From Escherichia phage BP32: a DNA stretch of 64,000 bases. Under the pieces are notes generated by a model that saw nothing but the letters and a program-made list of their open reading frames with translations, did not search any database and had not been told where the DNA came from. Each line of letters begins with the position of its first letter. Positions within the stretch are counted from its first letter, which is position 1. The position numbers were made by a program, and so were the translations under genes. Positions 1-64,000 of this stretch are shown here, piece by piece. The stretch lies in sequence record OR906198.1; one strand, 5' to 3'.

Positions 1-3615
<3,615 letters not shown>

Positions 3616-3623
3616 AAGTCCTC

Positions 3624-4280
3624 TTAATAATAGCCGAAATCTTGAACAGAATCCTTAATAACAATTTGATCAAATCGTGGAACATGTGAGGGTTGAGATG
3701 CAGGATTCTGTGAAAAAAGGTTTGGCGCAGTTAAATTTCCTGTCATAGTATCTCCAGAGCGTAATACCCTAGAGTTTGCGTTTGCTGTAACAATATTTAT
3801 TGCTCCATCAACATAATCTTTCCGTGTAAGGTCATAATTATTTACTGGAGATAATGAAGCTGCGCGTATTTGTGATGCTTCAATTACACCCTTTGAGCTA
3901 ATATCTCCATTTCGCGTGTTAATTACTACAGTTCTACCTGCTGTTCCTTGTGATGATTTAAAACCAATACCATACCACGAAACAATATCCATATTTGTAG
4001 TATCATACGTGGCATTATCACCAGGACCAGCAAAAATACCATTGTCACCTGACCCTGCACCAGGAACAGTCATTCCTTTATTAAAAATTACTTTATTTAA
4101 ATACGTACCACCATTAGCTTTAGAAACGAAATCGTTATCAGTAGCTTGTGGTTTATTATATTCTGAATATATTTTAAATGATTTATAGAGTACATCGTCA
4201 CCGGCTGGATTCAATGGAAAATTTCCTTGATGCCAAATGACAGAGCCTCCAGTTGTTGAACCTACTTTTAAATCAGCCAT
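3624..4280 (-). CDS. 36: Long tail fibre distal connector gp36
   Basis: 218 aa ORF in T4 gene 36 position and size (T4 about 221 aa). Confidence 0.8.
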   Translation of the reverse strand: MADLKVGSTTGGSVIWHQGNFPLNPAGDDVLYKSFKIYSEYNKPQATDNDFVSKANGGTYLNKVIFNKGMTVPGAGSGDNGIFAGPGDNATYDTTNMDIVSWYGIGFKSSQGTAGRTVVINTRNGDISSKGVIEASQIRAASLSPVNNYDLTRKDYVDGAINIVTANANSRVLRSGDTMTGNLTAPNLFSQNPASQPSHVPRFDQIVIKDSVQDFGYY

Positions 4281-4304
4281 TGTATGCCCCTTTATTTTAA
4301 TAGT

Positions 4305-4312
4305 ATTTATAA
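4305..4312 (-). promoter_or_regulatory. T4-type late promoter TATAAATA upstream of gene 36
   Basis: Exact TATAAATA on minus strand in the 35-36 intergenic gap. Confidence 0.55.
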
Positions 4313-4319
4313 AGAAAAA

Positions 4320-4337
4320 GGGAACCCGAAGGCTCCC
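4320..4337 (-). terminator. Hairpin with UUCG loop downstream of gene 35
   Basis: gggaaccc-gaag-gctccc inverted repeat (one G-U pair) immediately after gene 35 stop. Confidence 0.4.
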
Positions 4338-4342
4338 TCAAT

Positions 4343-5458
4343 TTAAACTTCTCTAAATTCTTGCCCAAACACTTTACCAGTTTTAGACGATGCTTGCGTA
4401 GGAAGTACCATTATATCCGGAGGTGAAGCAGATTCACAGACATAATTAACTCGAATACCATTGACGCCAAATTCAGCAGGTTTTGAAATTCCGCCATTTC
4501 TTGATACTTCAGAAAAGCTTAAATTTCTCATGCCGCCTTGACCAGCTTGAGCAGTTCTTTGTGCATATATTGTAAATCCTACTGCGTTTTCTGGAATAAC
4601 TACATAATCTTCCTTTAATTCCCATGACCCAGCTTGTCCAGTAAACTCAGCATGTGTTGAAGAAATATATCCATTCGATTCATCATAAAAACGGATAGAT
4701 ATATTTGTAGTTCCAAGCGCAAGTAAATCGGCATCAGCATATAACTGTGCTTTAAGATAAAGAACATCGCCAGGAATTAAATTATAATCAGATAATTTAC
4801 TTATCGCGGATGAAGTTGGTAAACGTGCAATTTCGTTATTAGTTCCACCAACCGCTGACATAAATTGCTCAACGCTTTCATATGTTCTTTTAGGAAATCC
4901 TGTAGCTCCAACGTCTTCTAAACTATCAAATACAACATCTAAAATAGTTTGATAATCATCTGTGCTTTTTCTATTGCTTAATTTAACATGTTCTAATGCA
5001 ATAGCTCTTTTAGAAGAAGTGTAAAAAGCAGCATATGATACGTCAAATCTTGACAATATAGAATCAGATGGAAAAGCAGACGTTCCTGTGGCTCTTAGCC
5101 AAGATACTACCTCAGGAGGAAAATTAACCTTTCCACTAGTTAATATAGCAACAAGTCTATTATTCGTCAAAGAGTTCATGAAACCAACAAAAGCAGCTGA
5201 TGTAGTATCATTTGAAGTCGAAAAAGCATATGACTTACTATCAACTAATGCTCCTGTAGAAGGGTCAAAAACTCTTAAATGAAGACCTGTATTAAATGTT
5301 TGGCTTCCGATAGGATTATCCTGAAATTTGACATATGGTCCTGCTGTAGAAAGCGGGCAAGAACCCGCTATGCTTATTTTATATCTTACTGAATTGCTTT
5401 CCGATAAAAATGGCGTTTGGACATATCCTTGTCCAAACTCTGCCATAAATTTTTCCAT
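4343..5458 (-). CDS. 35: Long tail fibre hinge gp35
   Basis: 371 aa ORF, size and position as T4 gp35 (372 aa). Confidence 0.8.
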   Translation of the reverse strand: MEKFMAEFGQGYVQTPFLSESNSVRYKISIAGSCPLSTAGPYVKFQDNPIGSQTFNTGLHLRVFDPSTGALVDSKSYAFSTSNDTTSAAFVGFMNSLTNNRLVAILTSGKVNFPPEVVSWLRATGTSAFPSDSILSRFDVSYAAFYTSSKRAIALEHVKLSNRKSTDDYQTILDVVFDSLEDVGATGFPKRTYESVEQFMSAVGGTNNEIARLPTSSAISKLSDYNLIPGDVLYLKAQLYADADLLALGTTNISIRFYDESNGYISSTHAEFTGQAGSWELKEDYVVIPENAVGFTIYAQRTAQAGQGGMRNLSFSEVSRNGGISKPAEFGVNGIRVNYVCESASPPDIMVLPTQASSKTGKVFGQEFREV

Positions 5459-5466
5459 AATACCTC

Positions 5467-8400
5467 TTATTCAACCCATTCAAATTTAACCGTTTTATTC
5501 ACTGGGTCAGGAATAATACGAACATTACCAATTCGTAAGAAATCACGAATAGTAAGATTCCCCATTATAGCATTATCAGATGGTAAAGCACCAATATCAG
5601 ATGGCTGAGGAGGGTTACCCCCATCAAATACCTGAACAAAACTTGACCAAGAGTTTTTAGTTTTCTGCCATGTACGCGTCCAGCGAGTGGTGCGCGCTTC
5701 TGGGGTCGTTGGATAAGTAATCCAATCTTGGTAAAGCGAATCGAGTGTGTTACCAAACTGAGTCAACGTACCAGGAGATTTAACCTCTTCGCCGCGTTCT
5801 AAGTATGGAAGACCAGTCACTTCATTAGTTTTTTCAACCATCTTAAAATAACCCGGGAACTGGTTATAAGTGGCTGAATCATTAATATCGATTGACCAGA
5901 ATCCTACGGTATCAGATGTTGGCGCACGGGTATATAAATCAGAGGTTTTAGTACCCTGAGAACGAATTCTCGAGTTAACAGTTAAACCACCTGAAGTTAT
6001 AGTAGCACCTTTGGCAATGATTAAGCTTTCACCAATTGTAACCTGACCAGATTGATTATTAATAGCTAAAGGACGTAATCCATTAAATCCACCAGTCTGA
6101 TCGCCAGATGCAGTAAGCATAAAATAGGTGTTAGCAGCATCATTGCGAATAAAGAATCCATAATCACCGTTTATTGCTCTAAAAGCATTCGACGATTTAC
6201 TGATAAATTCGCCATTAGCAGTAACTGAACTACCGAATGTTGCAACTCCATTCGCATTCAATGTTCCTGAAGCATTCACATTTATCGGTGTTACTGTACC
6301 ATTAATGCTAAATGCTATATTACCATCTTTATTGCGTTGAGAATAAAAGTGATAAGATGTGTCATCACTAACTTCAAATACAGTAGAACGTGTTGTATCT
6401 GACCCGCCACCGAACTGATTTCCCCAAACTGTGATATTCATCGTCTGTGCTGGGTTAGTTCCAGTTTGAGGTCCTTTTTCAAAAATCAATTGAGTTGCTG
6501 TTCCAGTATTAGAAATAGTCAATGTACTATTTGCTGAAACTGATCCACCGAACGTAGCAGTACTAGATGATACAAGAGGGGCACTCAGATTCGTTTGTCG
6601 GGTTAAGGTTAGTGAACCATTAACCGTTTGTGCAATATCCCTACGAATGAACTGAGATGAATCTAGACCATCCAGTAAATTACTATCTACAGCTTTTGCT
6701 TTTAACGGCAAATAATTTGCTAATACACGGTTTAATTCGTATGGCGATACTGCATAACTATTTTTCTCGTACAATTCTAATGACTGTGTTGAACCAACTG
6801 TATCATTACCAACGAATGTAATTGAACCAGATGAAGTTTTAACAAAACCTCTTACCAGGGTAGTAGCTGCCCAAGTAGGTTCACTCTGCACAATCCATTT
6901 TAAATTTTTTGGAGATACAGCAGTATTTGCTGACGTTCCAGCTACAGTTTCAGACTGAGTTGCAACTTTAATAACGCCTTCCTGTGCTTCAGTAGATTTA
7001 GTACCTAAAAGCTTTTTAGGAGTTATTAGAACATTATCCAATGTTCCTGCAGCAGCTTCAACTTGTGTAGCTACACGAAGTGTACCACGCTGTGTCTCAT
7101 TTGCTTCAAGAATATTAAGGGTATAATGGTCCCAGAGAGTTCCTGATTCAACTAATCCAGATAGAGCAACAACAGAAGTACGATCAGTACTATTAAATCT
7201 GGTTTTAATTTTTAATGGTGTAGAGATACGAGTATCGTCGACGCCTGCGTCGAATTCAACTTGCGTAGCAATTTCAGCTATACCACTTAAACTTTCAGTT
7301 GCTTTACGGTCATTTAAAGTTTTAGGAGTGACTGCACGAGTATAATCAGTTCCTGTATTAACTTCACTTTGCGTAGCAATTTCAATTAAACCAATTCTTC
7401 CATCAGTTGATGTCTTTTTATGTAACGTTTCTGGCGTTACAACAGCATTTGCCCATCCTTCCTGACTTTGTCCAGCAATTACTTCACTTTCAACTGCTAA
7501 AATTACCGCACCTTGTTGTGTTGGAGTAGCTTTATACTGATCCAAAGCTTTAGGTGAAACAACTAAATTATTAGTGTTTTTATTATAAACATTCGTACCA
7601 TTTAATTCACGGCTAGAAGCTGGAGTAGCACCTGCAGTAGATACAAAGGTTACAATACCAGATAATGATTCAGAACCTTGACGAGCTTGAAGCTTTTTAG
7701 GAGTGATGATTGTAGCATCATCAGTACCTGCATTAGTTTCTTGCTGCGTAGCAATTTCAGCAACACCTCTACGAGTTTCTGTGGCAGTTCTTTCATTCAG
7801 CTTTTTAGGAGTGACGATAATATCATCAGCAAAAGAGAATGTAGTATCCTGGTTCACTTGGGCAGTAGTTGCTATTCTTGCGATACCTCTACGAGTTTCT
7901 GTAGCAGTACGGTTAGCTAATGTTTCTGGTGTAATTGCTAATTCTTTTTGCGGAGAATTTTCTAAATCAGCATTTGCTTGAGCTTGTGTAGCTAAAGCTA
8001 TTACGCCTAATCTTGCTCTAGTAGAATCATTTAAAGAATCAACTCTTTCAACTGTTGGAACGTTTTGTTGTACAACCCAGTATTTTCCGTCAGAATCTTC
8101 TATATAAGCAAGCTGTAAAACTGGAACATAATTAGTTTCGCCGTTAAAAACTAATTCTTGAACAGTCACCCATTTAGTTTCAGGCGGATATTCTGAACGT
8201 TTTGGGAATTGCAGCAATTGAACTGAAGAAGCAATTTTATCTTCACCAGCAGCTTTGATTTTAACTGTTTGGCCTTTTCTCATGTAATTCATGGAAATTT
8301 TAACAGTATCACCAATGGAAATATCAGTTGGAAGCTGAAGTTCAATTGTTTGAGTTGTTCCGTTATTCGCTCCAAATACCATAACTTCTTCATTTGGAAG

Positions 8401-9336
8401 AATATTTGAATTAGTTGTTATAATACGTAAACGTGCTTTACTGTCCCCGTCAAACAATCTCCACAATTTTTCATTATCATCATACATCAAGAAACCATCA
8501 ATCGATGTACGACCTTCAATGGAATGAGTTCCATCTTCTTGTATTGAAGTAGTTTCGTCGTATGTAGTAACAATTGTATGATAAAGTGGATTTAGTTTGT
8601 CTAAATCGACGAAATTAATAATATCGCCATGATTAGCAAATCTCGGAAGTTTAATATTAATCGGCGCAGCGGAAGTAAATCTACGCACGATAAAATCGTT
8701 AGATTGCGCCTGATAAAGACTTGCCGGTGTTACAACTGCAGCTTCTCTGCTATAATCAGCAACATACATTTGCCACAGACGATTACTAAAAATTAAAACT
8801 ATCTGCGATTTTGGATGAGTCATTAGTACTGATCGTACTTGCTGACCTCTAAAATTTACAATGCTTTGCACCGGAGCGGTAATTAAAACTTGGTTAACAC
8901 CAGGTTTTCCTCCAATGTCTTGGAGAACGATAGTATCTCCATCAATTGGGGAAGATGGTAAAGTAAATGTAATGTCATTACCGGCTGCAGTATCAACTGA
9001 AATTGATTCGCCTGACTTTAATTGATAAGGTCCTGATGAAACAGTTGTCCAATTAGCATCAGTACGTAATGCTCTCCAGCGTACGCTATTAAAAGCTCCT
9101 GCTGGTTTTGGAATATCATTTATAGCAGCCCAAAAGCGGTTATCATAAATGATTACAAAATCTTTTAAATATCCACGAGTTGGATCGTATTGTTGAACTG
9201 TGTTTTCTTGAATTAAGTAATCAACGTTGACACCGTCAGTTCCTACGGTACGATCAGCTAAAGCTACGTTGATTATTTTATCGCCACCTGCGTCCAGACC
9301 GTCTTCTGCTCTGAACTTTCTTTTAATCTCGGCCAT
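5467..9336 (-). CDS. 34: Long tail fibre proximal subunit gp34
   Basis: 1289 aa ORF, same length as T4 gp34, adjacent to rnh. Confidence 0.9.
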   Translation of the reverse strand: MAEIKRKFRAEDGLDAGGDKIINVALADRTVGTDGVNVDYLIQENTVQQYDPTRGYLKDFVIIYDNRFWAAINDIPKPAGAFNSVRWRALRTDANWTTVSSGPYQLKSGESISVDTAAGNDITFTLPSSPIDGDTIVLQDIGGKPGVNQVLITAPVQSIVNFRGQQVRSVLMTHPKSQIVLIFSNRLWQMYVADYSREAAVVTPASLYQAQSNDFIVRRFTSAAPINIKLPRFANHGDIINFVDLDKLNPLYHTIVTTYDETTSIQEDGTHSIEGRTSIDGFLMYDDNEKLWRLFDGDSKARLRIITTNSNILPNEEVMVFGANNGTTQTIELQLPTDISIGDTVKISMNYMRKGQTVKIKAAGEDKIASSVQLLQFPKRSEYPPETKWVTVQELVFNGETNYVPVLQLAYIEDSDGKYWVVQQNVPTVERVDSLNDSTRARLGVIALATQAQANADLENSPQKELAITPETLANRTATETRRGIARIATTAQVNQDTTFSFADDIIVTPKKLNERTATETRRGVAEIATQQETNAGTDDATIITPKKLQARQGSESLSGIVTFVSTAGATPASSRELNGTNVYNKNTNNLVVSPKALDQYKATPTQQGAVILAVESEVIAGQSQEGWANAVVTPETLHKKTSTDGRIGLIEIATQSEVNTGTDYTRAVTPKTLNDRKATESLSGIAEIATQVEFDAGVDDTRISTPLKIKTRFNSTDRTSVVALSGLVESGTLWDHYTLNILEANETQRGTLRVATQVEAAAGTLDNVLITPKKLLGTKSTEAQEGVIKVATQSETVAGTSANTAVSPKNLKWIVQSEPTWAATTLVRGFVKTSSGSITFVGNDTVGSTQSLELYEKNSYAVSPYELNRVLANYLPLKAKAVDSNLLDGLDSSQFIRRDIAQTVNGSLTLTRQTNLSAPLVSSSTATFGGSVSANSTLTISNTGTATQLIFEKGPQTGTNPAQTMNITVWGNQFGGGSDTTRSTVFEVSDDTSYHFYSQRNKDGNIAFSINGTVTPINVNASGTLNANGVATFGSSVTANGEFISKSSNAFRAINGDYGFFIRNDAANTYFMLTASGDQTGGFNGLRPLAINNQSGQVTIGESLIIAKGATITSGGLTVNSRIRSQGTKTSDLYTRAPTSDTVGFWSIDINDSATYNQFPGYFKMVEKTNEVTGLPYLERGEEVKSPGTLTQFGNTLDSLYQDWITYPTTPEARTTRWTRTWQKTKNSWSSFVQVFDGGNPPQPSDIGALPSDNAIMGNLTIRDFLRIGNVRIIPDPVNKTVKFEWVE

Positions 9337-9370
9337 TCTCCCGGGCTCCTATTGTGTTTTCAATAATAAG

Positions 9371-9378
9371 TATTTATA
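9371..9378 (-). promoter_or_regulatory. T4-type late promoter TATAAATA for gene 34
   Basis: Exact TATAAATA on minus strand about 35 bp upstream of gene 34 start. Confidence 0.6.
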
Positions 9379-9440
9379 CTTGTTTACTTTAAGATTTGGA
9401 TAGTATATAATAAAAATCTCACTAATTGAACGAGGTTCAT

Positions 9441-10358
9441 ATGGATTTAGAAATGATGCTGGATGAAGATTACAAAGAAGGAATCTGCTTAATTGACTTT
9501 AGTCAGATTGCGCTTTCAACTGCTTTGGTAAACTTCCCAGATAAAGAAAAAATTAATTTATCAATGGTTCGTCATTTGATATTGAACTCAATTAAGTTCA
9601 ATGTTAAAAAAGCAAAAACTCTTGGATACACTAAAATTATACTGTGTATCGATAACGCGAAATCTGGATACTGGCGTCGTGATTTCGCTTATTACTATAA
9701 GAAAAACCGTGGAAAAGCGCGAGAAGAATCTACTTGGGACTGGGAAGGTTATTTTGAATCCAGTCATAAAGTTATAGATGAATTAAAAGCTTATATGCCA
9801 TACATTGTTATGGATATTGATAAGTATGAAGCAGATGACCATATTGCTGTTCTTGTTAAAAAGTTCTCTTTAGAAGGACATAAGATTTTAATCATTTCGT
9901 CGGATGGTGACTTTACTCAACTTCACAAATACCCAAATGTTAAGCAATGGTCACCGATGCACAAGAAATGGGTTAAAATTAAAAGCGGTTCTGCTGAAAT
10001 TGACTGTATGACTAAAATCCTTAAAGGTGACAAAAAGGATAACGTTGCTTCAGTTAAAGTACGATCTGACTTTTGGTTTACCAGAGTTGAAGGTGAACGA
10101 ACTCCTTCAATGAAAACATCTATTGTCGAAGCTATTGCTAATGACCGCGAGCAAGCTAAGGTGCTTCTCACCGAATCTGAATATAATCGATACAAAGAAA
10201 ATTTAGTTCTAATTGATTTTGATTATATTCCTGATAATATTGCTTCAAACATTGTGAATTACTATAATTCATATAAATTACCACCGCGTGGCAAAATTTA
10301 TTCATATTTTGTAAAAGCGGGTCTTTCTAAATTAACTAATAGCATTAATGAATTTTGA
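9441..10358 (+). CDS. rnh: RNase H (5'-3' exonuclease/flap endonuclease)
   Basis: ATG at 9441 with GAGG 5 nt upstream; MDLEMMLDEDYKEGICLIDFSQIALS matches T4 RNase H; 305 aa. Confidence 0.92.
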   Translation: MDLEMMLDEDYKEGICLIDFSQIALSTALVNFPDKEKINLSMVRHLILNSIKFNVKKAKTLGYTKIILCIDNAKSGYWRRDFAYYYKKNRGKAREESTWDWEGYFESSHKVIDELKAYMPYIVMDIDKYEADDHIAVLVKKFSLEGHKILIISSDGDFTQLHKYPNVKQWSPMHKKWVKIKSGSAEIDCMTKILKGDKKDNVASVKVRSDFWFTRVEGERTPSMKTSIVEAIANDREQAKVLLTESEYNRYKENLVLIDFDYIPDNIASNIVNYYNSYKLPPRGKIYSYFVKAGLSKLTNSINEF

Positions 10359-10366
10359 GGTGAATA

Positions 10367-10636
10367 ATGGCTAAAAAAGAAATGGTTGAATTTGATGAAG
10401 CTATCCATGGCGAAGACTTGGCTAAATTTATTAAAGAAGCATCTGATCATAAACTGAAAATTTCCGGTTATAATGAACTGATTAAAGATATTCGAATTCG
10501 TGCCAAAGATGAACTTGGCGTTGATGGTAAGATGTTTAATCGTCTATTAGCTTTGTATCATAAAGATAACCGTGATGTGTTTGAAGCTGAAACCGAAGAG
10601 GTAGTTGAACTTTATGACACAGTTTTCTCTAAATGA
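10367..10636 (+). CDS. dsbA: Double-stranded DNA binding protein DsbA
   Basis: 89 aa ORF in T4 dsbA position between rnh and gene 33. Confidence 0.8.
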   Translation: MAKKEMVEFDEAIHGEDLAKFIKEASDHKLKISGYNELIKDIRIRAKDELGVDGKMFNRLLALYHKDNRDVFEAETEEVVELYDTVFSK

Positions 10637-10952
10637 TATTCGTCCGGTCGATGAGACCGGTCTTTCAGAAAAAGAACTTTCAATTAAGAAAGAAAAGGAT
10701 GAAATTGCAAAGCTTCTTGACCGTCAAGAAAATGGATTTATTATTGAAAAAATGGTAGAAGAGTTTGGAATGAGTTATCTTGAAGCTACAACAGCATTCT
10801 TAGAAGAAAATTCTATTCCTGAAACTCAATTTGCTAAATTTATTCCTTCGGGTATAATTGAAAAAATTCAGTCAGAAGCTATTGACGAAAATCTTTTACG
10901 TCCTTCTGTTGTTCGTTGTGAAAAAACTAATACATTAGATTTTCTACTATGA
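10614..10952 (+). CDS. 33: Late transcription accessory protein gp33
   Basis: MTQFSLNDIRPVDETGLSEKELSI matches T4 gp33; 112 aa from ATG at 10614; overlaps dsbA end. Confidence 0.88.
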   Translation: MTQFSLNDIRPVDETGLSEKELSIKKEKDEIAKLLDRQENGFIIEKMVEEFGMSYLEATTAFLEENSIPETQFAKFIPSGIIEKIQSEAIDENLLRPSVVRCEKTNTLDFLL

Positions 10953-11602
10953 TTAAACTCCGCATGCCTGCTGGTGGTGAAAGATATATTGATGGTAAAT
11001 CAGTTTATAAATTATACTTAATGATAAAACAACATATGAATGGAAAGTATGATGTAATTAAGTATAATTGGTGCATGCGGGTGTCTGATGCCGCTTATCA
11101 AAAGCGAAGGGATAAGTATTTTTTCCAGAAGTTATCAGAAAAATATAAATTAAAGGAACTTGCTTTAATCTTTATAAGCAATCTTGTTGCTAACCAAGAT
11201 GCTTGGATTGGTGACATCTCTGACGCTGATGCACTTGTGTTTTATCGTGAATATATCGGACGCTTAAAGCAAATTAAATTTAAGTTTGAAGAAGATATTC
11301 GCAATATTTACTATTTTAGTAAAAAAGTTGAAGTTTCTGCTTTTAAAGAAATCTTTGAGTATAATCCAAAAGTTCAATCAAGTTATATTTTTAAACTACT
11401 TCAATCGAATATAATTTCGTTTGAGACGTTTATCTTGCTTGATTCGTTTTTAAATATAATTGATAAACATGATGAACAGACTGATAATTTAGTCTGGAAT
11501 AATTATTCTATAAAGTTAAAGGCTTATAGAAAAATTTTAAATATTGATTCACAGAAAGCCAAAAGTGTTTTCATTGAAACTGTGAAATCCTGCAAGTATT
11601 AA
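10949..11602 (+). CDS. 59: Helicase loader gp59
   Basis: 217 aa, same length and position as T4 gp59; start overlaps gene 33 stop (ATGA). Confidence 0.88.
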   Translation: MIKLRMPAGGERYIDGKSVYKLYLMIKQHMNGKYDVIKYNWCMRVSDAAYQKRRDKYFFQKLSEKYKLKELALIFISNLVANQDAWIGDISDADALVFYREYIGRLKQIKFKFEEDIRNIYYFSKKVEVSAFKEIFEYNPKVQSSYIFKLLQSNIISFETFILLDSFLNIIDKHDEQTDNLVWNNYSIKLKAYRKILNIDSQKAKSVFIETVKSCKY

Positions 11603-11628
11603 TTGCTTATTATAAATAGATTATAATT
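11601..11628 (+). promoter_or_regulatory. Gene 32 promoter cluster: MotA-box-like TTGCTT, exact late TATAAATA (11611-11618) and TATAAT (11622-11627)
   Basis: Motifs seen directly upstream of gene 32. Confidence 0.5.
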
Positions 11629-11635
11629 ATCTCAC

Positions 11636-11701
11636 TGACCAGCTATGAGGTCATACATCGTCATAGCACCAACTGTTAATTAAATTAAAAAGGAAATAAA
11701 A
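11636..11701 (+). promoter_or_regulatory. Gene 32 mRNA translational operator (pseudoknot-forming segment plus AU-rich UUAAA repeats)
   Basis: tgaccagctatgaggtcatacatcgtcatagc followed by ttaattaaattaaaaaggaaataaaa immediately before the gene 32 ATG; matches my memory of the T4 autoregulatory leader. Confidence 0.6.
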
Positions 11702-12610
11702 ATGTTTAAACGTAAATCTACTGCTGAACTCGCTGCACAAATGGCTAAACTGGCTGGAAATAAAGGTGGTTTTTCTTCTGAAGATAAAGGCGAGTGGAAA
11801 CTGAAACTCGACAATGCGGGTAACGGTCAAGCAGTAATTCGTTTTCTTCCGTCTAAAAATGATGAACAAGCACCATTCGCAATTCTTGTAAATCACGGTT
11901 TCAAGAAAAATGGTAAATGGTATATTGAAAATTGTTCATCTACCCACGGTGATTACGATTCTTGTCCAGTATGTCAGTACATCAGTAAAAATGATTTGTA
12001 CAACACTGACAATAAAGAGTATGGTCTTGTTAAACGTAAAACTTCTTACTGGGCGAACATTCTTGTAGTAAAAGACCCAGCTGCTCCAGAAAATGAAGGT
12101 AAAGTATTTAAATACCGTTTCGGTAAAAAAATCTGGGATAAAATCAATGCAATGATTGCAGTTGATGTTGAAATGGGCGAAACTCCGGTTGATGTAACTT
12201 GCCCGTGGGAAGGTGCTAACTTTGTACTGAAAGTTAAACAAGTTTCTGGTTTTAGTAACTACGACGAATCTAAATTCCTGAATCAATCTGCGATTCCAAA
12301 CATTGATGATGAATCTTTCCAGAAAGAACTGTTCGAACAAATGGTTGACCTTTCTGAAATGACTTCTAAAGATAAATTCAAATCGTTTGAAGAACTGAGC
12401 ACTAAGTTCAGTCAAGTTATGGGAACTGCTGCTATGGGTGGTGCCGCAGCGACTGCCGCTAAGAAAGCTGATAAAGTTGCTGATGATTTGGATGCATTCA
12501 ATGTTGATGACTTCAAAACAAAAACTGAAGATGATTTTATGAGCTCAAGCTCTGGCAGTTCATCTAGTGCTGATGACACGGACCTGGATGACCTTTTGAA
12601 TGACCTTTAA
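11702..12610 (+). CDS. 32: Single-stranded DNA binding protein gp32
   Basis: [50 protein letters not shown] matches T4 gp32. Confidence 0.95.
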
Positions 12611-12632
12611 TAGATTATATTACTAATTAATT

Positions 12633-12658
12633 GGGGACCCTAGAGGTCCCCTTTTTTA
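12633..12658 (+). terminator. Rho-independent terminator after gene 32
   Basis: ggggacc-ctaga-ggtcccc hairpin followed by TTTTTT. Confidence 0.75.
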
Positions 12659-12682
12659 TTTCAAAAATTTTTTCACAAAACG

Positions 12683-12714
12683 GTTTACATCCTTGTCATT
12701 CCATGGTACTATAC
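12683..12714 (+). promoter_or_regulatory. T4-early-like promoter (GTTTAC -35, tactatac -10 region)
   Basis: GTTTAC at 12683-12688 with A/T-rich upstream and -10-like element 18 nt downstream. Confidence 0.4.
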
Positions 12715-12755
12715 AACTATCGGCAATACTGCTGATGATTAAAGAGGAAAATAAT

Positions 12756-12983
12756 ATGGCTAAAGTTGATATTGACATCGTTGATTTTGAATATATTGAA
12801 GAAATTATTCGTAATCGTTATCCTGAACTTAGAATCACAAATGTACAAGATTCTAAGTTTTGGAGTATTCAAATCGTTATTGAAGGTCCTCTTGAAGACC
12901 TCACCCGCTTTATGGCTAATGAATATTGTGATGGTATGGATGCTGAAGACGTAGAATTTTACATGGGACTGATCGAACAATAA
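12756..12983 (+). CDS. Small early protein of unknown function (frd.x region)
   Basis: ATG at 12756 with AGAGGA 6 nt upstream; 75 aa. Confidence 0.55.
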
Positions 12984-13026
12984 TTATCAAGGGGCTGTCA
13001 AGTCCCTATCAAAATGAGGAAACATT

Positions 13027-13407
13027 ATGTATACTGGTAGAAAGTATGAACTTGTTCCAAGACTTATTGATACATTTATTAATTATAGCCCACGTTCTAA
13101 TTCATCAATAGTTAAAGCTATTCGAGATAATGGCGGATGGTTTGAAGTTAAAGAAGTTTCCGTCGCTAATGGATATAAAGCAGTAAAACACATTGAATGC
13201 GCAAATGGAAAACATTTTTACCTCAAAGATAGACTTTTAGAAATTTGTGAAGACGAATTTCATTGTTTTCGTGAGTATAAAGAACCGACTTCTGAAGAAG
13301 ATGAAGTCGAAGACAAGATTTCTGGCGTAACAAAAATTCACTGCATTGTTGACGAAAACAATGTAGATGAAATCATTGAACTTTTGCGAAAAACTTTCAA
13401 AAAGTAG
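13027..13407 (+). CDS. Hypothetical early protein (126 aa)
   Basis: ORF with GAGGA Shine-Dalgarno; packed in frd-upstream cluster. Confidence 0.6.
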   Translation: MYTGRKYELVPRLIDTFINYSPRSNSSIVKAIRDNGGWFEVKEVSVANGYKAVKHIECANGKHFYLKDRLLEICEDEFHCFREYKEPTSEEDEVEDKISGVTKIHCIVDENNVDEIIELLRKTFKK

Positions 13408-13436
13408 TTTACAGAAGGGTAGTAGTGTGATACTAT
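13407..13436 (+). promoter_or_regulatory. T4-early-like promoter (GTTTAC ... gatactat) bracketed by inverted repeat
   Basis: GTTTAC at 13407-13412, -10-like 18 nt downstream; agggtagta/tactattaccct imperfect inverted repeat around the -10. Confidence 0.4.
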
Positions 13437-13461
13437 TACCCTATCAACTAAGGAGAATAAA

Positions 13462-13704
13462 ATGAGATTACAACGTCAGAGCATTAAAGATTCAGAAGCT
13501 AGAGGTAAATGGTATTTTAATATCATCGGTAAAGATTCTGAACTTGTTGAAAAAGCTGAACAACTTTTACGTGATATGGGATGGGAAGATGAATGCGATG
13601 GATGCCCTCTTTATGAAGATGGAGAAAGCGCAGGATTCTGGATTTATCATTCTGACGTCGATCAGTTTAAAGCTGATTGGAAAATTGTGAAAAAGTCTGT
13701 TTGA
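13462..13704 (+). CDS. Hypothetical early protein (80 aa)
   Basis: ORF with AAGGAG Shine-Dalgarno. Confidence 0.6.
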   Translation: MRLQRQSIKDSEARGKWYFNIIGKDSELVEKAEQLLRDMGWEDECDGCPLYEDGESAGFWIYHSDVDQFKADWKIVKKSV

Positions 13705-13714
13705 GGAAAATATT

Positions 13715-14050
13715 ATGTCTGACATTCACGTAACTGGAATTGCCCAAGTAAACATCCGTTGCCAATTTAAAACTGTACCTGGGGTGACTCATATTACTTT
13801 ATCACACGACCCATATTCTCGTGGAAGACAGTTGACTGGTGCAATTAAGTTTTTCGGTGGAATTGGCGGAAACGAATTTACTATAGGCGATGACGAAATT
13901 GTTGGGTGTAAACTAAAAGTTCAAAAGGGCGTGTTAGAACTTTTTAGTGATGAAGTTTTTGATGAAATCTCACAAGCAGTTAATAAAGGAATGTTAACAT
14001 TAATTAAAATGATTAAAGCTAGTGGATATGTTCCCGATCCTTTATATTAG
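13715..14050 (+). CDS. Hypothetical early protein (111 aa)
   Basis: ORF with GAGGA Shine-Dalgarno, tightly packed. Confidence 0.6.
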   Translation: MSDIHVTGIAQVNIRCQFKTVPGVTHITLSHDPYSRGRQLTGAIKFFGGIGGNEFTIGDDEIVGCKLKVQKGVLELFSDEVFDEISQAVNKGMLTLIKMIKASGYVPDPLY

Positions 14051-14058
14051 GAGATAAT

Positions 14059-15087
<1,029 letters not shown>

Positions 15088-15088
<1 letters not shown>

Positions 15089-15948
15089 TGAAACAATACC
15101 AATTTTTAATTAAAGATATCCTGGAAAATGGCTATGAAACTGATGACCGAACAGGCACAGGAACAATTGCTTTGTTCGGTACTAAATTACGCTGGGATTT
15201 AAGTAAAGGTTTTCCTGCAGTAACAACTAAGAAGCTCGCTTGGAAAGCTTGCATTGCTGAGCTAATATGGTTTTTATCAGGAAGCACAAATGTCAATGAT
15301 TTACGATTAATTCAGCATGATTCATTAATTCAAGGCAAAACAGTCTGGGATGAAAATTACGAAAATCAAGCAAAAGATTTAGGATACCATAGCGGTGAAC
15401 TTGGTCCAATTTATGGAAAACAATGGCGTGATTTTGGCGGTGTAGACCAAATTATAGAAGTTATTGATCGTATTAAAAAACTGCCGAATGATAGGCGTCA
15501 AATTGTTTCTGCATGGAATCCAGCTGAACTTAAATATATGGCATTACCGCCTTGTCATATGTTCTATCAGTTTAATGTGCGTAATGGCTATTTGGATTTG
15601 CAGTGGTATCAAAGAAGTGTTGACGTGTTCTTGGGCTTGCCATTCAACATTGCATCATATGCTGCGTTAGTTCATATTGTAGCTAAGATGTGTAATCTTA
15701 TTCCAGGAGATTTGATATTTTCTGGTGGTAATACTCATATCTATATGAATCACGTAGAACAATGTAAAGAAATTTTACGTCGTGAACCTATGGATTTATG
15801 CGAATTACAATTAAAATTTCCAGATGAATTTGATGAATGGGACACAGAATCGCAGGTATTTTGGTTGAGTCAATTCGCAAAGCCGCATAATTTTGTTCTT
15901 AACAACTATGTATCTCATCCGCCAATTAAAGGTAAAATGGCGGTGTAA
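15088..15948 (+). CDS. td: Thymidylate synthase, uninterrupted (no group I intron)
   Basis: MKQYQFLIKDILENGYETDDRTGTGT... continuous 286 aa ORF matching T4 TS across the whole length. Confidence 0.95.
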
Positions 15949-15971
15949 TTTTAATTTAATTGAGAGGATAT

Positions 15972-16235
15972 ATGATTTTACGATTTAAAGATACTTCTGG
16001 TGTAGTTCTTTTTACACTTCCTAACCCAAGCGAGTTAGAAGTTCCAGGACCAAATCAGCCTATTATCATTTATGGCAAAAAATATTATACTCATAAAATG
16101 ACTCGTGAGTATTTTGATAATAAAATTTCTACGGTTAAAACTTCTTCAGATTGTTACTATGATATTACTGTTTTAACGGAAAAACAATATGACGAATTAT
16201 CACCGCGCGGGCCGTCTATGCCAGGTAGTGAATAA
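15972..16235 (+). CDS. Hypothetical protein (nrdA-upstream small ORF, 87 aa)
   Basis: ATG at 15972 with GAGAGGA upstream. Confidence 0.55.
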
Positions 16236-16515
16236 ATATAAATCCGACTTTGATGTTAATATTCACCGTGGTACATTTTGGGGAAATTACGTCGGTAAAG
16301 ATGCTGGCAGCCGGGAGGCTGCCATTGAATTATTCAAAAAAGATTTTATACGTCGAATTAAATCCGGAGAAATAACTAAAGCACATTTAGAGCCTTTACG
16401 TGGAATGAGGCTAGGATGCACATGTAAACCAAAGCCGTGTCATGGTGATATAATAGCTCATATAGTTAACCGATTGTTTAAAGACGATTTTCAAGTTGAG
16501 GACTTATGCAATTAA
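16189..16515 (+). CDS. Hypothetical protein with [12 protein letters not shown] cysteine/histidine motif (start uncertain; GTG at 16228 is an alternative)
   Basis: ORF overlapping upstream ORF end and nrdA start. Confidence 0.5.
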
Positions 16516-18770
16516 TTAATGTTATCAAAAGTAGTGGTGTTTCTCAAAGCTTTGACCCGCAAAAAATTATTAAAGTTTTATCTTGGGCAGCTGAAGGAAC
16601 ATCTGTAGATCCTTATGAATTATATGAAAATATTAAATCATATCTCCGTGATGGAATGACAACTGATGACATTCAGACTATTGTCATTAAGGCTGCTGCG
16701 AATTCTATTTCAGTTGAAGAGCCTGATTATCAATACGTGGCTGCACGCTGTTTAATGTTTGCTCTTCGTAAACATGTGTACGGACAATATGAACCACGTT
16801 CATTTATTGACCATATTTCTTACTGTGTAAATGAAGGTAAATACGACCCTGAACTGTTGTCAAAATATTCAGCAGAAGAAATTACATTTTTAGAATCAAA
16901 AATTAAGCATGAGCGGGATATGGAATTTACTTATTCCGGGGCGATGCAATTAAAAGAAAAATATCTCGTTAAAGATAAAACCACTGGTCAAATTTATGAA
17001 ACTCCGCAGTTTGCATTTATGACTATTGGAATGGCATTGCATCAAGATGAACCTGTTGACAGATTAAAACATGTTATTCGTTTTTATGAAGCAGTATCTA
17101 CTCGACAGATTTCATTGCCAACTCCTATTATGGCTGGCTGTCGTACTCCAACTCGGCAATTTAGCTCATGTGTTGTTATTGAAGCAGGCGATTCGCTGAA
17201 GTCTATCAATAAAGCTTCTGCTTCAATTGTTGAGTATATTTCTAAACGAGCCGGAATCGGTATTAACGTTGGTATGATTCGTGCCGAAGGTTCTAAGATT
17301 GGCACAGGTGAAGTACGCCATACCGGTGTTATTCCTTTTTGGAAACATTTTCAGACTGCTGTTAAATCATGTTCACAGGGCGGAATTCGTGGCGGCGCTG
17401 CTACTGCTTATTATCCTATTTGGCATTTGGAAGTTGAAAATCTTCTCGTTTTGAAAAATAACAAAGGTGTAGAAGAAAACCGTATCCGTCATATGGATTA
17501 TGGCGTCCAGCTGAATGACCTAATGATGGAACGTTTTGGAAAGAACGACTACATTACTTTGTTCAGTCCGCATGAAATGGGTGGCGAGCTTTATTATTCT
17601 TATTTTAAAGACCAAGACCGTTTCCGCGAATTATACGAAGCAGCAGAAAAAGACCCTAATATTCGCAAAAAGCGTATTAAAGCTCGTGAACTGTTTGAAT
17701 TGCTCATGACTGAACGATCAGGAACAGCAAGGATTTATGTACAGTTCATTGATAATACGAATAACTATACTCCATTTATTCGTGAAAAGGCACCGATTCG
17801 TCAGAGTAACCTGTGTTGTGAAATTGCTATTCCAACAAATGATGTGAATAGTCCTGATGCTGAAATTGGATTGTGTACTCTCTCTGCATTCGTACTGGAT
17901 AATTTTGACTGGCAAGACCAAGATAAAATTAATGAATTGGCAGAAGTCCAAGTTCGTGCTCTTGATAATCTTTTGGATTATCAAGGATATCCAGTTCCTG
18001 AAGCAGAAAAAGCTAAAAAGCGTCGTAACCTCGGTGTAGGTGTTACTAACTATGCAGCTTGGCTGGCAAGTAACTTTGCTTCTTATGAAGATGCTAACGA
18101 TTTAACACATGAACTATTTGAGAGATTACAGTATGGACTCATTAAAGCATCCATTAAACTCGCCAAAGAAAAAGGACCTTGCGAATATTATTCAGACACT
18201 CGTTGGTCTCGAGGCGAATTACCTATCGACTGGTACAATAAAAAGATTGACCAAATCGCAGCTCCAAAATACGTTTGCGACTGGTCGTCGCTGCGGGAAG
18301 ACCTTAAGCTCTTTGGCATCCGTAATAGCACATTATCAGCACTTATGCCATGTGAGTCATCTTCCCAAGTTTCTAACAGTACAAACGGTATCGAGCCTCC
18401 ACGTGGACCAGTCTCTGTTAAAGAATCAAAAGAGGGCTCCTTTAATCAAGTCGTGCCCAATATTGAGCATAACATAGACCTCTATGATTATACATGGAAA
18501 TTAGCTAAGAAAGGTAATAAACCTTATCTTACGCAGGTAGCTATTATGCTGAAATGGGTATGTCAATCAGCTTCAGCGAATACATATTATGACCCGCAGA
18601 TTTTTCCAAAAGGAAAGGTTCCAATGTCAATAATGATTGATGACCTTTTGTATTTTTGGTATTATGGCATTAAAAACTTCTATTATCATAATACCCGTGA
18701 TGGTTCTGGTACTGATGATTATGAAATAGAAACTCCAAAAGCTGAAGATTGTTCATCCTGTAAATTATGA
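16506..18770 (+). CDS. nrdA: Ribonucleotide reductase large subunit
   Basis: 754 aa, same length as T4 NrdA; class I RNR features in translation. Confidence 0.93.
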   Translation: MQLINVIKSSGVSQSFDPQKIIKVLSWAAEGTSVDPYELYENIKSYLRDGMTTDDIQTIVIKAAANSISVEEPDYQYVAARCLMFALRKHVYGQYEPRSFIDHISYCVNEGKYDPELLSKYSAEEITFLESKIKHERDMEFTYSGAMQLKEKYLVKDKTTGQIYETPQFAFMTIGMALHQDEPVDRLKHVIRFYEAVSTRQISLPTPIMAGCRTPTRQFSSCVVIEAGDSLKSINKASASIVEYISKRAGIGINVGMIRAEGSKIGTGEVRHTGVIPFWKHFQTAVKSCSQGGIRGGAATAYYPIWHLEVENLLVLKNNKGVEENRIRHMDYGVQLNDLMMERFGKNDYITLFSPHEMGGELYYSYFKDQDRFRELYEAAEKDPNIRKKRIKARELFELLMTERSGTARIYVQFIDNTNNYTPFIREKAPIRQSNLCCEIAIPTNDVNSPDAEIGLCTLSAFVLDNFDWQDQDKINELAEVQVRALDNLLDYQGYPVPEAEKAKKRRNLGVGVTNYAAWLASNFASYEDANDLTHELFERLQYGLIKASIKLAKEKGPCEYYSDTRWSRGELPIDWYNKKIDQIAAPKYVCDWSSLREDLKLFGIRNSTLSALMPCESSSQVSNSTNGIEPPRGPVSVKESKEGSFNQVVPNIEHNIDLYDYTWKLAKKGNKPYLTQVAIMLKWVCQSASANTYYDPQIFPKGKVPMSIMIDDLLYFWYYGIKNFYYHNTRDGSGTDDYEIETPKAEDCSSCKL

Positions 18771-18821
18771 TATAATTTGACTCACGGACGAGTCACTATC
18801 TATTAACTAAGCGGAAAATTT

Positions 18822-20000
18822 ATGAGCACAGTTTTTAATACAAACCCAGTTGATGTTTTAAAAGAACCTATGTTCTTCGGTTCAGGTCTTGGTATTGCGC
18901 GTTATGATATTCAACGTCATAAAGTTTTTGAAGATTTAACCGAAAAGCAGTTATCATTTTTCTGGCGTCCTGAAGAAGTAAACTTAATGATGGATGCTGC
19001 ACAATTTAACAAGCTTCCTCAGTATCAGCAAGATATTTTTACTAATAACCTGAAGTATCAATCACTTCTAGATAGCATTCAGGGTCGTGCACCGTCTGCT
19101 GTACTCATGTCGTTAATTTCAGACCCAAGTCTTGATACATGGGTTGCTACATGGACTTTTAGTGAAACTATTCACAGTCGTTCATACACTCATATTATGC
19201 GAAATCTTTATACTGATCCGTCAAAGGTATTTGATGAGATTGTATTAGATAAAGCTATCATGAAACGTGCTGAATCTATTGGTCGTTATTATGATGATGT
19301 TCTGGTTAAGACGCGCGAATGGGAAAATGCAAAAGAAATTTTTAAATGTTTTTCCGAAAATGAATATGATTTAGATGCATATTCAAATAGTCTTATGCAT
19401 GTGGAAGAATGTAAATATGCATTGATGAAGTCGCTTTATCTCTGCCTTCATGTTATCAATGCCCTGGAAGCTATTCGTTTTTATGTATCTTTCGCATGTA
19501 CCTTTAACTTCCATAAGAACATGGAAATCATGGAAGGTAATGCCAAGATTATGAAGTTCATTGCACGCGATGAACAGCTTCACCTTAAAGGCACCCAATA
19601 TATTATTCGTCAGCTTCAATCCGGTACTGATGGTGATGAATGGGTTAAAATTGCTCAAGAGTGTGAACAAGAAGCAGTTGATATTTTCATGGAAGTTAAC
19701 CGCCAAGAAAAAGATTGGGCAGTTCATTTATTTAAAGATGGCGATGTTCCTGGATTAAATACAAATAGCATGTGGAGCTTTATTGATTACTTAACTGTAT
19801 CTCGTATGAAACAGTGCGGTCTTCCATGCCCAATTACCGATGCTCCGGTTAAACATCCATATCCTTGGATTCGTGAATACCTTAATTCTGATAATGTTCA
19901 ATCCGCGCCGCAAGAAGTAGAACTGTCATCTTACCTTGTAGCACAGATTGATAATGATGTTGATGATAAAGTTATGATGAGTTTTAAAAAATATTTTTAA
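18822..20000 (+). CDS. nrdB: Ribonucleotide reductase small subunit, uninterrupted (no intron)
   Basis: 392 aa continuous ORF in T4 nrdB position. Confidence 0.92.
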   Translation: MSTVFNTNPVDVLKEPMFFGSGLGIARYDIQRHKVFEDLTEKQLSFFWRPEEVNLMMDAAQFNKLPQYQQDIFTNNLKYQSLLDSIQGRAPSAVLMSLISDPSLDTWVATWTFSETIHSRSYTHIMRNLYTDPSKVFDEIVLDKAIMKRAESIGRYYDDVLVKTREWENAKEIFKCFSENEYDLDAYSNSLMHVEECKYALMKSLYLCLHVINALEAIRFYVSFACTFNFHKNMEIMEGNAKIMKFIARDEQLHLKGTQYIIRQLQSGTDGDEWVKIAQECEQEAVDIFMEVNRQEKDWAVHLFKDGDVPGLNTNSMWSFIDYLTVSRMKQCGLPCPITDAPVKHPYPWIREYLNSDNVQSAPQEVELSSYLVAQIDNDVDDKVMMSFKKYF

Positions 20001-20004
20001 GGAG

Positions 20005-20027
20005 TGGGCCGCAAGGCCCATTTTATT
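20005..20027 (+). terminator. Hairpin tgggcc-gcaa-ggccca plus U-run between nrdB stop and denA start
   Basis: 6 bp GC stem with GNRA loop followed by TTTTATT, ending at the denA ATG. Confidence 0.5.
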
Positions 20028-21615
<1,588 letters not shown>

Positions 21616-21618
21616 ACT

Positions 21619-21648
21619 GTTTACAAGTCCCTCATGTTGTGTTATAGT
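21619..21648 (+). promoter_or_regulatory. T4-early-like promoter upstream of alc (GTTTAC ... TATAGT), part of a duplicated cassette
   Basis: GTTTAC 21619-21624, -10-like 21643-21648, 18 nt spacer. Confidence 0.5.
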
Positions 21649-21676
21649 AATCTTACTGACATAACATGAGGACTTT

Positions 21677-22183
21677 ATGATGGATTTACAGCTTATTACT
21701 ACTAAAATGGTCGTTGAAGCATATGGTGATACTACAGATGGGATTTCTGTATTTAAAGGAAATCGTCGAGTTGGATATATCACCGATCTTAAGAAAGATT
21801 TAGCTAAGCAAGTCAAGCGGAAAACGACCATTAAAGAATATCGAAATCGTCGTCTTGAGCAAGCCCGTGATATGCTTCCTGATGCGGTTGAGGAGATGAA
21901 AGTCTTTTTAGAAAATCAACTCGCTAAGTATGAGTGCGAAGTGTTCATTAATCAGACTCAGCCTAATGTTCATATCAATAGCTGCAAATGCTATATCATC
22001 GTTAATCCTTTGACAGGAAAACATCGTCTTGGAATTAGTAATCCAAATCGTAGTGCATCAGATATGGCAGAAGATGTTGCGGCATGCTTTAAAATTTCTA
22101 AATCTCCAGCTGAACATCATATTTTAATTAACGGTCTTTCTCAAGACGATATTATAGAGGTTATTAAAACTTTATGCAATTAA
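21677..22183 (+). CDS. alc: Alc (host transcription terminator acting on cytosine DNA)
   Basis: 167-168 aa ORF MMDLQLITTKMVVEAYGD... in T4 alc position and size. Confidence 0.85.
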   Translation: MMDLQLITTKMVVEAYGDTTDGISVFKGNRRVGYITDLKKDLAKQVKRKTTIKEYRNRRLEQARDMLPDAVEEMKVFLENQLAKYECEVFINQTQPNVHINSCKCYIIVNPLTGKHRLGISNPNRSASDMAEDVAACFKISKSPAEHHILINGLSQDDIIEVIKTLCN

Positions 22184-22527
22184 GTAATACGACAGCAGGT
22201 TTGCTATTAATTGTAATTGCATTAGGCGGAACTTCTTTAATTTTAAAAAATAAAATTGAAAGATTAGAAACGTCTGTTGTAGAAATTACAAAAACGGCCA
22301 ATGAAAACGCTTTAGCATTAAATGATTTAAAAAATCAATATAATTATATTGATGCAATGAATAATAAAAATCGTGAGGCAATTGCTGCTATTGAGCGTGA
22401 AAATGAAAAGCTGCGCAAAGACGCAAAGAAGGCGGATGTGGCGGCTCATAAGCCAGGATTGGTTGAAAAACAAATCAACAACTCCTTTAACAAGTTCGCA
22501 GAAGACATCCAGGACCTTTCTAAATGA
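22174..22527 (+). CDS. Predicted membrane-anchored coiled-coil protein (pseT.3-like position)
   Basis: N-terminal hydrophobic helix GLLLIVIALGGTSLIL then charged helical region; start overlaps alc stop. Confidence 0.6.
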   Translation: MQLSNTTAGLLLIVIALGGTSLILKNKIERLETSVVEITKTANENALALNDLKNQYNYIDAMNNKNREAIAAIERENEKLRKDAKKADVAAHKPGLVEKQINNSFNKFAEDIQDLSK

Positions 22528-22823
22528 TTAAACTATCAGCAGTAATATTATCTATTGGTCTTCTAGTTGGTTGTTCTACAAAGCCTCTAGAAGTAAAGAA
22601 AGAAACAGTTCATCCTAATTGGCCTGTACAAATAAAGTCATATGACGAAGCTAAACTATCTTGGCAAGTTAAAGTTATTGATGGTAAAGCTTGGGTCGGT
22701 ATGCCATTTGAAGATTCCCAGGAATTTCGTATTTGGCTTAATGATGTAAAACGATATGTACATGATCAGAAAACTATGATATGTTATTATCGTCAAGTGT
22801 TAAAAGAGGATAAATGCAAATGA
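22524..22823 (+). CDS. Predicted lipoprotein (signal peptide with LVGC lipobox)
   Basis: MIKLSAVILSIGLLVGCSTKP N-terminus; start overlaps upstream stop. Confidence 0.6.
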   Translation: MIKLSAVILSIGLLVGCSTKPLEVKKETVHPNWPVQIKSYDEAKLSWQVKVIDGKAWVGMPFEDSQEFRIWLNDVKRYVHDQKTMICYYRQVLKEDKCK

Positions 22824-23012
22824 TTTCATGGCATCAATTTGAACATCTCAAAGGATTGATTTATGAATCCGAGATGGCTGCAATGATTTACGGACGCCAG
22901 ATTCAGCGGTTAGAATCTTTACCTCCAACTAATGATGTTTTATTAGCTCAATCTCGTGCTAATCTTAAAAATGAATACCAAAATAAGTGGGGTAAAGCAT
23001 CTAAAGACCTGC

Positions 23013-24270
<1,258 letters not shown>

Positions 24271-24271
<1 letters not shown>

Positions 24272-24468
24272 TGGCTTTGCATCATGAAACTTGGTCTATT
24301 ATTATTGTAAATAGTGGTTTAGTTGGTACTAGTGATGGGCAATTTTGCGTATTCACTAGTGAAATCAGGGCTTGGGAGGAATGTCTTAAATTAAGAGAAA
24401 AGAATCCTGATGTTGAATTAACAGTAAAGAAAACTAAACTGCCTTTACCATGGAAAACTTATGAATAA
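24271..24468 (+). CDS. Hypothetical protein (65 aa)
   Basis: ORF starting with ATG overlapping pseT stop. Confidence 0.5.
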
Positions 24469-24661
24469 CTTAGAAAAGATTTATCGTCTTTGCGATAAGA
24501 TTGAAAAAGAAAAGAAATATCTATTTTGTTTATGGCCTATTGTTGATGGAAGAGTAGGCTTAGATGTTCTTGATTATGAAACAGAAGACAAAGTAGATGG
24601 CTCAATTTTTGATAATGCTTTAGATGTTATTGATTGGCTTGAAGAAAATTATGTGAGGTAA
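24461..24661 (+). CDS. Hypothetical protein (66 aa)
   Basis: Overlapping start/stop with neighbours. Confidence 0.5.
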   Translation: MNNLEKIYRLCDKIEKEKKYLFCLWPIVDGRVGLDVLDYETEDKVDGSIFDNALDVIDWLEENYVR

Positions 24662-24663
24662 AT

Positions 24664-24939
24664 ATGTTTCCGACTTATTCTAAAATCGTAGAAGTAGTGT
24701 TTAGCCAAATTATAGCTAATAATATGTTTGAAAAGCTTGATAACGCAGCTGAGCTTCGAATTCATGCTCAAGTGACTCATGTATTGAACACTTTGCTTCC
24801 AGACCAGGTTGATTCTATCGCCATTACGCTGTATCCAGGCTCCGCGCATATCATTGTCGTGTTCGGTCTTGATGCTGAGCTAGTTATTAAAGGCGATATT
24901 CGGTTTGAATCGCAGACATCAGAATTCAAAGCAATTTAA
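24664..24939 (+). CDS. Hypothetical protein (91 aa)
   Basis: ORF with GAGG Shine-Dalgarno. Confidence 0.5.
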   Translation: MFPTYSKIVEVVFSQIIANNMFEKLDNAAELRIHAQVTHVLNTLLPDQVDSIAITLYPGSAHIIVVFGLDAELVIKGDIRFESQTSEFKAI

Positions 24940-24942
24940 TAG

Positions 24943-24971
24943 TTTACTTTAAGGTAGAGTTGTGATATTAT
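24943..24971 (+). promoter_or_regulatory. T4-early-like promoter (GTTTAC ... TATTAT) with ggtagag/ctctacc inverted repeat around the -10
   Basis: GTTTAC 24943-24948, TATTAT 24966-24971, 17 nt spacer. Confidence 0.5.
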
Positions 24972-25001
24972 AGCTCTACCAAAACAAATGAGGAAATTGA
25001 A

Positions 25002-25529
25002 ATGAGCGAATGGTTTGAAGAAGATAAGGTTTATCGCTTTAAAGCTGGATATAAAGATATTTTTAATGAAACTTGTGGGGCTAATAAACGAATTGCCCAG
25101 TTTATTGGGGAAAATTCATTTAAAGTAAAAATAGATCCTGCGAAAAATGTTATTAGCATTAAACGTGAAATTGATGATTGCTGGTATAAAGCTGTTGATG
25201 TAATGGGTGAATCCTATAAAGTTAGTCCGTTATTTTCAATTGCTTATATGTTAGAATATTCTTTTTTCGAAGAAGTTCAAAAAGATGATTCTGTCAGTAA
25301 ATTTGAAATTAAAGCTGATAAAGAAATTAAATGGAAAGTAGTAGGTATTACTGGTTGTATGTTCTATATCTATGCTCAAACTGATACGAAGGAAGAAGCT
25401 AAAAAGAAAGCTCTAGAATATCTTGAAGAGTATGAAGAAGGCCCGGTAATGATTACCCAAGATGCTGAATTAGTTTCTGTCAAATTAGTTAAAAACGTTG
25501 AAAGTAAGGAGCTAGGATCAACATGCTAA
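25002..25529 (+). CDS. Hypothetical protein (175 aa)
   Basis: ORF with GAGGAAA Shine-Dalgarno. Confidence 0.6.
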   Translation: MSEWFEEDKVYRFKAGYKDIFNETCGANKRIAQFIGENSFKVKIDPAKNVISIKREIDDCWYKAVDVMGESYKVSPLFSIAYMLEYSFFEEVQKDDSVSKFEIKADKEIKWKVVGITGCMFYIYAQTDTKEEAKKKALEYLEEYEEGPVMITQDAELVSVKLVKNVESKELGSTC

Positions 25530-25759
25530 GTGAAAAACCAATTACTGTTAAAGAATTTCAAGAAAAAGTTAAACTATTTGCTCAGGAATTGGTAAATAAG
25601 GTTTCTGAACGATTTCCAGAAACATCGGTTCGTGTTATTACCGAAACTCCTCGTTCAGTATTAGTAATTGTGAATCCAGGTGATGGTGATCAAATAACAC
25701 ATCTTAAACTGGATTTTGATGGATTAGTTGAAGCACAAAGGGTGTATGGCGTACTATGA
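25523..25759 (+). CDS. Hypothetical protein (78 aa)
   Basis: Overlapping start with upstream ORF. Confidence 0.5.
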   Translation: MLSEKPITVKEFQEKVKLFAQELVNKVSERFPETSVRVITETPRSVLVIVNPGDGDQITHLKLDFDGLVEAQRVYGVL

Positions 25760-26094
25760 TGAATTTAACTGATATAATTGATAATTGTCTTGAAAATGAT
25801 ACTGGCGATCATAGAGCGCTTGATTCTGAAACAGCACAGTTCATTAGAATAACTTTAATGAATGATACTCTAGTGAATAGCATTCATCCTTCTGTGTATG
25901 ATGCTATTATTGTGACGAAGTATCCGGTTGAGCTTCACAAAAAGATGGCTGGTGCAATTTTTATTGATAAGAAAAACCGCTTTAAAGATGGGCAGAATAT
26001 AATTAGTTCTGTTATTAAAAGTATAACTAAACTTCGTCACGAAATTTATCGTGTTGAAACTGCTAAATCTGCTTATCTGGTGATTATGAAATGA
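25756..26094 (+). CDS. Hypothetical protein (112 aa)
   Basis: ATGA-type overlap with neighbours. Confidence 0.5.
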   Translation: MMNLTDIIDNCLENDTGDHRALDSETAQFIRITLMNDTLVNSIHPSVYDAIIVTKYPVELHKKMAGAIFIDKKNRFKDGQNIISSVIKSITKLRHEIYRVETAKSAYLVIMK

Positions 26095-26672
26095 AAGCGA
26101 GTACAGTACTTCAAATTGCATATTTAGTATCACAAGAATCAAAATGTTGCTCCTGGAAGGTAGGAGCAGTAATTGAAAAGAATGGACGTATTATTTCTAC
26201 CGGATATAATGGTTCACCTGCAGGCGGTGTGAATTGCTGCGATTATGCTGCTGAGCAAGGTTGGTTGTTGAATAAACCTAAACATACTATCATTCAAGGA
26301 CATAAGCCCGAATGTGTATCGTTTGGCTCAACTGATCGTTTTGTTTTGGCGAAAGAACACCGCAGCGCTCACTCTGAATGGTCGTCTAAAAATGAAATTC
26401 ATGCTGAACTAAATGCGATTTTGTTTGCTGCGCGAAATGGTTCTTCAATTGAAGGTGCTACTATGTATGTAACACTTTCTCCTTGCCCAGATTGTGCAAA
26501 AGCGATAGCTCAATCTGGTATTAAAAAGCTAGTTTATTGCGAAACATACGATAAAAATAAACCTGGCTGGGATGATATTCTGCGAAATGCTGGTATTGAA
26601 GTGTTTAATGTTCCTAAGAAAAACTTGAATAAGTTAAACTGGGAAAATATCAACGAATTCTGTGGTGAATAA
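26091..26672 (+). CDS. cd: dCMP deaminase
   Basis: MKASTVLQIAYLVSQESKCCSWKVGAVIEKNGRIISTGYNGSPAGG and HAELNAI...PCPDCAK zinc motifs match T4 Cd; 193 aa. Confidence 0.95.
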   Translation: MKASTVLQIAYLVSQESKCCSWKVGAVIEKNGRIISTGYNGSPAGGVNCCDYAAEQGWLLNKPKHTIIQGHKPECVSFGSTDRFVLAKEHRSAHSEWSSKNEIHAELNAILFAARNGSSIEGATMYVTLSPCPDCAKAIAQSGIKKLVYCETYDKNKPGWDDILRNAGIEVFNVPKKNLNKLNWENINEFCGE

Positions 26673-26908
26673 TGAAATTTCGTTTGGTACAACTCACAGC
26701 AATTAGTTCTTATTCTAACGAGAACATTTCATTTGCTGTAGAGTATAAGAAATATTTTTTCTCTAAATGGAAGCAGTATTATAAGTCAGAATGGGTTTGT
26801 ATTGATAGACCGTATAGTTGGAAATCTGATTTAGAAAAATGCCAAAAGTTGCTTTCCACTCTTAAAGAACGTGGAACAACTCATATTAAAACTGTAATAG
26901 GTAAATAA
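26672..26908 (+). CDS. Hypothetical protein (31.2-like position)
   Basis: 78 aa ORF, TAATG overlap with cd. Confidence 0.5.
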   Translation: MKFRLVQLTAISSYSNENISFAVEYKKYFFSKWKQYYKSEWVCIDRPYSWKSDLEKCQKLLSTLKERGTTHIKTVIGK

Positions 26909-27217
26909 ATGAAACTGACAACTGAACAGAAAGTAGCAATTCGTGAAATTTTGAAAACTAAATTGTCCATGGGTATTTCAAACGTGGTTTTTGAAAAGTC
27001 TGATGGTACTATTCGTACTATGAAAGGCACTCGTGATGCAGACTTTATGCCAACCATGCAAACCGGTAAATTGACTGAATCTACTCGGAAAGAATCTACT
27101 GATATGATTCCGGTATTTGATGTTGAACTCGGTGCATGGCGAGGTTTTTCTATTGACAAATTGATTTCCGTTAATGGCATGAAAGTTGAGCATTTGCTTC
27201 AATTTATTGGTAAATAA
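26909..27217 (+). CDS. Hypothetical protein (31.1-like position)
   Basis: 102 aa ORF. Confidence 0.5.
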   Translation: MKLTTEQKVAIREILKTKLSMGISNVVFEKSDGTIRTMKGTRDADFMPTMQTGKLTESTRKESTDMIPVFDVELGAWRGFSIDKLISVNGMKVEHLLQFIGK

Positions 27218-27243
27218 ATGCTTTAAGAATTATTTGTTATTAT
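27217..27243 (+). promoter_or_regulatory. MotA-dependent middle promoter for gene 31 (MotA box AATGCTTTA plus TATTAT)
   Basis: AATGCTTTA at 27217-27225, -10-like 12 nt downstream; second box TTTGCTTCA at 27192-27200. Confidence 0.5.
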
Positions 27244-27273
27244 TAATTCATCTGTTAACAAAAAGGAAAAACG

Positions 27274-27609
27274 ATGTCTGAAGTACAACAGCTACCAATT
27301 CGTGCTGTCGGTGAATATGTTATTTTAGTTTCTGAACCTGCACAAGCCGGCGATGAAGAAGTTACAGAATCAGGACTTATTATCGGTAAACGTGTCCAAG
27401 GTGAAGTTCCTGAACTGTGTGTAGTTCACTCTGTTGGTCCTGATGTTCCTGAAGGTTTCTGCGAAGTTGGTGATTTGACTTCTCTTCCAGTTGGTCAAAT
27501 TCGAAACGTTCCGCATCCTTTTGTAGCTCTGGGTCTTAAGCAGCCAAAAGAAATTAAACAAAAATTCGTTACTTGTCACTATAAAGCTATTCCGTGTCTT
27601 TATAAGTGA
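27274..27609 (+). CDS. 31: Co-chaperonin gp31 (GroES analogue for capsid folding)
   Basis: [39 protein letters not shown] matches T4 gp31; 111 aa. Confidence 0.95.
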
Positions 27610-27617
27610 TATAAATA
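27610..27617 (+). promoter_or_regulatory. T4-type late promoter motif TATAAATA downstream of gene 31
   Basis: Exact TATAAATA on plus strand. Confidence 0.4.
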
Positions 27618-27756
27618 ATAATATGAATTGGGTGTCGGAATAATAAGTTAACCGAACAATTCTACGTGGTAGTCTACAACTGAGAGATCTGTCGAAAGAA
27701 GATGAAATTCAGAAGAACGTGACTACCGAGTTTTAATCTCTAACGAGAATTTTTAA

Positions 27757-28005
27757 ATGATTAAACAATTACAACACGCTCTTGAACTGCAACGAAACGC
27801 ATGGAATAATGGTCACGAAAACTATGGCGCATCTATTGATGTTGAAGCCGAAGCTCTTGAAATCCTGCGTTATTTCAAACATCTGAATCCTGCTCAAACC
27901 GCATTAGCTGCTGAGCTCCAGGAAAAAGATGAACTTAAGTATGCTAAGCCTCTGGCTTCTGCTGCACGAAAAGCAGTTCGTCACTTTGTGGTAACACTGA
28001 AGTAA
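27757..28005 (+). CDS. rIII: rIII lysis inhibition accessory protein
   Basis: 82 aa MIKQLQHALELQRNAWNNGHENYGASIDVEAEALEILRYFKHL matches T4 rIII. Confidence 0.9.
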   Translation: MIKQLQHALELQRNAWNNGHENYGASIDVEAEALEILRYFKHLNPAQTALAAELQEKDELKYAKPLASAARKAVRHFVVTLK

Positions 28006-28199
28006 TTTATTGGAGATTCACTGCCTTAGTGTGAGCTAAAATCGAGGAGCCGTCGAACTTTGTTTTACGGTGTACCTCTTGAATGTTGACGAGGTTTATG
28101 GTTATCCTGTCGGTAAATATTCAAAACCTAAGTACCCCTTGAGGGCTTTCGCAGGCAATGCCAATAAGTCCTGCATTTTCATTTAAAAGAGAATTTATA

Positions 28200-28376
28200 A
28201 TGGCAAAACAAGCTAAAGCAAAGAAAGCAGTTGAAAAGAAAGTTGGTGATTCTAAACGCGCTGGTTACAAGCGTGGGTCGAACTCTCGTATCAATCAAAC
28301 TGTTGAGAAGATCATGCGCCGAGCACGTGCGGTTCTTCGAGATGATGCTTCTCGTTTTGGTAAGCAGAAAGCATAA
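28200..28376 (+). CDS. Small lysine/arginine-rich protein (58 aa; alternative start 28158)
   Basis: MAKQAKAKKAVEKKVGDSKRAGYKRGS...; followed by strong terminator. Confidence 0.5.
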   Translation: MAKQAKAKKAVEKKVGDSKRAGYKRGSNSRINQTVEKIMRRARAVLRDDASRFGKQKA

Positions 28377-28381
28377 GTTGA

Positions 28382-28410
28382 GGACTCCTTCGGGAGTCCT
28401 TTTTTATTTT
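28382..28410 (+). terminator. Rho-independent terminator
   Basis: ggactcc-ttcg-ggagtcc hairpin followed by TTTTTTATTTT. Confidence 0.8.
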
Positions 28411-28429
28411 CCAAAGATTGCATAAAGTT

Positions 28430-28462
28430 GTTTACAGTATAGTTCCTTTGTGATAGTATTAT
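28430..28462 (+). promoter_or_regulatory. T4-early-like promoter with tcctttgt/acaaagga inverted repeat around the -10
   Basis: GTTTAC 28430-28435; gatagtattat -10 region. Confidence 0.45.
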
Positions 28463-28486
28463 CTTACACAAACAAAGGAGAATAAA

Positions 28487-28819
28487 ATGAAAACGATTAA
28501 TCTGAACGCTACAGTTAAAACTAAATGCTTCAATGGTAAATATGATGAAACTATGTGGTTCTTAATGGCAGTTGAAGGTGATATTGTTGAAGTAGAAACA
28601 ACAGAAGGTATGGGAACAGATTTCACCTTTACAATTCAAGTTCATAATTTCTTTACTGGTTGGATTTATGAATTGAATACAGTAATCGTTGGAAAAATTG
28701 AACAAAATGAATTAGGTGAATGGTATTATGTTACAGCTCGCCAACGCGCAGAACGCTTAATTGAGAAGATGAAAAAAGTTGGTAAACTTGACATGCAACA
28801 TTGGAAAGTAGTAAAATAA
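28487..28819 (+). CDS. Hypothetical protein (110 aa)
   Basis: ORF with AAGGAG Shine-Dalgarno. Confidence 0.6.
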   Translation: MKTINLNATVKTKCFNGKYDETMWFLMAVEGDIVEVETTEGMGTDFTFTIQVHNFFTGWIYELNTVIVGKIEQNELGEWYYVTARQRAERLIEKMKKVGKLDMQHWKVVK

Positions 28820-28821
28820 TT

Positions 28822-28850
28822 GTTTACTTTGGTACAGGATATGATATTAT
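28822..28850 (+). promoter_or_regulatory. T4-early-like promoter with ggtacagg/cctgtacc inverted repeat around the -10
   Basis: GTTTAC 28822-28827, TATTAT 28845-28850, 17 nt spacer. Confidence 0.5.
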
Positions 28851-28887
28851 ATACCTGTACCGCAATTAAACATCTCGGAGAATAAAA

Positions 28888-29253
28888 ATGAACTACATCA
28901 ACTTTGAACGTAAATATGTTTCTAATGGTATTGCAGGTTCTATTGATACTATCTGCCTTTGGAAACATCAAAATGGATCAGTATGCGAAATTGAACAGTA
29001 TATGACTCCTAACTACGTTTATATGCGATTTGAAAATGGCATCACGGTTTCAATCACGATGGAAGGTTCCAACTTCAAAATTGCATTAGATGATGATTTC
29101 CGTCAACGTGATTTAGGTACTCATCCTTGCTGGAACGGTGATAATCGTAAACTTCTGGTTAAAACTTGGATTCGTCATATCCTGAGTAACCGAGCTAAAC
29201 CTGAACATCTCGAAGCAATCTTTGATGTAGTTCTTAACGAATTCGATATCTAA
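28888..29253 (+). CDS. Hypothetical protein (121 aa)
   Basis: ORF with GGAG Shine-Dalgarno. Confidence 0.6.
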   Translation: MNYINFERKYVSNGIAGSIDTICLWKHQNGSVCEIEQYMTPNYVYMRFENGITVSITMEGSNFKIALDDDFRQRDLGTHPCWNGDNRKLLVKTWIRHILSNRAKPEHLEAIFDVVLNEFDI

Positions 29254-29260
29254 TTTAACT

Positions 29261-29276
29261 GGGAGCTTCGGCTCCC
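29261..29276 (+). other. UUCG-loop hairpin gggagc-ttcg-gctccc (no U-run; likely RNA stability element)
   Basis: Perfect 6 bp stem between ORFs. Confidence 0.4.
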
Positions 29277-29288
29277 ACTGAGGAAATT

Positions 29289-29903
29289 ATGTTTAAAGTT
29301 AATACTTTTTATAAAATGAATTTTAAAAATGGGGATATTACTCCACGCCTTAAAAACATGTTCTCATATGACCTTATCGAGCCTTTTGAAGTTTTAGAAG
29401 TTACTGATGCCGGCTCGGTTTGTGAAATTAGAACTTCTGAAGGTAAAATTTATCAGGCAGGTGTTGGTAAATTCAGTAATTGTTTTACTTTAATATTCTC
29501 GACCGATTTAGATGAGCATTTTATTGAATGTCCTAACCCTAAGGTCCACGAAGTTCCACATCAAGAAACTAAGAAAAATGGCCCGCACGAATATACGAAG
29601 GTTGAAACTCCTCACGGCGTGATGTGGCGTCATAACTCTCCTTTTGGAAGTAAAGGAACATTTGCTCAACCGTCTAAACCGTATGATGATGAAAAATACA
29701 TCGTCGTCTTTTTATCTGAACAGGGTACTCAAGACCGTGGATGCCAACGAAGTGGTTTACTAAGTGAACTTGAAGCTCATAACCAAGCACGTGAATTCGT
29801 TGAGAAAAATCCTGGTTCTGAAGCTCTAGTCATGAAAGCAATTACTCAATATATCACTGCTCAACCTGTTGTTCATCCGGTAGAAATTAATTTCGTTAAG
29901 TAG
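29289..29903 (+). CDS. Hypothetical protein (204 aa)
   Basis: ORF with GAGGAAA Shine-Dalgarno. Confidence 0.6.
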   Translation: MFKVNTFYKMNFKNGDITPRLKNMFSYDLIEPFEVLEVTDAGSVCEIRTSEGKIYQAGVGKFSNCFTLIFSTDLDEHFIECPNPKVHEVPHQETKKNGPHEYTKVETPHGVMWRHNSPFGSKGTFAQPSKPYDDEKYIVVFLSEQGTQDRGCQRSGLLSELEAHNQAREFVEKNPGSEALVMKAITQYITAQPVVHPVEINFVK

Positions 29904-29933
29904 TTTACATCCAAGGACGGATTAGAGTATAAT
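29904..29933 (+). promoter_or_regulatory. T4-early-like promoter (GTTTAC ... TATAAT)
   Basis: GTTTAC 29904-29909, TATAAT 29928-29933, 18 nt spacer. Confidence 0.5.
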
Positions 29934-29957
29934 GATTTCTTTAGTAAGTGGAAAAAT

Positions 29958-30155
29958 ATGAAATTTTTAATAGCACAAACAGTCCAATTAAAAGGTGTTG
30001 GAATTCCTGGGATGATTTTTAAAGTTCTCCATGAATTTAAAACCGCTGCTGGAATTATCAATGAAGCGTATGCTGTTCAATGGGTTGATGGGACTTCTGA
30101 CATACGTATGGGTAAAGAGCTATCTCCTATTAAAGGGTTGAAACATGTTGAATAA
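29958..30155 (+). CDS. Hypothetical protein (65 aa)
   Basis: ORF downstream of early promoter. Confidence 0.45.
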   Translation: MKFLIAQTVQLKGVGIPGMIFKVLHEFKTAAGIINEAYAVQWVDGTSDIRMGKELSPIKGLKHVE

Positions 30156-30357
30156 ATTAATCCAGAAATTGTTAGGCACGGAAATGGTTGAAGTTACTTA
30201 TCGTGTGACTGACTGCTCGCCTATTCATCCACAGGATGAACCGTTTATCAAGACAATTAAAATGCTTAAAAATGACGGTGGTTTATCTATTGAAGACCGT
30301 CTGCCTAGTTACGGTCATTGGGCCGATGTTGAAATTATAAGTGTTAAAGATGTCTGA
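30145..30357 (+). CDS. Hypothetical protein (70 aa)
   Basis: Overlapping start/stop arrangement. Confidence 0.45.
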   Translation: MLNKLIQKLLGTEMVEVTYRVTDCSPIHPQDEPFIKTIKMLKNDGGLSIEDRLPSYGHWADVEIISVKDV

Positions 30358-30808
30358 ATTAGAAATAAGAAGCAATTTCAAATGGCCGTCATGTGCATTA
30401 AGTAACTTTGCTCAATGGCCTTTTGTTATGGATGGTATTCAATTCGGAGGTCTTGAAGGATTTCTCCAAGGATGTAAGGTGAAAAATGTTGAACAACAAA
30501 AACGTATATTTGGGTTGTCTGGATTGGCTGCACAGCAAGCCGGAAGGTCTTATGCAAGAGCTCAGGACCGTGGGACTCTCTTCTGGTTAGGAGTTCCATT
30601 TTCAAGATACTCTGAAGCGTGGAAAGAATTATACACAAATGCATATTTTGAAGCAGCGATCCAAAACAGGGGTTTTCGTGATGCATTACAAGCCTCGAAA
30701 GGAAAAGTTTTGAAGCACAGCATGGCTAGTGGTCTAACAAAAGATGATACAATACTAACCGAAGCTGAATTTATTGATGTGTTAAACCTATTAAGAGACT
30801 CTCTATGA
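30341..30808 (+). CDS. NADAR-like (YbiA/DUF1768-like) domain protein
   Basis: ALSNFAQWPFVMDGIQFGGLEGFLQGCK resembles the YbiA core DFSNFAAWPIKVDGKTWPTSEHYFQAQKF as I recall it. Confidence 0.55.
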   Translation: MLKMSELEIRSNFKWPSCALSNFAQWPFVMDGIQFGGLEGFLQGCKVKNVEQQKRIFGLSGLAAQQAGRSYARAQDRGTLFWLGVPFSRYSEAWKELYTNAYFEAAIQNRGFRDALQASKGKVLKHSMASGLTKDDTILTEAEFIDVLNLLRDSL

Positions 30809-31659
30809 AGCCAACTATTTTGACTGATATTGATGGAGTATGTTTAAGCTGGCAATCAGGCCTTCCTTATTTTGCTCAGAAATATAATCTTCCATTAGAA
30901 CATATTTTAAAAATGATCCAAGATGAGAAATTTATTTCTCCAGGTAAACTCTTTAATTGTGACGAAGAACTTGGCGTCAAGTTAATTGAAAAATACAATC
31001 GTTCAGATTTTATTCGTTACTTGTCTCCGTATAAAGATGCCCTGTGTGTAATTAACAAATTAAAAGAAGATTATAATTTTGTAGCTGTTACAGCATTGGG
31101 TGATTCTATTGATGCTCTATTAAATCGTCAATTTAATTTGAATGCTCTTTTTCCTGGTGCCTTTTCAGAAGTAATGATGTGTGGTCATGATTCTTCAAAA
31201 GAAGAGTTGTTCAAAAAGGCAAAAGAGAAATATAACGTAATTTGTTATATTGACGATCTCGCTCATCACTGCGATCATGCGAGTGAAATATTAAATGTTC
31301 CTGTTTATTGGATGGCTCGAGGAGAACGTGACAATATTCCAAAAACTGCTCAGCGAGTTTATACATGGAATGATGTAGAAAATAAGCTTTTTTCGCCGAA
31401 GGAAAATAAAGAAAGTTTTGATAGTGAAAAAGCTATAAAAGATTTAATTGAGAAGATGGTTAAAAACGATTCTTTTCCTTGGAACACTACCTGGAGAACG
31501 CCTGGATTAAATCCTTATAATCCATATTATCTATATTATCTATATCATCCATATCAGACACATCCGTTTCAGACATGGAACTATATTAAACCTGGTGGCA
31601 TAGAGTATTTGTATAATAGACCTACTAGTGGTGATAATATTTTTCAAGGAGCATTCTAA
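30805..31659 (+). CDS. HAD-superfamily phosphatase/nucleotidase-like protein with Tyr/Pro-rich C-terminal tail
   Basis: N-terminal ILTDIDGV (HAD motif I DxDG); C-terminal NPYNPYYLYYLYHPYQTHPFQ. Confidence 0.6.
   Translation: MKPTILTDIDGVCLSWQSGLPYFAQKYNLPLEHILKMIQDEKFISPGKLFNCDEELGVKLIEKYNRSDFIRYLSPYKDALCVINKLKEDYNFVAVTALGDSIDALLNRQFNLNALFPGAFSEVMMCGHDSSKEELFKKAKEKYNVICYIDDLAHHCDHASEILNVPVYWMARGERDNIPKTAQRVYTWNDVENKLFSPKENKESFDSEKAIKDLIEKMVKNDSFPWNTTWRTPGLNPYNPYYLYYLYHPYQTHPFQTWNYIKPGGIEYLYNRPTSGDNIFQGAF
31522..31557 (+). repeat. Four imperfect 9 bp tandem repeats inside the HAD-like gene
   Basis: ccatattat / ctatattat / ctatatcat / ccatatcag, encoding the YYLYYLYHPYQ tail. Confidence 0.6.
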
Positions 31660-31835
31660 TGTTTGTTGTTCATACTATTTATGAAAATGAAGGTAATACT
31701 ACACGTGATTACGGTCACGTAAATCAATTTTTTAGATGCAATCCAGAATTCCGTGCTCAAAAAGACGAACGAATTTTTAAAAAAATGTGTAGAACAAGGT
31801 TTCATTTACGTCAAGCACTGGATGCAAGGAAATAA
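31659..31835 (+). CDS. Small ORF (58 aa), below the ORF-track length cut-off
   Basis: ATG overlaps upstream TAA (TAATG); translation MFVVHTIYENEGNTTRDYGHVNQFFRCNPEFRAQKDERIFKKMCRTRFHLRQALDARK. Confidence 0.35.
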   Translation: MFVVHTIYENEGNTTRDYGHVNQFFRCNPEFRAQKDERIFKKMCRTRFHLRQALDARK

Positions 31836-31925
31836 AGTTAGAACTACATATCATAAGTCTTTGCCTGAGCTTAATGATGAATTGATTTATAATAGAGATG
31901 TAAATCAAACTCTGAAGGATGAACA

Positions 31926-33386
31926 ATGATTCTTAAAATTCTGAATGAAATAGCATCTATTGGATCAACTAAGCAGAAGCAAGCAATTCTTGAAAAGAAT
32001 AAAGATAATGAATTGCTTAAACGAGTATATCGTCTGACTTATTCTCGTGGGTTACAGTATTATATTAAGAAATGGCCTAAACCTGGTATTGCTACCCAGA
32101 GTTTTGGAATGCTGACCATTACCGATATGCTTGACTTCATTGAATTCACGTTAGCTACTCGGAAATTGACTGGAAATGCAGCAATTGAGGAATTAACTGG
32201 ATATATCACTGATGGTAAAAAGGATGATGTTGAAGTTTTGCGTCGAGTGATGATGCGAGACCTTGAATGCGGTGCTTCAGTATCTATTGCAAACAAAGTT
32301 TGGCCAGGTTTAATTCCTGAACAACCTCAAATGCTGGCAAGTTCTTATGATGAAAAAGGCATTAGTAAGAATATCAAGTTTCCAGCCTTTGCGCAATTAA
32401 AAGCAGATGGAGCTCGGTGTTTTGCTGAAGTCCGAGGCGATGAATTAGATGATGTTCGTCTTTTATCACGAGCTGGTAATGAATATCTAGGATTAGATCT
32501 TCTTAAGGAAGAGTTAATCAAAATGACTGCTGAAGCCCGCCAGATTCATCCAGAAGGTGTGTTAATTGATGGCGAATTGGTATACCATGAGCAAGTTGAA
32601 AAAGAGCCAGAAGGCCTAGATTTTCTTTTTGATGCTCCTGAAATCAGTAAAGCTAAAGAATTCGCCGAAGTAGCTGAATCACGTACTGCTTCTAATGGAA
32701 TCGCTAATAAATCTTTAAAGGGAACTATTTCAGAAAAAGAAGCTCAATGCATGAAGTTTCAGGTCTGGGATTATGTCCCGTTGGTAGAAATATACTGTCT
32801 TCCGGCGTTTCGTTTAAAATATGATGTACGTTTTTCTAAACTAGAACAAATGGCATCAGGATATGATAAAGTAATTTTAATTGAAAACCAGGTAGTAAAT
32901 AACCTAGATGAAGCTAAGGTAATTTATAAAAAGTATATTGACCAAGGTCTTGAAGGTATTATTCTCAAAAATACCGATGGATTGTGGGAAAATGCTCGTT
33001 CAAAAAATCTCTATAAATTTAAAGAAGTAATTGATGTTGATTTAAAAATTGTAGGAATTTATCCTCACCGTAAAGACCCTACTAAAGCAGGTGGATTTAT
33101 TCTTGAATCAGAGTGTGGAAAAATTAAAGTAAATGCAGGTTCAGGCTTAAAAGATAAAGCCGGTGTAAAATCACATGAACTTGACCGTACTCGCATTATG
33201 GAAAACCAAAATTATTATATTGGAAAAATTCTAGAGTGCGAATGCAACGGTTGGTTAAAATCTGATGGTCGCACTGATTACGTTAAATTATTTCTTCCAA
33301 TTGCGATTCGTTTACGTGAAGATAAAACTAAAGCTAATACATTCGAGGATGTATTTGGTGATTTTCATGAGGTAACTGGTCTATGA
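31926..33386 (+). CDS. 30: ATP-dependent DNA ligase gp30
   Basis: MILKILNEIASIGSTKQKQAILEKNKDNELLKRVYRLTYSRGLQYYIKKWPKPG matches T4 DNA ligase; 486 aa. Confidence 0.96.
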   Translation: MILKILNEIASIGSTKQKQAILEKNKDNELLKRVYRLTYSRGLQYYIKKWPKPGIATQSFGMLTITDMLDFIEFTLATRKLTGNAAIEELTGYITDGKKDDVEVLRRVMMRDLECGASVSIANKVWPGLIPEQPQMLASSYDEKGISKNIKFPAFAQLKADGARCFAEVRGDELDDVRLLSRAGNEYLGLDLLKEELIKMTAEARQIHPEGVLIDGELVYHEQVEKEPEGLDFLFDAPEISKAKEFAEVAESRTASNGIANKSLKGTISEKEAQCMKFQVWDYVPLVEIYCLPAFRLKYDVRFSKLEQMASGYDKVILIENQVVNNLDEAKVIYKKYIDQGLEGIILKNTDGLWENARSKNLYKFKEVIDVDLKIVGIYPHRKDPTKAGGFILESECGKIKVNAGSGLKDKAGVKSHELDRTRIMENQNYYIGKILECECNGWLKSDGRTDYVKLFLPIAIRLREDKTKANTFEDVFGDFHEVTGL

Positions 33387-33571
33387 AAGCTTACTTAGAA
33401 ACAATTGTCGTGGCTCAAAAAGAAGGTGGAGATGTTTCTACTTCTGTATCACAAGTCATTCTCGAATTTGTAGATGCATATGCTTATAATAAATTTACAG
33501 AAACATTTGATGCCTATGAAAAAGGACCAAAGTTTGAAATATATCGTACTCTCTTACCACTAGATTACTAA
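33383..33571 (+). CDS. Hypothetical protein (62 aa) overlapping ligase stop
   Basis: ATGA overlap with ligase. Confidence 0.45.
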   Translation: MKAYLETIVVAQKEGGDVSTSVSQVILEFVDAYAYNKFTETFDAYEKGPKFEIYRTLLPLDY

Positions 33572-33600
33572 AGGCCTTCGGGCCTTTAATTTTATAAATA
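33571..33600 (+). promoter_or_regulatory. Hairpin aaaggcc-ttcg-ggccttt followed by late promoter TATAAATA (33593-33600) upstream of alt
   Basis: Perfect stem plus exact late promoter motif about 25 bp before the alt ATG. Confidence 0.55.
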
Positions 33601-33623
33601 GAATAAACACTAGAGAGGATATG

Positions 33624-35717
33624 ATGGAACTCATTACAGAATTATTTGACGAAGATACTACTCTTCCGATTACAAACTTAAATCCAAAGAAGAAAATACC
33701 ACAAATTTTTTCAGTTCATGTCGATGACGCAATTGAACAACCAGGCTTTCGTTTATGTACCTATACATCTGGAGGTGATACTAATCGCGATTTAAAAATG
33801 GGCGATAAAATGATGCATATTGTTCCTTTTACATTAACTGCTAAAGGTTCAATTGCTAAATTAAAAGGTCTCGGTCCAAGCCCAATTAATTACATCAATT
33901 CAGTTTTTACTGTTGCAATGCAGACGATGCGCCAGTATAAAATTGATGCCTGCATGCTTCGTATTCTTAAGTCTAAAACTGCTGGTCAAGCTCGACAAAT
34001 TCAAGTTATTGCTGATAGACTTATCCGTAGTCGTTCAGGTGGCAGATACGTCCTTCTTAAGGAACTCTGGGATTATGATAAAAAGTATGCATATATTCTT
34101 ATACATCGCAAAAATGTATCACTAGAAGACATTCCAGGAGTTCCGGAAATTAGTACCGAGCTCTTTACTAAAGTTGAATCGAAGGTCGGCGATGTTTATA
34201 TCAATAAAGATACCGGAGCTCAAGTAACTAAAAATGAGGCAATTGCAGCATCTATTGCACAAGAAAATGATAAACGTTCTGACCAAGCTGTTATTGTTAA
34301 AGTTAAAATTTCCCGTAGAGCAATTGCACAAAGCCAGTCATTGGAATCTTCTAGATTTGAAAGCGAATTATTCCAGAAGTATGAATCTACTGCAGCTAAT
34401 TTCAATAAACCTGCTACAGCTCCTTTAATTCCCGAAGCAGAAGAAATGAAGCTTGGAATTAATTCATTAGCTTCTAAAACTAAGGCAGCAAAAATTATTG
34501 CCGAAGGAACCGCAGATGAACTTCACTATGACTATAAATTCTTTTCAAAAAGTGAGGTTAATGAAGTTTCTGAAAAAATTAAAGATGTAATTCTTAATGC
34601 GATTAAAAATGAACCAACTACTTCAATAAAATGTTTAGAGAAATACGCAGCAGCTGTTAATAAATTCTTTGAAGAATATAAAGATAATTGGCTTGATAAA
34701 CATAATAAAACCCGTAAAGGACAGCCAGATGAAGTCTGGGAAGAAATAACTAAAAATTCCTGGAACGCAGCAAAAACTAAATTCCTCAAACGAATGATTT
34801 ATAGCTTTTCTGGAATTGGTGCAGGTCCAATGATTGATATTACTATTGCCCGTGATGGTTCTAAATATACCCCATCGCAAAAGCGCGGCATTAGAGAGTA
34901 TTGTGGATCAGGATATACTGACATCAATAATCTTCTTTTAGGCCGCTACAATCCAGAACGATATGATGTAATGAGTGAAAAAGAAATTGAATCTGCGATA
35001 AATAATTTAGATTCAGCCTTTGAAAATGGTGACCGTATACCAGAAGGCATTACAGTTTATCGTGCTCAAAGTATGACTGCTCCTATATACGAAGCACTAG
35101 TTAAAAATAAAGTGTTCTATTTCAGAAATTTTGTATCTACTTCTTTAACTCCTATCATTTTTGGACGTTTTGGAATTACACATGCTGGTATCGGTCTTTT
35201 AGAACCAGAAGCTCGTAATGAATTAACAGTTGATAAAAATGAAGAAGGAATAACTATTAATCCAAACGAAATAAGAGCGTATAAAGAAAATCCTGAATAC
35301 GTTAAAGTTCAAATAGGATGGGCAATTGATGGAGCTCATAAAGTTAATGTTGTATATCCAGGAAGTCTCGGAATAGCAACTGAAGCTGAAGTTATTCTAC
35401 CGCGCGGATTGATGGTCAAAGTTAATAAAATAACTGATGCTTCTAATAATGACGGAACAACAACTAATAATACAAAACTCATTCAAGCTGAAGTTATGAC
35501 TACGGAAGAACTCACCGAATCAGTAATTTATGATGGTGACCGTCTAATGGAAACTGGTGAAGTAGTTGCAATGACAGGTGATATTGAAATAGAAGACAGA
35601 GTTGACTTTGCATCATTTGTTTCATCAAATGTTAAACAAAAAGTAGAATCATCTCTTGGAATTATTGCGTCTTGCATAGATATTACAAACATGCCTTACA
35701 AGTTCGTTCAAGGATAA
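33624..35717 (+). CDS. alt: Alt-family mono-ADP-ribosyltransferase, copy 1 (packaged internal head protein)
   Basis: MELITELFDEDTTLPITNLNPKKKIPQIFSVHVDD N-terminus matches T4 Alt; ART motifs VYRAQ, FVSTS, TEAEVILPRG. Confidence 0.9.
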   Translation: MELITELFDEDTTLPITNLNPKKKIPQIFSVHVDDAIEQPGFRLCTYTSGGDTNRDLKMGDKMMHIVPFTLTAKGSIAKLKGLGPSPINYINSVFTVAMQTMRQYKIDACMLRILKSKTAGQARQIQVIADRLIRSRSGGRYVLLKELWDYDKKYAYILIHRKNVSLEDIPGVPEISTELFTKVESKVGDVYINKDTGAQVTKNEAIAASIAQENDKRSDQAVIVKVKISRRAIAQSQSLESSRFESELFQKYESTAANFNKPATAPLIPEAEEMKLGINSLASKTKAAKIIAEGTADELHYDYKFFSKSEVNEVSEKIKDVILNAIKNEPTTSIKCLEKYAAAVNKFFEEYKDNWLDKHNKTRKGQPDEVWEEITKNSWNAAKTKFLKRMIYSFSGIGAGPMIDITIARDGSKYTPSQKRGIREYCGSGYTDINNLLLGRYNPERYDVMSEKEIESAINNLDSAFENGDRIPEGITVYRAQSMTAPIYEALVKNKVFYFRNFVSTSLTPIIFGRFGITHAGIGLLEPEARNELTVDKNEEGITINPNEIRAYKENPEYVKVQIGWAIDGAHKVNVVYPGSLGIATEAEVILPRGLMVKVNKITDASNNDGTTTNNTKLIQAEVMTTEELTESVIYDGDRLMETGEVVAMTGDIEIEDRVDFASFVSSNVKQKVESSLGIIASCIDITNMPYKFVQG

Positions 35718-35720
35718 ATC

Positions 35721-37778
35721 ATGGAACTTATTACAGAATTATTTGACGGCGCTTCGGCGCCGGTTGTTAACTTAAATCCTAAGCATAAAATACCTCAAAT
35801 TTTTGCTATTCAAGCCGGTGAAGAAAGCGTGCTTCCTGGATTTAGATTTTGTACATACACCTCTGGCGGTGATACAAATAAAAACGTTAAGCCAGGCGAT
35901 AAAATGATGCATATCGTAATGATAGGCGTTAATGAGAAACTATCATTAGTTAAACTTAAAAACTTGGGTGGAAATCCAATTGGTGTCATTAATGCGGTTT
36001 TTGATACTGCTCTTCAAACAATGAAGCAGTATAAAATTGACGCATGTCTATTCCGCGTACTAAAGAGTAAAACAAACGGTGCAGGTCGGCAAATGCAAGT
36101 TATTGCCGACCGTTTAGTACGTACTAAAGGAGCAGGTCGATATGTTCTTTTAAAAGAAATCTGGGACTATGATAAAAAATATGCATATATTATGGTTTAC
36201 CGTAAAAATGCCAATTTAGAAGACATTCCAGGTGTACCTCCTATTTCAACTGAGTTATTCACAAAAGTTGAATCAAAGGTTGGTGATGTTTATGTAGACG
36301 TTAAAACAGGTAATGCTGTTCCTAAAGCTGTCGCTGTTGCTGCTTCTATTGCTTTAGAAAATGATAAGCGCACGGATCAAGCTGTTATTCAGAAAACTAA
36401 AATTAGTCGTCGATTAGCAGCTCAAGCTCAATATTCTACTGTCGATGCTTCACTTCAGGGTGATAGCTTCGCTGCTAAGAAATATCAAGAGTTTGAATCT
36501 AAAGTTCCGGTATATAAAGCAGAAGGACCAATGAACTCTGGCGTTATTCAGGTTGGTTCAAACTTCAGCAAAGGAGCTATCGGTGGTATGAGAAGTGCTT
36601 CTCGTTTTAAATCTAGTGATTATGAACTCGAAAGCTTCCGAAATCATATTGCATTGGCTCATGCACGTTTACGTGATCCATCTATCAAGTTACAGAGCGA
36701 TATAACATATCAAGGTTCTCAAGAATATTTAAAGAATAAAGAATTTTTTGATTATAAAACTGATAAAATTTTAAGCGATCTTGCTGACATTAATATTTCT
36801 AATAGCTTTGATGTTATTAAGAAAATTGTCAATGATTTAGTTAAAGGTTCTAAAGCCACACCAGATGAAAAGGTAGCTATTGTTCAATTTGTCATGAATG
36901 GCGTTTATAAATTGATTAATGAGTCTGCTTCTCAAGCGTATGAATATGCAAGTACTGAAGTAACTCCAAAAGGATTAACTCAGGCTGAGTCTGATGTAAT
37001 TGAAGATTATTGTGCAGATTCATATGTTGAAATGAACTCGTTCCTTTTAGGTAAACCGGATTCTACCCGTGAAGAATATATGGAACGAGCTATTAAACAC
37101 ATCGAGACAATGGATTCTGCCTTTGCCAAAGGGTCAGTTCTTCCTCCAGGAACTACGCTTTACCGTGGCCAAGAAGTTACCTTTAAAACTTTACGTCATA
37201 ATATTGAAAATAAAATGTTCTATTTCAAGAACTTCGTATCCACATCACTTAAACCAAATATCTTCGGTGAGTATGGTAAAAACTATATGGCCCTAGATGA
37301 TTCCAGTGCAGTATTTTCTGGTGAAGGAGAAGGTTCAGTTGATGCTGAAGATTTAATGCATATGGGTAGTCATTCTGCATATGCTAATGAAGATGCTGAA
37401 ACTAGCGTGGGTATGGTAATTAAAGGAGCTGAGCGAATCAAAGTTATCGTTCCAGGTCATTTATCAGGATTTCCATCAGAAGCTGAAGTTATTTTACCGC
37501 GTGGAATTTTGCTGAAGATTAATAAAGTGAGTACGTACATGATGAAAGAAACTGCTTATAACAAGTATCTAATAGAAGGCACAATCGTTCCTCCTTCTGA
37601 ACAATTAGAAGAATCGGTATATGACGGCGACCATCTAATGGAAACTGGTGAAGTTCGTCCAATGGCTGGATTTAATCAATTCCTTGTAGAAGAATCAAAA
37701 GAAGAGGAAAACGAAGTTTCTCAAATCTTGGCTTCTTTGGTTAACATCAACGGAATGTCTAAAAAGTTCAAAATGTAG
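35721..37778 (+). CDS. Alt-family mono-ADP-ribosyltransferase, copy 2 (diverged paralog)
   Basis: MELITELFDGASAPVVNLNPKHKIPQIF N-terminus; ART motifs LYRGQ, FVSTS, SEAEVILPRG; central region diverged from copy 1. Confidence 0.85.
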   Translation: MELITELFDGASAPVVNLNPKHKIPQIFAIQAGEESVLPGFRFCTYTSGGDTNKNVKPGDKMMHIVMIGVNEKLSLVKLKNLGGNPIGVINAVFDTALQTMKQYKIDACLFRVLKSKTNGAGRQMQVIADRLVRTKGAGRYVLLKEIWDYDKKYAYIMVYRKNANLEDIPGVPPISTELFTKVESKVGDVYVDVKTGNAVPKAVAVAASIALENDKRTDQAVIQKTKISRRLAAQAQYSTVDASLQGDSFAAKKYQEFESKVPVYKAEGPMNSGVIQVGSNFSKGAIGGMRSASRFKSSDYELESFRNHIALAHARLRDPSIKLQSDITYQGSQEYLKNKEFFDYKTDKILSDLADINISNSFDVIKKIVNDLVKGSKATPDEKVAIVQFVMNGVYKLINESASQAYEYASTEVTPKGLTQAESDVIEDYCADSYVEMNSFLLGKPDSTREEYMERAIKHIETMDSAFAKGSVLPPGTTLYRGQEVTFKTLRHNIENKMFYFKNFVSTSLKPNIFGEYGKNYMALDDSSAVFSGEGEGSVDAEDLMHMGSHSAYANEDAETSVGMVIKGAERIKVIVPGHLSGFPSEAEVILPRGILLKINKVSTYMMKETAYNKYLIEGTIVPPSEQLEESVYDGDHLMETGEVRPMAGFNQFLVEESKEEENEVSQILASLVNINGMSKKFKM

Positions 37779-37807
37779 TTTACAAGTCCCTCGTGTTGTG
37801 TTATAAT
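37778..37807 (+). promoter_or_regulatory. T4-early-like promoter (GTTTAC ... TATAAT), second copy of the duplicated cassette
   Basis: GTTTAC 37778-37783, TATAAT 37802-37807, 18 nt spacer. Confidence 0.5.
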
Positions 37808-37838
37808 AATCTTACTGACATAACATGAGGAACACAAA

Positions 37839-38129
37839 ATGAAATCTTCTTTACGCTTTTTAGGTCAAGAACTCGTAGTTGAAGGCGTTATTCCTGCTGA
37901 TAACGCTTTTAATGAAGCAGTTTATGATGAATTTATCAAAATTTTTGGAACAGATAAAAAGTTCGGAATTTTTCCTTCTGAAAATTTTTCAAAGCCAGAA
38001 CAGACTGAAAGCATTTTCCAAGGTGTAGTAACAGGTAAATTTGAGTCAGAAGCTCCGGTAAAAATTGAAGTTTATATTGAAGACAGTTTAGTTGCTTCAG
38101 TTGCTGCTTTTATTTCATTCCGTAAATAA
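37839..38129 (+). CDS. Hypothetical protein (96 aa)
   Basis: ORF with GAGG Shine-Dalgarno downstream of the cassette. Confidence 0.55.
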   Translation: MKSSLRFLGQELVVEGVIPADNAFNEAVYDEFIKIFGTDKKFGIFPSENFSKPEQTESIFQGVVTGKFESEAPVKIEVYIEDSLVASVAAFISFRK

Positions 38130-38133
38130 AAAC

Positions 38134-38155
38134 ATGGGGACCGAAAGGTCCCCAT
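38134..38155. terminator. Bidirectional hairpin terminator between plus-strand ORF and gene 54
   Basis: atggggacc-gaaa-ggtccccat flanked by A-run and T-run. Confidence 0.7.
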
Positions 38156-38157
38156 TG

Positions 38158-39123
38158 TTATATTGCTCCTAATATTTTACTTTGCGAGTTGACAATTCCC
38201 GTCATAGTATTAATGTTTGAAATGCTTCCTGCAGTTCCTCCTAATCTACTAAGTCGTGAAAGCGAATTAGATAGTCCAGTAACACCTCCACTATTTCCGA
38301 GAACGCTTTGAATGCCATTTATAGCAGCAGATTCAAGCCATTCAAGCGCAGCTTGTCTATCAACTGCTCCAGCCTGCATGACTCTATACGCAAAAGTAAC
38401 ATCAAATGTAGTTATTTGGTTATCTCCATCATATGATAACTCAGGAGCGCTCACTGACACTGGAATGCATCCGGTGAACATCACAGCAGTATGAGGTAAT
38501 CCATTACGAGCATGAAGATTAACCTGAATGTCTGCCTCGACATCTTGTGGCAAAGCACGCAGTCCAGTTACTGGGTCTTGAACAGCGTTAACCCAGTCTT
38601 GCATCGCACGATAATTACATGCTTCTGAATCCATTCTAAATGAAATAACCAAAGGGTCTAATTCTCTCCCAGTTATACGAACATTAGGAGAATTATAGTT
38701 CCAGTCAGTTTCATAGGATAATCTATTCTCTGGCATTTTTACAGAATATATCATCAATCCAGATGAGTTATATGCCATGTTAAAGAAGTCAATTAAATAT
38801 GTACCAACTGTAAATGAGCCTAATAAACTTTGAACTGTACGTTGACTCATGGCACCAATAAGATATTTACTAACTCCTGATTTTCTTATCAGTTTTTGTG
38901 TGCCAGCAGTAATTAGCGTGGTAATTCCCTGATTAATATCGCCTTGAGTCAATCCTAACCAATCTGAATTTAAACCCAAGTTATTATAAGAAAAGTTGCT
39001 AATTGAACTTATCAACGAAGAGCTTTTAGTTGATGGAGTTGTCGCAAAAACGCAGCTAAACATATTATTACGTTGGAAATCTGCGTTTATTGCTTGATTA
39101 TTAAATTCCTCTAAAGAATACAT
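38158..39123 (-). CDS. 54: Baseplate tail tube initiator gp54
   Basis: 321 aa, T4 gp54 size and position next to gene 48. Confidence 0.85.
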   Translation of the reverse strand: MYSLEEFNNQAINADFQRNNMFSCVFATTPSTKSSSLISSISNFSYNNLGLNSDWLGLTQGDINQGITTLITAGTQKLIRKSGVSKYLIGAMSQRTVQSLLGSFTVGTYLIDFFNMAYNSSGLMIYSVKMPENRLSYETDWNYNSPNVRITGRELDPLVISFRMDSEACNYRAMQDWVNAVQDPVTGLRALPQDVEADIQVNLHARNGLPHTAVMFTGCIPVSVSAPELSYDGDNQITTFDVTFAYRVMQAGAVDRQAALEWLESAAINGIQSVLGNSGGVTGLSNSLSRLSRLGGTAGSISNINTMTGIVNSQSKILGAI

Positions 39124-40217
39124 TAAAAAGTCCCCGCATATAAAGAAGCACGGTTTAACGTGATAATTTCTCTCATAGTAATCTCGAGAGTAAATGTACT
39201 AGGGAGGTTTGGAGCAATAGCTAATCCGTTAAAGTTACCATTAGGTGTTTTATCAAATCTGATACTCTGTATTTGGCATGGGCCAAATATTTCCGTTTTT
39301 CCATCAAACTTAGATGTTGCACCAAAGTTTTTCACCATCCAAATTGTCGGGTTTGAAACTACTAGAACGTTAGTTAAACTCGATGTCATTTTCTCAAATA
39401 GTGTTTTATTTTTAGCTGCGTCTTCCGGAGATAAAGGTTCAATTAACGTAGAACGATACCAATCATCTAAATACCCCTTTATTTCAGCAGCATATTGAGA
39501 TTTGCCCGTTTCACCATAAGAAAAATAGTTAAAATATTGATAGATATTAATAATAGCCATTAAATCTTCTGTGGAACGTGGAGTCAAATCCCATGTAAAC
39601 ACTTTAGTTCTATTTTCAGCGCCACCATACATACTTCTGGCTGTCGTATAAATCTGTTCATTATTATCAGCCATTATACCTTGTGTTATACTTTCCAGTG
39701 CCCCAAATACTGCAGTTGAAGCAATATTACTTAGCACACCAGTAGCAGTACCTCCGCCTCTGCTGATAAGACTTTCTTGAACATCATTAAATCTATGTGA
39801 TGATGTATCAACATCAGATTTAGATCTTGGTAAAAGAATATTTGCAACAGGGGCTTTACTTATTGTTCCTGAATTATTATCTGATATTAATCCATTTGAC
39901 AGTTTTGATACTGTATTACTGATAGTGTTTCTGGCTGTACGTAAAATACTCGAAGATGAAGAAGAGTAGTTAGATCTCATCGATCTAAGACTTCCAGAAT
40001 CCCTAGATGACATATTGTATGCAGTAAATAATAATCCATTCTTATATAGATCTGTTACCTGGAAGTCCCCTGTAGTGTCATTACCACTAGCACGCCCAGT
40101 TGGAAACTGGGCAGTATATGTTTTAGTTGCTACTTCTGATTTAGTACTCTGTCCGGCTGAAATTTTCTCACCGGACTTTTTAATTAAATCAGCAGTTATT
40201 TCTTTAACAATTGCCAT
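39123..40217 (-). CDS. 48: Baseplate tail tube cap gp48
   Basis: 364 aa, same as T4 gp48. Confidence 0.85.
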   Translation of the reverse strand: MAIVKEITADLIKKSGEKISAGQSTKSEVATKTYTAQFPTGRASGNDTTGDFQVTDLYKNGLLFTAYNMSSRDSGSLRSMRSNYSSSSSSILRTARNTISNTVSKLSNGLISDNNSGTISKAPVANILLPRSKSDVDTSSHRFNDVQESLISRGGGTATGVLSNIASTAVFGALESITQGIMADNNEQIYTTARSMYGGAENRTKVFTWDLTPRSTEDLMAIINIYQYFNYFSYGETGKSQYAAEIKGYLDDWYRSTLIEPLSPEDAAKNKTLFEKMTSSLTNVLVVSNPTIWMVKNFGATSKFDGKTEIFGPCQIQSIRFDKTPNGNFNGLAIAPNLPSTFTLEITMREIITLNRASLYAGTF

Positions 40218-40225
40218 ATTATTCC

Positions 40226-41998
40226 TTAATTAACTCCTGTCGCGTCAAATACACCGGGAGCAGTTGTACTCGTAACAGGTGTCATATTATGAACGACAGT
40301 ATTTTTCTTAATAACATTATTAGTATTATTGATCGAAGGAGATACTTGTTGAACAGGAGCTTGCTGTGCTTTGTTCTTTTCAATAACCTGGACTTGTTTT
40401 GCTTCTGGCGATTTAGCAGAAGTTTCAGGCTTGGCGTTAGGCTGATTTTTCTTAAGCTCTTGATAAGTAGCATCAATTTTAGAAAATCTAGCAGCAAGTT
40501 CTTTTTTAACTGCCGGTGAATTATTTAAATCTGGGTCATCCATCCGTTTTTTAAGGTCTTCATAGGCAGCTTCAACTGATTTAACTGTTGAGTCTTTACT
40601 CATATCAGCCGAATCAGCATATTTTTCAAAGCGAATCATCGCCGCGCGCGCTTCATTAGCCTTCATTAAAGCATTTTTTCTTTCTTCAGGTGAAAGTTGC
40701 TTTAATTTTTCTTCTTCTGCTGCACGTTCTTCGTCGGTAGTTAGTGCTTCTTTATTATCAACGCCACGAATCCAGTTAGATGCACGAGTTTTCCAGTTCG
40801 CAATTTTGTCTAGTCCTTCTGCTATTGGACCAAGGTCTCCATTCATTCGTTTATCTTGATAATTTGCAACTTTTTCCTGGTCTTCTTTATTGAGAGATGC
40901 TCCAGTAGAATTTTGGAAATTTTCTAGCGCTCTTCCTTCTACTTCATCAGCGGTATCCTTCATACCAGGAATAACTCGAAGAATTGCCGCAGATAATTTA
41001 GCCATTCCAAGCTGAATAAGTTCTCCTAAATTATAAAGAACCTTTCCAAGCCCTTCTACAATAGCTACTGTCAATCCGCCCCAATCTCCCGCTTCCCAGA
41101 ATTTTTTAATTTCATCAATAGAACTAAAGATGCTCTGTAATAAAGGACCCCATGTTCCAGTTTCGCTAGAGAATTTAGTAAAGTCTGTACTAAACAAATC
41201 CCAAGCCTGTGAAAATTTATCTGACCAATATTTGAAATGAACCATCAGCAGGTCTATTCCGACAACAACAGCCAATATCATTGCTGTCATTTTAGCAGCT
41301 TCAATAGCAGCACTGACGGTATACTTAAATAGCATGCTTGATATTTTATCAGTAATTGAAATAGATTTCTTAAATCCGAAATCAACAGTCTTTGTTAATT
41401 TATCTAAAGCTTGAGATAATTTTAAGTTAAATGCGTCTTTTTTCTGTTTTTCTTCTGGCGATTCTTGTTTAGGTTCAACTGGCTGAGGGGTAGGGAAAAA
41501 ATCAGCATCAGGATCATTATTAACTGCTTCAGGAGCTGGTAATAAAGGACCCACAGATTCAGCTGTATCGTCCTCAACAACTTTAACAGGAATAGCGCTT
41601 TCGACTGTGGCTAAACTAGTTCCTGTTTGTTGAATTCCGGCTGTCTGAATTTTTTGCTCTAGTAAACTTGTTAATTTATCTAATTTGCTCCCGAGTGATT
41701 CACCGATTTCTTTATTAATATTATTGCCAATTTCGACAGTTTCAGCAATTAACTCAGAACCAGCAGTAGTATCACTCACTGCGCTTTCTACGTTGTCAAT
41801 TGCTCCAATTATTTCATTCGATTTTTCTTCGACAGTTTGAGCAATTAATTCAGAAGCAGCTTGAGCATCATCCAATTTCGTAGATATATCGTTAAGTCCA
41901 GATAAAGTGTTAGAAGCGGATTTAGCCGCTTCCTGTGTTGGTTTATTATCTGAAATAACTTTTCTACGCATCGTTTGCATTTCTTGTGGCTTTTTCAT
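40226..41998 (-). CDS. 29: Baseplate hub / tail length determinator gp29
   Basis: 590 aa, same as T4 gp29. Confidence 0.85.
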   Translation of the reverse strand: MKKPQEMQTMRRKVISDNKPTQEAAKSASNTLSGLNDISTKLDDAQAASELIAQTVEEKSNEIIGAIDNVESAVSDTTAGSELIAETVEIGNNINKEIGESLGSKLDKLTSLLEQKIQTAGIQQTGTSLATVESAIPVKVVEDDTAESVGPLLPAPEAVNNDPDADFFPTPQPVEPKQESPEEKQKKDAFNLKLSQALDKLTKTVDFGFKKSISITDKISSMLFKYTVSAAIEAAKMTAMILAVVVGIDLLMVHFKYWSDKFSQAWDLFSTDFTKFSSETGTWGPLLQSIFSSIDEIKKFWEAGDWGGLTVAIVEGLGKVLYNLGELIQLGMAKLSAAILRVIPGMKDTADEVEGRALENFQNSTGASLNKEDQEKVANYQDKRMNGDLGPIAEGLDKIANWKTRASNWIRGVDNKEALTTDEERAAEEEKLKQLSPEERKNALMKANEARAAMIRFEKYADSADMSKDSTVKSVEAAYEDLKKRMDDPDLNNSPAVKKELAARFSKIDATYQELKKNQPNAKPETSAKSPEAKQVQVIEKNKAQQAPVQQVSPSINNTNNVIKKNTVVHNMTPVTSTTAPGVFDATGVN

Positions 41999-42528
41999 TC
42001 AAATAATCCAATAATATTGCCAATTCCGGTTATTGGACCATTAGGGCCAGGAATTGCTAAAGTTGTAAAAATATCATTTGCCCATTTTAAAACGAATGCT
42101 GGCATCTCAAGAAAATTAATTTCTTTAACTTCATCATTGACCTTAAGCAAGCATTTGGATAACATATCGCTCACAGTTAAAAATTGTTCAAATTTTCCAG
42201 GAGGTCTAAAATAAAATGTATTTCCTTGGTATTGAAATTCTAATCTTTGGCATACATAAACATCATTAATGTCATAAGTATAACCATCTATTTCTTTACG
42301 AGATTTAATCTTTCCATTAAATTCCAATAAATGAATAGAAACGAAATCAACTTCTGCCGGTGATAAATTCGGACAAATAGAATCAATAAGAAGTTTTAAA
42401 TTTTCATCAGGACCTTTAACATCTTTTAAAATGTTATAGTGTTTAAGACCCATTTTAGGAATAGAAACTTCTTTATTGCTTATTGGAAGAACTACTTTCT
42501 TCAGTGGTAGTATCAGATTTAAATTCAT
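41995..42528 (-). CDS. 28: Baseplate hub distal subunit gp28
   Basis: 177 aa, same as T4 gp28; overlaps gene 27. Confidence 0.8.
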
Positions 42529-43648
42529 TTTTAACCTTAACTGGGTCTATTGTTTCCAGTTTCGTTGCATTAGTGAACATATATAGATGAGTTACCGAAT
42601 TATTATTGGATAATTCATGGATGACTTCATCAACGTAAAATTCTGTTTTAAATTGGTTTTTACTATCATTAAAAATAATTTTAACGCCAGGAGTCAAGTT
42701 AAAATTACCGACAGTAGAACATTTAGCATAGCCATCGTATTGCGCCATAGTTTGAAGACGAATAGCTTCTTCATATCCATTCCTATAAGTCATTTCAGAA
42801 TAAGCACCTGACCTTGACACTACAATAGAGTTTTCGCCTTTTCCTGTAGTAATCATTGGCAATGAAGAATCTAAAAATGAATGCGCATAGATAGTAGCGT
42901 TTTTCATTGGGTCACGTTTGTGAGGATTCGATTTAGTCAACCAAACGAAATCATATGCTAATGGATATTTTAATTCTTGGATGAATTGACCTATTAAAGA
43001 TGGCTCACCGACAATCATTGGATATGGTTCTTGATTTATCATCATATCATAGTCCATCATGTTAACTCCCATGATGTCTTGCCACACAAACACAAATTTG
43101 TCACTTCCTACAGCTAGAGCAACTTCTCTGACATATGACAAATAGTTTTCAAATGTACTAGTCCACGGAATATCAGGAACATAAGCATTTATAGCATTTA
43201 TAGGTGGAGTCAATAGCGTACGGTCTTGATAAATGACGCCAAGCATTTCCTTTATAGATTCACCTGCATCAGGGAAAAACGGTCTGCCAAATTTAAGATT
43301 TTCTATAGAATGAATAGTTCCCAATTCAATAGCAATGATGTTATCACCCTTTGAATCTACTGACACGGAAAAATGCTTACATCCATAAATTCTTGTTTTA
43401 ACATTATTAATATCGTTTGCATTAGCTACAGAAATCTGAATTATTTCATTTCCATCCATTTTTGTATGGATATTTTTAGAATCATAAAACTGCAGCATTC
43501 CTTCATTTCGGCCATAAAGAGAATCCCGCATAGTTAATGTGGTAATAGTAGCAGCTAATTCAACAAATCTATTATTACTCCAAGCGTCGTAGCTATCAAA
43601 TAATTTAACGCTGAGATTTGGATATCCTGGGCGTTGCAACATACTCAT
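42473..43648 (-). CDS. 27: Baseplate hub subunit gp27
   Basis: 391 aa, same as T4 gp27. Confidence 0.85.
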
Positions 43649-44397
43649 TATTGTTTATCCTTCTCAATCAGTTTTAATACGAATCCGCGCTCGGCAGGAA
43701 TCATTTTCATTATTGAATTTAAACTATAATTACTTTTTACGAGTGTGTGATTAATTTGATAAAAAGTAAATATCTCATCTGGGTTAACTAATAGCTTAAA
43801 CACATCTACTATATCAGTGTATTTTTTTACATACTTATCACAGCATGACATGTGTAGCGTTAAATTAATAGGATTCATTGCATCGAGAATTTTTTCTAAT
43901 GTTTCTATCTCGATGGCGTCAACAAGTTCTATTTGACTTGATTCACTAATTTCCTTCCAATCATACCATATTTCATCTACTTGAACAGAATGAATATTTT
44001 CAGTAATCATCTTTGCTTTATTTTCATAAAACTCAGAAGGAAACTTTAATTTAATTTTAACATTAGCTACATCAAAAACAGGTTCCTTTAATTCTTTTTG
44101 ATATATTTCAAATGGAACTGTCTTTTCTTTTTTACATTTTGGACATACAAATGTGACCGGTACTTTAGTTTTACCTATTGACCCTACAAATACCTGCAAA
44201 AATATAAATGGTTGCCAAGTCTTCGGATAGTCTCCAAAATAATCGGCAATTAAATCAGCAATTATTTCTTTTTGTTCTTGTGGTGACCGATGTTCTATAT
44301 CGTTTCGAACTAACAAAAAATCTCGATAATCTTCTACCGTAAATGGTTTAAAACGATGAACACCATCTGGTAATTTACAACGAATAATGTTTGCCAT
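43648..44397 (-). CDS. 51: Baseplate hub assembly catalyst gp51
   Basis: 249 aa, same as T4 gp51. Confidence 0.8.
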
Positions 44398-44414
44398 AGA
44401 TGCTCCTTTTATTC

Positions 44415-44426
44415 TATTTATAAATA
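44415..44426. promoter_or_regulatory. Overlapping divergent late promoters (TATTTATAAATA) for gene 51 (minus) and gene 26 (plus)
   Basis: tatttata at 44415-44422 and tataaata at 44419-44426 in the 50 bp divergent gap. Confidence 0.6.
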
Positions 44427-44447
44427 TGATAAATAAAGGAGCTAAAT

Positions 44448-45074
44448 ATGTATGAATACAAATTTGATGTGAGAGTTGGTTCTAAAATAATCAACTGTCG
44501 CGCATTTACTCTTAAAGAATATCTAGAACTTATTACTGCTAAAAAGAACGGTTCAGTAGAAGAGATCGTTAAAAAGCTAATCAAAGAATGCACAAATGCA
44601 AAAGATTTAAACCGCCAAGAATCAGAACTACTATTGATTCATTTATGGGCACATTCTCTTGGAGAAGTTAATCACGAAAACTCCTGGAAGTGCACCTGTG
44701 GAACTGAAATACCAACCCATATAAATCTATTACATACACAAATAGATGCACCAGAAGACCTCTGGTATACACTGGGTGACATTAAAATTAAGTTCCATTA
44801 CCCTAAAATTTTTGATGATAAAAATATAGCCCACATGATAGTATCATGTATAGAAACGATTCATGCTAACGGTGAAAGCATTCCAATTGAAGACTTGAAT
44901 GAAAAAGAGTTGGAAGATTTATATTCTATCATCACAGAGTCAGATATTGTAGCTATAAAAGATATGCTTTTAAAGCCTACTGTGTATTTGGCTGTTCCAA
45001 TTAAATGTCCAGAGTGTGGAAAATCTCACGCTCATGTAATAAGAGGACTCAAAGAATTCTTTGAGCTATTGTAA
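44448..45074 (+). CDS. 26: Baseplate hub subunit gp26
   Basis: 208 aa, same as T4 gp26. Confidence 0.8.
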
Positions 45075-45472
45075 TGGCAAATATTAATAAGCTTTATTCT
45101 GACATTGACCCAGAAATGAAAATGGATTGGGACAAAGACGTTTCCAGATCCCTTGGATTAAGGTCAATTAAAAATAGCCTTTTGGGAATTATTACAACCA
45201 GAAAAGGGTCGAGACCATTTGACCCGGAATTTGGATGTGATTTATCTGACCAGCTTTTTGAGAATATGACTCCTCTTACTGCTGATACTGTTGAGCGTAA
45301 CATTGAAAGCGCAGTAAGAAACTACGAGCCACGTATTGATAAATTAGCAGTTAATGTAATACCAGTTTATGATGATTATACTCTGATAGTAGAAATACGC
45401 TTTTCGGTCATCGATAACCCTGATGATATTGAGCAGATAAAACTACAACTGGCTTCCAGTAACAGAGTATAA
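45074..45472 (+). CDS. 25: Baseplate wedge subunit gp25
   Basis: 132 aa, same as T4 gp25. Confidence 0.85.
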   Translation: MANINKLYSDIDPEMKMDWDKDVSRSLGLRSIKNSLLGIITTRKGSRPFDPEFGCDLSDQLFENMTPLTADTVERNIESAVRNYEPRIDKLAVNVIPVYDDYTLIVEIRFSVIDNPDDIEQIKLQLASSNRV

Positions 45473-45498
45473 TGCTTCACGTATAAACGTGGTATAAT
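45471..45498 (+). promoter_or_regulatory. MotA-dependent middle promoter for uvsY (AATGCTTCA box plus TATAAT)
   Basis: MotA box at 45471-45479, TATAAT at 45493-45498, 13 nt spacing. Confidence 0.55.
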
Positions 45499-45538
45499 GA
45501 ATCTAAGTCCATCCAATAACAATTGAATAGAGAACAAT

Positions 45539-45952
45539 ATGAAATTAGAAGATCTTCAAGAAGAATTGAAGAAAGATGTGTTTATAGATTCGACTAAATT
45601 ACAGTATGAAGCAGCTAATAATGTGATGTTATATAGTAAATGGCTTAATAAGCATTCAAGTATTAAAAAGGAAATGCTTAGAATTGACGCGCAGAAAAAA
45701 GTTGCTCTTAAAGCTAAATTAGACTACTACTCGGGACGAGGAGATGGTGATGAATTTAGTATGGATCGTTATGAGAAATCAGAAATGAAGACAGTTCTAT
45801 CAGCTGATAAGGATGTTTTAAAAGTTGATACTTCATTACAATATTGGGGAATTTTATTGGATTTCTGTAGCGGAGCTCTTGATGCTATTAAATCACGTGG
45901 ATTTGCTATTAAGCATATTCAAGACATGCGAGCATTTGAGGCTGGAAAATAA
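45539..45952 (+). CDS. uvsY: Recombination mediator UvsY
   Basis: 137 aa, same as T4 UvsY; position next to gene 25. Confidence 0.88.
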   Translation: MKLEDLQEELKKDVFIDSTKLQYEAANNVMLYSKWLNKHSSIKKEMLRIDAQKKVALKAKLDYYSGRGDGDEFSMDRYEKSEMKTVLSADKDVLKVDTSLQYWGILLDFCSGALDAIKSRGFAIKHIQDMRAFEAGK

Positions 45953-46176
45953 TGAAATATAGCATTGATGATGCTTTTAATTATGAAGAAGAATTCGAAA
46001 CGGAAATTCAATTCTTAATGAAAAAGTATAATCTCAAGCGTCAGGATATTCGTATCCTGGCCGACCACCCATGCGGTGAAGATGTACTTTATATTAAAGG
46101 AAAATTTGCTGGATATCTTGATGAATATTTTTATTCTAAAGATATGGGCATTGATATGCATATGAGAGTTATATAA
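45952..46176 (+). CDS. Hypothetical protein (uvsY.-1 position)
   Basis: 74 aa ORF, TAATG overlap with uvsY. Confidence 0.6.
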   Translation: MKYSIDDAFNYEEEFETEIQFLMKKYNLKRQDIRILADHPCGEDVLYIKGKFAGYLDEYFYSKDMGIDMHMRVI

Positions 46177-46179
46177 ATA
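46172..46179 (+). promoter_or_regulatory. T4-type late promoter TATAAATA
   Basis: Exact motif just upstream of the small ORF at 46205. Confidence 0.45.
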
Positions 46180-46204
46180 GATATATAATTTAGAGGAGAC
46201 AATC

Positions 46205-46372
46205 ATGTCAGATAAGATTTGTGTTGTCTGTAAAACTCCAATCGATTCTGCATTGGTTGTTGAAACAGACAAAGGTCCTGTACATCCTGGGCCTTGTTAT
46301 AATTACATTAAAGAACTACCAGTTTCAGAAAGTTCGGAAGAACAATTAAATGAAACACAACTTTTGCTATAG
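46205..46372 (+). CDS. Small Cys-containing ORF (55 aa, uvsY.-2 position), below ORF-track cut-off
   Basis: GAGGAG Shine-Dalgarno then ATG; MSDKICVVCKTPIDS...PGPCYNY. Confidence 0.45.
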   Translation: MSDKICVVCKTPIDSALVVETDKGPVHPGPCYNYIKELPVSESSEEQLNETQLLL

Positions 46373-46394
46373 TGTGACCTTTAGTCTATAGTTT

Positions 46395-46420
46395 TGGCCC
46401 TTCCTTTTTGGTTGGGCCTT
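46395..46420. terminator. Hairpin with flanking T-run between convergent uvsY.-2 and uvsW.1
   Basis: ggccc...gggcc stem followed by TTTTTT. Confidence 0.4.
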
Positions 46421-46427
46421 TTTTAAT

Positions 46428-46670
46428 TTAAAAGCTTTCTTCTACTTCATCGTCTGAATCTTCTAATTCAGCTCTTTTTCCTGCCAAAGCATCTCTCACA
46501 GAGATGTCATCAGTATCTTTTAATTCAGTTTCTTTAACTCTTTTCTTATAATAAGCTTCAAGTTCTTCTAGACCTTCTAATGTTTGACAAGAGGCAATTT
46601 TACCCATAAATTCATCAATAGAAGCTTCATAAAGAAATTGTTTAAATTCTAGTAACATCTTTTTCTCCAA
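46428..46670 (-). CDS. UvsW.1 small acidic protein
   Basis: 80 aa ORF directly downstream of uvsW. Confidence 0.65.
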   Translation of the reverse strand: MEKKMLLEFKQFLYEASIDEFMGKIASCQTLEGLEELEAYYKKRVKETELKDTDDISVRDALAGKRAELEDSDDEVEESF

Positions 46671-46683
46671 AGGGCCGAAGCCC

Positions 46684-48195
46684 TTATAAATTAACTGTTT
46701 TCATTACGTAATTAAATTTTTCATCTGCGTATCGCTGAATACGATCAATGCCGTGTTTTAAAAGATAGTTTAAATGAACATATTTCTTTTTCGTATTAGC
46801 AGATTTTGGCTTAACACCGCAATCATCTATGAGGTCCCAGACCGTTGCGATTGTTTTAGAACCATGCTTACGTAATACGCGACCTATTGTTTGCAATACA
46901 ATAATTTTAGATTTAACGCCGTGCGCTAAAACAACGTGATGCAGATTTTTAACTGAAATACCAGTAGAAAATACACCATAACTAGCTACTATAATTATTC
47001 CTTTACCGTTTTCAGCTAAGGTTTTCATTACGTTGCGGGTTTCGGTATCAACTTCTCCTGATACGTAATAAACTTTATCATATTCATTTTTAATTAAATC
47101 GAAAATAGCTTTACCGTGTGATACATGCTTAAACATGACAAAAGCGTTTTCATCTTTTTGCGCAAGTTTAATAGCTAATTTAGCGATCCATTTATTTCTT
47201 TTACTGAGCCCAGTAATAATTTTTATTTCTTCTTGGTAAGTTTTTCCCTTTAATTTAGTAGTGAACTCATCGGGATAGCGAAGAAAAATACTATTAATTT
47301 TTAACTCAGTTACTTGTCCATCTTCCATTAATTTAGAAGTCGTTACTGGCTTAAATATTTCACCAAACATTCCAACATACTGCATGATATTGGCTTTGCC
47401 ATCACGTAATGAACCTGATAGACCAAATTTGAACATGCAGTTATTTAAACCTGATATGATAGATGAAATACTTTTTCCTGTAGCAAGATGGCATTCATCA
47501 TTCATCATCATTCCAAATTGTGAAAACCATTCTTTTGGTTGTTTTACTACAGTTTGCCATGTACCAACAATTACCGGTGCATCATTTTTATATTTATCAT
47601 CTTTTGATGCTCCGCCGCCGATTTTCTTTATCATTGCATGACTGAATAAACGATAATCAACAAAGTCATCAGCCATCTGAGTTGTTAAAGCAGTTGTTGG
47701 AACAATGATAAGAATTTTACCTTCATAATTTTCCAAATAATAACGTGCAAGCAAAGCTTGAATTAAAGATTTACCTGCGGATGTTGGAAGATTAAGAATT
47801 CTACGACGATTAACTAACCCTTCGAACACTGCATCTTTTTGATACCAATGCGGTTCAATTCTTTTATTTCCTGAATAGATTTCTAATTTAGAAAGCCATT
47901 CATCAAAATCTTTTCTTGATAATTCTTCTTTTTCGTTAATTTGTGGGTCAATCCAGGCTTTATAGCCAAAGTTATCACAGAACTTTTTAATTTGCCCAAC
48001 TAAGCCGAATGGAAGAAGGCGATTATAATCTAATAGACGGATTCGTCCATCCCAATGGCCATATTTGTACTTCGGATTAAAACGATACCCATCAGCTTCA
48101 AAGCTAAAGAAATCACGGAGTTCATGAAATGTACTTTCTTCACAATCAATTCTCACGTGACTAAAATCATAAAAATGTACTTTAATGTCAGTCAT
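46684..48195 (-). CDS. uvsW: UvsW DNA/RNA helicase (SF2)
   Basis: MTDIKVHFYDFSHVRIDCEESTFHELRDFFSFEADGYRFNP and LNLPTSAGKS Walker A match T4 UvsW; 503 aa. Confidence 0.93.
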   Translation of the reverse strand: MTDIKVHFYDFSHVRIDCEESTFHELRDFFSFEADGYRFNPKYKYGHWDGRIRLLDYNRLLPFGLVGQIKKFCDNFGYKAWIDPQINEKEELSRKDFDEWLSKLEIYSGNKRIEPHWYQKDAVFEGLVNRRRILNLPTSAGKSLIQALLARYYLENYEGKILIIVPTTALTTQMADDFVDYRLFSHAMIKKIGGGASKDDKYKNDAPVIVGTWQTVVKQPKEWFSQFGMMMNDECHLATGKSISSIISGLNNCMFKFGLSGSLRDGKANIMQYVGMFGEIFKPVTTSKLMEDGQVTELKINSIFLRYPDEFTTKLKGKTYQEEIKIITGLSKRNKWIAKLAIKLAQKDENAFVMFKHVSHGKAIFDLIKNEYDKVYYVSGEVDTETRNVMKTLAENGKGIIIVASYGVFSTGISVKNLHHVVLAHGVKSKIIVLQTIGRVLRKHGSKTIATVWDLIDDCGVKPKSANTKKKYVHLNYLLKHGIDRIQRYADEKFNYVMKTVNL

Positions 48196-48224
48196 GTCTA
48201 AATACCATGTAATAAATATATCTA

Positions 48225-48232
48225 TATTTATA
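48225..48232 (-). promoter_or_regulatory. T4-type late promoter TATAAATA for uvsW
   Basis: Exact motif on minus strand about 30 bp upstream of uvsW start. Confidence 0.55.
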
Positions 48233-48245
48233 CTGAGGAAATATT

Positions 48246-48926
48246 ATGATAGATAAAGATTATATTGCAGAGCTGAAGGCTCTTGATGATAATAAAGAAG
48301 CTAAAGCTAAATTAGCTGAATATGCTGAACAGTTTGGTATAAAGGTCAAAAAGAATAAATCTTTTGATAATATCGTTGTTGATATTGAAGAAGCCCTCCA
48401 GAAGCTCGCTAGTGAACCTATGCCAGAGACTGATGGGTTATCTATTAAAGACTTAATTGATGCTGCTGATGCTGCAGAGGGATTAAAATATGACGATGAA
48501 GAGGTCAATCCAGAAGCAGCACTTCTGATTGATTCTCCGGTTAAATCTGATATTAAAATTGAAGTAGTCGAAACGGATAAAATTCCTGAAAATACCGATG
48601 TTTTGATTGAAGATACTCCTTTTGTTGAAGAAAAATTCGAACAGGCTGTAGCTGAGATTATTGAATCTGAAAAGCCGTCTGTATTTACTCTTCCGGAAAA
48701 CTTTAGTCCGAATCTTCAGCTGATTGGAAAAAATCCAGGATTCTGCACTGTTCCTTGGTGGATTTATCAGTGGATTGCTGAAACTCCGGATTGGAAATCT
48801 CACCCAACTAGTTTTGAACATGCGTCGGCACACCAAACTTTATTTAGCTTAATTTACTACATTAACCGTGACGGATCAGTTCTAATTCGTGAAACGCGTA
48901 ACTCTTCTTTCGTAACATTAAAATAA
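48246..48926 (+). CDS. inh: Inh (inhibitor of prohead protease gp21)
   Basis: 226 aa ORF in T4 inh position and size. Confidence 0.7.
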   Translation: MIDKDYIAELKALDDNKEAKAKLAEYAEQFGIKVKKNKSFDNIVVDIEEALQKLASEPMPETDGLSIKDLIDAADAAEGLKYDDEEVNPEAALLIDSPVKSDIKIEVVETDKIPENTDVLIEDTPFVEEKFEQAVAEIIESEKPSVFTLPENFSPNLQLIGKNPGFCTVPWWIYQWIAETPDWKSHPTSFEHASAHQTLFSLIYYINRDGSVLIRETRNSSFVTLK

Positions 48927-48935
48927 GGATAACTT

Positions 48936-50066
48936 ATGGCTTTTACAGTTGATATAACTCCTAAAACACCTACTGGAGTTATAGATCAGACTCAGCAGTT
49001 TACTGCTACACCCAGTGGTGAAACTGGAGGTGGAACTATTACCTATGCTTGGACTGTAGATAATGTTCCACAAGATGGGGCTGAAGCAACTTTTAGTTAT
49101 GTACTAAAAGGACCTGCCGGTCAAAAGACTATTAAGGTGGTTGCAACAAATACAATTCCAGATACTGATGCTGAAACAGCAGAAGCTACTACAACTATCA
49201 CAGTTCAAAATAAGACACAGACAACTACCTTAGCTGTAACTCCTAATAGTCCTCCAGAAGGAGTAATCGGAACAGCCGTTGAATTTACTGCTGCCTTAGC
49301 TTCACAGCCATCGGGCGCATCTGCTACGTATCAATGGTACGTTGACGGTTCTCCTGTGAGCGAAGCAACTTCTGCTACATTCAATTATACTCCTACTACA
49401 AGCGGAGTTAAAAAAATTAAGTGTGTAGCTCAAGTAACTGCGACAGATTATGATGCACTGAGCGTTACTTCTAATGAAGTATCATTGACAGTTAATAAGA
49501 AGACAATGAATCCACAGGTTACATTGACTCCTCCTTCTATTAATGTTCAGCAAGATGCTTCGGCTACATTTACTGCTAATGTTACTGGCGCGCCTGAAGC
49601 AGCACAAATTACTTACTCATGGAAGAAAGATTCTTCTCCTGTAGAAGGGTCAACTAACGTATATACTGTCGATACCTCATCTGTTGGAAGTCAAACTATT
49701 GAAGTTACTGCTGTCGTTACAGCGACTGATTATGATAGCAAAACAGTTAAAACAACAGGTCAAGTTCAGGTAACTGATAAAGTTGCTCCGGAACCAGAAG
49801 GTGAATTGCCTTATGTTCATCCTCTTCCACATCGTACTTCAGCTTATATCTGGTGCGGTTGGTGGGTTATGGATGAAATCCAAAAAATGACTGAAGAAGG
49901 TAAAGATTGGAAAACTGACGACCCAGATAGTAAGTACTACTTGCATCGTTACACTCTTCAGAAGATGATGAAAGACTATCCAGAAGTTGATGTTCAAGAA
50001 TCGCGCAATGGATACATCATTCATAAAACTGCTTTAGAAACTGGTATCATCTATACCTATCCATAA
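48936..50066 (+). CDS. hoc: Hoc outer capsid protein (Ig-like domain repeats)
   Basis: 376 aa, same as T4 Hoc; repeated Thr/Val-rich segments. Confidence 0.85.
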   Translation: MAFTVDITPKTPTGVIDQTQQFTATPSGETGGGTITYAWTVDNVPQDGAEATFSYVLKGPAGQKTIKVVATNTIPDTDAETAEATTTITVQNKTQTTTLAVTPNSPPEGVIGTAVEFTAALASQPSGASATYQWYVDGSPVSEATSATFNYTPTTSGVKKIKCVAQVTATDYDALSVTSNEVSLTVNKKTMNPQVTLTPPSINVQQDASATFTANVTGAPEAAQITYSWKKDSSPVEGSTNVYTVDTSSVGSQTIEVTAVVTATDYDSKTVKTTGQVQVTDKVAPEPEGELPYVHPLPHRTSAYIWCGWWVMDEIQKMTEEGKDWKTDDPDSKYYLHRYTLQKMMKDYPEVDVQESRNGYIIHKTALETGIIYTYP

Positions 50067-50070
50067 TCTA

Positions 50071-50096
50071 AGGGGCTTCGGCCCCTTTCTTCATTT
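50071..50096 (+). terminator. Rho-independent terminator after hoc
   Basis: aggggc-ttcg-gcccct hairpin followed by T-rich tract. Confidence 0.7.
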
Positions 50097-50154
50097 TGAA
50101 AGCACACAAAACACAATCAGAAAACGATGTATATAATGGCACCAACTCGATAAC

Positions 50155-50370
50155 ATGAGATTGATTATGAGAACTGAGGTTGTGGTGTTTACACTCCATG
50201 AGTCTGGAAAGTCATTCATTGAAATTGCTCGTGAATTGAACTTACATGCAAAGGAAGTGGCTGTATTATGGGCTCGAGCTATGACTGCTAAGAATAAATT
50301 TGAGACTCGAGAAAAAGTTGTCTATAGAAAAAGACATATTAATAAAAGGGTGAAAAATGGAACAGTATGA
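50155..50370 (+). CDS. Small putative helix-turn-helix protein (24.3-like position)
   Basis: ESGKSFIEIARELNLHAKEVAVLW resembles an HTH; 71 aa. Confidence 0.5.
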   Translation: MRLIMRTEVVVFTLHESGKSFIEIARELNLHAKEVAVLWARAMTAKNKFETREKVVYRKRHINKRVKNGTV

Positions 50371-50635
50371 TCTTTATGAAAATGAATCTTTTGCTAATCA
50401 ATTACGCGAAAAAGCACTTAAAAGTAAACAGTTTAAACTAGAGTGTTTTATTAAAGATTTTTCGGAACTTGCTAATAAAGCAGCTGAACAAGGTAAAACA
50501 TATTTTAGTTATTATTGCACTGCTCGCGATAAATTGATTACTGAAGAAATTGGTGATTGGCTGAGAAAAGAAGGATTTAGCTTTAAAGTCAATAGTGATC
50601 AGCGTGATGGTGATTGGTTAGAAATTACATTTTGA
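50357..50635 (+). CDS. Hypothetical protein (24.2-like position)
   Basis: 92 aa ORF. Confidence 0.55.
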   Translation: MEQYDLYENESFANQLREKALKSKQFKLECFIKDFSELANKAAEQGKTYFSYYCTARDKLITEEIGDWLRKEGFSFKVNSDQRDGDWLEITF

Positions 50636-50644
50636 GGATTAATT

Positions 50645-51649
50645 ATGTTTAAAAAGTATAGCAGTCTTGAAAATCATTACAATTCTAAATTCATTGAAAA
50701 ACTTTACAGTTTAGGATTGACTGGCGGCGAATGGGTAGCTCGTGAAAAGATTCATGGCACAAATTTCTCACTGATTATTGAACGCGATAAAGCAACTTGT
50801 GCTAAACGTACTGGACCGATTCTTCCTGCTGAAGATTTCTTTGGGTATGAAATTATTCTAAAGAATTACGCTGATTCCATTAAAGCAGTACAAGATATTA
50901 TGGAAACTTCGGCAGTTGTATCTTATCAAGTCTTCGGCGAATTCGCTGGACCTGGCATTCAGAAGAATGTCGATTATGGCGATAAAGATTTTTATGTATT
51001 TGACATTATTGTTACTACCGAAAGTGGTGATGTGACTTATGTCGATGATTATATGATGGAATCATTCTGTAATACATTCAAATTTAAAATGGCTCCACTT
51101 TTGGGTCGTGGTAAATTTGAAGAACTTATTAAATTGCCAAATGATTTAGATTCTGTCGTCCAGGATTATAATTTTACAGTAGACCATGCTGGATTAGTTG
51201 ATGCAAATAAATGCGTTTGGAATGCTGAAGCAAAAGGTGAAGTATTTACCGCTGAAGGTTATGTATTGAAACCTTGTTATCCTTCTTGGATGCCTAACGG
51301 AAATCGTGTAGCTATTAAATGCAAGAACTCTAAATTTAGTGAAAAGAAAAAGTCTGATAAGCCTATTAAAGCTAAAGTTGAGCTGTCAGAAGCTGATAAT
51401 AAATTGCTGGGAATTTTAGCTTGCTACGTTACACTGAACCGGGTAAATAACGTTATTTCTAAAATTGGCGAAATTGGTCCAAAAGATTTTGGAAAGGTGA
51501 TGGGACTAACTGTTCAAGATATTTTGGAAGAAACTTCTCGTGAAGGTATTACTTTAACTCAAGCGGATAATCCTTCCTTGATTAAGAAGGAATTAGTTAA
51601 AATGGTACAAGATGTACTTCGTCCGGCTTGGATTGAATTGGTAAGTTAA
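50645..51649 (+). CDS. rnlB: RNA ligase 2
   Basis: [43 protein letters not shown] with KxHGxN nucleotidyltransferase motif matches T4 Rnl2; 334 aa. Confidence 0.95.
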
Positions 51650-51653
51650 ATAA

Positions 51654-51680
51654 AAAGGGACCGAAAGGTCCCTTTGTTTT
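51654..51680. terminator. Bidirectional hairpin terminator between rnlB and gene 24
   Basis: aaaagggacc-gaaa-ggtcccttt flanked by A and T runs. Confidence 0.75.
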
Positions 51681-52962
51681 ATTCATCAACGATAATTTTT
51701 GGTAGCTTAACACCTAATAAAACAGACAAATCTGAACGACCCGCCATTTTATCCATGTCTCCACCATCAATTATTCTTGCTTCTTTTTCATCTTTTGCTA
51801 CAGTGTAAGGATTTGCAGATAAAGCATATCTAACCAATAAACCGATAGATGGCTGCAAACTTTCTGGATCAACTACAACTTTAAATGCACCTACATGTTC
51901 AGGGTCATCTAAGTCAAGACCTTCTGTATACGGAGCATAGAAAATTGATCCGACAATTTCTTTTTCACCGATATTTTCTACTACACCAACGATTACATAA
52001 TCTAATGGGCTGTTAGTATCGCAATAAAGCGGTAAACCATTAGCTAAGAACCCGTAGGCATTTTGTGAAAGATATTTGTCATCTTCTGGTTTATGTTTTA
52101 ACCAACCTGATGCAGCAAGAATCGCAGCGGCACGAGCTGAAGCAACACAGAACGTTGCAGTATAAGTTGATTCTTTTTGGATATGCGAAACCATTTCACA
52201 TACCATTCGGTATAATGAACGACCAGCTTCAGGTGCAGATGCATAACTCAAATCAATGAATCCGGTATCAGTAATTCCTGTAACTTTATAGCGTTTTGAT
52301 ACTGTAATCAAAGACTGTAGAATATCTTTATTGATTTCATCCGCCATTTCAGTTGCAAGCAAATCTTCCAAGAAATTAGGAGCATCGAATCCATTTGCTT
52401 CTAAATCTTGTGCTAATTCAACTGTGATACCAGTTTTAAGTTTACGAGATTTAACTGCGGTTTGCCATTTATTAATCTGGAATCTAGCATCAGCAATTTC
52501 GCTATCAGAGCTTTCAAATTTGCTTGTTGACGCTGCGTCAGAAAATAGGCGAACCTTTAAAAGAACAATTGCAATCTGAAGAGCTAATTCTAAATCGCTT
52601 TCTTCAATGGTAGCAAATGGTGTATCTTCTAATACTTTATAAACGATATTATTATATTTGAATAAATCGCCTTTATTGAGAGTTAATTTAGACTCTTCTG
52701 TTAATTCAGTGATTTGTTCTCGGTCTACATATCCAGCTTCACCAGCGTAAGTAGCACCAGTTTTAAATGTAAATTCGTTATCTGGATTAAGGTATTTGAT
52801 ACCATAAAAAGCAGCAACAGGTTGATTAGTTCTTTGCGTTGCTACAATGTCAGAATATATTAATTTAGTGGTAGCGCGAGTCAAAGCAACGAGATTTGGG
52901 CGACCGATTGAGTTGCTATTCGTTGTGGTTGATTCGCGCAGAAGTTCGTTGATTTTAGCCAT
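51679..52962 (-). CDS. 24: Head vertex protein gp24
   Basis: 427 aa, same as T4 gp24. Confidence 0.9.
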   Translation of the reverse strand: MAKINELLRESTTTNSNSIGRPNLVALTRATTKLIYSDIVATQRTNQPVAAFYGIKYLNPDNEFTFKTGATYAGEAGYVDREQITELTEESKLTLNKGDLFKYNNIVYKVLEDTPFATIEESDLELALQIAIVLLKVRLFSDAASTSKFESSDSEIADARFQINKWQTAVKSRKLKTGITVELAQDLEANGFDAPNFLEDLLATEMADEINKDILQSLITVSKRYKVTGITDTGFIDLSYASAPEAGRSLYRMVCEMVSHIQKESTYTATFCVASARAAAILAASGWLKHKPEDDKYLSQNAYGFLANGLPLYCDTNSPLDYVIVGVVENIGEKEIVGSIFYAPYTEGLDLDDPEHVGAFKVVVDPESLQPSIGLLVRYALSANPYTVAKDEKEARIIDGGDMDKMAGRSDLSVLLGVKLPKIIVDE

Positions 52963-52989
52963 TGCGCTTTCCTTTTGGTTTATATGATT

Positions 52990-52997
52990 TATTTATA
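52990..52997 (-). promoter_or_regulatory. T4-type late promoter TATAAATA for gene 24
   Basis: Exact motif on minus strand about 30 bp upstream of gene 24 start. Confidence 0.6.
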
Positions 52998-53012
52998 CCA
53001 TAAAAACAACTA

Positions 53013-53032
53013 AAGGGACCCGAAGGTCCCTT
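53013..53032 (-). terminator. Hairpin terminator downstream of gene 23
   Basis: aagggacc-cgaa-ggtccctt perfect 8 bp stem after gene 23 stop. Confidence 0.65.
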
Positions 53033-53045
53033 AAATCGTCAAAGA

Positions 53046-54611
53046 TTAGATACCTTTAACATATACACGGCGGAAGTAAGCGTTTTTACCAAGGCTATTC
53101 AGAATAGAAGGCATACCGCTTTGAATGCGAGAAGCCGGAGCCTGAGCAGCGGATTCTGCAAATGGGTTGATACCGATACCGTAACGAGTTTTGAATCCCA
53201 TTACTGGTTGGAAGTTCTTCGGATCGGAACCACGCAGCGGAGTCAGAGCTACATATGGAGCATAGTAAATACCAGCATCCATTTCGTTCGGACCTTTATA
53301 ACCTACAGTGAAATAATCCTGTTTAGCATACTGGTCGATATATACACGGTATTTACCACCCAGAACACCAGCAAATACTGACTTGGTAGTATCAGTGTTA
53401 AAGCCGGTAGCCAGACCCTGTGCAGCATAAGAAATGCCAGTATCAACTGAAGCCAGAACGTTAACTACGTTACGGGAAGCGATAATGAAGTTACCTTCAC
53501 CACGACCGGTCTGACGAGCAATTTCAACTGCTTCTTTGTCAATCTGGAACAACAGAGCTTTAAAGGATTCACCCGCCCAGCGAGCACCACGAATATCAAT
53601 CGGATCCTGGAAGTCAAATACACCAGCTTTAGAACCCGGAGTCAGGGTCATACCAGATTTACCAACCTGAGCTGAGTAGTTAATCCAATCAACAACTTCA
53701 CGGTTGATTTCCAGCATGATTTCGGTAGCCAGAATACCAGACAGTTCAGCATCAGCATCCATACCGTGAACAGCGCGGAGGTCTTGTGCTAATTCAATAG
53801 AGTAAGCAGCTTTCAGCTGACGAGATTTAGCTTCGATAACTTGTTTATCGATACGGAAGCCCATTTCATTCCATGGGTTATCGGTAGAACCATTGAAACC
53901 TTCCTGAAGTTCAGCGATAGAAGTAGCCATACCTTCAGCGATTTCTACCAGTACACCAGCTTCCATTTGTTTCTTAATTTCAGCATCTAATTTAGCTGCA
54001 TCAGTTGCGCTTGCATCGATTGTTACTACAGCAGAAGCCTGCAGATACACAGTACCAGTTTCCTGGAAGAAGTGAGTATAGATATCACCTACAACGGTTT
54101 GTGTGCTAGCAGCCAGAGCTGGGAATTTCTTAGCAGCACCCTGACCAGAGAACATTGCATCTGGACCATACATTGGGTGGAATGCTTCTTTAGCGCCGGC
54201 AGCGATTGGGTCTTTACCATATACTGCGCGCAGTGCGAATACCTGACCGGTTGGGCTGTTCATCGGCTGAACACCGCAAATATCGAAAGCAATCAGGTTA
54301 GGAATAGCACGACGTACCATACCCATAACAGCTGGGCCAATCTGAGTTACTGCGCCAGAAGTCTGACCAGCAGCGATGTTAGTAGCGTTGTAACCGTGGT
54401 CACCACCGATTTCAGCTTCTGTTAAGAAAGAACCGAATGCCTGAGCAATTTTTTCGTCTTTGTACTCTGGAGCTGTCTGGAAATCTTTTTCCTGGTTTTC
54501 AAAGATTTTAGCGATAATCGCTTGTTTGCTATTAGCAATTTCCGGTAAACCTTCACCTTCCAGTAATGGCTTCCATTTGTTCAAAAGTTCAGCTTTAGTT
54601 TTGATAGTCAT
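53046..54611 (-). CDS. 23: Major capsid protein gp23
   Basis: 521 aa, same as T4 gp23; highly expressed-type codon usage. Confidence 0.95.
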   Translation of the reverse strand: MTIKTKAELLNKWKPLLEGEGLPEIANSKQAIIAKIFENQEKDFQTAPEYKDEKIAQAFGSFLTEAEIGGDHGYNATNIAAGQTSGAVTQIGPAVMGMVRRAIPNLIAFDICGVQPMNSPTGQVFALRAVYGKDPIAAGAKEAFHPMYGPDAMFSGQGAAKKFPALAASTQTVVGDIYTHFFQETGTVYLQASAVVTIDASATDAAKLDAEIKKQMEAGVLVEIAEGMATSIAELQEGFNGSTDNPWNEMGFRIDKQVIEAKSRQLKAAYSIELAQDLRAVHGMDADAELSGILATEIMLEINREVVDWINYSAQVGKSGMTLTPGSKAGVFDFQDPIDIRGARWAGESFKALLFQIDKEAVEIARQTGRGEGNFIIASRNVVNVLASVDTGISYAAQGLATGFNTDTTKSVFAGVLGGKYRVYIDQYAKQDYFTVGYKGPNEMDAGIYYAPYVALTPLRGSDPKNFQPVMGFKTRYGIGINPFAESAAQAPASRIQSGMPSILNSLGKNAYFRRVYVKGI

Positions 54612-54629
54612 TTGTGTTAACCTTTAAAA

Positions 54630-55439
54630 TTAGAAACGAGATGCGACTTTCGCATATACACTTACAATATCTTCTGCACCAGGTGCAGCTTTATCTTCTA
54701 CAGCTTCAGTGACGAAATTCAGTCCGGCTGCTTCAGTATCAGGAGTATTTATACCCTCAGTAATAGTGCTTTCATCTTTATTAGACTTCTTCACCATTTC
54801 TACGATGGCACTCAATTTATTTGAGAATTCATCTGAATAATCCATACCTTCGACCAGAGCAGAGACTTTTTCTTTTTGAGACTCAGTCAGATCTTTAGTA
54901 CTTTCGCTCAATGCCACTTCACGCTGCACATAATTGATATATGCGTCGCGCATATTGAGTTCTTCGAACAGACGAGCTGATTCTTCTTTATGTTCTTGCA
55001 GCTCTTCTTCCATTTCAGCCACAACATCAACTGATTCTTCTGGAACAACAACGTTGTGTTCAACAAAGAGCTCTTTTAATCCACCAAGCATGGATTCAAA
55101 CAGTTCGGCTTTGATGCCTTTATCAACTGCTAATTTATTTTCAGCGAGCCATTCTTTCGCAAGATGGTCAATGAATTTAGAAGCTTGCTCAGCGATTTTC
55201 TTCTCAGCTTTTTCTTCGGCTTCTTCTTTATTTTTTTCTACTTCTTCTTCTGCTTTTTCAGCAATTTTAGCGATATGAGATTCAGCTAATTTAACGGCGT
55301 GCTGCTTGACGGTAGCTTCGAATACAGTGCCGAAAGTTTCTTTTGCTTCCGGAGAAATATTAACTGATTCGAAAATACTATCAAGAGCAACGGAAGCATC
55401 AATTTTTTGCGCTTCAGCAATCAGTTGTTCTTTAAGCAT
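54630..55439 (-). CDS. 22: Prohead core scaffold protein gp22
   Basis: 269 aa Glu/Lys/Ala-rich helical protein, same as T4 gp22. Confidence 0.9.
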   Translation of the reverse strand: MLKEQLIAEAQKIDASVALDSIFESVNISPEAKETFGTVFEATVKQHAVKLAESHIAKIAEKAEEEVEKNKEEAEEKAEKKIAEQASKFIDHLAKEWLAENKLAVDKGIKAELFESMLGGLKELFVEHNVVVPEESVDVVAEMEEELQEHKEESARLFEELNMRDAYINYVQREVALSESTKDLTESQKEKVSALVEGMDYSDEFSNKLSAIVEMVKKSNKDESTITEGINTPDTEAAGLNFVTEAVEDKAAPGAEDIVSVYAKVASRF

Positions 55440-55466
55440 TTTGTAGTCCTGTTGTTTAGATAATAA

Positions 55467-55474
55467 TATTTATA
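55467..55474 (-). promoter_or_regulatory. T4-type late promoter TATAAATA for gene 22
   Basis: Exact motif on minus strand overlapping the end of gene 21. Confidence 0.55.
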
Positions 55475-56108
55475 ACGCTTTTTTCATGGCCTCTGCGAGA
55501 GCCATATAGGCGTCATCGGCACTTGTATCGGCTTCCGCCGTCTGTGATTCGGTAATTTCCTTAGGAGTTACCCATGCATCTGGAGCACTTGGACCCCATA
55601 CTGCATCAACACCTACAGTTAATTTGAATCCTTCGTTTACGATACGATAACCTTTATTTGTGTCAGTCAATGAACCTAATCCACGAGAAGAAACTCCTGG
55701 AATCCATCCGGCACGAATATTAGCTGCTAATTTATCTCCAGGACCGTGGTCACCTTCAATAACACGAGCTCGTCCGTATACGTCATTTCCTTTCCACCAC
55801 ATATCTTCTATAATGATAGCGGCTTGCATCGGGTCAACATTAGCGCGTGGAGGATGATTTAATTCTCCGAGAGCTTGTTTAGTTAAAACTTGCTCATTAA
55901 TATAGTCTTTTACCGCTTTTTCTAATATGCGTTTTGGATAAAGACGTTTATTTCTATTGACGACTTCTGCTTGCATGAATATTCCTTCGATGTATAAACC
56001 AGGTTTTAAACCTAAGTCTTTTCCATCGTGGGATTCAAGCATTGGCACACCATCAATAATTTCGCCAGGTTGACCCCAAGTTTCAATTAGTAATTGGGGT
56101 TCATTCAT
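55470..56108 (-). CDS. 21: Prohead core protease gp21
   Basis: 212 aa, same as T4 gp21. Confidence 0.9.
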   Translation of the reverse strand: MNEPQLLIETWGQPGEIIDGVPMLESHDGKDLGLKPGLYIEGIFMQAEVVNRNKRLYPKRILEKAVKDYINEQVLTKQALGELNHPPRANVDPMQAAIIIEDMWWKGNDVYGRARVIEGDHGPGDKLAANIRAGWIPGVSSRGLGSLTDTNKGYRIVNEGFKLTVGVDAVWGPSAPDAWVTPKEITESQTAEADTSADDAYMALAEAMKKAL

Positions 56109-56533
56109 TAGCTTAATCCTAATGCTTTACGGCGTTTAAGAGCTTTTTTACGCTTACGCTGAGCACGAGATTGACCTGCTGGATTGGCAATCTTCGTTTT
56201 GGTAGCTTTGCGAGCAATTTGTCTACGTTTTGCTTTAGACAGCCCAGTGGTTTGAAATGCATTACGTTCGCGTGTTTTGCGGTCTTTAGTACGTGTAATT
56301 TCACCACGAGCTGAAACATGCTTAACAATGAATTCATTTAACGGCATATTTTCATTAATAGAAGCTAATGCAACTGCTAAATCAGTTTCATCATCAAGCA
56401 TATTCTCGATAATTGTATTTATATCGTCTTTATTTAAAGCAGAAGACAATTCGTCAAAGCGACCCTGTGCTTCAGGAATAAGTGCTTCGACATTCTCGAG
56501 AACTAATTCATGAGTTTCAGGGATCAGAAGCAT
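56108..56533 (-). CDS. 68: Prohead core protein gp68
   Basis: 141 aa with basic C-terminus, same as T4 gp68. Confidence 0.8.
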
Positions 56534-56777
56534 TATTCATCATCCTCGTCTTCGTCATCTTCATCAGAGTCTTTGTCTTTTTTGTCTTCTTTATCATCAC
56601 TATCTTCGTCTTCATCATCCTCGTCTTCAGGTTCTTCACCTTCGATTAAGAAATTACGAGCGATAGCGATTTTTTCTTCTTTAATTAAATCAATCGTTCT
56701 TGCAGCCATGGCTTCAGCAAATAATTTACGAGCGGCTACGAGGTCGTTTGATTTAATAGCTTCAATTAAACCTTCCA

Positions 56778-56778
<1 letters not shown>
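56533..56778 (-). CDS. 67: Prohead core protein gp67 (acidic Asp/Glu-rich tail)
   Basis: 81 aa with [31 protein letters not shown] tail. Confidence 0.8.
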
Positions 56779-58403
<1,625 letters not shown>

Positions 58404-58412
58404 TTAAGCAGG

Positions 58413-58430
58413 ATGGGGATTTCTCCCCAT
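58413..58430 (-). terminator. Hairpin downstream of gene 19
   Basis: atgggga-tttc-tccccat 7 bp stem just after gene 19 stop. Confidence 0.5.
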
Positions 58431-58435
58431 TCATT

Positions 58436-58927
58436 TTATTCCCAATAATCGAGAGCGAGAGTTACTTCAAAGGTTTGGATTTCATTGTTTGAATCCCAAT
58501 CTAACTGAAGTTCACCCACGTTAGTAGGCCACAGGCCTTTAATTTCGACTTCTTTTGTTACAGTTTTAGCGTCACGAGCATATTGGCGTACAATAGCACT
58601 CTTTTTATACTCTGCTGGTTTTCCACCAGTAATTTCGTTTCCTTGCCCAGCAGCAATGCTTTGCCAATCAACAAACTTCTGACGTGCATCATGCGCCTCA
58701 TCATTCATTACTGTAATAGTCCAGTCATCGAATGTACGATCGCCTGCTACGTTAATTTTACGGTTCATAAATCCGACTGGAATTTTTTCTACAATACCAG
58801 CTGGTAAAGCAGTGGCTTTACATTGAAACGTAAAATTTTGTCCAAGATAAGAAATTTCTACTTGGAATAAGTTAGGTCGAGCAAAATCACCAGATTCAAA
58901 CGCTCGTGTTACATCATCTACAAACAT
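58436..58927 (-). CDS. 19: Tail tube protein gp19
   Basis: 163 aa, same as T4 gp19. Confidence 0.9.
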   Translation of the reverse strand: MFVDDVTRAFESGDFARPNLFQVEISYLGQNFTFQCKATALPAGIVEKIPVGFMNRKINVAGDRTFDDWTITVMNDEAHDARQKFVDWQSIAAGQGNEITGGKPAEYKKSAIVRQYARDAKTVTKEVEIKGLWPTNVGELQLDWDSNNEIQTFEVTLALDYWE

Positions 58928-58941
58928 ATTAGCCTCTGTAG

Positions 58942-58949
58942 TATTTATA
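58942..58949 (-). promoter_or_regulatory. T4-type late promoter TATAAATA for gene 19 (proximal)
   Basis: Exact motif on minus strand. Confidence 0.55.
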
Positions 58950-59000
58950 TCCCTATGTTTAACCTAGGGCATATAGAATTAAAGAATTAAGGATATAGTG

Positions 59001-59008
59001 TATTTATA
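59001..59008 (-). promoter_or_regulatory. Second late promoter motif TATAAATA in the 18-19 gap
   Basis: Exact motif on minus strand. Confidence 0.45.
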
Positions 59009-59010
59009 TG

Positions 59011-59028
59011 GCCTGCCGAAACAGGCCT
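59011..59028 (-). terminator. Hairpin downstream of gene 18
   Basis: ggcctg-ccgaaa-caggcc perfect 6 bp stem. Confidence 0.55.
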
Positions 59029-59043
59029 TTAGAATGCACCGTA

Positions 59044-61023
59044 TTAACCTGCAAGACCAGTTAACTCATCGAAATCTGCACCAGTAGCAGTTGCTACGAA
59101 GTTCAAGGTAATGTAGTTAATGCTTCTAGCCGGTTGGATGTAGAATGTTGCAACAAACTCATTTCTATCAATTACTGACGGAGTGTTATTTGTTGTATCG
59201 CAAACTACACGATATTCATAAATTCCACCGAGAGCTTTAATTCCCTGTAAGTATTGGGCAGTTTCTGTGCGGAATGATGAACGAGTAAACGCGTTGTTTA
59301 ATTCGAACAAACGATATTTTGAACTACGTCCGATATTCGTTTTCAACATATTAAACAGACGACGAACGTTAATACGATCAAATGGAGAAGGAACAGAAGT
59401 AGCTGTTTTATCACCATATAATACGTAACCATCACCACCTGTACCAGTTACTGGGTTGATAGCTTCTTGGTATAAACGGTCGCGCTGAGCTTGGCGAGTT
59501 TCAATAGCAAGTTTAATAACGTTAAGAATCTGGCCGCGATTATAACCAGCTGGAGACATCCAAGTCTGAGAAACGTTATCGGTTCTTGCACATAAACCGG
59601 CAATATCAGCTGCTAATGGAACCCAACGATTTACATCATTATATTTGTCATACTGATATTTGTAGTTACCATCAATTGCTGCGTAGGTTGAACTGATATT
59701 AAAGTTATTATCAGTGTATGAACCTGTTGCGGTTCTCCAATTGACTAAGTTATCAACAGCGCGAGTTACAGGAATTCCAACTACAGTTTCGCGCGGTGGT
59801 GAGCACAATACTAAGCAATCCTGGCGAGCATCCCCAATTGAAACGACGTGTTTTTGGACAGTAGATGCTGTTTCTAAAGATTCACCGGCACAAGAACCCG
59901 CAATAAACAACTGAACGTCAACAGATTCACGGTCAGCAAAGAAGTCCCAGGCTTCCATCAAATCTCCTACTGTTACTTCAGCATTTGATGATAATCCACC
60001 AGACAGAGTTAAAATTCCGGAGAAGCCTTCTGGCCAGTTTTGTGCAGTTGCGAAAATATATTCTGAACCGCCTTTTGCGAAAAAGTCATCAATGTAGATG
60101 TTACTATCGTAAATATCTTTTTCACCACGCTTTGTTGAAAGAACAACGCTTTGAACAATAGCATCATTACGACGAACTATAATAGCGTATTGCGAATCAG
60201 TTTGTGGTCCATATCCAAACACTGCCTTAGCAGTAGATGCGCGTGTTCCGCCACCTGGATAAATTGGGAGTAATGCAGAAGCTCCTTTTGCGTAGTCAGC
60301 TTTAGATACGATTTCGATTTCGATTTTATCGCCCAACTCGCCTGGATAAAGAGCTACTACTCCTGGAATTCCATATTTTTCGAGATTTGTTTGAAATTCA
60401 ACTGCTGTCATAGCAGCTTCAGCATTTTCAATCTCAGCTAATAAAATACCGGAATCAGTAATAATTTTTCCAAGAGTTATTACTGCAGCTAAACCAGATG
60501 AAGACGAAGAAATTTCCGCGGTCCAGTTAGAACCTAATGCTGGATATTCACCGACTTCTTTCGCTTTAGCGATAATTTTTGCAGTAGGAATATTAATTTT
60601 CTTAATTTTTCCATCAGCATCTACTTCGGTAATTTTACCTTCCGTTTCAATGTCTTCTGAAACATACTTAACTGTGATTTTATCTCCAACCGCGTAGTTA
60701 CTACCTGGGGTAGAAATAGTGTATTCAATATTACCAGCAATCGGAGATGAGTTTTTAGCGGTATCTCTATCGACAGCGCGTACAACTCGCAAATCATTTC
60801 CATATTGTAAGAAATTCATTGCAGACATAAAATAGTCAGCAGTTTCAGCTGTAGGTTGACCAAAAGTATTAACTAAATCTACTTCATTTGTAACCTGTTT
60901 GATCTGAAAAGCAGGACCCCACTGGAATTTACCGGCCAAAGCTGCTGTACCAGTAGAGTTATTAACCACGGTGCTTTGAACCGTAGTTTCTTTGAGCTCA
61001 ATGCCCGGAGATAATAAAGTCAT
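59044..61023 (-). CDS. 18: Tail sheath protein gp18
   Basis: 659 aa, same as T4 gp18. Confidence 0.93.
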   Translation of the reverse strand: MTLLSPGIELKETTVQSTVVNNSTGTAALAGKFQWGPAFQIKQVTNEVDLVNTFGQPTAETADYFMSAMNFLQYGNDLRVVRAVDRDTAKNSSPIAGNIEYTISTPGSNYAVGDKITVKYVSEDIETEGKITEVDADGKIKKINIPTAKIIAKAKEVGEYPALGSNWTAEISSSSSGLAAVITLGKIITDSGILLAEIENAEAAMTAVEFQTNLEKYGIPGVVALYPGELGDKIEIEIVSKADYAKGASALLPIYPGGGTRASTAKAVFGYGPQTDSQYAIIVRRNDAIVQSVVLSTKRGEKDIYDSNIYIDDFFAKGGSEYIFATAQNWPEGFSGILTLSGGLSSNAEVTVGDLMEAWDFFADRESVDVQLFIAGSCAGESLETASTVQKHVVSIGDARQDCLVLCSPPRETVVGIPVTRAVDNLVNWRTATGSYTDNNFNISSTYAAIDGNYKYQYDKYNDVNRWVPLAADIAGLCARTDNVSQTWMSPAGYNRGQILNVIKLAIETRQAQRDRLYQEAINPVTGTGGDGYVLYGDKTATSVPSPFDRINVRRLFNMLKTNIGRSSKYRLFELNNAFTRSSFRTETAQYLQGIKALGGIYEYRVVCDTTNNTPSVIDRNEFVATFYIQPARSINYITLNFVATATGADFDELTGLAG

Positions 61024-61051
61024 TTTTAATCCTCTTTAATATGCTTTAATA

Positions 61052-64000
<2,949 letters not shown>

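Follow-up and report, generated by a model that had tools for sequence, protein, structure and literature searches.

Twin early-promoter cassettes upstream of alc and alt.-3 in a Tequatrovirus genome, with a hairpin predicted to bury the SD in read-through RNA

The genes alc and alt.-3 of Escherichia phage BP32 are each preceded by one copy of a 54-nt cassette that combines the motifs of a T4 early promoter, the two arms of a predicted RNA hairpin, and an SD. We studied the pair in a stretch of 64,000 nucleotides of this genome (OR906198.1), called here the window. We favor, with a probability of around 0.6, the reading that the cassettes serve alc and alt.-3 as early promoters, that a hairpin formed in read-through RNA buries their SD and makes translation early-only, and that the copies are alike through ectopic non-crossover recombination. 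Under this model, each cassette probably restricts the translation of its gene to that gene's own transcripts. The features of the window used below are the following:

20491..21615, + strand: rnlA (gene 63, RNA ligase 1), upstream of copy A (Pfam RNA_lig_T4_1 and T4_Rnl1_C)
21619..21672, + strand: copy A of the cassette, alc early promoter through SD, between the rnlA stop codon (21613-21615) and the alc ATG (exact 54-mer; repeat family D9)
21620..21625, + strand: -35 hexamer TTTACA of copy A, with GTTTAC starting at 21619 (promoter scan)
21626..21642, + strand: 17-nt spacer of copy A, AGTCCCTCATGTTGTGT, the predicted hairpin 5' arm, with the anti-SD CCTC and ending in TGn (folds)
21643..21648, + strand: -10 hexamer TATAGT of copy A, in the hairpin loop (promoter scan)
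21655, + strand: predicted transcription start of copy A, the A in CTTAC, 7 nt past the -10 (position rule and CTTAC(A/T)C motif)
21658..21675, + strand: predicted hairpin 3' arm of copy A, GACATAACATGAGGACTT, with the SD GAGGA at 21668-21672 (folds)
21677..22183, + strand: alc, inhibitor of host transcription (Pfam PF17527, E 3.9e-90; T4 annotation)
33593..33600, + strand: late-promoter motif TATAAATA just upstream of alt (motif search)
35721..37778, + strand: second alt paralog, full-length (ADP-ribosyltransferase), directly upstream of copy B (Pfam PF03496)
37778..37831, + strand: copy B of the cassette, alt.-3 early promoter through SD (54-mer match; repeat family D9)
37779..37784, + strand: -35 hexamer TTTACA of copy B (promoter scan)
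37785..37801, + strand: spacer and predicted hairpin 5' arm of copy B, AGTCCCTCGTGTTGTGT (fold)
37802..37807, + strand: -10 hexamer TATAAT of copy B (promoter scan)
37814, + strand: predicted transcription start of copy B, the A in CTTAC (from the position of the -10)
37817..37831, + strand: predicted hairpin 3' arm of copy B, GACATAACATGAGGA, with the SD GAGGA at 37827-37831 (folds)
37839..38129, + strand: alt.-3 (DUF5498, 96 aa; Pfam PF17602, E 1.4e-64; T4 annotation)
38134..38155, no strand assigned: bidirectional terminator-like hairpin after alt.-3, the first such site downstream of alt (terminator scan)

The window belongs to a Tequatrovirus; Yersinia phage ZN18 and many T4-like coliphages match it with 97% identity over 2 kb. 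Early transcription runs along its + strand, and the gene order at copy A is rnlA, alc, pseT.3. T4 itself has both copies of the cassette (AF158101, 136283-136336 and 123040-123093, minus strand). The second alt paralog matches positions 33621-35717 in repeat families D1, D7, D8, D11, and D17. The last base of the TAG stop codon of the gene upstream of copy B is also the first base of that copy.

The repeat is real and non-random. The 54-mer of copy A (GTTTACAAGTCCCTCATGTTGTGTTATAGTAATCTTACTGACATAACATGAGGA) has only one other occurrence in the window, copy B, which is identical at 52 of 54 positions, with two mismatches. No chance match was found in 100 dinucleotide-preserving shuffles, and a separate repeat search also paired the two copies (family D9, 96% identity, 16159 nt apart). 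A first-pass annotation, made from the letters alone, had reported a near-identical cassette present twice and directly upstream of an ORF each time, and both observations hold: alt.-3 starts with the ATG at 37839, and alc with an ATG at 21677 or with a second in-frame one at 21680, which is the start annotated in T4. The flanks of the two copies are unrelated (14 of 40 nt identical upstream, 9 of 40 downstream). Since the homology ends sharply at both edges, the unit has the G of GTTTAC as its exact start and the GAGGA SD as its exact end in both copies.

The two copies have the same order of elements: TTTACA, 17 nt, TGn, then TATAGT (copy A) or TATAAT (copy B), all recovered by the promoter scan, followed by a 5'UTR and the GAGGA SD. 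The T4-early-type promoter proposed by the first-pass annotation is thus recovered in each copy, whereas the 18-nt spacer given with it becomes 17 nt from TTTACA, because it had been counted from GTTTAC rather than from the usual hexamer. Independent annotators of phages fPS-90 and fPS-65 marked a "predicted early promoter" at both sites. In their -35, TGn, and -10 elements, both copies match the strong UP/-35/TGn/-10 design of T4 early promoters (PMC2988021, PMC1524935): the -35 motif GTTTAC(A/T)/TTTACA is present at 21619-21625 and at 37778-37784, and each copy has a spacer within 17 +/- 1 nt, a TGn, and a TAnnnT -10. In the region around -40 to -60, where an A/T-rich UP-like stretch would lie, copy B directly adjoins CTAAAAAGTTCAAAATGTA, and copy A adjoins only CTACTAAACT, with an A-rich tract farther up. 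By sequence, the cassette qualifies as a T4 early promoter. It shares with the canonical ones GTTTACA, the 17-nt spacer, the GT-rich stretch with TGn, and the TAnnnT -10, and perhaps the A-rich upstream region. However, the spacer of these promoters is usually described as promoter only, whereas that of the cassette seems to have a second role, supplying one of the two arms of a conserved helix in the RNA. The motif CTTAC(A/T)C follows the -10 in related promoters and, in copy A, was used with the distance from the -10 to place the predicted start; experimental start sites for the two cassettes are not listed in the T4 omics paper.

The first-pass annotation had also noted a 9-bp inverted repeat (cctcatgtt/aacatgagg) around the -10. 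It is exact in copy A, but the left arm of copy B reads cctcGtgtt, which makes a mismatch in DNA but can still pair in RNA, as G.U. The RNA fold extends the inverted repeat well beyond these 9 bp, to a hairpin in which GUCC(C)UCAUGUUGUGU pairs with ACAUAACAUGAGGAC over 15-16 bp, with G.U pairs and a single bulged C. Its predicted free energy in 81-nt windows is -28.1 kcal/mol for copy A and -21.4 kcal/mol for copy B (z of -5.3 and -4.25). The spacer supplies the 5' arm, the loop holds the -10 and the predicted start, and the 3' arm, which begins 3 nt after the predicted start, consists of the 5'UTR with the SD. The duplex between spacer and 5'UTR is predicted at -21.2 kcal/mol in copy A, a value equalled by 1 of 500 spacer shuffles, and at -20.8 kcal/mol in copy B, equalled by none of 500. 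When the spacer of copy A was set against the region from -10 to +30, none of 300 shuffles did as well. The A-to-G difference between the spacers of copies A and B leaves the pair in place as G.U. The need for G.U pairs, together with the conservation of this one, points to sense-strand RNA rather than to DNA.

According to the fold predictions, the hairpin would be present in some transcripts and missing from others. The probability that the SD is unpaired in read-through RNA is 0.001 for both copies, and in RNA from the cassette's own promoter it is 0.50 for alc and 0.14 for alt.-3. In the latter transcript, the prediction has the SD in weak pairing with sequence farther downstream, in a structure of only about -2 kcal/mol. 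RNAs that begin near the predicted start fold no better than their shuffles (z of -0.6 and -0.3). The AUG is unpaired in read-through RNA with a predicted probability of about 0.6, so the gating may be leaky. We considered an intrinsic terminator as another identity for the stem and rejected it, as a weak UUUAU follows the stem in copy A alone and neither site is listed by the terminator scan. Rfam gave no match at the gathering score anywhere in the window, and only chance-level matches at copy A.

The design is kept upstream of alc in seven genera, Tequatrovirus included, with stems that differ and co-vary. The six other alc regions have the same layout, with GTTTACA, a left arm that starts at the first spacer base, the -10, and a right arm that ends in the SD. 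Their stem arms (left/right) are:

Dhakavirus: TCTCCTCAT/ATGAGGAGA
Gelderlandvirus: TCTCCGTTTAGT/ACTAAACGGAGA
Karamvirus: TCTCCATTTG/CAAATGGAGA
Klebsiella phage Lion: TCCTCATCAG/CTGATGAGGA
Bragavirus: ACCTCTCATTTT/AAAATGAGAGGT
Marfavirus: CCTAGTTTGTT/AACAAACGAGG

The left arms upstream of alc carry an anti-SD (CTCC or CCTC), and the inner stem differs between phages and matches within each of them. We measured co-variation by comparing cognate with non-cognate duplex energies and by permutation, not by column-wise counting. The latter, on a MAFFT alignment, was dropped because the register of the helix relative to the -35 and the SD varies by genus and a hand-fitted alignment would have been circular. 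Cognate duplexes between spacer and 5'UTR range from -11.7 to -22.1 kcal/mol and are equalled by 0 to 5 of 500 spacer shuffles. Their mean energy is -18.4 kcal/mol, against -9.3 for non-cognate pairs, and the cognate assignment of arms is the single best of 5040 permutations. As the arms change yet stay complementary, and as G.U pairs are needed, the selected object appears to be a helix in the sense-strand RNA and not a protein-binding DNA palindrome.

These data bear on the idea that the repeat works as DNA, either as the operator of a dimeric DNA-binding protein (e.g., for early-promoter shut-off) or as a cruciform that modulates promoter opening. The repeat does overlap the core promoter, and the mechanism of early-promoter shut-off has been described as not fully understood (PMC3014915). 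We nevertheless regard a DNA-level element as highly improbable: full pairing would require G.T mismatches in DNA, the spacing of the arms varies, and arms that differ across genera with complementarity kept are the signature of a nucleic-acid helix rather than of a protein site.

The design is not universal at alc. The anti-SD hairpin is absent from the alc region of Mosigvirus (two phages), which suggests that the gating is dispensable in at least one genus. The alc loci of Acinetobacter phage Ac42 and Aeromonas phage phiAS4 have no clear GTTTAC promoter of this design, and Gaprivervirus has an alc fragment in place of the promoter upstream of alc.

The genomic setting suggests where read-through RNA would come from. 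The terminator scan found no terminator-like site on the way from rnlA to alc or from alt to alt.-3, and the late-promoter motif lies upstream of alt; long RNAs should thus enter both cassettes. Those reaching alc would be the nrd-denA-rnlA transcripts, and those reaching alt.-3 the late alt mRNA from the motif at 33593. Such RNAs would contain both arms, the SD would be buried, and the downstream gene would remain untranslated. In contrast, an RNA initiated at the sigma-70 early promoter of the cassette would start within the loop, lack the 5' arm, and have a free SD. The translation of alc and alt.-3 would in this way be tied to the few minutes during which early promoters fire.

The hairpin could instead act mainly on the upstream RNA, protecting its 3' end against exonucleases or attenuating read-through, with the burial of the SD being incidental. 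Some evidence beyond the two cassettes goes in this direction. The + strand of the window has nine promoter-like sites of the GTTTAC type, and in six of these the spacer is significantly complementary to the region from -10 to +30 (equalled by at most 2 of 300 shuffles). The right arm includes the SD in the promoter at 28430 and leaves it out in those at 13407, 24942, and 28822, so promoter-embedded hairpins exist without SD occlusion. They may be a general feature of these early promoters, of which SD occlusion would be one use. The UUUAU that follows copy A would also suit a role in the upstream RNA. Yet copy B has no U-tract, and at alc none of the seven genera departs from a left arm that has the anti-SD and a right arm whose end is the SD. 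We consider it unlikely that SD burial is incidental, and the two roles are compatible with each other.

We then turn to the distribution of the cassette, which bears on its mobility. BLAST placed it at 997 positions in 499 phage records, i.e., essentially two per genome, and each of the 30 copies that we inspected lies upstream of alc or alt.-3. This is consistent with the cassette occupying only these two syntenic sites in the approximately 500 Tequatrovirus records that have it. No third locus was found in the phage collection, in IMG/VR, in the JGI metagenomes, or in 185,579 bacterial and archaeal genomes. The last three collections hold too few T-even contigs to add much: they gave 7 loci (IMG/VR), 6 (JGI metagenomes), and 0 (GTDB genomes), and all matches were in Tequatrovirus contigs with linkage to alc or alt.-3. 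A single genome, vB_EcoM-G28, has three copies, as the result of a 351-bp tandem duplication of the 3' end of rnlA, the cassette, and the 5' end of alc, joined at a short microhomology outside the cassette. We examined this third copy as a possible case of mobility and discarded it, because a junction outside the cassette is not cassette-mediated; the duplication could even be an assembly artefact. In this distribution the cassette shows no sign of mobility, and we do not read it as a mobile element.

The first-pass annotation had likened the cassette to PeSLs, the mobile promoter-stem-loop cassettes of T4-type genomes. The stem-loop of a PeSL is found just upstream of its promoter and acts as a terminator; many PeSLs occur per genome, in clusters within hyperplastic regions and beside variable ORFans or indels (Arbiol 2010, PMC2839356; Comeau 2014, PMC4122927). 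A cassette of this type would move between sites or form mini-circles, and would cause neighboring genes to be inserted, deleted, or replaced. There are clear similarities. Like PeSLs, the cassette is a short composite with sharp edges, made of a strong early promoter, a stem-loop, and a 3' SD/start codon, its repeated copies may recombine, and it fits the PST/T4 promoter consensus TTTACW-N17-TAYWAT. Sequence exchange between the two loci is indicated, one of the two loci has had its promoter design replaced in Tequatrovirus, as apparently also in Mosigvirus (see below), and T4 recombination requires less than 50 bp of homology (PMC2839356).

The differences weigh more. The arms of the stem are in the spacer and the 5'UTR, so the stem encloses the -10 and has the SD at its end, instead of standing upstream of the promoter as a terminator or attenuator, and the lack of a U-tract in copy B speaks against the same role. 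The 499 records have about two copies per genome (997 places) rather than many that cluster beside variable ORFs or indels, and the 30 copies inspected are at fixed syntenic sites; the neighboring genes are conserved and not ORFans, and we saw no rearrangement bounded by the cassette. Genes 30 and 31 are among the 16 kb enclosed by the repeats, such that a crossover between them would imply the loss of essential genes or an oversized duplication, and the only extra copy, in vB_EcoM-G28, has its junction outside the cassette. Hence, mobility of the PeSL type is quite unlikely. Searches for copies at non-syntenic positions in the collections above returned none, and two syntenic sites without sign of mobility are largely the outcome that the first-pass annotation had set against its own proposal. 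The cassette resembles PeSLs only loosely, in that it shares the idea of a portable, recombining promoter with an SD.

The first-pass annotation was on firmer ground in regarding the copies as a substrate for recombination. Among the 30 copies, there are no fixed differences between the alc and alt.-3 loci. Each locus has nine segregating sites, five of which are common to both with the same alleles (positions 15, 16, 19, 29, and 32), and the same haplotypes are found at the two loci. In the eight genomes retrieved without pattern bias, the distances per 54 nt are 2.86 between alc copies, 3.14 between alt.-3 copies, and 2.91 between loci, so copies at different loci are no more distant than orthologues. 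A permutation analysis revealed no differentiation between loci (the observed value was reached or exceeded in 3393 of 5000 permutations), and the two copies of one genome have from 0 to 6 differences. These comparisons involve only 8-10 paired genomes, and in some of the copies certain positions are fixed by the search patterns that retrieved them.

The five shared polymorphisms and the lack of fixed differences indicate ectopic gene conversion. All the shared polymorphisms are transitions, and they could in part reflect recurrent mutation at weakly constrained sites. Together, the sequences fit a model where the two loci behave as one pool, with occasional ectopic conversion and frequent recombination between phages rather than strict homogenization. 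Only non-crossover conversion is likely to survive, as expected from established T4 genetics, because a crossover would delete or duplicate 13-16 kb with genes 30 and 31. The pattern resembles the concerted evolution, through ectopic gene conversion, of short dispersed repeats in its lack of fixed differences, its shared polymorphisms, and a distance between copies equal to that within copies. It differs in that the tract is just 54 nt long, is confined exactly to a regulatory cassette, and is found in a virulent phage.

The similarity of the two cassettes might also be due to selective constraint alone, if they were independently conserved promoters, from an old duplication or by convergence, with no ongoing exchange. 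Both are under the same constraints of a strong promoter and an SD, and constraint is visible in the data: positions 41-53 (right arm and SD) are invariant in 30 of 30 copies, and position 54 varies in one. All variation of the stem within Tequatrovirus is on the left arm, the remainder being in the loop. The left-arm changes are mostly C to U or between A and G, which keeps the pairing as wobble, in a sample too small for significance. Two of them, T14C and T19C, create C.A, and there are no compensatory double changes. Constraint alone, however, would not account for the identity of loop and non-consensus positions, or for the same two alleles at five sites in both loci along with shared haplotypes and no fixed differences. 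Moreover, the stems of the window's other early promoters with this design are unrelated, and the design at alt.-3 is different in other genera. We see conservation without exchange as very unlikely, and retain ectopic conversion in what follows.

The comparison of genera suggests in which direction the cassette was copied. In Dhakavirus, Mosigvirus, Marfavirus, Moonvirus, and Karamvirus, the alt.-3 promoter has GTTTACA followed by a mini-hairpin of 4-6 bp that lies wholly in the spacer and has a GGA-containing loop. Anti-SD pairing at alt.-3 is weak or absent in these five genera, Moonvirus showing a partial one (-12.5 kcal/mol, equalled by 6 of 500 shuffles). The mini-hairpin was not found in Kanagawavirus PEi20. 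Most genera have the anti-SD type at alc and the mini-hairpin type at alt.-3, whereas Tequatrovirus has the anti-SD type at both loci and Mosigvirus (two phages) the mini-hairpin type at both. The simplest reading of these sequences is that there were two independent cassette replacements, one in Tequatrovirus and one in Mosigvirus. Since alt.-3 carries a different promoter design in other genera, Tequatrovirus probably copied the alc cassette onto alt.-3. The anti-SD design would then be ancestral at alc, and exchange between the loci would still be going on in the Tequatrovirus lineage. We did not retain identity alone as a way to assign the Mosigvirus alc cassette to the alt.-3 type, given its small margin (0.73-0.79 vs 0.72); the replacement in this genus is tentative and is based on architecture more than on identity.

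Among known systems, the function that we predict for the cassette is closest to that of the T4 genes e (lysozyme), soc, 49, and I-TevI. In RNA initiated upstream of these genes, the SD is sequestered in a helix, and transcripts from an internal promoter lack the 5' arm and can be translated; this promoter is late (gp55), and the effect is late-only translation (PMC3014915). The cassette has the same logic in its predicted form. Its SD would be hidden in a read-through helix, with the AUG less so, and its promoter lies inside the region that forms the helix, with the -10 in the loop, so that transcripts from the predicted start would lack the 5' arm. It differs in having a promoter of the early sigma-70 type, the late motif TATAAATA being absent from the cassette, in using the promoter spacer as the 5' arm, and in a predicted translation that is early-only. 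We found no description of an early-promoter version of this gate, or of the alc/alt.-3 twin, in the literature searched, which scarcely covers the older work on T4. We read the cassette pair as a modest and apparently new twist on known T4 regulatory designs.

If the gating is real, it would explain how an early-only gene can be silenced behind genes transcribed at middle or late times with no need for a terminator, and both alc, the inhibitor of host transcription, and alt.-3 would be silenced in this way. The principle known for late-only expression from e, soc, 49, and I-TevI would then hold for early-only expression as well, and a promoter spacer would be seen to hold a second code, at the level of RNA. 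The shared polymorphisms provide a clean natural example of gene conversion limited to a 54-nt regulatory cassette, of relevance to the exchange of regulatory modules between phages and to engineering with portable, insulated expression cassettes. As T4 has both copies, all of this is directly testable in T4 itself. More tentatively, T4-type early promoters might commonly be promoter-in-hairpin modules, whose spacer would encode the 5' arm of a helix restricted to read-through transcripts, used for burying the SD or for capping upstream RNA and swapped by ectopic conversion, with the alc type going to alt.-3 in Tequatrovirus and the alt.-3 type to alc in Mosigvirus. We take this to be a possibility rather than a probable outcome. 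If it were true, the best-studied family of virulent phages would have a layer of early-gene insulation, and of exchange of regulatory cassettes, that had not been described before.

Strong complementarity between the promoter spacer and the region from -10 to +30 was found at six of the nine GTTTAC-N17-TAnnnT promoter-like sites on the + strand of the window. The pairing of the two regions at these six sites has a dG of -11 to -21 kcal/mol, which was matched by at most 2 of 300 shuffles. The sites identified by the promoter pattern and the shuffle test are:

13407, + strand, right arm without SD
21619, + strand, cassette upstream of alc
24942, + strand, right arm without SD
28430, + strand, SD (AAGGAG) contained in the right arm
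28822, + strand, right arm without SD
37778, + strand, cassette upstream of alt.-3

Hairpins embedded in promoters look like a general feature in the window. A CTTAC(A/T)C motif also recurs from genus to genus, surrounding the predicted start in many early promoters of this kind. It lies within positions 34-46 of the cassette, and equivalents are found at the window site 28430 and in the records of related phages L010, L027, L028, L030, and L036. The predicted pairing of this motif with the GT-rich stretch ahead of the -10 contributes an inner GUGU/ACAC helix segment.

A second conserved early-promoter design consists of GTTTACA followed by a mini-hairpin of 4-6 bp lying entirely within the spacer of 17 nt. 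Its stems show co-variation (CCACA/TGTGG, TCCAC/GTGGA, CACAC/GTGTG, ACACC/GGTGT) and GGA is present in the loop. This design was found at these places:

Upstream of alt.-3: L010 ~20018-20075, L011 ~20004-20061, and L034-L036
Upstream of alc: L011 ~5562-5623 and L040
In the window: 29903

The surroundings of alc may be rearranged in some relatives. In Escherichia phage vB_EcoM-G28 (NC_054916.1; L012 19669-20073), a 351-bp tandem duplication comprising the 3' end of rnlA, the cassette, and the 5' end of alc yields a third cassette copy and a truncated alc ORF. Its junction shows a short microhomology inside coding sequence, and the duplication may be genuine or an artefact of assembly. In Gaprivervirus VR7 and PSD2001 (L029 1-203, L033 1-203), the sequence ahead of alc holds a short ORF, with the annotation of an alc fragment, in place of rnlA and a promoter cassette, which suggests that this junction is locally rearranged in Gaprivervirus too.

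Self-comparison of the window revealed other repeats:

38106-38152, 51626-51672, and 52984-53030: GC-rich hairpin GGGACC(G)AAAGGTCCC with A/T-rich sequence ahead (family D2)
56536-56638: family D3, a tandem/direct repeat, short and imperfect, TTCATCATCCTCGTCTTC...
33621-35717 and 35721-37778: tandem full-length alt (ADP-ribosyltransferase) paralogs

At 38134-38155, in the gap separating alt.-3 from gene 54, the D2 hairpin has the score of a bidirectional terminator, and the D3 repeat probably codes, on the minus strand, for an acidic low-complexity stretch. Where repeats were detected between them (families D1, D7, D8, D11, D17), the alt paralogs are ~70-80% identical; the second copy is full-length here, whereas T4 contains no more than remnants of it (alt.-1/alt.-2).

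A study of NAD capping in T4 describes 150 T4 start sites obtained by dRNA-seq and, in the supplement, qPCR primers for alc as one of the validation targets (bioRxiv 10.1101/2024.04.04.588121). These start sites are an existing resource for checking the predicted starts at both cassettes.

Follow-up and report, generated by a model that had tools for sequence, protein, structure and literature searches.

The stretch of DNA analysed here, 64,000 nucleotides from Escherichia phage BP32 (sequence record OR906198.1) and referred to as the window in the following, is that of a Tequatrovirus, i.e., a T4-like phage. On its plus strand, two open reading frames (ORFs) encode proteins of 117 and 99 amino acyl residues, and the coordinates assigned to them in a preliminary description of this DNA agree exactly with the ORF list (Table 1). 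The overlap that had been described for both ORFs is confirmed: the sequence ATGA at 22524-22527 is common to them and contains the ATG of the second (22524-22526) as well as the TGA of the first (22525-22527). The ORF for the 117-residue protein shares 10 nt with the 3' end of alc, and that for the 99-residue protein is joined to the next gene by a second ATGA overlap, a tight packing that is typical of a co-translated block. The order of genes, rnlA, alc, pseT.3, pseT.2, pseT.1, and pseT, is the same as in T4. The upstream neighbor encodes Alc (Pfam PF17527, E 4e-90) and the polynucleotide kinase PseT (PF25109 and PF13671; PHROG 505) is encoded further downstream. The previous localization of the pair between alc and pseT is accurate on the upstream side, where alc is directly adjacent, but on the downstream side two more ORFs, pseT.1 and a member of PHROG 2364, intervene before pseT. 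Minus-strand ORFs across the region (45, 31, 48, and 46 amino acyl residues) were taken as chance occurrences; they run antisense to two conserved genes and are without support.

A 1.8-kb region of this locus shows 97% identity to numerous Tequatrovirus genomes and is matched in 521 phage records. The same 97% identity, over all 1801 bases, is found with PV654520.1, deposited as Pseudomonas phage vB_PSGBLB0006 (host P. aeruginosa ATCC 9027, 142 kb). Rather than a genuine Pseudomonas phage, this record seems to represent a T4-like genome that is incomplete, a contaminant, or a phage whose host was mislabelled.

The ORF situated between pseT.1 and pseT (22956-23366, plus strand) belongs to PHROG 2364, a family of unknown function, is absent from T4, and is matched in 471 phage records. 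Its copy in AV122 starts with ATG AAA ACT CTG (MKTLLERY...). In the BP32 sequence at 23040-23060, an A-run is one base shorter than in AV122 (ATGAAAC), and the ATG at 23047 reads ATG AAA CTC TGT TAG. The conserved body of the ORF is open only from the GTG at 22956, the ATG at 22971, or the ATG at 23013, all of which overlap pseT.1, and a second difference of one nucleotide is located just upstream of the shortened A-run. This configuration could go back to a sequencing error in the homopolymer, to a true frameshift that would make the gene a pseudogene, or to the use of an alternative start.

Table 1. Positions in the window of features at the pseT.3/pseT.2 locus of phage BP32.
Feature	Position	Strand	Basis
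Candidate early promoter for alc, pseT.3, pseT.2, and downstream genes	21620..21648	+	Consensus match; almost the same sequence in T4 and AV122
pseT.3 orthologue, i-spanin (inner-membrane subunit), 117 aa	22174..22527	+	ORF; PHROG 739; 89% identity to T4
i-spanin, single N-terminal transmembrane domain, codons 6-24	22189..22245	+	Kyte-Doolittle 2.1
i-spanin, heptad-patterned helical (coiled-coil) periplasmic region, codons 26-90 (predicted)	22249..22443	+	a/d occupancy 0.72; sub-threshold Pfam coiled-coil matches
i-spanin, most conserved motif KPGLVEKQIN, codons 93-102	22450..22479	+	Invariant columns; putative o-spanin contact region
pseT.2 orthologue, 99-aa precursor of the o-spanin (outer-membrane lipoprotein subunit)	22524..22823	+	ORF; PHROG 812; 98% identity to T4
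o-spanin, signal peptidase II signal, codons 1-17, lipobox LVGC (predicted)	22524..22574	+	Lipobox pattern; Ser at +2; Cys17 invariant
o-spanin, Cys87 codon, TGT	22782..22784	+	Direct reading; invariant in alignment
o-spanin, Cys98 codon, TGC	22815..22817	+	Direct reading; invariant in alignment

Transcription signals

Upstream of alc, a candidate for a sigma-70 promoter of the T4 early type (TTTACA-17-TG-TATAGT) agrees with the consensus at 10 of 12 positions. On the plus strand between 11611 and 27610, i.e., in the 16 kb around the pair, the late-promoter motif TATAAATA was not found, and the idea of a dedicated late promoter was dropped for this reason. Similarly, no terminator-like site was found on the plus strand from alc to pseT. 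A possible MotA box of a middle promoter inside alc (TGCTTTA, 22085-22091, picked by eye) was rejected since no acceptable -10 element exists at the right spacing. In a dual-omics study of T4, the RNA of pseT.3 as well as that of pseT.2 is classified as early (PMC9697503, supplementary files 4 and 6); at the protein level, PseT.2 belongs to the early and PseT.3 to the middle class (PMC9697503). Together, the candidate promoter before alc, the lack of a late motif or terminator in the stretches searched, and the early RNAs of T4 support the view, already expressed in the preliminary description, that both genes are part of an early operon.

The intergenic region between rnlA and alc contains a strong hairpin at 21629-21674 (plus strand), in which CCTCATGTTGTGTTAT pairs with ATAACATGAGG. 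The segment 21612-21690 folds with -28.1 kcal/mol (z = -4.95), and none of 200 shuffled sequences folded as well. The 5' arm of the hairpin shares positions with the candidate early promoter of alc, and the 3' arm holds the alc Shine-Dalgarno sequence GAGG. As judged from this arrangement, an RNA started at the early promoter would be devoid of the 5' arm, and an RNA reading through from rnlA would sequester the ribosome-binding site of alc. T4 and AV122 have almost the same sequence at this site; the sole difference in the arms of the T4 hairpin, a G for an A, leads to a G-U pair.

The two envelope proteins and their relatives

In a scan of the PHROGs families at a threshold of E <= 0.01, the 117-residue protein matches PHROG 739 (E 6.6e-37) and the 99-residue protein matches PHROG 812 (E 1.8e-42), in both cases over the full length, and both families are named 'Rz-like spanin' and placed in the lysis category. 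Weaker matches to Rz-like spanin families were obtained with the 117-residue protein only (PHROG 214, E 5.6e-6; PHROG 89, E 1.3e-3), and the 99-residue protein additionally shows a weak match to one family of unknown function. Identities to PseT.3 and PseT.2 of T4 amount to 89 and 98%, respectively, over the full length. Both T4 genes carry the name 'Rz-like spanin' in RefSeq, and in other phage records among the matches the pair is called Rz-like spanins, i-/o-spanin, or Rz/Rz1. Each testable defining feature of the T4 PseT.3/PseT.2 spanin family is present here, and we regard it as almost certain that the pair is the two-component spanin of a T4-like phage and that its genes are orthologues of pseT.3 and pseT.2; the products are therefore called i-spanin and o-spanin.

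In many deposited T4-like genomes, one or both of the genes are annotated as 'hypothetical protein' or 'putative membrane protein' and, because of such annotations, the pair is easily mistaken for new if judged from sequence alone. Pfam and NCBIfam contain no model for either protein, a result that is uninformative rather than negative, and a PDB sequence search with both proteins retrieved nothing better than E 0.13, i.e., no solved relative. It was for the want of such models and relatives, and for the many 'hypothetical protein' entries in GenBank, that the pair looked open when no tools were employed.

As the spanin family requires, the i-spanin is a small protein comprising one N-terminal transmembrane domain and a helical, heptad-patterned domain. 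Residues 6-24 (TTAGLLLIVIALGGTSLIL) constitute its sole hydrophobic stretch and the best window of 19 residues, with a mean Kyte-Doolittle value of 2.1. The tail of 92 residues contains as many basic (K+R = 16) as acidic (D+E = 16) residues. Between residues 26 and 90, the a and d positions of a heptad pattern are hydrophobic in 72-80% of the cases, a level that 9 of 5000 shuffled sequences attained, and coiled-coil families of Pfam match the protein only below threshold. The transmembrane helix followed by a charged coiled-coil that had been noted for this protein is thus well founded. The i-spanin is devoid of cysteines, and an N-in/C-out topology is predicted from its orthology with the T4 pair and with Rz/Rz1 of phage lambda.

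The N-terminus of the o-spanin, MIKLSAVILSIGLLVGC, fits a PROSITE-style lipobox pattern with the lipobox LVGC ending in Cys17, which is predicted to be lipid-modified and to become the first residue of the mature protein. According to the sorting rule of the Lol pathway, an Asp at position +2 leads to retention in the inner membrane; the o-spanin has Ser at +2 and Thr at +3, which agrees with sorting to the outer membrane. The lipobox and these residues bear out the lipoprotein signal that had been recognized in the 99-residue protein. Besides Cys17, the o-spanin contains only two cysteines, Cys87 and Cys98, and its four prolines do not form a run.

By tblastn, the 99-residue protein is found in 1241 phage records and the 117-residue protein in 902, numbers which argue that the pair is not a product of chance. 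Eight homologues were aligned, with T4 at one end of the range and, at the other, Aeromonas phage 65 as well as Proteus phage PM135, which is T5-like. Cys17, Cys87, and Cys98 of the o-spanin are invariant in all eight, down to 23% identity. For the i-spanin, in which identity goes down to 19%, the only invariant columns are K93, P94, L96, K99, and I101 (KPxLxxKxI), and in Klebsiella phages only residues 94-117 are detectable by tblastn, with 79% identity. We infer that this conserved C-terminal segment might be the part of the i-spanin that holds the o-spanin.

The location next to alc is kept across several genera of the Tevenvirinae. Both spanin genes stay adjacent in differing neighborhoods as well, the pair being situated between tk.4 and the tail-fibre gene 36 in Aeromonas phage 65 and adjoining a dNMP kinase gene in Proteus phage PM135. 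In Shigella phage SP18 (locus 407-1157), alc upstream of the spanin genes is annotated in two pieces, alcb and alca. In PM135 (NC_042090; Demerecviridae), a gene (locus 1079-1489) for a 'hypothetical protein' is located directly upstream of the annotated 'Rz-like spanin', which is the o-spanin homologue, and the two genes overlap by 37 nt. The product of the upstream gene aligns with i-spanins at 19% identity and displays an N-terminal hydrophobic segment and the KPxLxxKxI motif; it probably is an unannotated i-spanin. If so, the T4-type pair would occur outside the Straboviridae, too.

Compared with the pair from BP32, PseT.3 and PseT.2 of T4 have the same sizes (117 and 99 residues), the same ATGA junction, and the same neighbors, alc upstream and pseT.1 downstream. 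They also share the transmembrane domain, the lipobox, Cys87 and Cys98, and an i-spanin without cysteine. The i-spanins differ by 13 substitutions, all in the N-terminal tail, the transmembrane domain, and the helical region as far as residue 90, and the o-spanins by a single one, V92 in BP32 for E in T4. Residue 86 of the o-spanin is Ile in BP32 and is encoded by an ambiguous codon (Ile or Thr) in T4 (NC_000866, locus 8175-8177). No difference touches a defining residue. As to the distribution of these changes, 12 of the 13 amino acid differences of the i-spanin are located in residues 1-55 (N-terminal tail, transmembrane domain, and first helix). The C-terminal part of the i-spanin and the whole o-spanin are almost unchanged (22340-22823, as opposed to the divergent 22174-22340). 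Such uneven divergence fits a conserved contact interface or, alternatively, a mosaic recombination joint inside pseT.3.

The T4-type pair resembles Rz/Rz1 of phage lambda in consisting of an inner-membrane protein of type II, with helices in the periplasm, and an outer-membrane lipoprotein. However, the gene for lambda Rz1 is embedded in that for Rz in the +1 frame, whereas the spanin genes of BP32 are arranged end to end. In contrast to lambda Rz1, which is a short, proline-rich, and unstructured protein, PseT.2 is larger, has a predicted beta-alpha-beta fold, and contains only four prolines. Similarity of the BP32 i-spanin to other Rz-like families (PHROG 214, PHROG 89) is marginal. Because of the arrangement of the genes, the larger o-spanin that is not proline-rich, and the marginal similarity, the BP32 pair does not belong to the sequence family of Rz/Rz1, although by analogy it is expected to work in the same way. 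Gp11 of phage T1, a unimolecular spanin, likewise disrupts the outer membrane after wall degradation and starts with an outer-membrane lipoprotein signal, but combines both anchors and a beta-rich periplasmic domain in one polypeptide, whereas BP32 has two proteins and a helical i-spanin. The assignment of T4 PseT.3/PseT.2 as a spanin of separated architecture is reportedly also credited to Summer et al. in 2007.

Probable lysis function and early synthesis

Experimental evidence for the function of this family comes from T4, whose pair has been assigned to the separated class of architectures (Kongari et al., 2018; PMC6139136) and is, together with lambda Rz/Rz1 and P2 LysB/LysC, one of three paradigm two-component spanins (PMC6139136). 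In a lambda background, cloned T4 pseT.3 and pseT.2 restored lysis to the Rz-am/Rz1-am mutant (Kongari et al., 2018; PMC6139136). This complementation shows that the T4 and lambda pairs have the same function, and homotypic disulfide links are needed in both (PMC6139136). Lysis is abolished by the C87S as well as by the C98S mutation in PseT.2, both cysteines therefore being essential, and a disulfide-linked dimer of PseT.2 is formed only if PseT.3 is present (PMC6139136). Of the two helices of PseT.3, only the first shows coiled-coil propensity, whereas both helices of lambda Rz are coiled-coil (Kongari et al., 2018; PMC6139136).

By orthology with the T4 pair and lambda Rz/Rz1, the i-spanin of BP32 would be held in the inner membrane and extend its C-terminal domain into the periplasm, and the o-spanin would be inserted into the inner leaflet of the outer membrane. 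Binding of the two would form a complex that spans the periplasm and is threaded through the peptidoglycan mesh; the contact between i-spanin and o-spanin is described as via the C-termini for lambda Rz/Rz1. The o-spanin subunits would be joined by intermolecular disulfides at Cys87 and Cys98. As long as the wall is intact, the complexes could not move or change their shape, and early synthesis would be harmless. As soon as the holin (T) has triggered and the wall has been degraded by the endolysin (E), the complexes would diffuse, cluster, and collapse, pulling inner and outer membrane together until they fuse, which would remove the last barrier to the release of phage. This scheme follows the membrane fusion model with its restraint of spanins by peptidoglycan (PMC6139136), and for the BP32 pair the membrane topology, the lipid modification, the formation of a complex, and the fusion are predicted by orthology with the pairs from T4 and lambda.

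The preliminary description had proposed a different role for the pair, namely superinfection exclusion or an inhibition of envelope functions of the host. Like the pair from BP32, the phage proteins Imm and Sp of T4, Llp of T5, and Cor of phi80 are small, early, and located in the envelope, and some of them are lipoproteins. An early exclusion or envelope-inhibition system like T4 Imm/Sp or Cor/Llp, for which lysis would not be the function, would agree with the early expression of the T4 pair and the location of both proteins in the envelope. However, superinfection exclusion in T4 is assigned to other genes, imm and sp, and exclusion proteins such as Imm, Sp, Llp, and Cor each work alone, either on a receptor or on the entry of DNA, whereas the T4-type spanin is an obligate pair for which a role in lysis has been proven with the T4 proteins. 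Moreover, the combination of a protein with a transmembrane domain and an outer-membrane lipoprotein with conserved cysteines is the defining arrangement of spanins. No relationship to a known exclusion family was detected for either protein in PHROGs (E <= 0.01), Pfam, or NCBIfam, and all named PHROGs matches are spanin families. No report of an exclusion phenotype of the PseT.3/PseT.2 pair was found in the papers searched. It is consistent with a function other than lysis that the pair does not adjoin holin or endolysin genes (PMC6139136, legend to Fig. 8), but in lysis lambda Rz/Rz1 can be replaced completely by the T4 orthologues, and this activity is lost on point mutation of Cys87 or Cys98 (PMC6139136). 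Exclusion in place of lysis therefore has hardly any probability left, and we abandon this role in favor of that of a T4-type spanin. An inhibition of host envelope functions applies in the loose sense that the outer membrane is destroyed at lysis, but not in any other sense.

Further downstream, some 5 kb away from the spanin genes, the window encodes the lysis-inhibition accessory protein RIII (27757-28005, plus strand; PHROG 1457, E 4.7e-44). The rIII gene is located just after gene 31 (27274-27609, PHROG 931), and a late-promoter motif TATAAATA at 27610-27617 precedes it by about 140 nt. The window thus comprises two separate lysis-related loci.

A further reading accepts the pair as a spanin but assigns to it a second job before lysis: bridges formed early would tether both membranes and contribute to the stability of the envelope during lysis inhibition, or would interfere with superinfection or DNA entry. 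In T4, the early RNAs, early PseT.2, and middle PseT.3 would place such bridges long before lysis (15-20 minutes) (PMC9697503), and the conserved position next to alc in several Tevenvirinae genera as well as, weakly, the presence of rIII 5 kb away point in the same direction. However, early synthesis is well enough explained by the inertness of spanins until the wall is degraded, which would allow it to be tolerated, and no data point to a second function. Also, the early context is not universal, given that the pair of Aeromonas phage 65 adjoins gene 36. We consider an additional job of this kind very improbable. Experimental work on why T4-type spanins are made early was not found in the literature.

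The feature described here is real, and both the early expression and the spanin identity are already on record for T4. As the BP32 copy is nearly identical to the T4 pair, its importance goes little beyond a correct annotation of the two genes. Expression early rather than late is unusual for lysis proteins and would be compatible with an additional role at a stage that precedes lysis. If the pair did have such a second job, exclusion would be a genuine function, secondary to lysis, of a protein already known to act in lysis.

Follow-up and report, generated by a model that had tools for sequence, protein, structure and literature searches.

The 194-bp Gap Between rIII and 30.9

Few phages have been studied as intensively as T4, yet the largest gene-free gap in 64 kb of a close relative holds a pseudoknot that is supported by covariation. 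What this gap contains, and what it might do for the genes on either side, is the question considered here. The window that was analyzed is a stretch of 64,000 nucleotides from Escherichia phage BP32 (OR906198.1). The window is of Tequatrovirus type and is collinear with phage IME339 (NC_055741), whose gene coordinates match those of the window exactly for every feature compared. A first-pass annotation based on the DNA letters had singled out the longest non-coding stretch in the window, followed by a 58-aa ORF, and the coordinates and content that it gave for both were correct. With the IME339 annotation as reference, no unannotated gap in the 64 kb is larger than the 194-bp spacer; those next in size measure 148 bp and 147 bp. 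An apparent gap of 270 bp (16253-16522) was discarded as a candidate for the longest as it is occupied by a 108-aa ORF. The features of the locus are as follows.

27610-27617: late promoter TATAAATA, upstream of rIII
27757-28005, + strand: rIII, 82-aa ORF (phrog_1457 match 4.7e-44), annotated as rIII in T4 and IME339
28006-28199: rIII-30.9 spacer, 194 bp, non-coding
28200-28376, + strand: gene 30.9, 58 aa plus stop, an already known gene, annotated as 30.9 in T4
28380-28407, + strand: intrinsic terminator from the terminator scan, GAGGACTCC-TTCG-GGAGTCCTT followed by a T-run
28431-28459, + strand: T4 early-type promoter for 30.8, TTTACA-17-TAGTAT with upstream TG, annotated as an early promoter in SA20RB

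The rIII gene is a lysis-inhibition accessory gene and the upstream cistron of the rIII-30.9 unit. Within the cd-31-rIII-30.x-30 cluster, 30.9 lies directly downstream of rIII, and the order is the same in T4, IME339 and 40 or more loci. The expression of rIII and 30.9 is reportedly the subject of a 2003 article by Driukas and Nivinskas in Biologija. In agreement with the first-pass annotation, a promoter scan detected no sigma-70-like promoter in 28006-28199. The terminator scan found no + strand terminator in the same interval, and no copy of the late promoter TATAAATA was evident by eye inside the spacer. The rIII and 30.9 RNAs of T4 are both classed as "early" (supplement to PMC9697503).

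The Spacer Is Non-coding

Hypothetical proteins are annotated under the spacer in several GenBank records, including a 58-aa ORF in SA20RB and wV7, and UniRef still carries a 97-aa "11.1 kDa protein in Gp30-rIII intergenic region." The window itself has a 38-aa GTG ORF and a 72-aa ATG extension of 30.9. These entries would favor the view that the spacer encodes a small protein, or did so once and is now decaying, either as the SA20RB/wV7 ORF or as the extended "11.1 kDa" version of 30.9, but comparison with relatives made this view very improbable. The frame of the ORF annotated in SA20RB meets an in-frame stop at 28037 in the window, and the T4 and window spacers differ by indels of 44, 5, 1 and 1 nt which break every frame. 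No conserved ORF was found in the rIII-30.9 spacers of relatives, and the 38-aa ORF of the window matched no PHROG or Pfam family. An ATGATG precedes the pseudoknot in many but not all of the phages, and the ORF that it begins ranges from 1 to 35 codons. The homologues of the 30.9 product (gp30.9) all start at the same MAK(Q/K), and substitutions in the spacer track base-pairing rather than codon position. Judged by these sequence comparisons, the spacer is non-coding and is not a decayed gene.

A Conserved H-Type Pseudoknot in the Spacer

The core of the spacer is a predicted H-type pseudoknot which the first-pass annotation had missed.

28088-28132, + strand: H-type pseudoknot, conserved core; S1 is 28088-28094 with 28106-28111, and S2 is 28095-28103 with 28125-28132
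28112-28124, + strand: pseudoknot loop 3, GGTAAATATTCAA, A-rich

The pseudoknot was present in all 42 distinct rIII-30.9 spacers in which the two genes are adjacent and have no transcription signals between them. In a hand-padded alignment, 87.7% of cells were paired compared to 70.7% after shuffling, a level reached by none of 500 shuffles, which ignore sequence relatedness. Double-sided cells numbered 68 against 23.6 in shuffles, and slid controls paired in 31-50% of cells. A model-made alignment gave a similar picture, with 80.7% paired compared to 68.1% when shuffled (0/500). The pair counts and pair types of the hand-padded alignment were not above those of shuffles (348/500 and 352/500, respectively). 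Both helices contributed: helix 1 was 87.5% paired with four pairs changed on both sides in the hand-padded alignment and 88.6% paired on the independent, model-made alignment, and the corresponding values for helix 2 were 87.8%, four pairs and 75.5%. Cognate strands outpaired non-cognate strands in 5000 of 5000 permutations. By covariation, both of the helices that define an H-type pseudoknot appear to have been maintained in evolution, and the loop sequences are conserved alongside them.

The pairing also has a direction. On the sense strand G.U occupied 25 cells compared to 7 for A.C, and 87.7% of cells were paired compared to 83.1% for the opposite strand. The excess of G.U over A.C points to sense-strand RNA. 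Taken together, the comparisons show selection on sense-strand RNA structure for the pseudoknot and for several of the hairpins described below.

The pseudoknot is in no RNA family database searched (Rfam 15). No Rfam 15 family matched within 28006-28199 at E ≤ 10, including preQ1, SAM-II, ykkC-III and the known phage RNAs, and the spacers of relatives gave no Rfam 15 match. Matches near the spacer comprised Atu_C8 and Phe_leader, terminator look-alikes that coincide with the terminator of 30.9, as well as CRISPR-DR60, which fell below threshold and covered the rIII ribosome-binding site. No mention of the pseudoknot was found in the literature searched. A model of the pseudoknot (R1) recovered one copy in the window at 64 bits and nothing significant elsewhere. 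A third helix between the ATGATG and loop 3 was dropped because this pairing has no consistent covariation. A role as a recoding signal for rIII also was rejected: the pseudoknot lies 5-10 nt past the rIII stop in three relatives (L008, L021, and L026), but 82 nt past it in the window.

Exchangeable Modules Around the Pseudoknot

The pseudoknot is flanked by additional predicted hairpins.

28018-28034, + strand: hairpin A1, stem TCAC/GTGA with the conserved 9-nt loop TGCCTTAGT, read by eye from the spacers
28042-28082, + strand: long hairpin A2, TCGAGGAG-CCGT-C-GAAC / GTTT-T-ACGG-...-CCTCTTGA, the inner part of which is in the predicted MFE
28135-28146, + strand: hairpin C, small, CCC-CTTGA-GGG within conserved GTACCCCTTGAGGGCTT
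28151-28174, + strand: hairpin D, stem GCAGG / CCTGC, loop CAATGCCAATAAGT (14 nt, conserved)
28176-28193, + strand: weak hairpin TTTTC-ATTTAAAA-GAGAA, read from the sequence

Both strands of the A1 stem vary, with CA/TG in the window replaced by CG/CG in L028 and by TG/CA in L011, and the loop CTACC..AGT is kept. Pair 28052/28068 of A2 is G-C in the window, A-T in L005 and L007, G.T in L003 and A.C in L004, and the 44-nt insertion of T4 falls exactly in the A2 apical loop where it prolongs the helix (CTGTC...GACAG). The 3-4 bp stem of hairpin C is kept in 16 sequence variants, among them CCC/GGG, CCTC/GAGG, GCCT/AGGC and GCT/AGC, and in some relatives the hairpin is located at the 5′ end of the spacer instead of after the pseudoknot. 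Hairpin D is the stem-loop gcagg-caatgccaataagt-cctgc that the first-pass annotation had quoted as its example, and comparison of relatives bears it out: in L022 and L026 the stem reads GAACTGG/CCAGTTC and the loop C(A/G)(A/G)TG(C/T)CAATAAG(T/A) is retained, and in other lineages the apical part is swapped for other sequences. The weak hairpin at 28176-28193 would cover the Shine-Dalgarno-like GAGAA of 30.9, and analogous anti-SD/SD arrangements occur in relatives (CTCC..GGAAG and CCTC..GAGG).

Indels among the spacers fall in loops and linkers. Modules other than the pseudoknot are variable, occur in different orders or are nested in the loops of hairpins, and among relatives the pseudoknot is separated from the start of 30.9 by about 55 to about 300 nt. 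A multi-helix module of 136 nt occupies this locus in ~400 phage genomes, with 40 predicted pairs of which 18 are compensatory. Module H precedes rIII in the window, but in Klebsiella-type phages it precedes 30.9. The spacer modules are single-copy, as no repeats of them were found in the window. The invariant 20-mer of module E was found in IMG/VR in the same T4-like contigs only, along with one chance match inside a coding gene.

Folding of the spacer as a single sequence was not better than chance (z = -1.16 for the + strand and -1.59 for the - strand). The "several local stem-loops" to which the first-pass annotation had pointed are therefore not evidence of structure by themselves: the folding energy is not unusual, and it is the comparison of relatives that supports them. 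The structured 5′ leader that it had suggested likewise is supported on other grounds, namely the covariation of the pseudoknot together with the hairpins. The alternative that it had offered, a discrete small RNA gene, is disfavored by a spacer that has neither promoter nor terminator of its own. These proposals had been made to hinge on conservation of the region or the ORF in relatives, and both the spacer and the ORF are conserved.

The distribution of the pseudoknot has limits. Acinetobacter phages with rIII but without 30.9 have neither the spacer nor the pseudoknot. In the divergent relatives L096, L094 and L065, a promoter is located directly upstream of the 30.9 homologue and the pseudoknot is absent; L096 has an additional terminator between rIII and this promoter. 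The rIII-30.9 junction of these phages thus carries a transcriptional insulator in the same place, and their 30.9 homologues imply that the element is not required for 30.9 expression in general. Among close relatives whose rIII and 30.9 proteins are 100% identical, spacers of 194, 241-245, 289 and 295 bp were found, with blocks swapped at fixed junctions. Shuffling mediated by PeSLs has been documented for T4-type phages (PMC2839356). At the present locus it is RNA modules that have been shuffled between neighboring intergenic regions, a pattern relevant to the evolution of structured RNA.

Gene 30.9 and the Downstream Junction

Among the small genes of its cluster, 30.9 ranks with the most conserved. 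The gp30.9 protein of the window is 100% identical to that of T4 (NP_049823) and matches phrog_1427 over residues 1-58 (E 2.3e-31), and the similarity thus extends over the whole protein. It is 97% identical between phages whose rIII shares only 67% identity, and homologues have the common MAK(Q/K) start and an invariant core, SKRA.YK..SN.R. The very basic character noted in the first-pass annotation was borne out by 11 Lys and 8 Arg compared to 5 Asp/Glu, a pI of 11.4 and a net charge of ~+13.5. An AlphaFold model has a disordered Lys/Arg-rich N-terminus and a helix at residues 29-53, with a mean pLDDT of 68. The 58-aa protein gave no matches to Pfam or NCBIfam and, in PDB, a non-significant helix match to SlmA alone (E 0.18). 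An exhaustive profile search returned 17 clusters, all of which are small basic phage proteins, along with one spurious repeat protein. No function is assigned to 30.9 in the records and libraries searched. On the basis of the strongly basic composition and the modeled architecture of a disordered Lys/Arg-rich N-terminus and one helix, it is plausible that gp30.9 is a nucleic acid-binding protein; a relative that would establish nucleic acid binding is absent from Pfam, NCBIfam, and PDB.

The strong terminator that had been noted after 30.9 is canonical, with a folding energy of -15.4 kcal/mol: a 9-bp stem, five pairs of which are G-C, is closed by a UUCG loop and followed by a T-run. The tail TTTTTTATTTT directly 3′ of the G+C-rich hairpin marks it as a predicted intrinsic (Rho-independent) terminator, it is annotated as a terminator in SA20RB, and the stem covaries among relatives (GGGAACC.../...GGTTCCC and GGGAGAC/GTCTCCC). 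PeSL cassettes are intergenic units that join a stem-loop to an early promoter of strong, sigma-70-like type (Arbiol et al., 2010; PMC2839356), and 28380-28459 has both constituents by sequence, a terminator stem-loop and an early promoter. The 194-bp spacer is not a PeSL: both a promoter-like site and a + strand terminator are absent from 28006-28199.

A Possible cis-Acting Intercistronic Leader

The preferred reading, in which we have middling confidence, is that the spacer is a transcribed intercistronic leader that would act in cis on processing, stability or translation of the 30.9 mRNA. The absence of an internal promoter or + strand terminator is compatible with an rIII-30.9 leader and was counted in its favor. 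The two genes probably are co-transcribed in a unit that would end at the terminator after 30.9. On this mRNA the spacer would form a chain of independent modules (A1, A2, the pseudoknot, C, D and the weak hairpin at the ribosome-binding site) in which the pseudoknot would be the invariant core and the remainder exchangeable. Expression of 30.9 could be uncoupled from that of rIII post-transcriptionally by a processing site, by protected RNA ends or by both, and the leader might also set accessibility of the 30.9 ribosome-binding site. A simple operator overlapping the ribosome-binding site is hard to reconcile with the variable distance between pseudoknot and start codon and with the permuted module order. 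The spacer may also be a protein-binding site: the conserved pseudoknot loops are a putative target for which gp30.9 itself, RIII and ribosomal protein S1 are candidates. RIII binds S1 (PMC9409239). If the element controls 30.9 or binds gp30.9, it would open a direct experimental route to a T4 gene that is still an orphan. A bolder extension, which we regard as speculative and quite unlikely, is that the pseudoknot and the traveling modules, including the 136-nt RNA, are the RNA half of an unrecognized phage ribonucleoprotein or autoregulatory pair, with gp30.9 as the protein half, possibly linked to RIII-S1, that manipulates translation or RNA decay in T-even phages.

Several observations that fit a leader could also be accommodated in other ways. 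The spacer or the pseudoknot core might be excised from the rIII-30.9 mRNA to give a stable RNA that acts in trans, or an RNP with gp30.9, directed at host or phage RNA metabolism and not at 30.9 expression. The pseudoknot has no fixed position with respect to either flanking gene and the modules occur in permuted order, as if these were independent RNA domains; loop sequences are conserved in addition to the helices; the 136-nt module exceeds in complexity what a leader normally requires; the conservation and basicity of gp30.9 are unusual; and the neighboring RIII protein binds S1. This proposal nevertheless is unlikely, as the spacer lacks a promoter and a terminator of its own, although mRNA processing could still liberate an RNA, no stable T4 RNA from the locus is mentioned in the literature searched, a second copy is absent, and complementarity to a target is not evident. 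The free arrangement of modules could instead reflect cassette exchange among T-even phages that has left a recombination-scrambled mosaic, a mere gene separator in which most hairpins are incidental or tolerated. Spacers of 194 to 295 bp between genes for identical proteins, module H at different junctions in the window and in Klebsiella-type phages, the non-significant MFE z-score and the precedent of PeSL-mediated shuffling (PMC2839356) all agree with such a mosaic. What renders it distinctly unlikely is the recurrence of the pseudoknot, with compensatory helices and conserved loops, in 42 of 42 spacers across genera, insertions that respect helices, and the tight packing of T4 genomes elsewhere, in which a spacer of this size is the largest gap in 64 kb.

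Two further explanations fare less well. The compact H-type fold with its A-rich third loop and conserved loop nucleotides, and a downstream hairpin able to cover the ribosome-binding site, recall a ligand-sensing riboswitch aptamer controlling 30.9, with a layout like preQ1-I, SAM-II or guanidine-III. This is highly improbable: a search of 611 nt with the Rfam riboswitch models gave no match at a cutoff as loose as E ≤ 10, 30.9 is without a link to metabolism, and the highly variable distance to the ribosome-binding site, with unrelated modules intervening, is hard to fit to an expression platform. That the conserved inverted repeats act as DNA, whether in replication origin function, in recombination or in binding a protein, draws on a 10-bp "ori type 2 repeat" labeled just before 30.9 in the ATK48 record, but is scarcely credible given the strand asymmetry of pairing in both G.U content and overall level, a crossing topology that is meaningless in a DNA duplex, and a motif that is not repeated elsewhere in the window.

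Comparison With Known Systems

A close parallel to the proposed cis-acting leader is the autogenous translational operator of T4 gene 32. Each involves an H-type pseudoknot in the 5′ leader of a T-even mRNA, upstream of a gene for a protein of nucleic acid-binding type (predicted in the case of 30.9), distant from the ribosome-binding site and conserved among T-even phages. The gene 32 pseudoknot also is without an Rfam model (PMC10690425). The two have no detectable sequence relationship, and model R1 gave nothing significant at gene 32 (12074-12982). The 30.9 pseudoknot varies far more in its distance from the start codon, and it is situated between two cistrons whereas that of gene 32 is at the mRNA 5′ end. 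If the element controls 30.9 or binds gp30.9, it would be the second pseudoknotted T-even leader after that of gene 32.

The N protein of phage lambda binds boxB in nutL and represses its own translation. The layout is the same as at 30.9, with a very basic small protein encoded after a long structured leader with conserved loops. The analogy is one of layout only: no boxA/boxB-like motif was identified in the spacer and gp30.9 has no sequence relationship to N. To our knowledge, no antitermination role is known in T4. Small riboswitches of the preQ1-I (RF00522), SAM-II and guanidine-III classes are, like the 30.9 pseudoknot, of H-type topology and ~45 nt in size, with a loop 3 that is A-rich, but the S2 helix of the 30.9 pseudoknot is much longer (7-9 bp), and it has neither an Rfam match nor a fixed expression platform.

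The 30.9-30.8 junction (28380-28459) has exactly the layout of PeSL cassettes (PMC2839356). PeSLs and the 194-bp spacer are alike as sites of modular exchange between phages, but the spacer is without promoter and terminator and its conserved core is a pseudoknot that is sensible only as RNA. Intercistronic stabilizing or processing elements of bacterial operons, such as the REP hairpins of malEFG, are, like the spacer, stable structures of variable sequence between cistrons that could cause the two parts of a transcript to be treated differently. REP-type elements are simple hairpins that often are repeated in the genome, whereas the 30.9 pseudoknot is specific, single-copy and tied to its locus.

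Organization of the rIII-30.9 locus

The window is a Tequatrovirus region that runs opposite to the T4 map, with the gene order cd, 31.2, 31.1, 31, rIII, 30.9, 30.8 and onward to 30. The gene coordinates of IME339 (NC_055741) match those of the window exactly for every feature compared, and the IME339 annotation therefore can be read directly onto the window.

Features of the rIII-30.9 locus (hairpins A1, A2, C and D and the weak hairpin were read by eye from sequence listings)
27757-28005, + strand: rIII
28006-28199: rIII-30.9 spacer, 194 bp
28018-28034, + strand: hairpin A1; 9-nt loop kept, 4-bp stem varying on both sides
28042-28082, + strand: hairpin A2; covarying G-C pair, T4 insert in apical loop
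28088-28094 (GACGAGG, one bulged G) with 28106-28111 (CCTGTC), + strand: pseudoknot helix S1
28095-28103 (TTTATGGTT) with 28125-28132 (AACCTAAG), + strand: pseudoknot helix S2
28112-28124 (GGTAAATATTCAA), + strand: pseudoknot loop 3; A-rich, conserved as CG(T)TAAA...AAAC
28135-28146, + strand: hairpin C; 16 sequence variants, 3-4 bp stem in all
28151-28174, + strand: hairpin D; 14-nt loop kept, stem swapped (GCAGG/CCTGC vs GAACTGG/CCAGTTC)
28176-28193, + strand: weak hairpin that could mask the Shine-Dalgarno-like GAGAA of 30.9
28200-28376, + strand: gene 30.9 ORF, 58 aa
28380-28401, + strand: intrinsic terminator; 9-bp stem, UUCG loop, T-run, -15.4 kcal/mol
28431-28459, + strand: T4 early-type promoter, 3' of the 30.9 terminator

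The first-pass annotation described the spacer as the longest non-coding stretch in the window, lacking a promoter match and leading into a very basic protein and a strong terminator. This description was borne out: the next unannotated gaps across the 64 kb are 148 and 147 bp, a scan of 28006-28199 found neither a sigma-70-type promoter nor a sense-strand terminator, the stem-loop that had been quoted is hairpin D, the 58-aa protein has 19 Lys plus Arg versus 5 Asp plus Glu (pI 11.4), and the terminator is as strong as supposed. A 270-bp apparent gap at 16253-16522 was discounted as it is occupied by a 108-aa ORF (16189-16515), which lies just 5' of nrdA and is without annotation in the IME339 RefSeq record. 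By sequence, the 30.9 terminator and the promoter that follows have the layout termed PeSL in T4-type phages (PMC2839356). None of gene 30.9, its terminator and the PeSL-type junction is new.

Gene 30.9 and its product

Gene 30.9 is a real and strongly conserved gene. The window protein is identical to T4 gp30.9 and tblastn located the gene in ~1000 phage records, spanning phages of Escherichia, Klebsiella, Enterobacter, Salmonella, Yersinia, Serratia, Citrobacter and Edwardsiella; the ORF thus is conserved in relatives. It is better conserved than its neighbor, with 97% identity in phages in which rIII has 67%, and gp30.9 has an invariant core of SKRA.YK..SN.R plus R41, A42 and V45 in a helix. 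The protein matches phrog_1427, a PHROG family of unknown function, but nothing in Pfam or NCBIfam. When 1.8 billion representatives were searched exhaustively with a profile, only 17 clusters were retrieved, all but one of which are small basic proteins (20-97 aa), most sharing an N-terminal MAK..K and the SKRAGYKR core; the remaining match, a repeat protein, was judged spurious. AlphaFold modeled the basic N-terminal half as disordered and residues 29-53 as a single helix (mean pLDDT 68). The PDB offered only a non-significant helix match, to SlmA. Judged from composition alone, nucleic-acid binding by gp30.9 is plausible. As a 58-residue Lys/Arg-rich protein yields few usable tryptic peptides, the absence of gp30.9 from the protein classes of a T4 time course is uninformative. 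In that time course the 30.9 RNA is classed as 'early' and the protein has no class (PMC9697503 supplement). Several GenBank and UniRef records carry gp30.9 or the spacer under misleading automatic names, including '1,4-alpha-glucan (glycogen) branching enzyme, GH-13-type' and 'putative head morphogenesis protein' (T2, AP018813), or the legacy name 'uncharacterized 11.1 kDa protein'.

A pseudoknot common to rIII-30.9 spacers

Junctions between rIII and 30.9 were collected from IMG/VR contigs and GenBank records, yielding 42 distinct spacers (120-416 bp) that are mosaics of recognizable blocks which are present, missing or reordered. Phages in which RIII and gp30.9 are both 100% identical nevertheless have spacers of 194, 241-245, 289 or 295 bp, the form in the window being the shortest in Tequatrovirus. 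A single block of ~45 nt is common to all 42 spacers, and the region therefore is conserved. From its sequence this invariant block is read as an H-type pseudoknot in which the 5' strand of S2 lies within the loop closed by S1. Helix S1 varies in compensatory fashion between lineages (GAC/GTC, GTC/GAC, GTG/CAC, GGC/GCC), as does S2 (TTAGTAGTT/AACTACTAA, GTTGGTT/AACCAAC, TTGTGAG/CTCACAA, CAAGGTT/AATCTTG, GATGG/CCATC). In the two S2 pairs adjoining S1 only one side varies, and these pairs may instead belong to loop 1; the pseudoknot would then be sterically ordinary, with an S1 of 6 bp, L1 of ~2 nt, S2 of ~7 bp, L2 of 2 nt and L3 of 13 nt.

Covariation was assessed both in a hand-padded alignment of 27 distinct sequences, in which the S2 register was partly fitted, and in a model-made alignment of 36 distinct sequences without adjustment for the bulge of T4-type sequences. 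Against a column-shuffle control that ignores kinship of the sequences, standard pairs filled 87.7% of cells vs 70.7% in the hand-padded alignment and 80.7% vs 68.1% in the model-made one, and none of 500 shuffles reached the observed value in either case. Cells changed on both sides numbered 68 vs 23.6 and 79 vs 35.0, respectively, and covariation scores were 0.441 vs 0.168 and 0.355 vs 0.161. Compensatory change affected 8 of 15 pairs in both alignments, and sliding the partner by 1-3 columns left 31-50% (hand-padded) or 32-51% (model-made) paired. Scores based on the number of pairs or pair types did not exceed the shuffles. In a register-free test, each 5' strand was paired with its own 3' strand and with randomly reassigned ones; for each helix the duplex energy of the true pairing was the better in all 5000 permutations, which supports the structure without a fixed register. 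Folding of the window's spacer as a single sequence was no better than that of shuffled sequence, and the structured leader suggested at first pass thus found its support in comparison across T4-type relatives. The pseudoknot structure is regarded as solid, with the caveat that the shuffle control ignores kinship. G.U cells outnumber A.C cells in its helices by 25 to 7, which places the structure in the sense-strand RNA; a DNA-level element is an unlikely reading of the spacer.

Some GenBank records annotate an ORF within the spacer and UniRef retains an old 97-aa '11.1 kDa' form of 30.9, as might be expected of a hidden or decayed protein-coding gene. This explanation is unlikely. The frame that is open in SA20RB meets a stop at 28037 in the window, the window and T4 spacers differ by indels of 44, 5, 1 and 1 nt, a conserved ATGATG 5' of the pseudoknot, absent in some phages, starts ORFs whose length differs between phages from 1 to 35 codons, and a 38-aa spacer ORF has no family match. 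A decayed gene was rejected on these grounds.

Additional modules of the spacers

The covarying G-C pair of hairpin A2 is A-T in the relatives' loci L005 and L007, with the intermediates G.T in L003 and A.C in L004. The extra 44 nt of T4 lie exactly at the A2 apical loop and lengthen the helix; in other Tequatroviruses, Mosigviruses and relatives, larger inserts occupy the single-stranded linker that joins A2 to the pseudoknot. Hairpin C stands 5' or 3' of the pseudoknot depending on the relative. Arrangements analogous to the weak hairpin could cover the 30.9 Shine-Dalgarno in relatives (CTCC..GGAAG or CCTC..GAGG). Two GGAG motifs, the core site of the RegB endoribonuclease, are discernible by sequence at 28012-28015 and 28047-28050, the former being GGTG in Mosigvirus-type spacers.

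A 136-nt module that is absent from the window occupies the spacer of many relatives (L008:1275-1410, ACGGCAAGTGCATGC...GCTAACGGTGTGCAACAGATAAGAG; also L009, L011-L013, L015-L018, L020, L021, L025, L027, L052, L057, L060, L064-L068 and L069). RNAalifold predicts seven helices with 40 pairs, 18 of them compensatory, and one GAAA-capped hairpin. A single copy per genome is present in 404 GenBank phage records, Tequatroviruses LZ9 and slur14 among them. The module is without annotation and has no Rfam match.

A structured module is present as well in the 147-bp spacer between gene 31 and rIII (27668-27727, GGTAGT...CTGTCGAAAGAAG...GAAGAACGTG...ACTACC, inner stem CTGA/TCAG); in Klebsiella-type phages this module lies within hairpin D of the rIII-30.9 spacer (stems GGGAGC/GCTCCC and CCGA/TCGG). 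RNA modules thus have moved between the two neighboring intergenic regions. Across genera the rIII leader (27610-27756) shares one layout. A late promoter (TATAAATA) lies directly against the stop of gene 31 and is followed by a hairpin and TAYGYGG; next come a second hairpin, whose apical insert varies, and a hairpin that pairs the Shine-Dalgarno element (TCTC/GAGA at 27737-27748 in the window, CCTC/GAGG in most relatives).

Distribution and proposed role of the structured spacer

A search of the 64-kb window with model R1, built for the pseudoknot, returned exactly one copy (64 bits; next match E = 0.39). Acinetobacter phages with rIII but not 30.9 lack the pseudoknot and nearly all of the spacer, and the more divergent 30.9 homologs (65-92 aa, in some cases with a C-terminal Lys-rich extension) also are without the pseudoknot; the structured spacer thus is confined to enterobacterial Tevenvirinae. 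In L096 (1076-1216), a terminator hairpin with a T-run and then a TTGACA...TATTAT promoter lie between gp31 plus rIII and a 30.9-like gene, and in L094 (1-203) and L065 (upstream of 894) a sigma-70-like promoter directly precedes the homolog. Judged by these signals, other lineages have a transcriptional insulator in place of the structured spacer. The enterobacterial junctions with the structured spacer have no transcription signal, a late promoter (27610-27617) lies 5' of rIII, and the rIII and 30.9 RNAs share the 'early' class (PMC9697503 supplement). Together with the distribution, these observations suggest that rIII and 30.9 are co-transcribed in phages with the structured spacer, and that the spacer is a post-transcriptional counterpart of the terminator plus promoter found elsewhere.

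The spacer most likely is a cis-acting intercistronic leader. Through processing and the protection of RNA ends, such a leader would give the rIII and 30.9 portions of the message different fates, and it would set the accessibility of the ribosome-binding site of 30.9. The loops conserved in the pseudoknot would provide a protein-binding site; a riboswitch is unlikely. RIII is reported to bind ribosomal protein S1 (PMC9409239), making S1 or RIII candidate partners besides gp30.9. The gene 32 leader pseudoknot of the same phage is the best precedent, with the lambda N/nutL leader as a looser parallel. A simple operator is disfavored by the permuted module order and by the variable spacing between the pseudoknot and the 30.9 start codon, from ~55 to ~300 nt. 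The main rival to a cis-acting leader is a processed trans-acting RNA or RNP derived from the spacer. All 42 spacers retain the pseudoknot and its helices covary, which contradicts a functionless recombination mosaic.

No Rfam 15 family matched the spacer of the window or of relatives, permissive searches included, and no account of an RNA element at the rIII-30.9 locus emerged from full-text searches, although an earlier mention is possible. The pseudoknotted spacer is best placed among structured phage mRNA leaders and intercistronic elements, and is unexpected in a phage as well studied as T4.

Other repeats in the window

Two tandem Alt-like ADP-ribosyltransferase genes (33260-37414) contain repeated segments of ~73-82% identity spaced by ~2094 bp. 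A 54-nt early-promoter-like segment (GTTTACAAGTCCCTC...TATAGTAATC...) occurs at 21619-21672 and 37778-37831, 16 kb apart with 96% identity; repeated regulatory cassettes of this kind have been proposed as mediators of shuffling among T4-type phages.

What the first reader, a model, noticed from the sequence alone, without database searches (positions are those of the whole stretch)
30341..30808. NADAR-like (YbiA-type) domain protein encoded about 3 kb upstream of the Alt ADP-ribosyltransferases
The 155 aa product carries ALSNFAQWPFVMDGIQFGGLEGFLQGCK, which resembles the YbiA/NADAR core as I remember it. NADAR domains have been linked to NAD/ADP-ribose metabolism and to removal of ADP-ribose from guanine bases. 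In a genome that packages ADP-ribosyltransferases, this could be a phage-encoded reverser or counter-defence hydrolase (for example against DarT-like DNA ADP-ribosylation).
Basis: partly seen in the sequence, partly recalled or inferred. Interest (0 to 1): 0.5.

Follow-up and report, generated by a model that had tools for sequence, protein, structure and literature searches.

The report
T4 AdfN: known anti-DarT NADAR hydrolase

Summary
The ORF is real. It most likely starts at the ATG at 30350 (152 aa) rather than the GTG at 30341. The window comes from a T4-like (Tequatrovirus) phage, and the protein is 147/152 identical to T4 gp30.3.

It matches Pfam PF08010 (Phage_30_3) at E = 7e-69. It does not match the NADAR model PF08719 directly, but my own tests still place it in the NADAR superfamily:
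- A family profile aligns to E. coli YbiA with 94.8% probability.
- 20 of 147 family representatives also hit PF08719.

The phage-specific H123 and the C-terminal helix that RB69 lacks are both present.

Published work (Schuller 2023; Toxins 2024; Johannesman 2025; HIDEN-SEQ 2025) shows that T4 gp30.3/AdfN removes guanine-linked ADP-ribose from DNA, and that it is necessary and sufficient for T-even phages to escape DarTG1.

The proposed link to Alt is not supported, and "YbiA-type" is the wrong subfamily. Verdict: correct interpretation, already known, low interest.

The parts
30350..30808 (+). adfN / gene 30.3 coding sequence (152 aa plus stop).
   Evidence: 147/152 identical to T4 gp30.3 over its full length. 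PF08010 E = 6.8e-69. Homologues start at MSELEIR.
30395..30478 (+). It is the NADAR N-terminal core and holds the LSN motif, the catalytic Glu and the catalytic Lys.
   Evidence: This is the only stretch that aligns to YbiA at plain profile-to-sequence level. L17, S18, N19, F25, E36, G37, L39, Q40 and K43 are conserved in at least 90% of 147 family representatives.
30455..30457 (+). Codon GAA = Glu36. This is the catalytic Glu, equivalent to PnNADAR E43 and E. coli C7 DarG1 E88.
   Evidence: It is the only invariant column in 147 representatives. It aligns with the Glu of YbiA SEHYFQAQK. E36A weakens the T4 protein in vivo and inactivates it in vitro (PMC11825919).
30476..30478 (+). Codon AAG = Lys43. 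This is the phosphate-coordinating Lys, equivalent to PnNADAR K50 and DarG1 K95.
   Evidence: Lys in 155 of 166 aligned sequences and Arg in 6. It sits 7 residues after the Glu, as in the solved NADARs. K43A reduces rescue.
30716..30718 (+). Codon CAC = His123 in the last strand. It is the hallmark of the phage NADAR subfamily, replacing Glu of YbiA-type and Asp of DarG1-type proteins.
   Evidence: His in 161 of 164 aligned sequences. It lies in predicted strand E120-123. hhalign places it in the YbiA 'VEHTE' segment. The literature describes this His replacement.
30761..30805 (+). C-terminal alpha-helix (residues 138-152). It is intact here and is lost in the frameshifted, DarTG1-sensitive RB69 allele.
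   Evidence: The model shows helix H138-151. The sequence TEAEFIDVLNLLRDSL is identical to T4. The RB69 truncation and its reduced activity are described in PMC11825919.
30805..31659 (+). Gene 30.2, the downstream neighbour, whose start overlaps the adfN stop (ATGA). It encodes an HAD-superfamily hydrolase with a disordered Tyr/Pro-rich tail. It is context only and is not shown to be part of the mechanism.
   Evidence: HAD motifs D8xD10, T96, K132 and D150-D151 are conserved (all but T96 invariant) in 25 homologues. The model core has pLDDT above 90, and the best PDB match is a 5'(3')-deoxyribonucleotidase. It is adjacent to 30.3 only in T4-like loci.
29904..29933 (+). Sigma-70-like promoter consensus (TTTACA-18-TATAAT) ahead of genes 30.5-30.4-30.3-30.2-30.1-30.
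   Evidence: It matches 11 of 12 consensus positions. This is a consensus match only; the number of such sites in the region is not above the shuffled expectation.
33569..33588 (+). Terminator-like hairpin between alt.1 and the first alt gene. It separates the adfN/ligase block from Alt.
   Evidence: an 8-bp stem with a TTCG loop followed by a T-rich tail.

Best explanation
The gene is the ortholog of T4 30.3, renamed adfN (anti-DarT factor NADAR). It encodes a minimal, core-only NADAR-fold ADP-ribosylglycohydrolase. When the host DarT1 toxin ADP-ribosylates guanines in the infecting phage DNA, AdfN hydrolyses the N-glycosidic bond between the guanine base and ADP-ribose. This restores unmodified DNA, so replication proceeds and the phage escapes DarTG1. 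Catalysis uses Glu36 (ribose contacts), Lys43 (phosphate coordination) and the subfamily-specific His123 in the last strand. The C-terminal helix is needed for full activity. Shown here: orthology, fold, conserved residues and an intact reading frame. Taken from published experiments on the T4 protein: enzymatic activity, guanine specificity, and necessity and sufficiency against DarTG1. Inferred: that this 97%-identical allele behaves the same way.
Against: No experiment exists on this exact allele. The window protein gives no direct hit to the NADAR Pfam model, and NCBIfam has no model for it. The T4 protein cannot rescue uninfected E. coli from DarT1 and barely helps non-T-even phages, so something beyond simple hydrolysis, possibly an unknown phage cofactor, is involved. 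My placement of His123 opposite the YbiA Glu is off by one column in hhalign, and the equivalence otherwise rests on the literature.
Confidence: 0.93

Rival explanations
1. The protein reverses the phage's own protein ADP-ribosylation: Alt, ModA or ModB marks on RNA polymerase and other host proteins. On this reading it is the eraser paired with the nearby Alt writers.
For: It lies 2.8 kb upstream of two Alt genes on the same strand. A bioinformatic survey noted that T4-like NADAR genes are early genes expressed along with the ADP-ribosyltransferases (PMC9503650).
Against: Every substrate demonstrated for NADARs in the papers read is a base-linked ADP-ribose on nucleic acid: guanine, and cytidine for some families. 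The adfN deletion phenotype is specific to DarTG1. The gene is dispensable on E. coli K-12. A terminator-like hairpin separates the block from alt. The 30.3 family is found in many phage loci whose layout differs from T4, though I did not check those loci for Alt genes. I found no test on arginine-ADPr protein, so this is untested rather than disproved.
Confidence: 0.04
2. The protein mainly degrades small soluble molecules rather than DNA adducts. Candidates are ADP-ribose-derived immune signals, RNA-repair by-products, or riboflavin-pathway intermediates as for YbiA.
For: This was the prediction of the 2022 comparative-genomics survey for phage NADARs (PMC9503650). Family members are fused to KptA/Tpt1 RNA 2'-phosphotransferase, NT5C nucleotidase and HD domains. 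The neighbouring gp30.2 is a nucleotidase-like HAD hydrolase. AdfN does not protect uninfected cells from DarT1.
Against: Direct in vitro removal of ADP-ribose from DNA and a catalysis-dependent DarTG1 phenotype already explain why the gene is kept. The YbiA-defining Glu is replaced by His. This could be an additional activity but is unlikely to be the main one.
Confidence: 0.06
3. This particular allele is inactive, a decaying copy like the one in RB69, so the phage would be DarTG1-sensitive.
For: Natural loss-of-function alleles exist: RB69 has a frameshift, and several truncated or fused gene calls appear in the databases. The neighbouring gene 30.1 is frameshifted in this window.
Against: The reading frame is intact over all 152 codons, the C-terminal helix is identical to T4, and all conserved and catalytic residues are present. 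The five substitutions fall at variable positions.
Confidence: 0.03

Closest known systems
T4 gp30.3 = AdfN (anti-DarT factor NADAR), Pfam PF08010 Phage_30_3
   Same: 97% identical over the full 152 aa, with the same neighbours and gene order. It has the same E36/K43/H123 residues and the same C-terminal helix.
   Different: Five conservative or surface-type substitutions (R11K, R51K, P89E, K107R, I125M; T4 residue first). The T4-annotated internal out-of-frame ORF 30.3' is interrupted by a stop here.
DarG1, the NADAR antitoxin of the DarTG1 toxin-antitoxin system (for example E. coli C7 and Geobacter lovleyi, PDB 8bat)
   Different: This gene has no adjacent DarT1 toxin gene (it is an orphan). 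It lacks the N-terminal extension, and it has His instead of Asp in the last strand. The T4 protein cannot substitute for DarG1 in uninfected cells.
E. coli YbiA and the YbiA-type NADARs (PF08719; PDB 2b3w)
   Different: Identity is only about 18-22%. The window protein does not reach PF08719. The subfamily-defining Glu is His here. YbiA has housekeeping or riboflavin-related roles and a LexA-controlled operon context.
AdfN(Bas32) and AdfN(Bas60), NADARs of T5-like and Vequintavirinae phages
   Same: They are phage-encoded orphan NADARs that counter DarTG1 and are specific for guanine adducts.
   Different: They belong to other NADAR clades and were acquired independently. They work in uninfected cells and for unrelated phages, whereas the T4-type protein is fully active only during T-even infection.

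Membership tests
NADAR superfamily (YbiA fold) | An alpha+beta fold with a five-helix core flanked by two small beta-hairpins, structurally similar to solved NADARs. | tested here: met
NADAR superfamily (YbiA fold) | A significant profile-level sequence relation to PF08719/YbiA. | tested here: met
   The direct hmmscan of the window protein finds no PF08719 hit even at E <= 1. However, the family profile against YbiA by hhalign gives 94.8% probability and E = 5.5e-8 over 134 columns. The profile search of the PDB finds only YbiA, at E = 0.001-0.006. 20 of 147 family representatives also hit PF08719, best E = 1.2e-6.
NADAR superfamily (YbiA fold) | A catalytic Glu, and a Lys seven residues later, in the first helix (PnNADAR E43/K50; DarG1 E88/K95). 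| tested here: met
   E36 and K43 are present. E36 is invariant and K43 is conserved in at least 90% of 147 representatives. They align with the Glu and Lys of YbiA.
YbiA-type NADAR subfamily | A conserved glutamate in the last strand (PnNADAR E125). | tested here: not met
   The position is His123, which is His in 161 of 164 aligned family sequences. The literature states that phage NADARs carry His here.
Phage NADAR / gp30.3 / AdfN(T4) family (PF08010) | A match to PF08010 above the gathering score, with His in the last strand. | tested here: met
   230.5 bits against a cut-off of 36. H123 is present.
Phage NADAR / gp30.3 / AdfN(T4) family (PF08010) | Orthology to T4 30.3: full-length identity and conserved synteny. 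| tested here: met
   147/152 identical with no gaps. The gene is flanked by 30.4 and 30.2 with the same overlapping start and stop codons as in T4.
Phage NADAR / gp30.3 / AdfN(T4) family (PF08010) | An intact C-terminal helix, which is required for full activity and is lost in RB69. | tested here: met
   Residues 138-152 are identical to T4 and are predicted to be helical.
Phage NADAR / gp30.3 / AdfN(T4) family (PF08010) | Guanine-ADPr DNA glycohydrolase activity and protection from DarTG1. | not testable with these tools
   Shown experimentally for the T4 and T2 proteins only.
DarG1 antitoxin (DarT1-associated, BC4488-type NADAR) | Encoded next to a DarT1 toxin gene. | tested here: not met
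   The neighbours are 30.5, 30.4, 30.2, 30.1 and DNA ligase. The four flanking products scanned (the 204-aa ORF, 30.5, 30.4 and 30.2) give no Pfam hit of any kind.
DarG1 antitoxin (DarT1-associated, BC4488-type NADAR) | An N-terminal extension before the core, and Asp in the last strand. | tested here: not met
   The protein is the 152-aa core only, and the family motif begins at residue 4. His123 stands in place of Asp.

The most novel reading that the evidence does not exclude
The downstream gene 30.2 may be functionally tied to AdfN. It is an uncharacterised HAD hydrolase resembling 5'(3')-deoxyribonucleotidases, and its start codon overlaps the adfN stop. It could be the still-unidentified T-even factor that AdfN(T4) needs for full activity, or it could process the released ADP-ribose or nucleotide product. 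Rare natural fusions of a gp30.3-type NADAR to an NT5C nucleotidase domain would then be a Rosetta-stone hint.
Probability: 0.08. Interest if true: 0.5.

Novelty: already known. Interest (0 to 1): 0.12.

Why it matters
The function is established, so the window adds no new biology. What it does show is that this phage carries an apparently intact anti-DarTG1 gene, which predicts that the phage resists DarTG1-bearing hosts. That is useful for annotation, because most database records still call the gene a hypothetical protein. It is also useful for choosing or engineering therapeutic phages. The one open question touching this locus is why T4-type AdfN works fully only during T-even infection.

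Tried and rejected
- **Direct Pfam and NCBIfam scans for NADAR.** Only PF08010 was found, with no PF08719 hit and no NCBIfam model. Superfamily membership therefore had to be shown by fold and profile comparison.
- **Profile searches of PDB sequences.** Both the 8-sequence and the 147-sequence profile reached only the N-terminal half of YbiA. They did not reach 8bau or 8bat, so I could not get my own residue-level alignment of His123 to the DarG1 Asp.
- **gp30.2 as a partner of AdfN.**
  - phmmer and hmmsearch of gp30.2 against 166 family members, including the fusions, found nothing significant.
  - hhalign of the gp30.2 profile against the NT5C-fused member P0093 gave only 47% probability over the first 68 columns.
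  - 30.2 lies near 30.3 in only 23 of 81 loci, all of them T4-like.
  - The transposon study names only adfN as conditionally essential on DarTG1; I could not see its figures.
  - I therefore treat the link as weak.
- **An apparent C-terminal truncation in locus L006.** This was a tblastn trimming artefact; the ORF there is full length.
- **The T4-annotated overlapping ORF 30.3'.** It is broken by a stop codon here, so it is not a conserved feature.
- **Promoter scan.** The number of promoter-like sites is not above the shuffled expectation (24 against 21 ± 4.5), so the site at 29904 is only suggestive.

Full report
**Observation.** The ORF reported at 30341..30808 on the + strand exists and contains the quoted peptide.
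- The GTG at 30341 is only the first possible start codon. T4 and all full-length homologues begin MSELEIR, which is the ATG at 30350.
- That start gives a 152-aa product whose first codons overlap the stop of upstream gene 30.4 by 8 nt, exactly as annotated in T4.
- The stop codon overlaps the ATG of the next gene (ATGA at 30805..30808).
- The window is a T4-like phage. The gene is 97% identical in DNA to several Tequatrovirus records, and 676 phage records match it, 674 of them over at least 80% of its length.
- The first Alt gene starts 2.8 kb downstream.

**Identity.** The protein matches Pfam PF08010 (Phage_30_3) at E = 6.8e-69, 230 bits against a cut-off of 36.
- It is 147/152 identical, with no gaps, to T4 gp30.3 taken from NC_000866.
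- The gene order 30.7, 30.5, 30.4, 30.3, 30.2, 30.1, 30 (DNA ligase), alt.1, alt is the T4 order.

Four independent tests still place it in the superfamily:
2. **Profile comparison.** A profile of 147 family representatives aligned to the single E. coli YbiA sequence by hhalign gives 94.8% probability and E = 5.5e-8 over 134 columns.
3. **PDB sequence search.** HMM searches of PDB sequences with the family profile find YbiA and nothing else credible, at E = 0.006 and 0.001.
4. **Cross-hits to the NADAR model.** A search of 1.84 billion representatives found 1370 family members. Of the top 147, all hit PF08010 and 20 also hit PF08719, with a best E of 1.2e-6.

**Catalytic residues.**
- Glu36 (codon 30455..30457) is the only invariant column across 147 representatives. 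Lys43 (30476..30478) is conserved in at least 90%.
- The 7-residue spacing matches PnNADAR E43/K50 and E. coli C7 DarG1 E88/K95. hhalign puts these residues on the Glu and Lys of YbiA SEHYFQAQK.
- His123 (30716..30718) lies in the last predicted strand and is His in 161 of 164 aligned sequences. Published analyses say phage NADARs carry His where YbiA-type proteins have Glu and DarG1-type proteins have Asp.
- The protein is therefore a NADAR of the phage/gp30.3 subfamily. It is not YbiA-type.

**What it does.** This is already published.
- Phage NADARs were recognised as a His-bearing subfamily in Schuller et al. 2023 and the bioinformatic work it cites (PMC11543638), and Johannesman et al. 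credit an earlier bioinformatic study with identifying T4 30.3 as a NADAR.
- In Toxins 2024 (PMC11125620), the purified T4 protein removed ADP-ribose from guanine but not from thymidine in DNA. It did not rescue uninfected E. coli from DarT1.
- Johannesman et al. 2025 (PMC11825919) mapped DarTG1 resistance of T2 and T4 to gene 30.3 and renamed it adfN.
  - Deleting it makes T4 and T2 unable to plate on DarTG1 hosts.
  - Expressing it rescues RB69, whose own allele is frameshifted and lacks the last 15 residues.
  - E36A and K43A weaken it.
  - The purified protein, but not E36A, removes ADP-ribose from DarT1-modified DNA.
- A transposon screen of T4 found insertions in 30.3 lost specifically on DarTG1 hosts (10.1101/2025.11.20.689424).
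- Toxins 2026 again included the T4 enzyme among the NADARs that hydrolyse G-ADPr (PMC12945103).

**This allele.** The reading frame is complete, and the C-terminal helix (residues 138-152) is identical to T4. The five differences from T4 (positions 11, 51, 89, 107, 125) fall outside the conserved columns. I infer that the protein is active and that this phage resists DarTG1. This is an inference, not a test.

**The Alt connection.**
- The position upstream of alt is simply T4 synteny.
- A terminator-like hairpin at 33569..33588 lies between alt.1 and alt, and a promoter-like site at 29904..29933 precedes 30.5. This suggests adfN is transcribed with the ligase block and not with alt. These are consensus matches only.
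- All NADAR substrates in the papers I read are base-linked ADP-ribose on nucleic acids. I found no test on Arg-ADPr proteins, so reversal of Alt marks is unsupported but not formally excluded.

**Open question and side results.**
- AdfN(T4) is fully active only during T-even infection, and the authors propose an unknown phage factor.
- The overlapping downstream gene 30.2 has no Pfam or NCBIfam hit. It does have the conserved HAD motifs D8xD10, T96, K132 and D150-D151. Its core is modelled confidently, and the best PDB match is cytosolic 5'(3')-deoxyribonucleotidase.
- Two of the 147 gp30.3-type representatives are fused to an NT5C nucleotidase domain and one to KptA/Tpt1.
- The evidence for a functional link between 30.2 and AdfN is weak:
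  - hhalign of gp30.2 against the fused NT5C domain gives only 47% probability.
  - 30.2 accompanies 30.3 in only 23 of 81 loci, all T4-like.
  - The transposon study names only adfN for DarTG1.

**Verdict.** Novelty: already known. Interest is low.

Noticed in passing
window 31659..31929: Gene 30.1 (DUF3045 in T4, 89 aa) is split into two overlapping 58-aa ORFs by one extra A in a homopolymer run (A7 here, A6 in T4). This is either a real frameshifted pseudogene or a homopolymer sequencing error.
   Followed up: partly
window 30486..30713: The out-of-frame internal ORF 30.3' annotated in T4 (75 aa) has a stop after 34 codons in this phage. It is therefore not conserved and is probably not a real gene.
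   Followed up: yes
window 30805..31659: gp30.2 is an unannotated HAD-superfamily hydrolase. The motifs DxD, T, K and DD are conserved in 25 homologues. The fold is closest to 5'(3')-deoxyribonucleotidases. It has a roughly 60-residue disordered Tyr/Pro-rich C-terminal tail that varies widely between phages. Its start overlaps the adfN stop.
   Followed up: partly
window 33621..35717 and 35721..37778: There are two full-length Alt ADP-ribosyltransferase paralogues in tandem (698 and 685 aa). T4 has one alt gene plus the short remnants alt.-1 and alt.-2 of an old duplication.
   Followed up: no
window 29289..29903: A 204-aa ORF with no Pfam hit sits where T4 has the 95-aa gene 30.6, so the two phages may differ in gene content at this position. 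I did not compare the two proteins.
   Followed up: no
proteins P0159, P0093 and others: gp30.3-type NADAR domains occur fused to a KptA/Tpt1 RNA 2'-phosphotransferase (P0159), an NT5C nucleotidase (P0093 and one other), ASCH, DUF6939, HD and BspA-type LRR domains. Some proteins carry two NADAR-matching stretches (for example P0022, P0024 and P0028).
   Followed up: partly
phage database records H1-H15: All of the top-listed GenBank records either label this gene 'hypothetical protein' or a size-based equivalent, or carry no annotation at all. One of them carries a neighbouring 'RNA repair pathway DNA polymerase beta' label. The published AdfN name has not reached the annotations.
   Followed up: no

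Follow-up and report, generated by a model that had tools for sequence, protein, structure and literature searches.

Comparison of sequences confirms that the gene 30.2 homologue of Escherichia phage BP32 contains a real coding tandem repeat with copy-number polymorphism (VNTR), and the alleles found among its relatives are probably the product of slippage in a length-tolerant, predicted disordered linker of gp30.2, with the reading frame kept by selection on a motif encoded downstream. The gene occupies positions 30805-31659 on the plus strand of the window, i.e. the whole 64,000-nucleotide stretch of record OR906198.1 that was analysed, and encodes 284 amino acids plus a stop codon, as given by the open reading frame (ORF) list and by a match to PHROG 420 (E 1.4e-92, residues 1-275). 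The stop codon, TAA, shares its last base with the ATG that opens gene 30.1 (TAATG, 31657-31661). The window derives from a T4-type phage (Tequatrovirus) in which the gene order 30.3 - 30.2 - 30.1 - ligase is as in T4, gene 30.2 being preceded by a Phage_30_3 (PF08010) gene at 30341-30808 and followed by a DUF3045 gene and then by DNA ligase at 31926-33386. The encoded protein (WRQ07207.1 of Escherichia phage BP32, recorded on one contig only) is 97% identical at the amino acid level to T4 gp30.2, 'gp30.2' being the T4 annotation at the homologous place, and the closest record in the phage collection is that of vB_EcoM_IME340 (98.4% identity across the gene). Similarity and synteny together place the protein in the T4 gp30.2 family.

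The initial annotation of this DNA described four imperfect 9-bp repeats at 31522-31557, encoding a Tyr/Pro-rich stretch near the C-terminus. An in-frame 9-bp repeat is indeed present, as is apparent from the ORF list, from TRF and from the codon register, and the tail is rich in both residues (10 Tyr and 8 Pro in the last 60 amino acids). The interval 31522-31557 is in frame and encodes PYYLYYLYHPYQ (residues 240-251, from the sequence as read and the ORF list), but the array really starts 12 nt upstream and is better delimited as 31510-31554 on the plus strand. The units are tandem and 9 bp long, as described; the codon register gives five of them rather than four (residues 236-250), and the fourth of the units originally listed overruns the end of the array by 3 nt, taking in one non-repeat codon. 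Read in register along this variable tract, the five units are AATCCTTAT, AATCCATAT, TATCTATAT, TATCTATAT and CATCCATAT, which encode NPY, NPY, YLY, YLY and HPY, respectively; they are AT-rich (consensus ATCYATATY), and perfect period-9 identity within the array extends over 31524-31545. TRF applied to the window reports the array as 31511-31554 (period 9, 4.9 copies, 85% matches, score 53), and a repeat search finds four overlapping copies at 9-nt spacing. A nested 15-bp tandem duplication, encoding HPYQT HPFQT, is present at 31546-31575 on the same strand, and is reported by TRF (period 15, 2.0 copies, 86% matches) in agreement with the repeat search.

Taken alone, this repeat is only moderately beyond chance. 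When the 64-kb window was shuffled 100 times with its dinucleotides preserved, no shuffle produced an array with at least four copies, a period of at least 6 and a score of at least 53; some TRF hit with a score of at least 53 nevertheless arose in 22 of the same 100 shuffles, so that the TRF score by itself is only modest evidence. What is decisive, and makes the repeat meaningful, is that on alignment the length differences among relatives map exactly to the tract.

Megablast matched gene 30.2 to 648 phage records and the tail query to 438. Approximately 25 Tequatrovirus gene 30.2 sequences were fetched and their tails translated, the variable segment being defined as that lying between WRTPG(L/F) and QTHPFQTW. 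This segment reads NPYNHPY in Nami, NPYNPYHPY in T4, NPYNLYHPY in F13076, NPYNHLYHPY in GEP001, NPYHPYYTHPY in ECp13, NPYNPYYLYHPY in IME340 and FL33, NPYNLYHPYHPY in T6, NPYNHLYHLYHPY in CJY920, NPYNHLYHPYHPY in SP1, NPYNPYYLYYLYHPY in the window and NPYNPYYTHPYNPYYTHPY in ESh18 and Shfl2. The genes inspected (about 25) thus hold at least 11 peptide alleles, in keeping with the earlier suggestion that the repeat could create length variants; copy number varies extensively among related phages at exactly this site, and repeat number is clearly not identical in all relatives. The tract comprises 7 residues in Nami, 9 in T4, 12 in IME340, FL33 and T6, 15 in the window and 19 in ESh18. Across 30 full-length records sampled at even intervals, gene 30.2 measured 837, 840, 843, 846, 855, 861 or 864 nt, and equivalents of the 220-nt tail query in other records measured 196, 199, 202, 205, 208, 211, 214, 229 or 235 nt; at least 10 length classes are represented among the records sampled, and these differ only by multiples of 3. 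The indels are confined to the tail: gap columns in an alignment of 19 Tequatrovirus genes all fall at window positions 31520-31625, with none in the first 715 nt, and across 30341-33160 the only indels relative to IME340 and T4 are those of the tract, a 1-nt change in an A-run of gene 30.1 and, relative to T4, one 3-nt indel in the ligase gene.

The window and IME340 or FL33 are exactly one perfect 9-bp unit apart, the window having one more YLY and the tails being otherwise identical, and further pairs separated by one 9-bp unit are CJY920/GEP001, SP1/GEP001 and T6/F13076. These one-unit differences are found at different positions in the array, which indicates repeated, independent events of gain or loss. 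Outside the tail, 18 synonymous substitutions also separate the window from FL33 within the core (234 codons), and the combination of synonymous core differences with a tail identical bar one repeat unit indicates recombination breakpoints within gene 30.2; recombination between alleles could spread them rather than create them.

The window's own tail was matched at 100% in none of the 438 phage records, and an exact pattern search of viral_contigs did not find its two-YLY allele. A search of viral_contigs for related loci returned only 10, five of them with a readable Tequatrovirus tail, and the allele statistics were for this reason drawn mainly from the GenBank phage collection. Scanning for the tract as a variable-gap pattern identified two metagenome contigs, whose allele lengths were among those already known, and did not match any bacterial genome contig. 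The occurrence of the two-YLY allele in no other record might be taken to mean that the extra YLY unit is an artefact of assembly or sequencing in this one genome record, particularly as the same record contains a +1 frameshift in an A-run that splits gene 30.1, the kind of change typical of homopolymer sequencing errors. We nevertheless consider an artefact very unlikely, as a clean, in-frame and perfect 9-bp duplication is atypical of read or assembly errors and equivalent one-unit differences recur in many phages that were sequenced independently; even if the window allele were wrong, moreover, the locus would still be polymorphic.

Sequence downstream of the repeat is under purifying selection. 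Values of dN/dS are 0.02-0.08 for the core and, downstream of the repeat, 0.03 between the window and T4, whose tails are of one type, and 0.2-0.5 when the two Tequatrovirus tail haplotypes, GIEYLYNRPT and DAGYFNR(L/F)T, are compared with each other. The low values downstream of the repeat indicate that the tail is translated and constrained. The data do not support positive selection on the tail, dN/dS being below 1.

These data also bear on the proposal that the repeat acts as a signal at the level of DNA, whether as promoter, protein-binding array or site of recombination for gene 30.1 or the ligase gene, the coding of a peptide being incidental, which we judge extremely improbable. The units do hold TATAAT-like hexamers, and a sigma-70-like TGGAGA-18-TATAAT arrangement (31492-31521) touches the array; however, a scan for promoters and terminators around the tract did not rise above chance (9 promoter-like matches against 8.1 +/- 2.9 expected), no T4 late-promoter TATAAATA occurs in the tract, and copy number varies freely, unlike that of a spaced binding array. 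All but one of the indels preserve the frame and this, together with purifying selection downstream, argues for constraint at the level of the protein and against a DNA signal.

Slippage within a length-tolerant linker, the reading that we consider probable, would account for these observations as follows. From the pattern of alleles we infer that the AT-rich 9-bp units may misalign in replication or recombination, leading to the gain or loss of whole units; misalignment of T4 DNA at short direct repeats, with consequent gain or loss, is well established from classical work on rII. Because each unit corresponds to three codons the frame would be preserved, and rare out-of-frame events would be purged, since the downstream GIEYLxNxPT motif and the DNIFQGAF terminus would be needed. 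The tract itself would form a flexible linker from a HAD-type core to a C-terminal short motif, and the length of this linker would be only loosely constrained, such that many alleles could coexist among near-identical phages. Near-neutrality of copy number is, in this scheme, an assumption.

The core to which the tail is attached was assigned by the initial annotation to the HAD phosphatases on account of an N-terminal motif, and this assignment holds. Residues 1-195 (30805-31389, plus strand) are described by conserved motifs, an AF2 model and Foldseek as a HAD-type phosphatase core with a helical cap. In an alignment of 79 homologues, obtained from a search of 5.8 billion proteins, motif I is D8-x-D10-G-V (D8-I-D10-G-V12, the DIDGV of residues 8-12), motif II is T96, motif III is K132 and motif IV is D150-D151; D8, D10, K132, D150 and D151 are invariant in all 79, G11 is nearly so, and T96 is found in at least 90%. 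The predicted fold gives further backing. The AF2 model built from the 79-homologue alignment has pLDDT values above 90 over residues 1-190, and Foldseek comparison with the PDB gave 110 matches at E <= 1e-3, with E values down to 3e-8, of which all 50 matches listed have the HAD fold (hydrolases, dehalogenases, deoxyribonucleotidases and proteins designed on such scaffolds). Scans of gp30.2 returned no Pfam family at E <= 0.1 and no NCBIfam family at E <= 1, which leaves the motifs and the predicted fold as the basis for HAD membership; a search of PDB sequences with the single gp30.2 sequence produced a chance hit only. A HAD-superfamily phosphatase-like core is thus supported by motifs and predicted fold.

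Assignment as a nucleotidase is, on the evidence of the models, only a lead. The best target TM-scores (0.63-0.70) and the lowest rmsd values (4.3-5.2 Å) were obtained with the 5'(3')-deoxyribonucleotidases 2jao, 2i7d, 4yih, 1q92 and 3bwv, but the scores of generic HAD hydrolases were as good. A profile of the 79 homologues gave a marginal match to 2jao among PDB sequences (E 0.055, residues 6-103 only), and database annotators name some relatives 'deoxyribonucleotidase' or 'putative phosphatase'. The 5'(3')-deoxyribonucleotidases (cdN/mdN; 2jao, 2i7d, 1q92 and 4yih, with the bacterial 3bwv) have in common with gp30.2 the DxDxV motif, a Rossmann-like core and a helical cap, whereas sequence identity is 13-20% and they are without the 90-amino-acid Pro/Tyr-rich C-terminal extension of gp30.2.

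Leading from core to tail is a predicted amphipathic helix (residues 207-220, 31423-31464, plus strand), in which AF2 gives the block 211-220 a pLDDT of approximately 84. The remaining landmarks, all on the same strand, are a W-R-T-P-G anchor just upstream of the repeat (residues 230-234, 31492-31506), W230 of which is nearly invariant in tail-bearing relatives; the C-terminal motif GIEYLYNRPT (31597-31626), conserved in tail-bearing relatives; and the terminal peptide DNIFQGAF (31633-31656), conserved in the Tequatrovirus genes inspected and reading DNILQGAF in UFV11. Of the 45 long tails, 16 have a pattern G-(T/I)-G-I-E-Y-L-x-x-Q-P-T near the C-terminus; they come from distant Straboviridae, Klebsiella and Citrobacter phages among them, and within this subgroup E267 is invariant, and Y268, P273 and T274 nearly so. 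The GIEYL-type motif may be a docking peptide. Other subgroups of gp30.2 end in L-R-A-Y-Y or Y-V-L-L-N-K-like motifs. Elsewhere in the window, a search of the other ORFs for GIEYL, WRTPG and FQGAF motifs found only GNEYL in the ligase, and LFPGAF was found in the gp30.2 core; neither is meaningful.

The repeat sits between the W-x-x-P-G anchor and the C-terminal motif, in the most variable stretch of the protein; family-wide, tails cannot be aligned except at these two elements. Beyond the core, the tails of the 79 homologues range from 0 to 135 amino acids, 34 being shorter than 40 residues and 45 at least that long. The claim that an aromatic tail is unusual on a nucleotidase-like enzyme therefore needs softening, as a tail is not unusual within the protein's own family. 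In the 37 homologues with tails of at least 60 amino acids, 14% of the final 50 residues are proline, against 4.3% in the core. AF2 assigns residues 225-284 pLDDT values below 55 with two alignments, and below 50 at residues 242-265, which include most of the repeat, low pLDDT serving here only as a proxy for disorder. Docking of the tail on the core is also unsupported, as AF2 with the 19 tail-bearing relatives only gave a worse model with tail pLDDT below 50.

Diversity in the tail raises the question of whether copy number is subject to adaptive tuning. Under this reading the Tyr/Pro units would act as 'stickers' or spacers governing how far the C-terminal docking motif reaches, or how avidly it binds, a host or phage partner, and the alleles would be selected by host background. 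Nucleotide diversity is 0.08-0.10 in the tail and approximately 0.035 in the core, i.e. two to three times greater in the tail; the two tail haplotypes (GIEYLYNRPT and DAGYFNR(L/F)T) are divergent; Pro-rich tails recur throughout the family despite their unconserved sequence; and the neighbouring gene 30.3 encodes an anti-DarTG1 factor (PMC11825919), a counter-defence setting. We consider such tuning unlikely, however, as dN/dS over the alignable tail is 0.03-0.48 with no positive selection detectable, 34 of the 79 homologues have little or no tail, and AF2 leaves the tail undocked on the core; there is, in addition, no known partner for the tail, nor any mention of gp30.2 in the literature searched. 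An elaboration of the same idea, in which the tail is a fast-evolving Tyr/Pro 'sticker' tether whose GIEYLxNxPT motif and terminal Phe dock the phosphatase on a host or phage partner or compartment, is in our estimation likewise unlikely. The target might then be e.g. the replication or dNTP-synthesis machinery, or something related to defence given the adjacent anti-DarT1 gene adfN, and gain or loss of 9-bp units would retune valence or reach as hosts change. Under the slippage reading, the tail would serve as a linker bearing a docking motif.

The tract may usefully be compared with known systems of repeat variation. Coding minisatellites or VNTRs are in-frame tandem repeats, found e.g. in microbial surface and adhesin genes. 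In common with these, the gp30.2 tract has short head-to-tail units, a length that is a multiple of 3 and a preserved frame, together with a copy number that varies between very close relatives and a location in a low-complexity, probably unstructured segment. Unlike them, it consists of a very short, degenerate array with 3-5 units of 9 bp, its copy number is without a linked phenotype, and its host protein is not a surface protein but an intracellular, early-gene product of a lytic phage with predicted enzyme activity. With phase-variable contingency loci the tract would share repeat-mediated slippage as the source of variation, as surmised here for gp30.2; identity with such a locus was nevertheless rejected, all sampled length classes differing by multiples of 3, and on/off frameshifting does not occur at the tract because the 9-bp unit is itself a multiple of 3. 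Coding minisatellites that lie in frame within disordered linkers are a familiar phenomenon, and what is described here is ordinary length polymorphism of that sort, not a new kind of system.

Closer still to the phage itself, the classical genetics of T4 rII involves deletions and duplications between short direct repeats, and slippage of the Streisinger type. The rII events and the gp30.2 tract belong to the same phage group and replication machinery, and in both rII and the gp30.2 tail events are bounded by short direct repeats; the rII data are laboratory mutational spectra, whereas gene 30.2 presents standing natural polymorphism. Events so bounded include two larger duplications in the tail. 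In Shigella phage CT01, an in-frame 84-bp duplication doubles 28 residues including the GIEYLYNRP motif; in phage KMB42, a duplication in the same tail is out of frame, and the protein is truncated at 253 amino acids. KMB42 provides the one disrupted copy of gene 30.2 among the approximately 25 inspected, disrupted by this larger out-of-frame duplication and not by a change in unit number.

No paper mentioning gp30.2 was found in the literature searched; 30.2 appears in the adfN paper as a map label only (PMC11825919), and the main text of the HIDEN-SEQ preprint makes no mention of gp30.2. The polymorphism and the domain map of gp30.2 hence appear to be undescribed. The tract constitutes a small natural length marker in T4-type phages that may help in typing strains and in following slippage by the T4 replisome. 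For gp30.2, a widely conserved early protein, the map of a HAD phosphatase-like core, a helix, a variable and predicted disordered linker and a C-terminal motif can guide the choice of construct boundaries and of residues to mutate (D8/D10; Y268/T274). Were linker length to prove subject to host-dependent selection, the locus would represent repeat-driven tuning of an intracellular phage effector.

Several further observations concern the neighbouring genes and the remainder of the window. [quoted passage not shown] Its homologue in the window (30341-30808) is a 155-amino-acid ORF with a listed GTG start, and several related records annotate a shorter, 381-nt version. Upstream of gene 30.3, alignment of 29289-30340 with T4 and IME340 genes 30.4-30.7 is broken by indels throughout and makes little sense, in contrast to the near-colinearity of 30341-33160; the ORFs in this upstream interval differ (204, 65 and 70 amino acids), and the similarity of their layout to the annotation of phage CAU_ECP01 suggests a mosaic replacement. 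On the other side of gene 30.2, gene 30.1 (DUF3045, 31659-31929) is split into two overlapping 58-amino-acid ORFs because the window has A7 at 31779-31785 where IME340, T4 and FL33 have A6, a change that may reflect either an error in sequencing the homopolymer or a genuine frameshift by slippage. Of the 498 phage records that matched, 12 were listed; one of these, that of vB_EcoM-RPN226, shows a match of the same query length with two CDS under it. Far from this region, a CTT-rich tract at 55188-55259 (period 3/12; TRF 17 copies, 67% matches) lies inside a 269-amino-acid ORF on the minus strand (54630-55439), which we take to be the gp22 prohead scaffold protein; the tract, which codes for a segment rich in Glu and Lys, has the appearance of ordinary low complexity.

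Follow-up and report, generated by a model that had tools for sequence, protein, structure and literature searches.

The two adjacent Alt-family genes of the Escherichia phage BP32 DNA analyzed here (record OR906198.1, one stretch of 64,000 nucleotides, referred to as the window) are best explained as an ancestral altA/altB pair, whose products would both be made late, packaged, trimmed by gp21, injected and enzymatically active, yet directed at different substrates. We assign this overall explanation, which draws on sequence comparison, a probability of roughly three in four. As a genome feature, the pair changes nothing: it is already known, with annotations in T2, T6, JS98 and hundreds of field isolates. 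What makes it useful is that it points to the targets of AltB.

Organization of the locus

The locus lies between gene 30/alt.1 and alt.-3/gene 54, in synteny with T4, T2, T6 and JS98 (Table 1). Both open reading frames were found where the original prediction had placed them, with copy 1 (altA) comprising 698 aa when read from the first ATG and 697 aa from the second, and copy 2 (altB) comprising 685 aa. A hairpin ahead of copy 1 is the end of the upstream early unit (gene 30/alt.1), and the box TATAAATA that follows is the sole T4-type late promoter box from alt.1 to the end of copy 2. At the junction between the genes, a Shine-Dalgarno-like AAGGA is found within the end of copy 1, followed by the copy 1 stop, three nucleotides and the copy 2 start, and no promoter of its own was found for copy 2 there. 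Both altA and altB thus lie behind a single late promoter, and the start of copy 2 is coupled.

Table 1 Positions of the features of the alt locus in the window. Module boundaries of copy 1 are approximate.
Feature	Position	Strand	Remark
Terminator-like hairpin TAAAGGCC-TTCG-GGCCTTTA with T-rich tail	33569..33588	+	scan and sequence reading
T4-type late promoter box TATAAATA	33593..33600	+	20-23 nt upstream of copy 1 start
Alternative copy 1 start, in-frame ATG	33621	+	1 extra Met, 698 aa
Copy 1, altA (T6-type allele of alt)	33624..35717	+	697 aa, start MELITELFD
Copy 1 N-domain	33624-34337	+	aa 1-238
Copy 1 ITE-6	33633-33641	+	with LTE-632, predicted mature 70.2 kDa
Copy 1 helical middle domain	34338-34856	+	aa 239-411
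Copy 1 ART domain	34857-35507	+	aa 412-628; acidic tail aa 629-697
Copy 1 R480	35061-35063	+	catalytic
Copy 1 S505 and S507	35136-35144	+	catalytic
Copy 1 E587 and E589	35382-35390	+	catalytic
Copy 1 L-T-E632	35511..35519	+	alignment; equivalent of T4 LTE-619
altA/altB junction AAGGA-TAA-atc-ATG	35711..35723	+	sequence
Copy 2, altB	35721..37778	+	685 aa
Copy 2 N-domain	35721-36434	+	aa 1-238
Copy 2 ITE-6	35730-35738	+	with LEE-631, predicted mature 69.1 kDa
A5 run (A4 in T4)	35880..35884	+	sequence comparison
Left 9-bp direct repeat CTAAAGAGT	36060..36068	+	left end-point of T4 deletion
Copy 2 helical middle domain	36435-36965	+	aa 239-415
Copy 2 ART domain	36966-37604	+	aa 416-628; acidic tail aa 629-685
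Copy 2 R482	37164-37166	+	catalytic
Copy 2 S507 and S509	37239-37247	+	catalytic
Copy 2 F583	37467-37469	+	aromatic in loop before E-x-E
Copy 2 E587 and E589	37479-37487	+	catalytic
Copy 2 L-E-E631	37605..37613	+	alignment with T4 LTE-619
Right 9-bp direct repeat CTAAAAAGT	37759..37767	+	right end-point of T4 deletion

Family membership and distribution

The two copies are paralogues, as they share 41% identity over their full length (BLASTP, E 2e-158), much more than chance would give. For PF03496 (ADPrib_exo_Tox), the Pfam gathering cut-off of 23.4 bits is exceeded by copy 1 with 128.7 bits (E 2e-37) and by copy 2 with 73.3 bits (E 2e-20), and both cover positions 2-674 of the 674 in phrog_802, 'Alt-like RNA polymerase ADP-ribosyltransferase' (E 4e-272 and E 3e-255, respectively). 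These results bear out the proposal of two tandem Alt-family genes. PF26846 (Tevenvirinae_ADPRT) has a precomputed match on the orthologues. No family was returned by NCBIfam or PADLOC for either copy. Among the window, T2 and T6, dN/dS ranged from 0.025 to 0.047 for copy 1 and from 0.046 to 0.060 for copy 2, with each module below 0.12; with values of about 0.03-0.06, both genes are under strong purifying selection. Both are intact and of the Alt family along their full length. Other R-S-E toxins of PF03496 (C3-like, Vis, VIP2 and iota-type) are secreted, bacterial and carry other delivery domains, whereas in the Alt copies the ART domain is accompanied by a phage-specific N-domain and by a helical middle domain.

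It had been left open whether reference T-even genomes carry an annotated second copy. They do: the same pair (2094 and 2058 nt) is found in T2 and T6, copy 2 is present at 90% identity or more in about 400 phage records, RefSeq names both genes 'Alt-like RNA polymerase ADP-ribosyltransferase' in many Tequatrovirus genomes, and alta/altb have been annotated in the same position in JS98 since 2007. The window represents a T2/T6-like Tequatrovirus with the ancestral two-gene alt locus, which is also the common state. As no functional study of copy 2, virion proteomics included, was found in the open-access literature, copy 2 is not the well-characterized orthologue of known function that would have told against the original prediction.

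T4 Alt (NP_049811; UniProt P12726 as cited in PMC8120803) is the positional orthologue of copy 1, with which it shares the late promoter context, the gp21 motifs and the R-S-ExE residues. All residues of 1-238 but one are identical and identity in the tail is about 90%, whereas residues ~252-640 (middle and ART) show only about 49% identity; copy 1 is 98.7% identical to X69894, the T6-type allele. With copy 2, T4 Alt has the whole domain order in common, at 41% identity, but the middle domain is unrelated and the ART domains are only 30-32% identical. In the Dhakavirus phages JS98 and JS10 (EF469154, ABX11129, ABX11128), alta and altb are found in the same order, 30 - alt.1 - altA - altB - alt.-3 - 54. 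In the middle, ART and tail modules, copy 1 falls with JS98 altA and copy 2 with JS98 altB, although the orthologues share only 34-59% identity with the window copies.

Catalytic residues and fold

Each of the motifs quoted in the original prediction is present, with VYRAQ at 478 and FVSTS at 503 in copy 1, LYRGQ at 480 and FVSTS at 505 in copy 2, and EAEVILPRG at 587 in both. They contain the aromatic-Arg pair (Y479-R480 and Y481-R482, respectively) and the Ser-Thr-Ser stretch (S505-T-S507 and S507-T-S509). In copy 2 numbering, R482, S507, S509, E587 and E589 are invariant across 22 family members. The pairwise alignment that had been proposed for the catalytic Glu finds it kept in copy 2, as E587-A-E589, which in both copies aligns with E-M-E of T4 Alt. 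The second Glu of this motif is E577, and the E577A mutation abolishes T4 Alt activity (PMC11404850).

When copy 2 was compared as a single sequence with PDB sequences, nothing was found at E<=0.01, and a family profile was required. With the profile, YRGQ and E-A-E-V-I-LPRG align with YRGD and Q-Y-E-L-L-LPRN of a C3-like ART. The asparagine-specific C3 has Q-x-E; the two Alt copies instead show E-x-E, which marks protein ARTs directed at arginine. A predicted ART fold is present in the models of both copies, which are of moderate confidence (pTM 0.58-0.62), and the nearest structural match of AltB is an arginine-specific protein ART. Both copies keep the full R / S-T-S / E-x-E catalytic set. 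Together with the predicted fold and the purifying selection, these invariant residues agree with the view that both enzymes are probably catalytically intact.

Within the catalytic domain, substrate recognition is assigned to the loop before E-x-E. B-type proteins have an aromatic residue before E-x-E (F583 in copy 2) and A-type proteins do not, the two lineages differing consistently.

Divergence of the modules

The N-domains of the two copies share 67% protein identity and the ART domains about 32%, while sliding windows over residues ~239-415 give only 8-20%. The diverged center had been put at ~300 aa; its lack of recognizable similarity holds, but its length is about 180 aa. When B-type and A-type alignments of the middle domains were compared by hhalign, homology was not detectable (probability 0.6%, E 0.1), and the notion that they are diverged homologues is thus unsupported. 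Both are, nonetheless, predicted to consist of helices only, in similar number, and extreme divergence is therefore conceivable.

The ART domains of A and B are 30-32% identical and their middle domains about 10%, as compared to 50-59% and 34-43%, respectively, between Tequatrovirus and Dhakavirus orthologues. The effector parts of A and B were thus already distinct before these genera split, and as they are orthologous across genera (JS98 altA/altB), the duplication is old. The N-domains behave differently, being closer within each genome (63% and 67%) than between orthologues (45-46%). As within-genome identity exceeds that of orthologues, the N-domain evolves in concert between the paralogues. 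In the window, the DNA that codes for the two N-domains is only about 68% identical, so homogenization was not recent, and recent gene conversion along the whole gene was rejected. The signal is rather one of longer-term concerted evolution with occasional crossovers. Among 1.84 billion representatives, the Alt N-domain turned up in only 74 clusters. A GNAT-like acyltransferase fold is at most a tentative candidate for this domain. The locus offers a clean, small case of modular evolution, in which a delivery domain homogenized by recombination is combined with two divergent catalytic cargoes.

The altB remnant of T4

It was correctly stated that one Alt is recognized in T4, but this phage also retains a remnant of copy 2. 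T4 alt.-1 and alt.-2 (NP_049810 and NP_049809) correspond to codons 1-116 of copy 2 at the same site, between alt and alt.-3, and are 95-98% identical to its aa 1-56 and 62-116. A -1 frameshift in the A run, which is one nucleotide shorter in T4, splits the remnant into these two frames. Most of the gene was removed by a deletion of 1699 bp between the 9-bp repeats CTAAAGAGT and CTAAAAAGT. In the T4 record, alt.-1/alt.-2 are described as a duplicate of the initial part of alt; our comparison shows that they are what remains of the full-length paralogue altB. The deletion junction is found in about 90 records, and most of the second gene seems to have been lost only in T4 and its closest relatives. 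ECML-134, on the other hand, carries a single fusion of the altA N-terminus to altB. Either effector can thus be lost separately, with T4-type phages being natural altB nulls and ECML-134 keeping the altB effector only. As T4-type phages do well without altB, its contribution may be small or conditional.

Processing by gp21

Cleavage of T4 Alt by gp21 at ITE-6 and LTE-619, yielding a 68.2 kDa product, has been mapped experimentally (PMC5694885), and the mass that we computed for T4 Alt cut at both sites, 68,245 Da, agrees. The gp21 prohead-protease motifs are conserved at the aligned columns in both window copies, the cleavages themselves having been mapped only in T4 Alt.

Proposed roles of AltA and AltB

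T4 injects Alt with its DNA and Alt tags host proteins, modifying Arg265 of RNA polymerase alpha and inactivating MazF. In the explanation that we favor, the altA and altB proteins would both be late products that enter the prohead core by means of the MELITE propeptide and the basic N-terminal domain that they share. Both would be trimmed by the gp21 protease at ITE-6 and L-x-E~631, as mapped for T4 Alt, and both would be injected with the DNA to mono-ADP-ribosylate arginine of host proteins, with AltA and AltB acting on different substrate sets. The original prediction had suggested a different target or a co-packaged effector for the second copy; this may hold, and gains sequence support from middle domains without detectable homology and from an aromatic residue before E-x-E that is found in B only. 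One should consider, nonetheless, that T4 Alt is itself promiscuous and modifies at least 27 targets (PMC8120803), and the substrate ranges of AltA and AltB could therefore overlap widely.

This breadth of specificity would also suit a role of AltB as a dosage copy, which shares the principal target of AltA (RNA polymerase alpha Arg265, with the same broad set) and merely provides more injected enzyme. The two copies agree in catalytic residues, domain order, N-domain and processing motifs, and altB was lost in T4 without obvious cost. A dosage copy would, however, be expected to be homogenized along its whole length, as in the N-domain, while the effector parts have been distinct since before the Tequatrovirus/Dhakavirus split, homology between the middle domains was not detectable and the loop before E-x-E is lineage-specific. 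We thus regard this explanation as unlikely.

Far less probable is that AltB is active with a non-canonical donor or acceptor, such as NAD-capped RNA (RNAylation) or a nucleic acid. Such activity is compatible with the sequence, and ModB, another ART of T4, reportedly attaches RNA chains to host proteins (PMC10468400), but both the E-x-E signature and the arginine-specific nearest structural match argue against it. We give the least credence to a chiefly structural or scaffolding role of AltB in the head core with vestigial ART activity. Alt has indeed been described as a head core protein besides being an enzyme (PMC11404850), and conservation is highest in the N-domain, where the paralogues show concerted evolution; every catalytic residue is, nonetheless, invariant, the ART module of copy 2 shows a dN/dS of 0.04-0.07, as low as that of the N-domain, and T4 head assembly does not need Alt (PMC9958956).

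Returning to two injected enzymes with different substrates, we tentatively suggest that AltB may be a second effector whose substrates are distinct from those of AltA and which neutralizes, for example, a host toxin or defence protein, in the way that T4 Alt inactivates MazF. If true, a piece of T-even host takeover shared by T2, T6 and most wild Tequatroviruses would have escaped study because T4, from which nearly all knowledge of injected ADP-ribosyltransferases comes, is a natural altB null without the second enzyme. As natural single-effector variants exist, T4-type phages with altA only and ECML-134-type phages with the altB effector only, the targets of AltB can be addressed directly with existing phages.

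Gene order and coding potential

Gene order was surveyed on the + strand in window 33300-38300 (see the table below). The original prediction of two tandem Alt-family genes holds, as the predicted products of copy 1 (AltA) and copy 2 (AltB) are 41% identical over their whole length in a pairwise alignment (E 2e-158), each clears the Pfam cut-off for PF03496 and each aligns from end to end with the PHROG of Alt-like ADP-ribosyltransferases. Both also appear catalytically intact, as had been predicted from their residues: all 22 aligned family members have the Y-R-x-Q Arg, the two serines of S-T-S and the two glutamates of E-x-E. The Glu whose replacement in E577A leaves T4 Alt catalytically dead (PMC11404850) is E576 of the 682-aa sequence (the paper numbers +1), namely the second Glu of N-E-M-E-V, with which E589 of copy 1 and of copy 2 aligns; the catalytic Glu is thus kept in both. 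The published numbering fits a 683-aa protein starting from the first ATG, while T4 Alt as annotated (682 aa) agrees with the mapped position of ITE-6, and one review gives a 7-residue Alt propeptide (PMC9026906). Copy 1 has two in-frame ATGs (MMELIT..., window 33621-33626), the first 2 nt and the second 5 nt downstream of the GAGG core of its ribosome-binding site. Strong purifying selection acts on both genes over their full length. By the Nei-Gojobori method (window, T2 and T6), the dN/dS of copy 1 was 0.025-0.047. That of copy 2 was 0.046-0.060, the comparison with T2 and T6 yielding 81-86 synonymous and 19-20 non-synonymous differences. The ratio was below 0.12 in each of three segments tested, the N-domain, the middle domain and the ADP-ribosyltransferase (ART) domain with tail.

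Features of the alt locus, of altA::altB fusion loci and of the predicted proteins
Feature	Coordinates	Strand	Remarks
DNA ligase, gene 30	31926..33386	+	3' end inside surveyed region
alt.1	33383..33571	+	
Terminator-like hairpin	33569-33588	+	after alt.1
T4-type late promoter box TATAAATA	33593-33600	+	
Copy 1 (altA) ORF	33621/33624..35717	+	698/697 aa; ribosome-binding site ahead
Copy 2 (altB) ORF	35721..37778	+	685 aa; three bases past copy 1
Strong sigma-70/early-type promoter	37779-37807	+	11/12 matches, with TG
alt.-3	37839..38129	+	96 aa, phrog_1739, function unknown
Bidirectional terminator	38134-38155		after alt.-3
Genes 54, 48, 29	beyond bidirectional terminator	opposite	
altA::altB fusion, ECML-134 (L006)	3241-5301		
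altA::altB fusion, L005	5001-7061		
Basic alpha/beta N-domain	residues ~12-215		both models
All-helical middle domain	residues ~250-410		both models
ART domain	after middle domain		both models
Disordered acidic tail	C-terminal to ART domain		both models

A scan found no second TATAAATA box between 33593 and 37778, and an AAGGA ahead of the copy 2 start is located within the 3' end of copy 1. These two signals suggest that the copies are transcribed late as a single unit and that their translation is coupled. Directly 3' of the copy 2 stop codon, alt.-3 has its own promoter, with the bidirectional terminator behind it. T4 escapes the CmdTAC defence system by C-terminal extensions of Alt.-3 (PMC11618068); the alt.-3 of the window, at 96 aa, has the wild-type length. 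A gene 30.2 homologue (30805..31659, 284 aa) carries an unusual aromatic/proline-rich tail (...NPYNPYYLYYLYHPYQTHPFQTWNY...).

Occurrence of the pair and its remnant in T4

Whether T-even references annotate the second copy had been left as a question, and many do. In T2 (AP018813) and T6 (AP018814) the two genes are likewise 2094 and 2058 nt long and run collinear with the window at ~95% identity; the RefSeq label of the locus is 'Alt-like RNA polymerase ADP-ribosyltransferase (x2)'; in the Dhakavirus JS98 the genes at this position are named alta and altb; and Nolan et al. 2006 (PMC1524935) counted T4 alt.-1/alt.-2, as well as a second alt of full length in phage 44RR, among the paralogous duplications of alt. 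The tandem pair is therefore already known, already annotated and ordinary for T-even phages. Many Tequatrovirus genomes match the region at 97-98% DNA identity, and 374 phage records cover 80% of it or more. About 400 records encode a protein at least 90% identical to copy 2, whose 90% cluster comprises 772 member sequences. The pair is of modest interest because T4, the model phage, is the exception, and because no published function for AltB was found in the open-access literature.

In the T4 reference record, alt is accompanied by alt.-1 (61 aa), alt.-2 (67 aa) and alt.-3, and a comment ascribes alt.-1 and alt.-2 to an ancient duplication of the initial portion of alt. We rejected such a partial duplication, as the two are explained by a frameshift and a deletion relative to an intact copy 2. 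T4 alt.-1 is 95% identical to copy 2 residues 1-56 and alt.-2 98% to residues 62-116, against only 58-62% for copy 1. In DNA alignment, the A5 run at window 35880-35884 is A4 in T4, a frameshift that splits alt.-1 from alt.-2, and T4 is without 1699 bp between the 9-bp direct repeats CTAAAGAGT (36060-36068) and CTAAAAAGT (37759-37767). Alt.-2 owes its unusual C-terminus to the final bases of copy 2 and to the alt.-3 promoter, both read in another frame. What T4 carries is thus left over from an altB that was full-length. A probe of 81 nt spanning the deletion junction matched 90 records, while ~380 further records matched only the half that intact copy 2 also has; the intact pair is the majority state.

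Copy 1 is the T6 allele of alt, with 98.7% identity to entry X69894 (T6 alt). Relative to T4 Alt it is a mosaic, with residues 1-238 being 100% identical apart from one residue, but residues ~252-640 only about 49% identical.

Divergence and recombination of the modules

The AlphaFold models of the two copies (mean pLDDT 75.6 and 76.7) have a common plan of four parts in the same order, and the parts differ in conservation, the copies being 67% identical in the N-domain, about 10-14% in the middle domain, 32% in the ART domain and 39% in the tail. Profile-profile comparison gave no signal of homology between the two middle-domain types (probability 0.6%), whose pI is 8.3 in copy 1 and 5.3 in copy 2; the 22 aligned proteins have at least six types of middle domain between them. 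In the family profile, the catalytic motifs fall on the active-site Arg and Glu of a C3-like enzyme, which has Q-x-E where Alt proteins have E-x-E; in ART toxins, E-x-E goes with an arginine acceptor. All B-type (AltB-like) proteins have Phe or Tyr three residues ahead of the first E-x-E Glu, at the position of a C3 Tyr, whereas A-type proteins (T4, T6 and relatives) have no such aromatic in this loop. In C3-like toxins, the aromatic residue at that position takes part in substrate recognition.

Compared with the window over middle/ART/tail, JS98 altA is 34/59/49% identical to copy 1 and JS98 altB 43/50/58% to copy 2, against about 10/31/35% in the A-B cross-comparisons. The two effector lineages therefore predate the split of the Tequatrovirus and Dhakavirus genera. 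The N-domain, however, bears the signature of concerted evolution, because its within-genome paralogues (63% and 67%) are closer than its orthologues (45-46%) in the window and JS98. Recombination inside the N-domain is directly visible in ECML-134 (NC_025449), whose single alt gene (686 aa) is copy 1-like for ~462 nt and copy 2-like from about nt 475. The crossover falls in the N-domain stretch of highest conservation, which implies that unequal recombination between tandem copies gave the fusion. Such a clean fusion of the first ~155 altA codons to altB is the sole alt gene in some Tequatroviruses. The database proteins P0003-P0007 are, like ECML-134, graded copy 1/copy 2 N-domain mosaics, one of which directly follows alt.1 on its contig.

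Delivery and possible roles

Some 40 copies of T4 Alt are part of the head core and enter the host by injection along with the DNA (PMC9958956; PMC2988021), and mass spectrometry has shown cleavage of the protein by the prohead protease gp21 at ITE-6 and LTE-619 to 68.2 kDa (PMC5694885); the calculated mass of residues 7-619 is 68,245 Da. The gp21 motifs lie at conserved columns, ITE-6 in 22/22 family members and the L-x-E of the C-terminal site in 21/22, with predicted products of 70.2 kDa for copy 1 (ITE-6, LTE-632) and 69.1 kDa for copy 2 (ITE-6, LEE-631). Both copies have a basic N-domain (pI 9.4-9.5). A profile of this domain recovered only 74 clusters from 1.84 billion representative proteins, nearly all of 600-712 aa and with PF03496 in those scanned. 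We infer that the N-domain acts as the module for packaging and ejection, with AltB travelling alongside AltA.

Both proteins would most likely be late-expressed, co-packaged, gp21-processed and injected arginine ADP-ribosyltransferases, with a common delivery domain and different target-recognition parts. The original observation was correct, and its reading of the second copy as a co-packaged effector or one with another target is reasonable. The analysis establishes the integrity of the genes, their family membership and catalytic residues, the selection on them, the promoter and gene arrangement, the orthology and the origin of the T4 remnant; expression, packaging, cleavage, activity and different substrates of the two copies are predicted here from sequence. 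T4 Alt modifies RNA polymerase alpha Arg265, EF-Tu and MazF Arg84, among at least 27 proteins in all (PMC8120803). By analogy with these targets, an anti-defence or takeover role, with a substrate list unlike that of AltA, would be the natural expectation for AltB, while it is possible that AltB is plainly redundant with AltA.

A few metagenomic proteins share the first ~145-170 residues of the Alt N-domain and have no Pfam-recognisable ART or other domain (P0180, 485 aa; P0182, 1142 aa; P0183, 541 aa; P0188, 347 aa). These may represent the same delivery module with different cargo.
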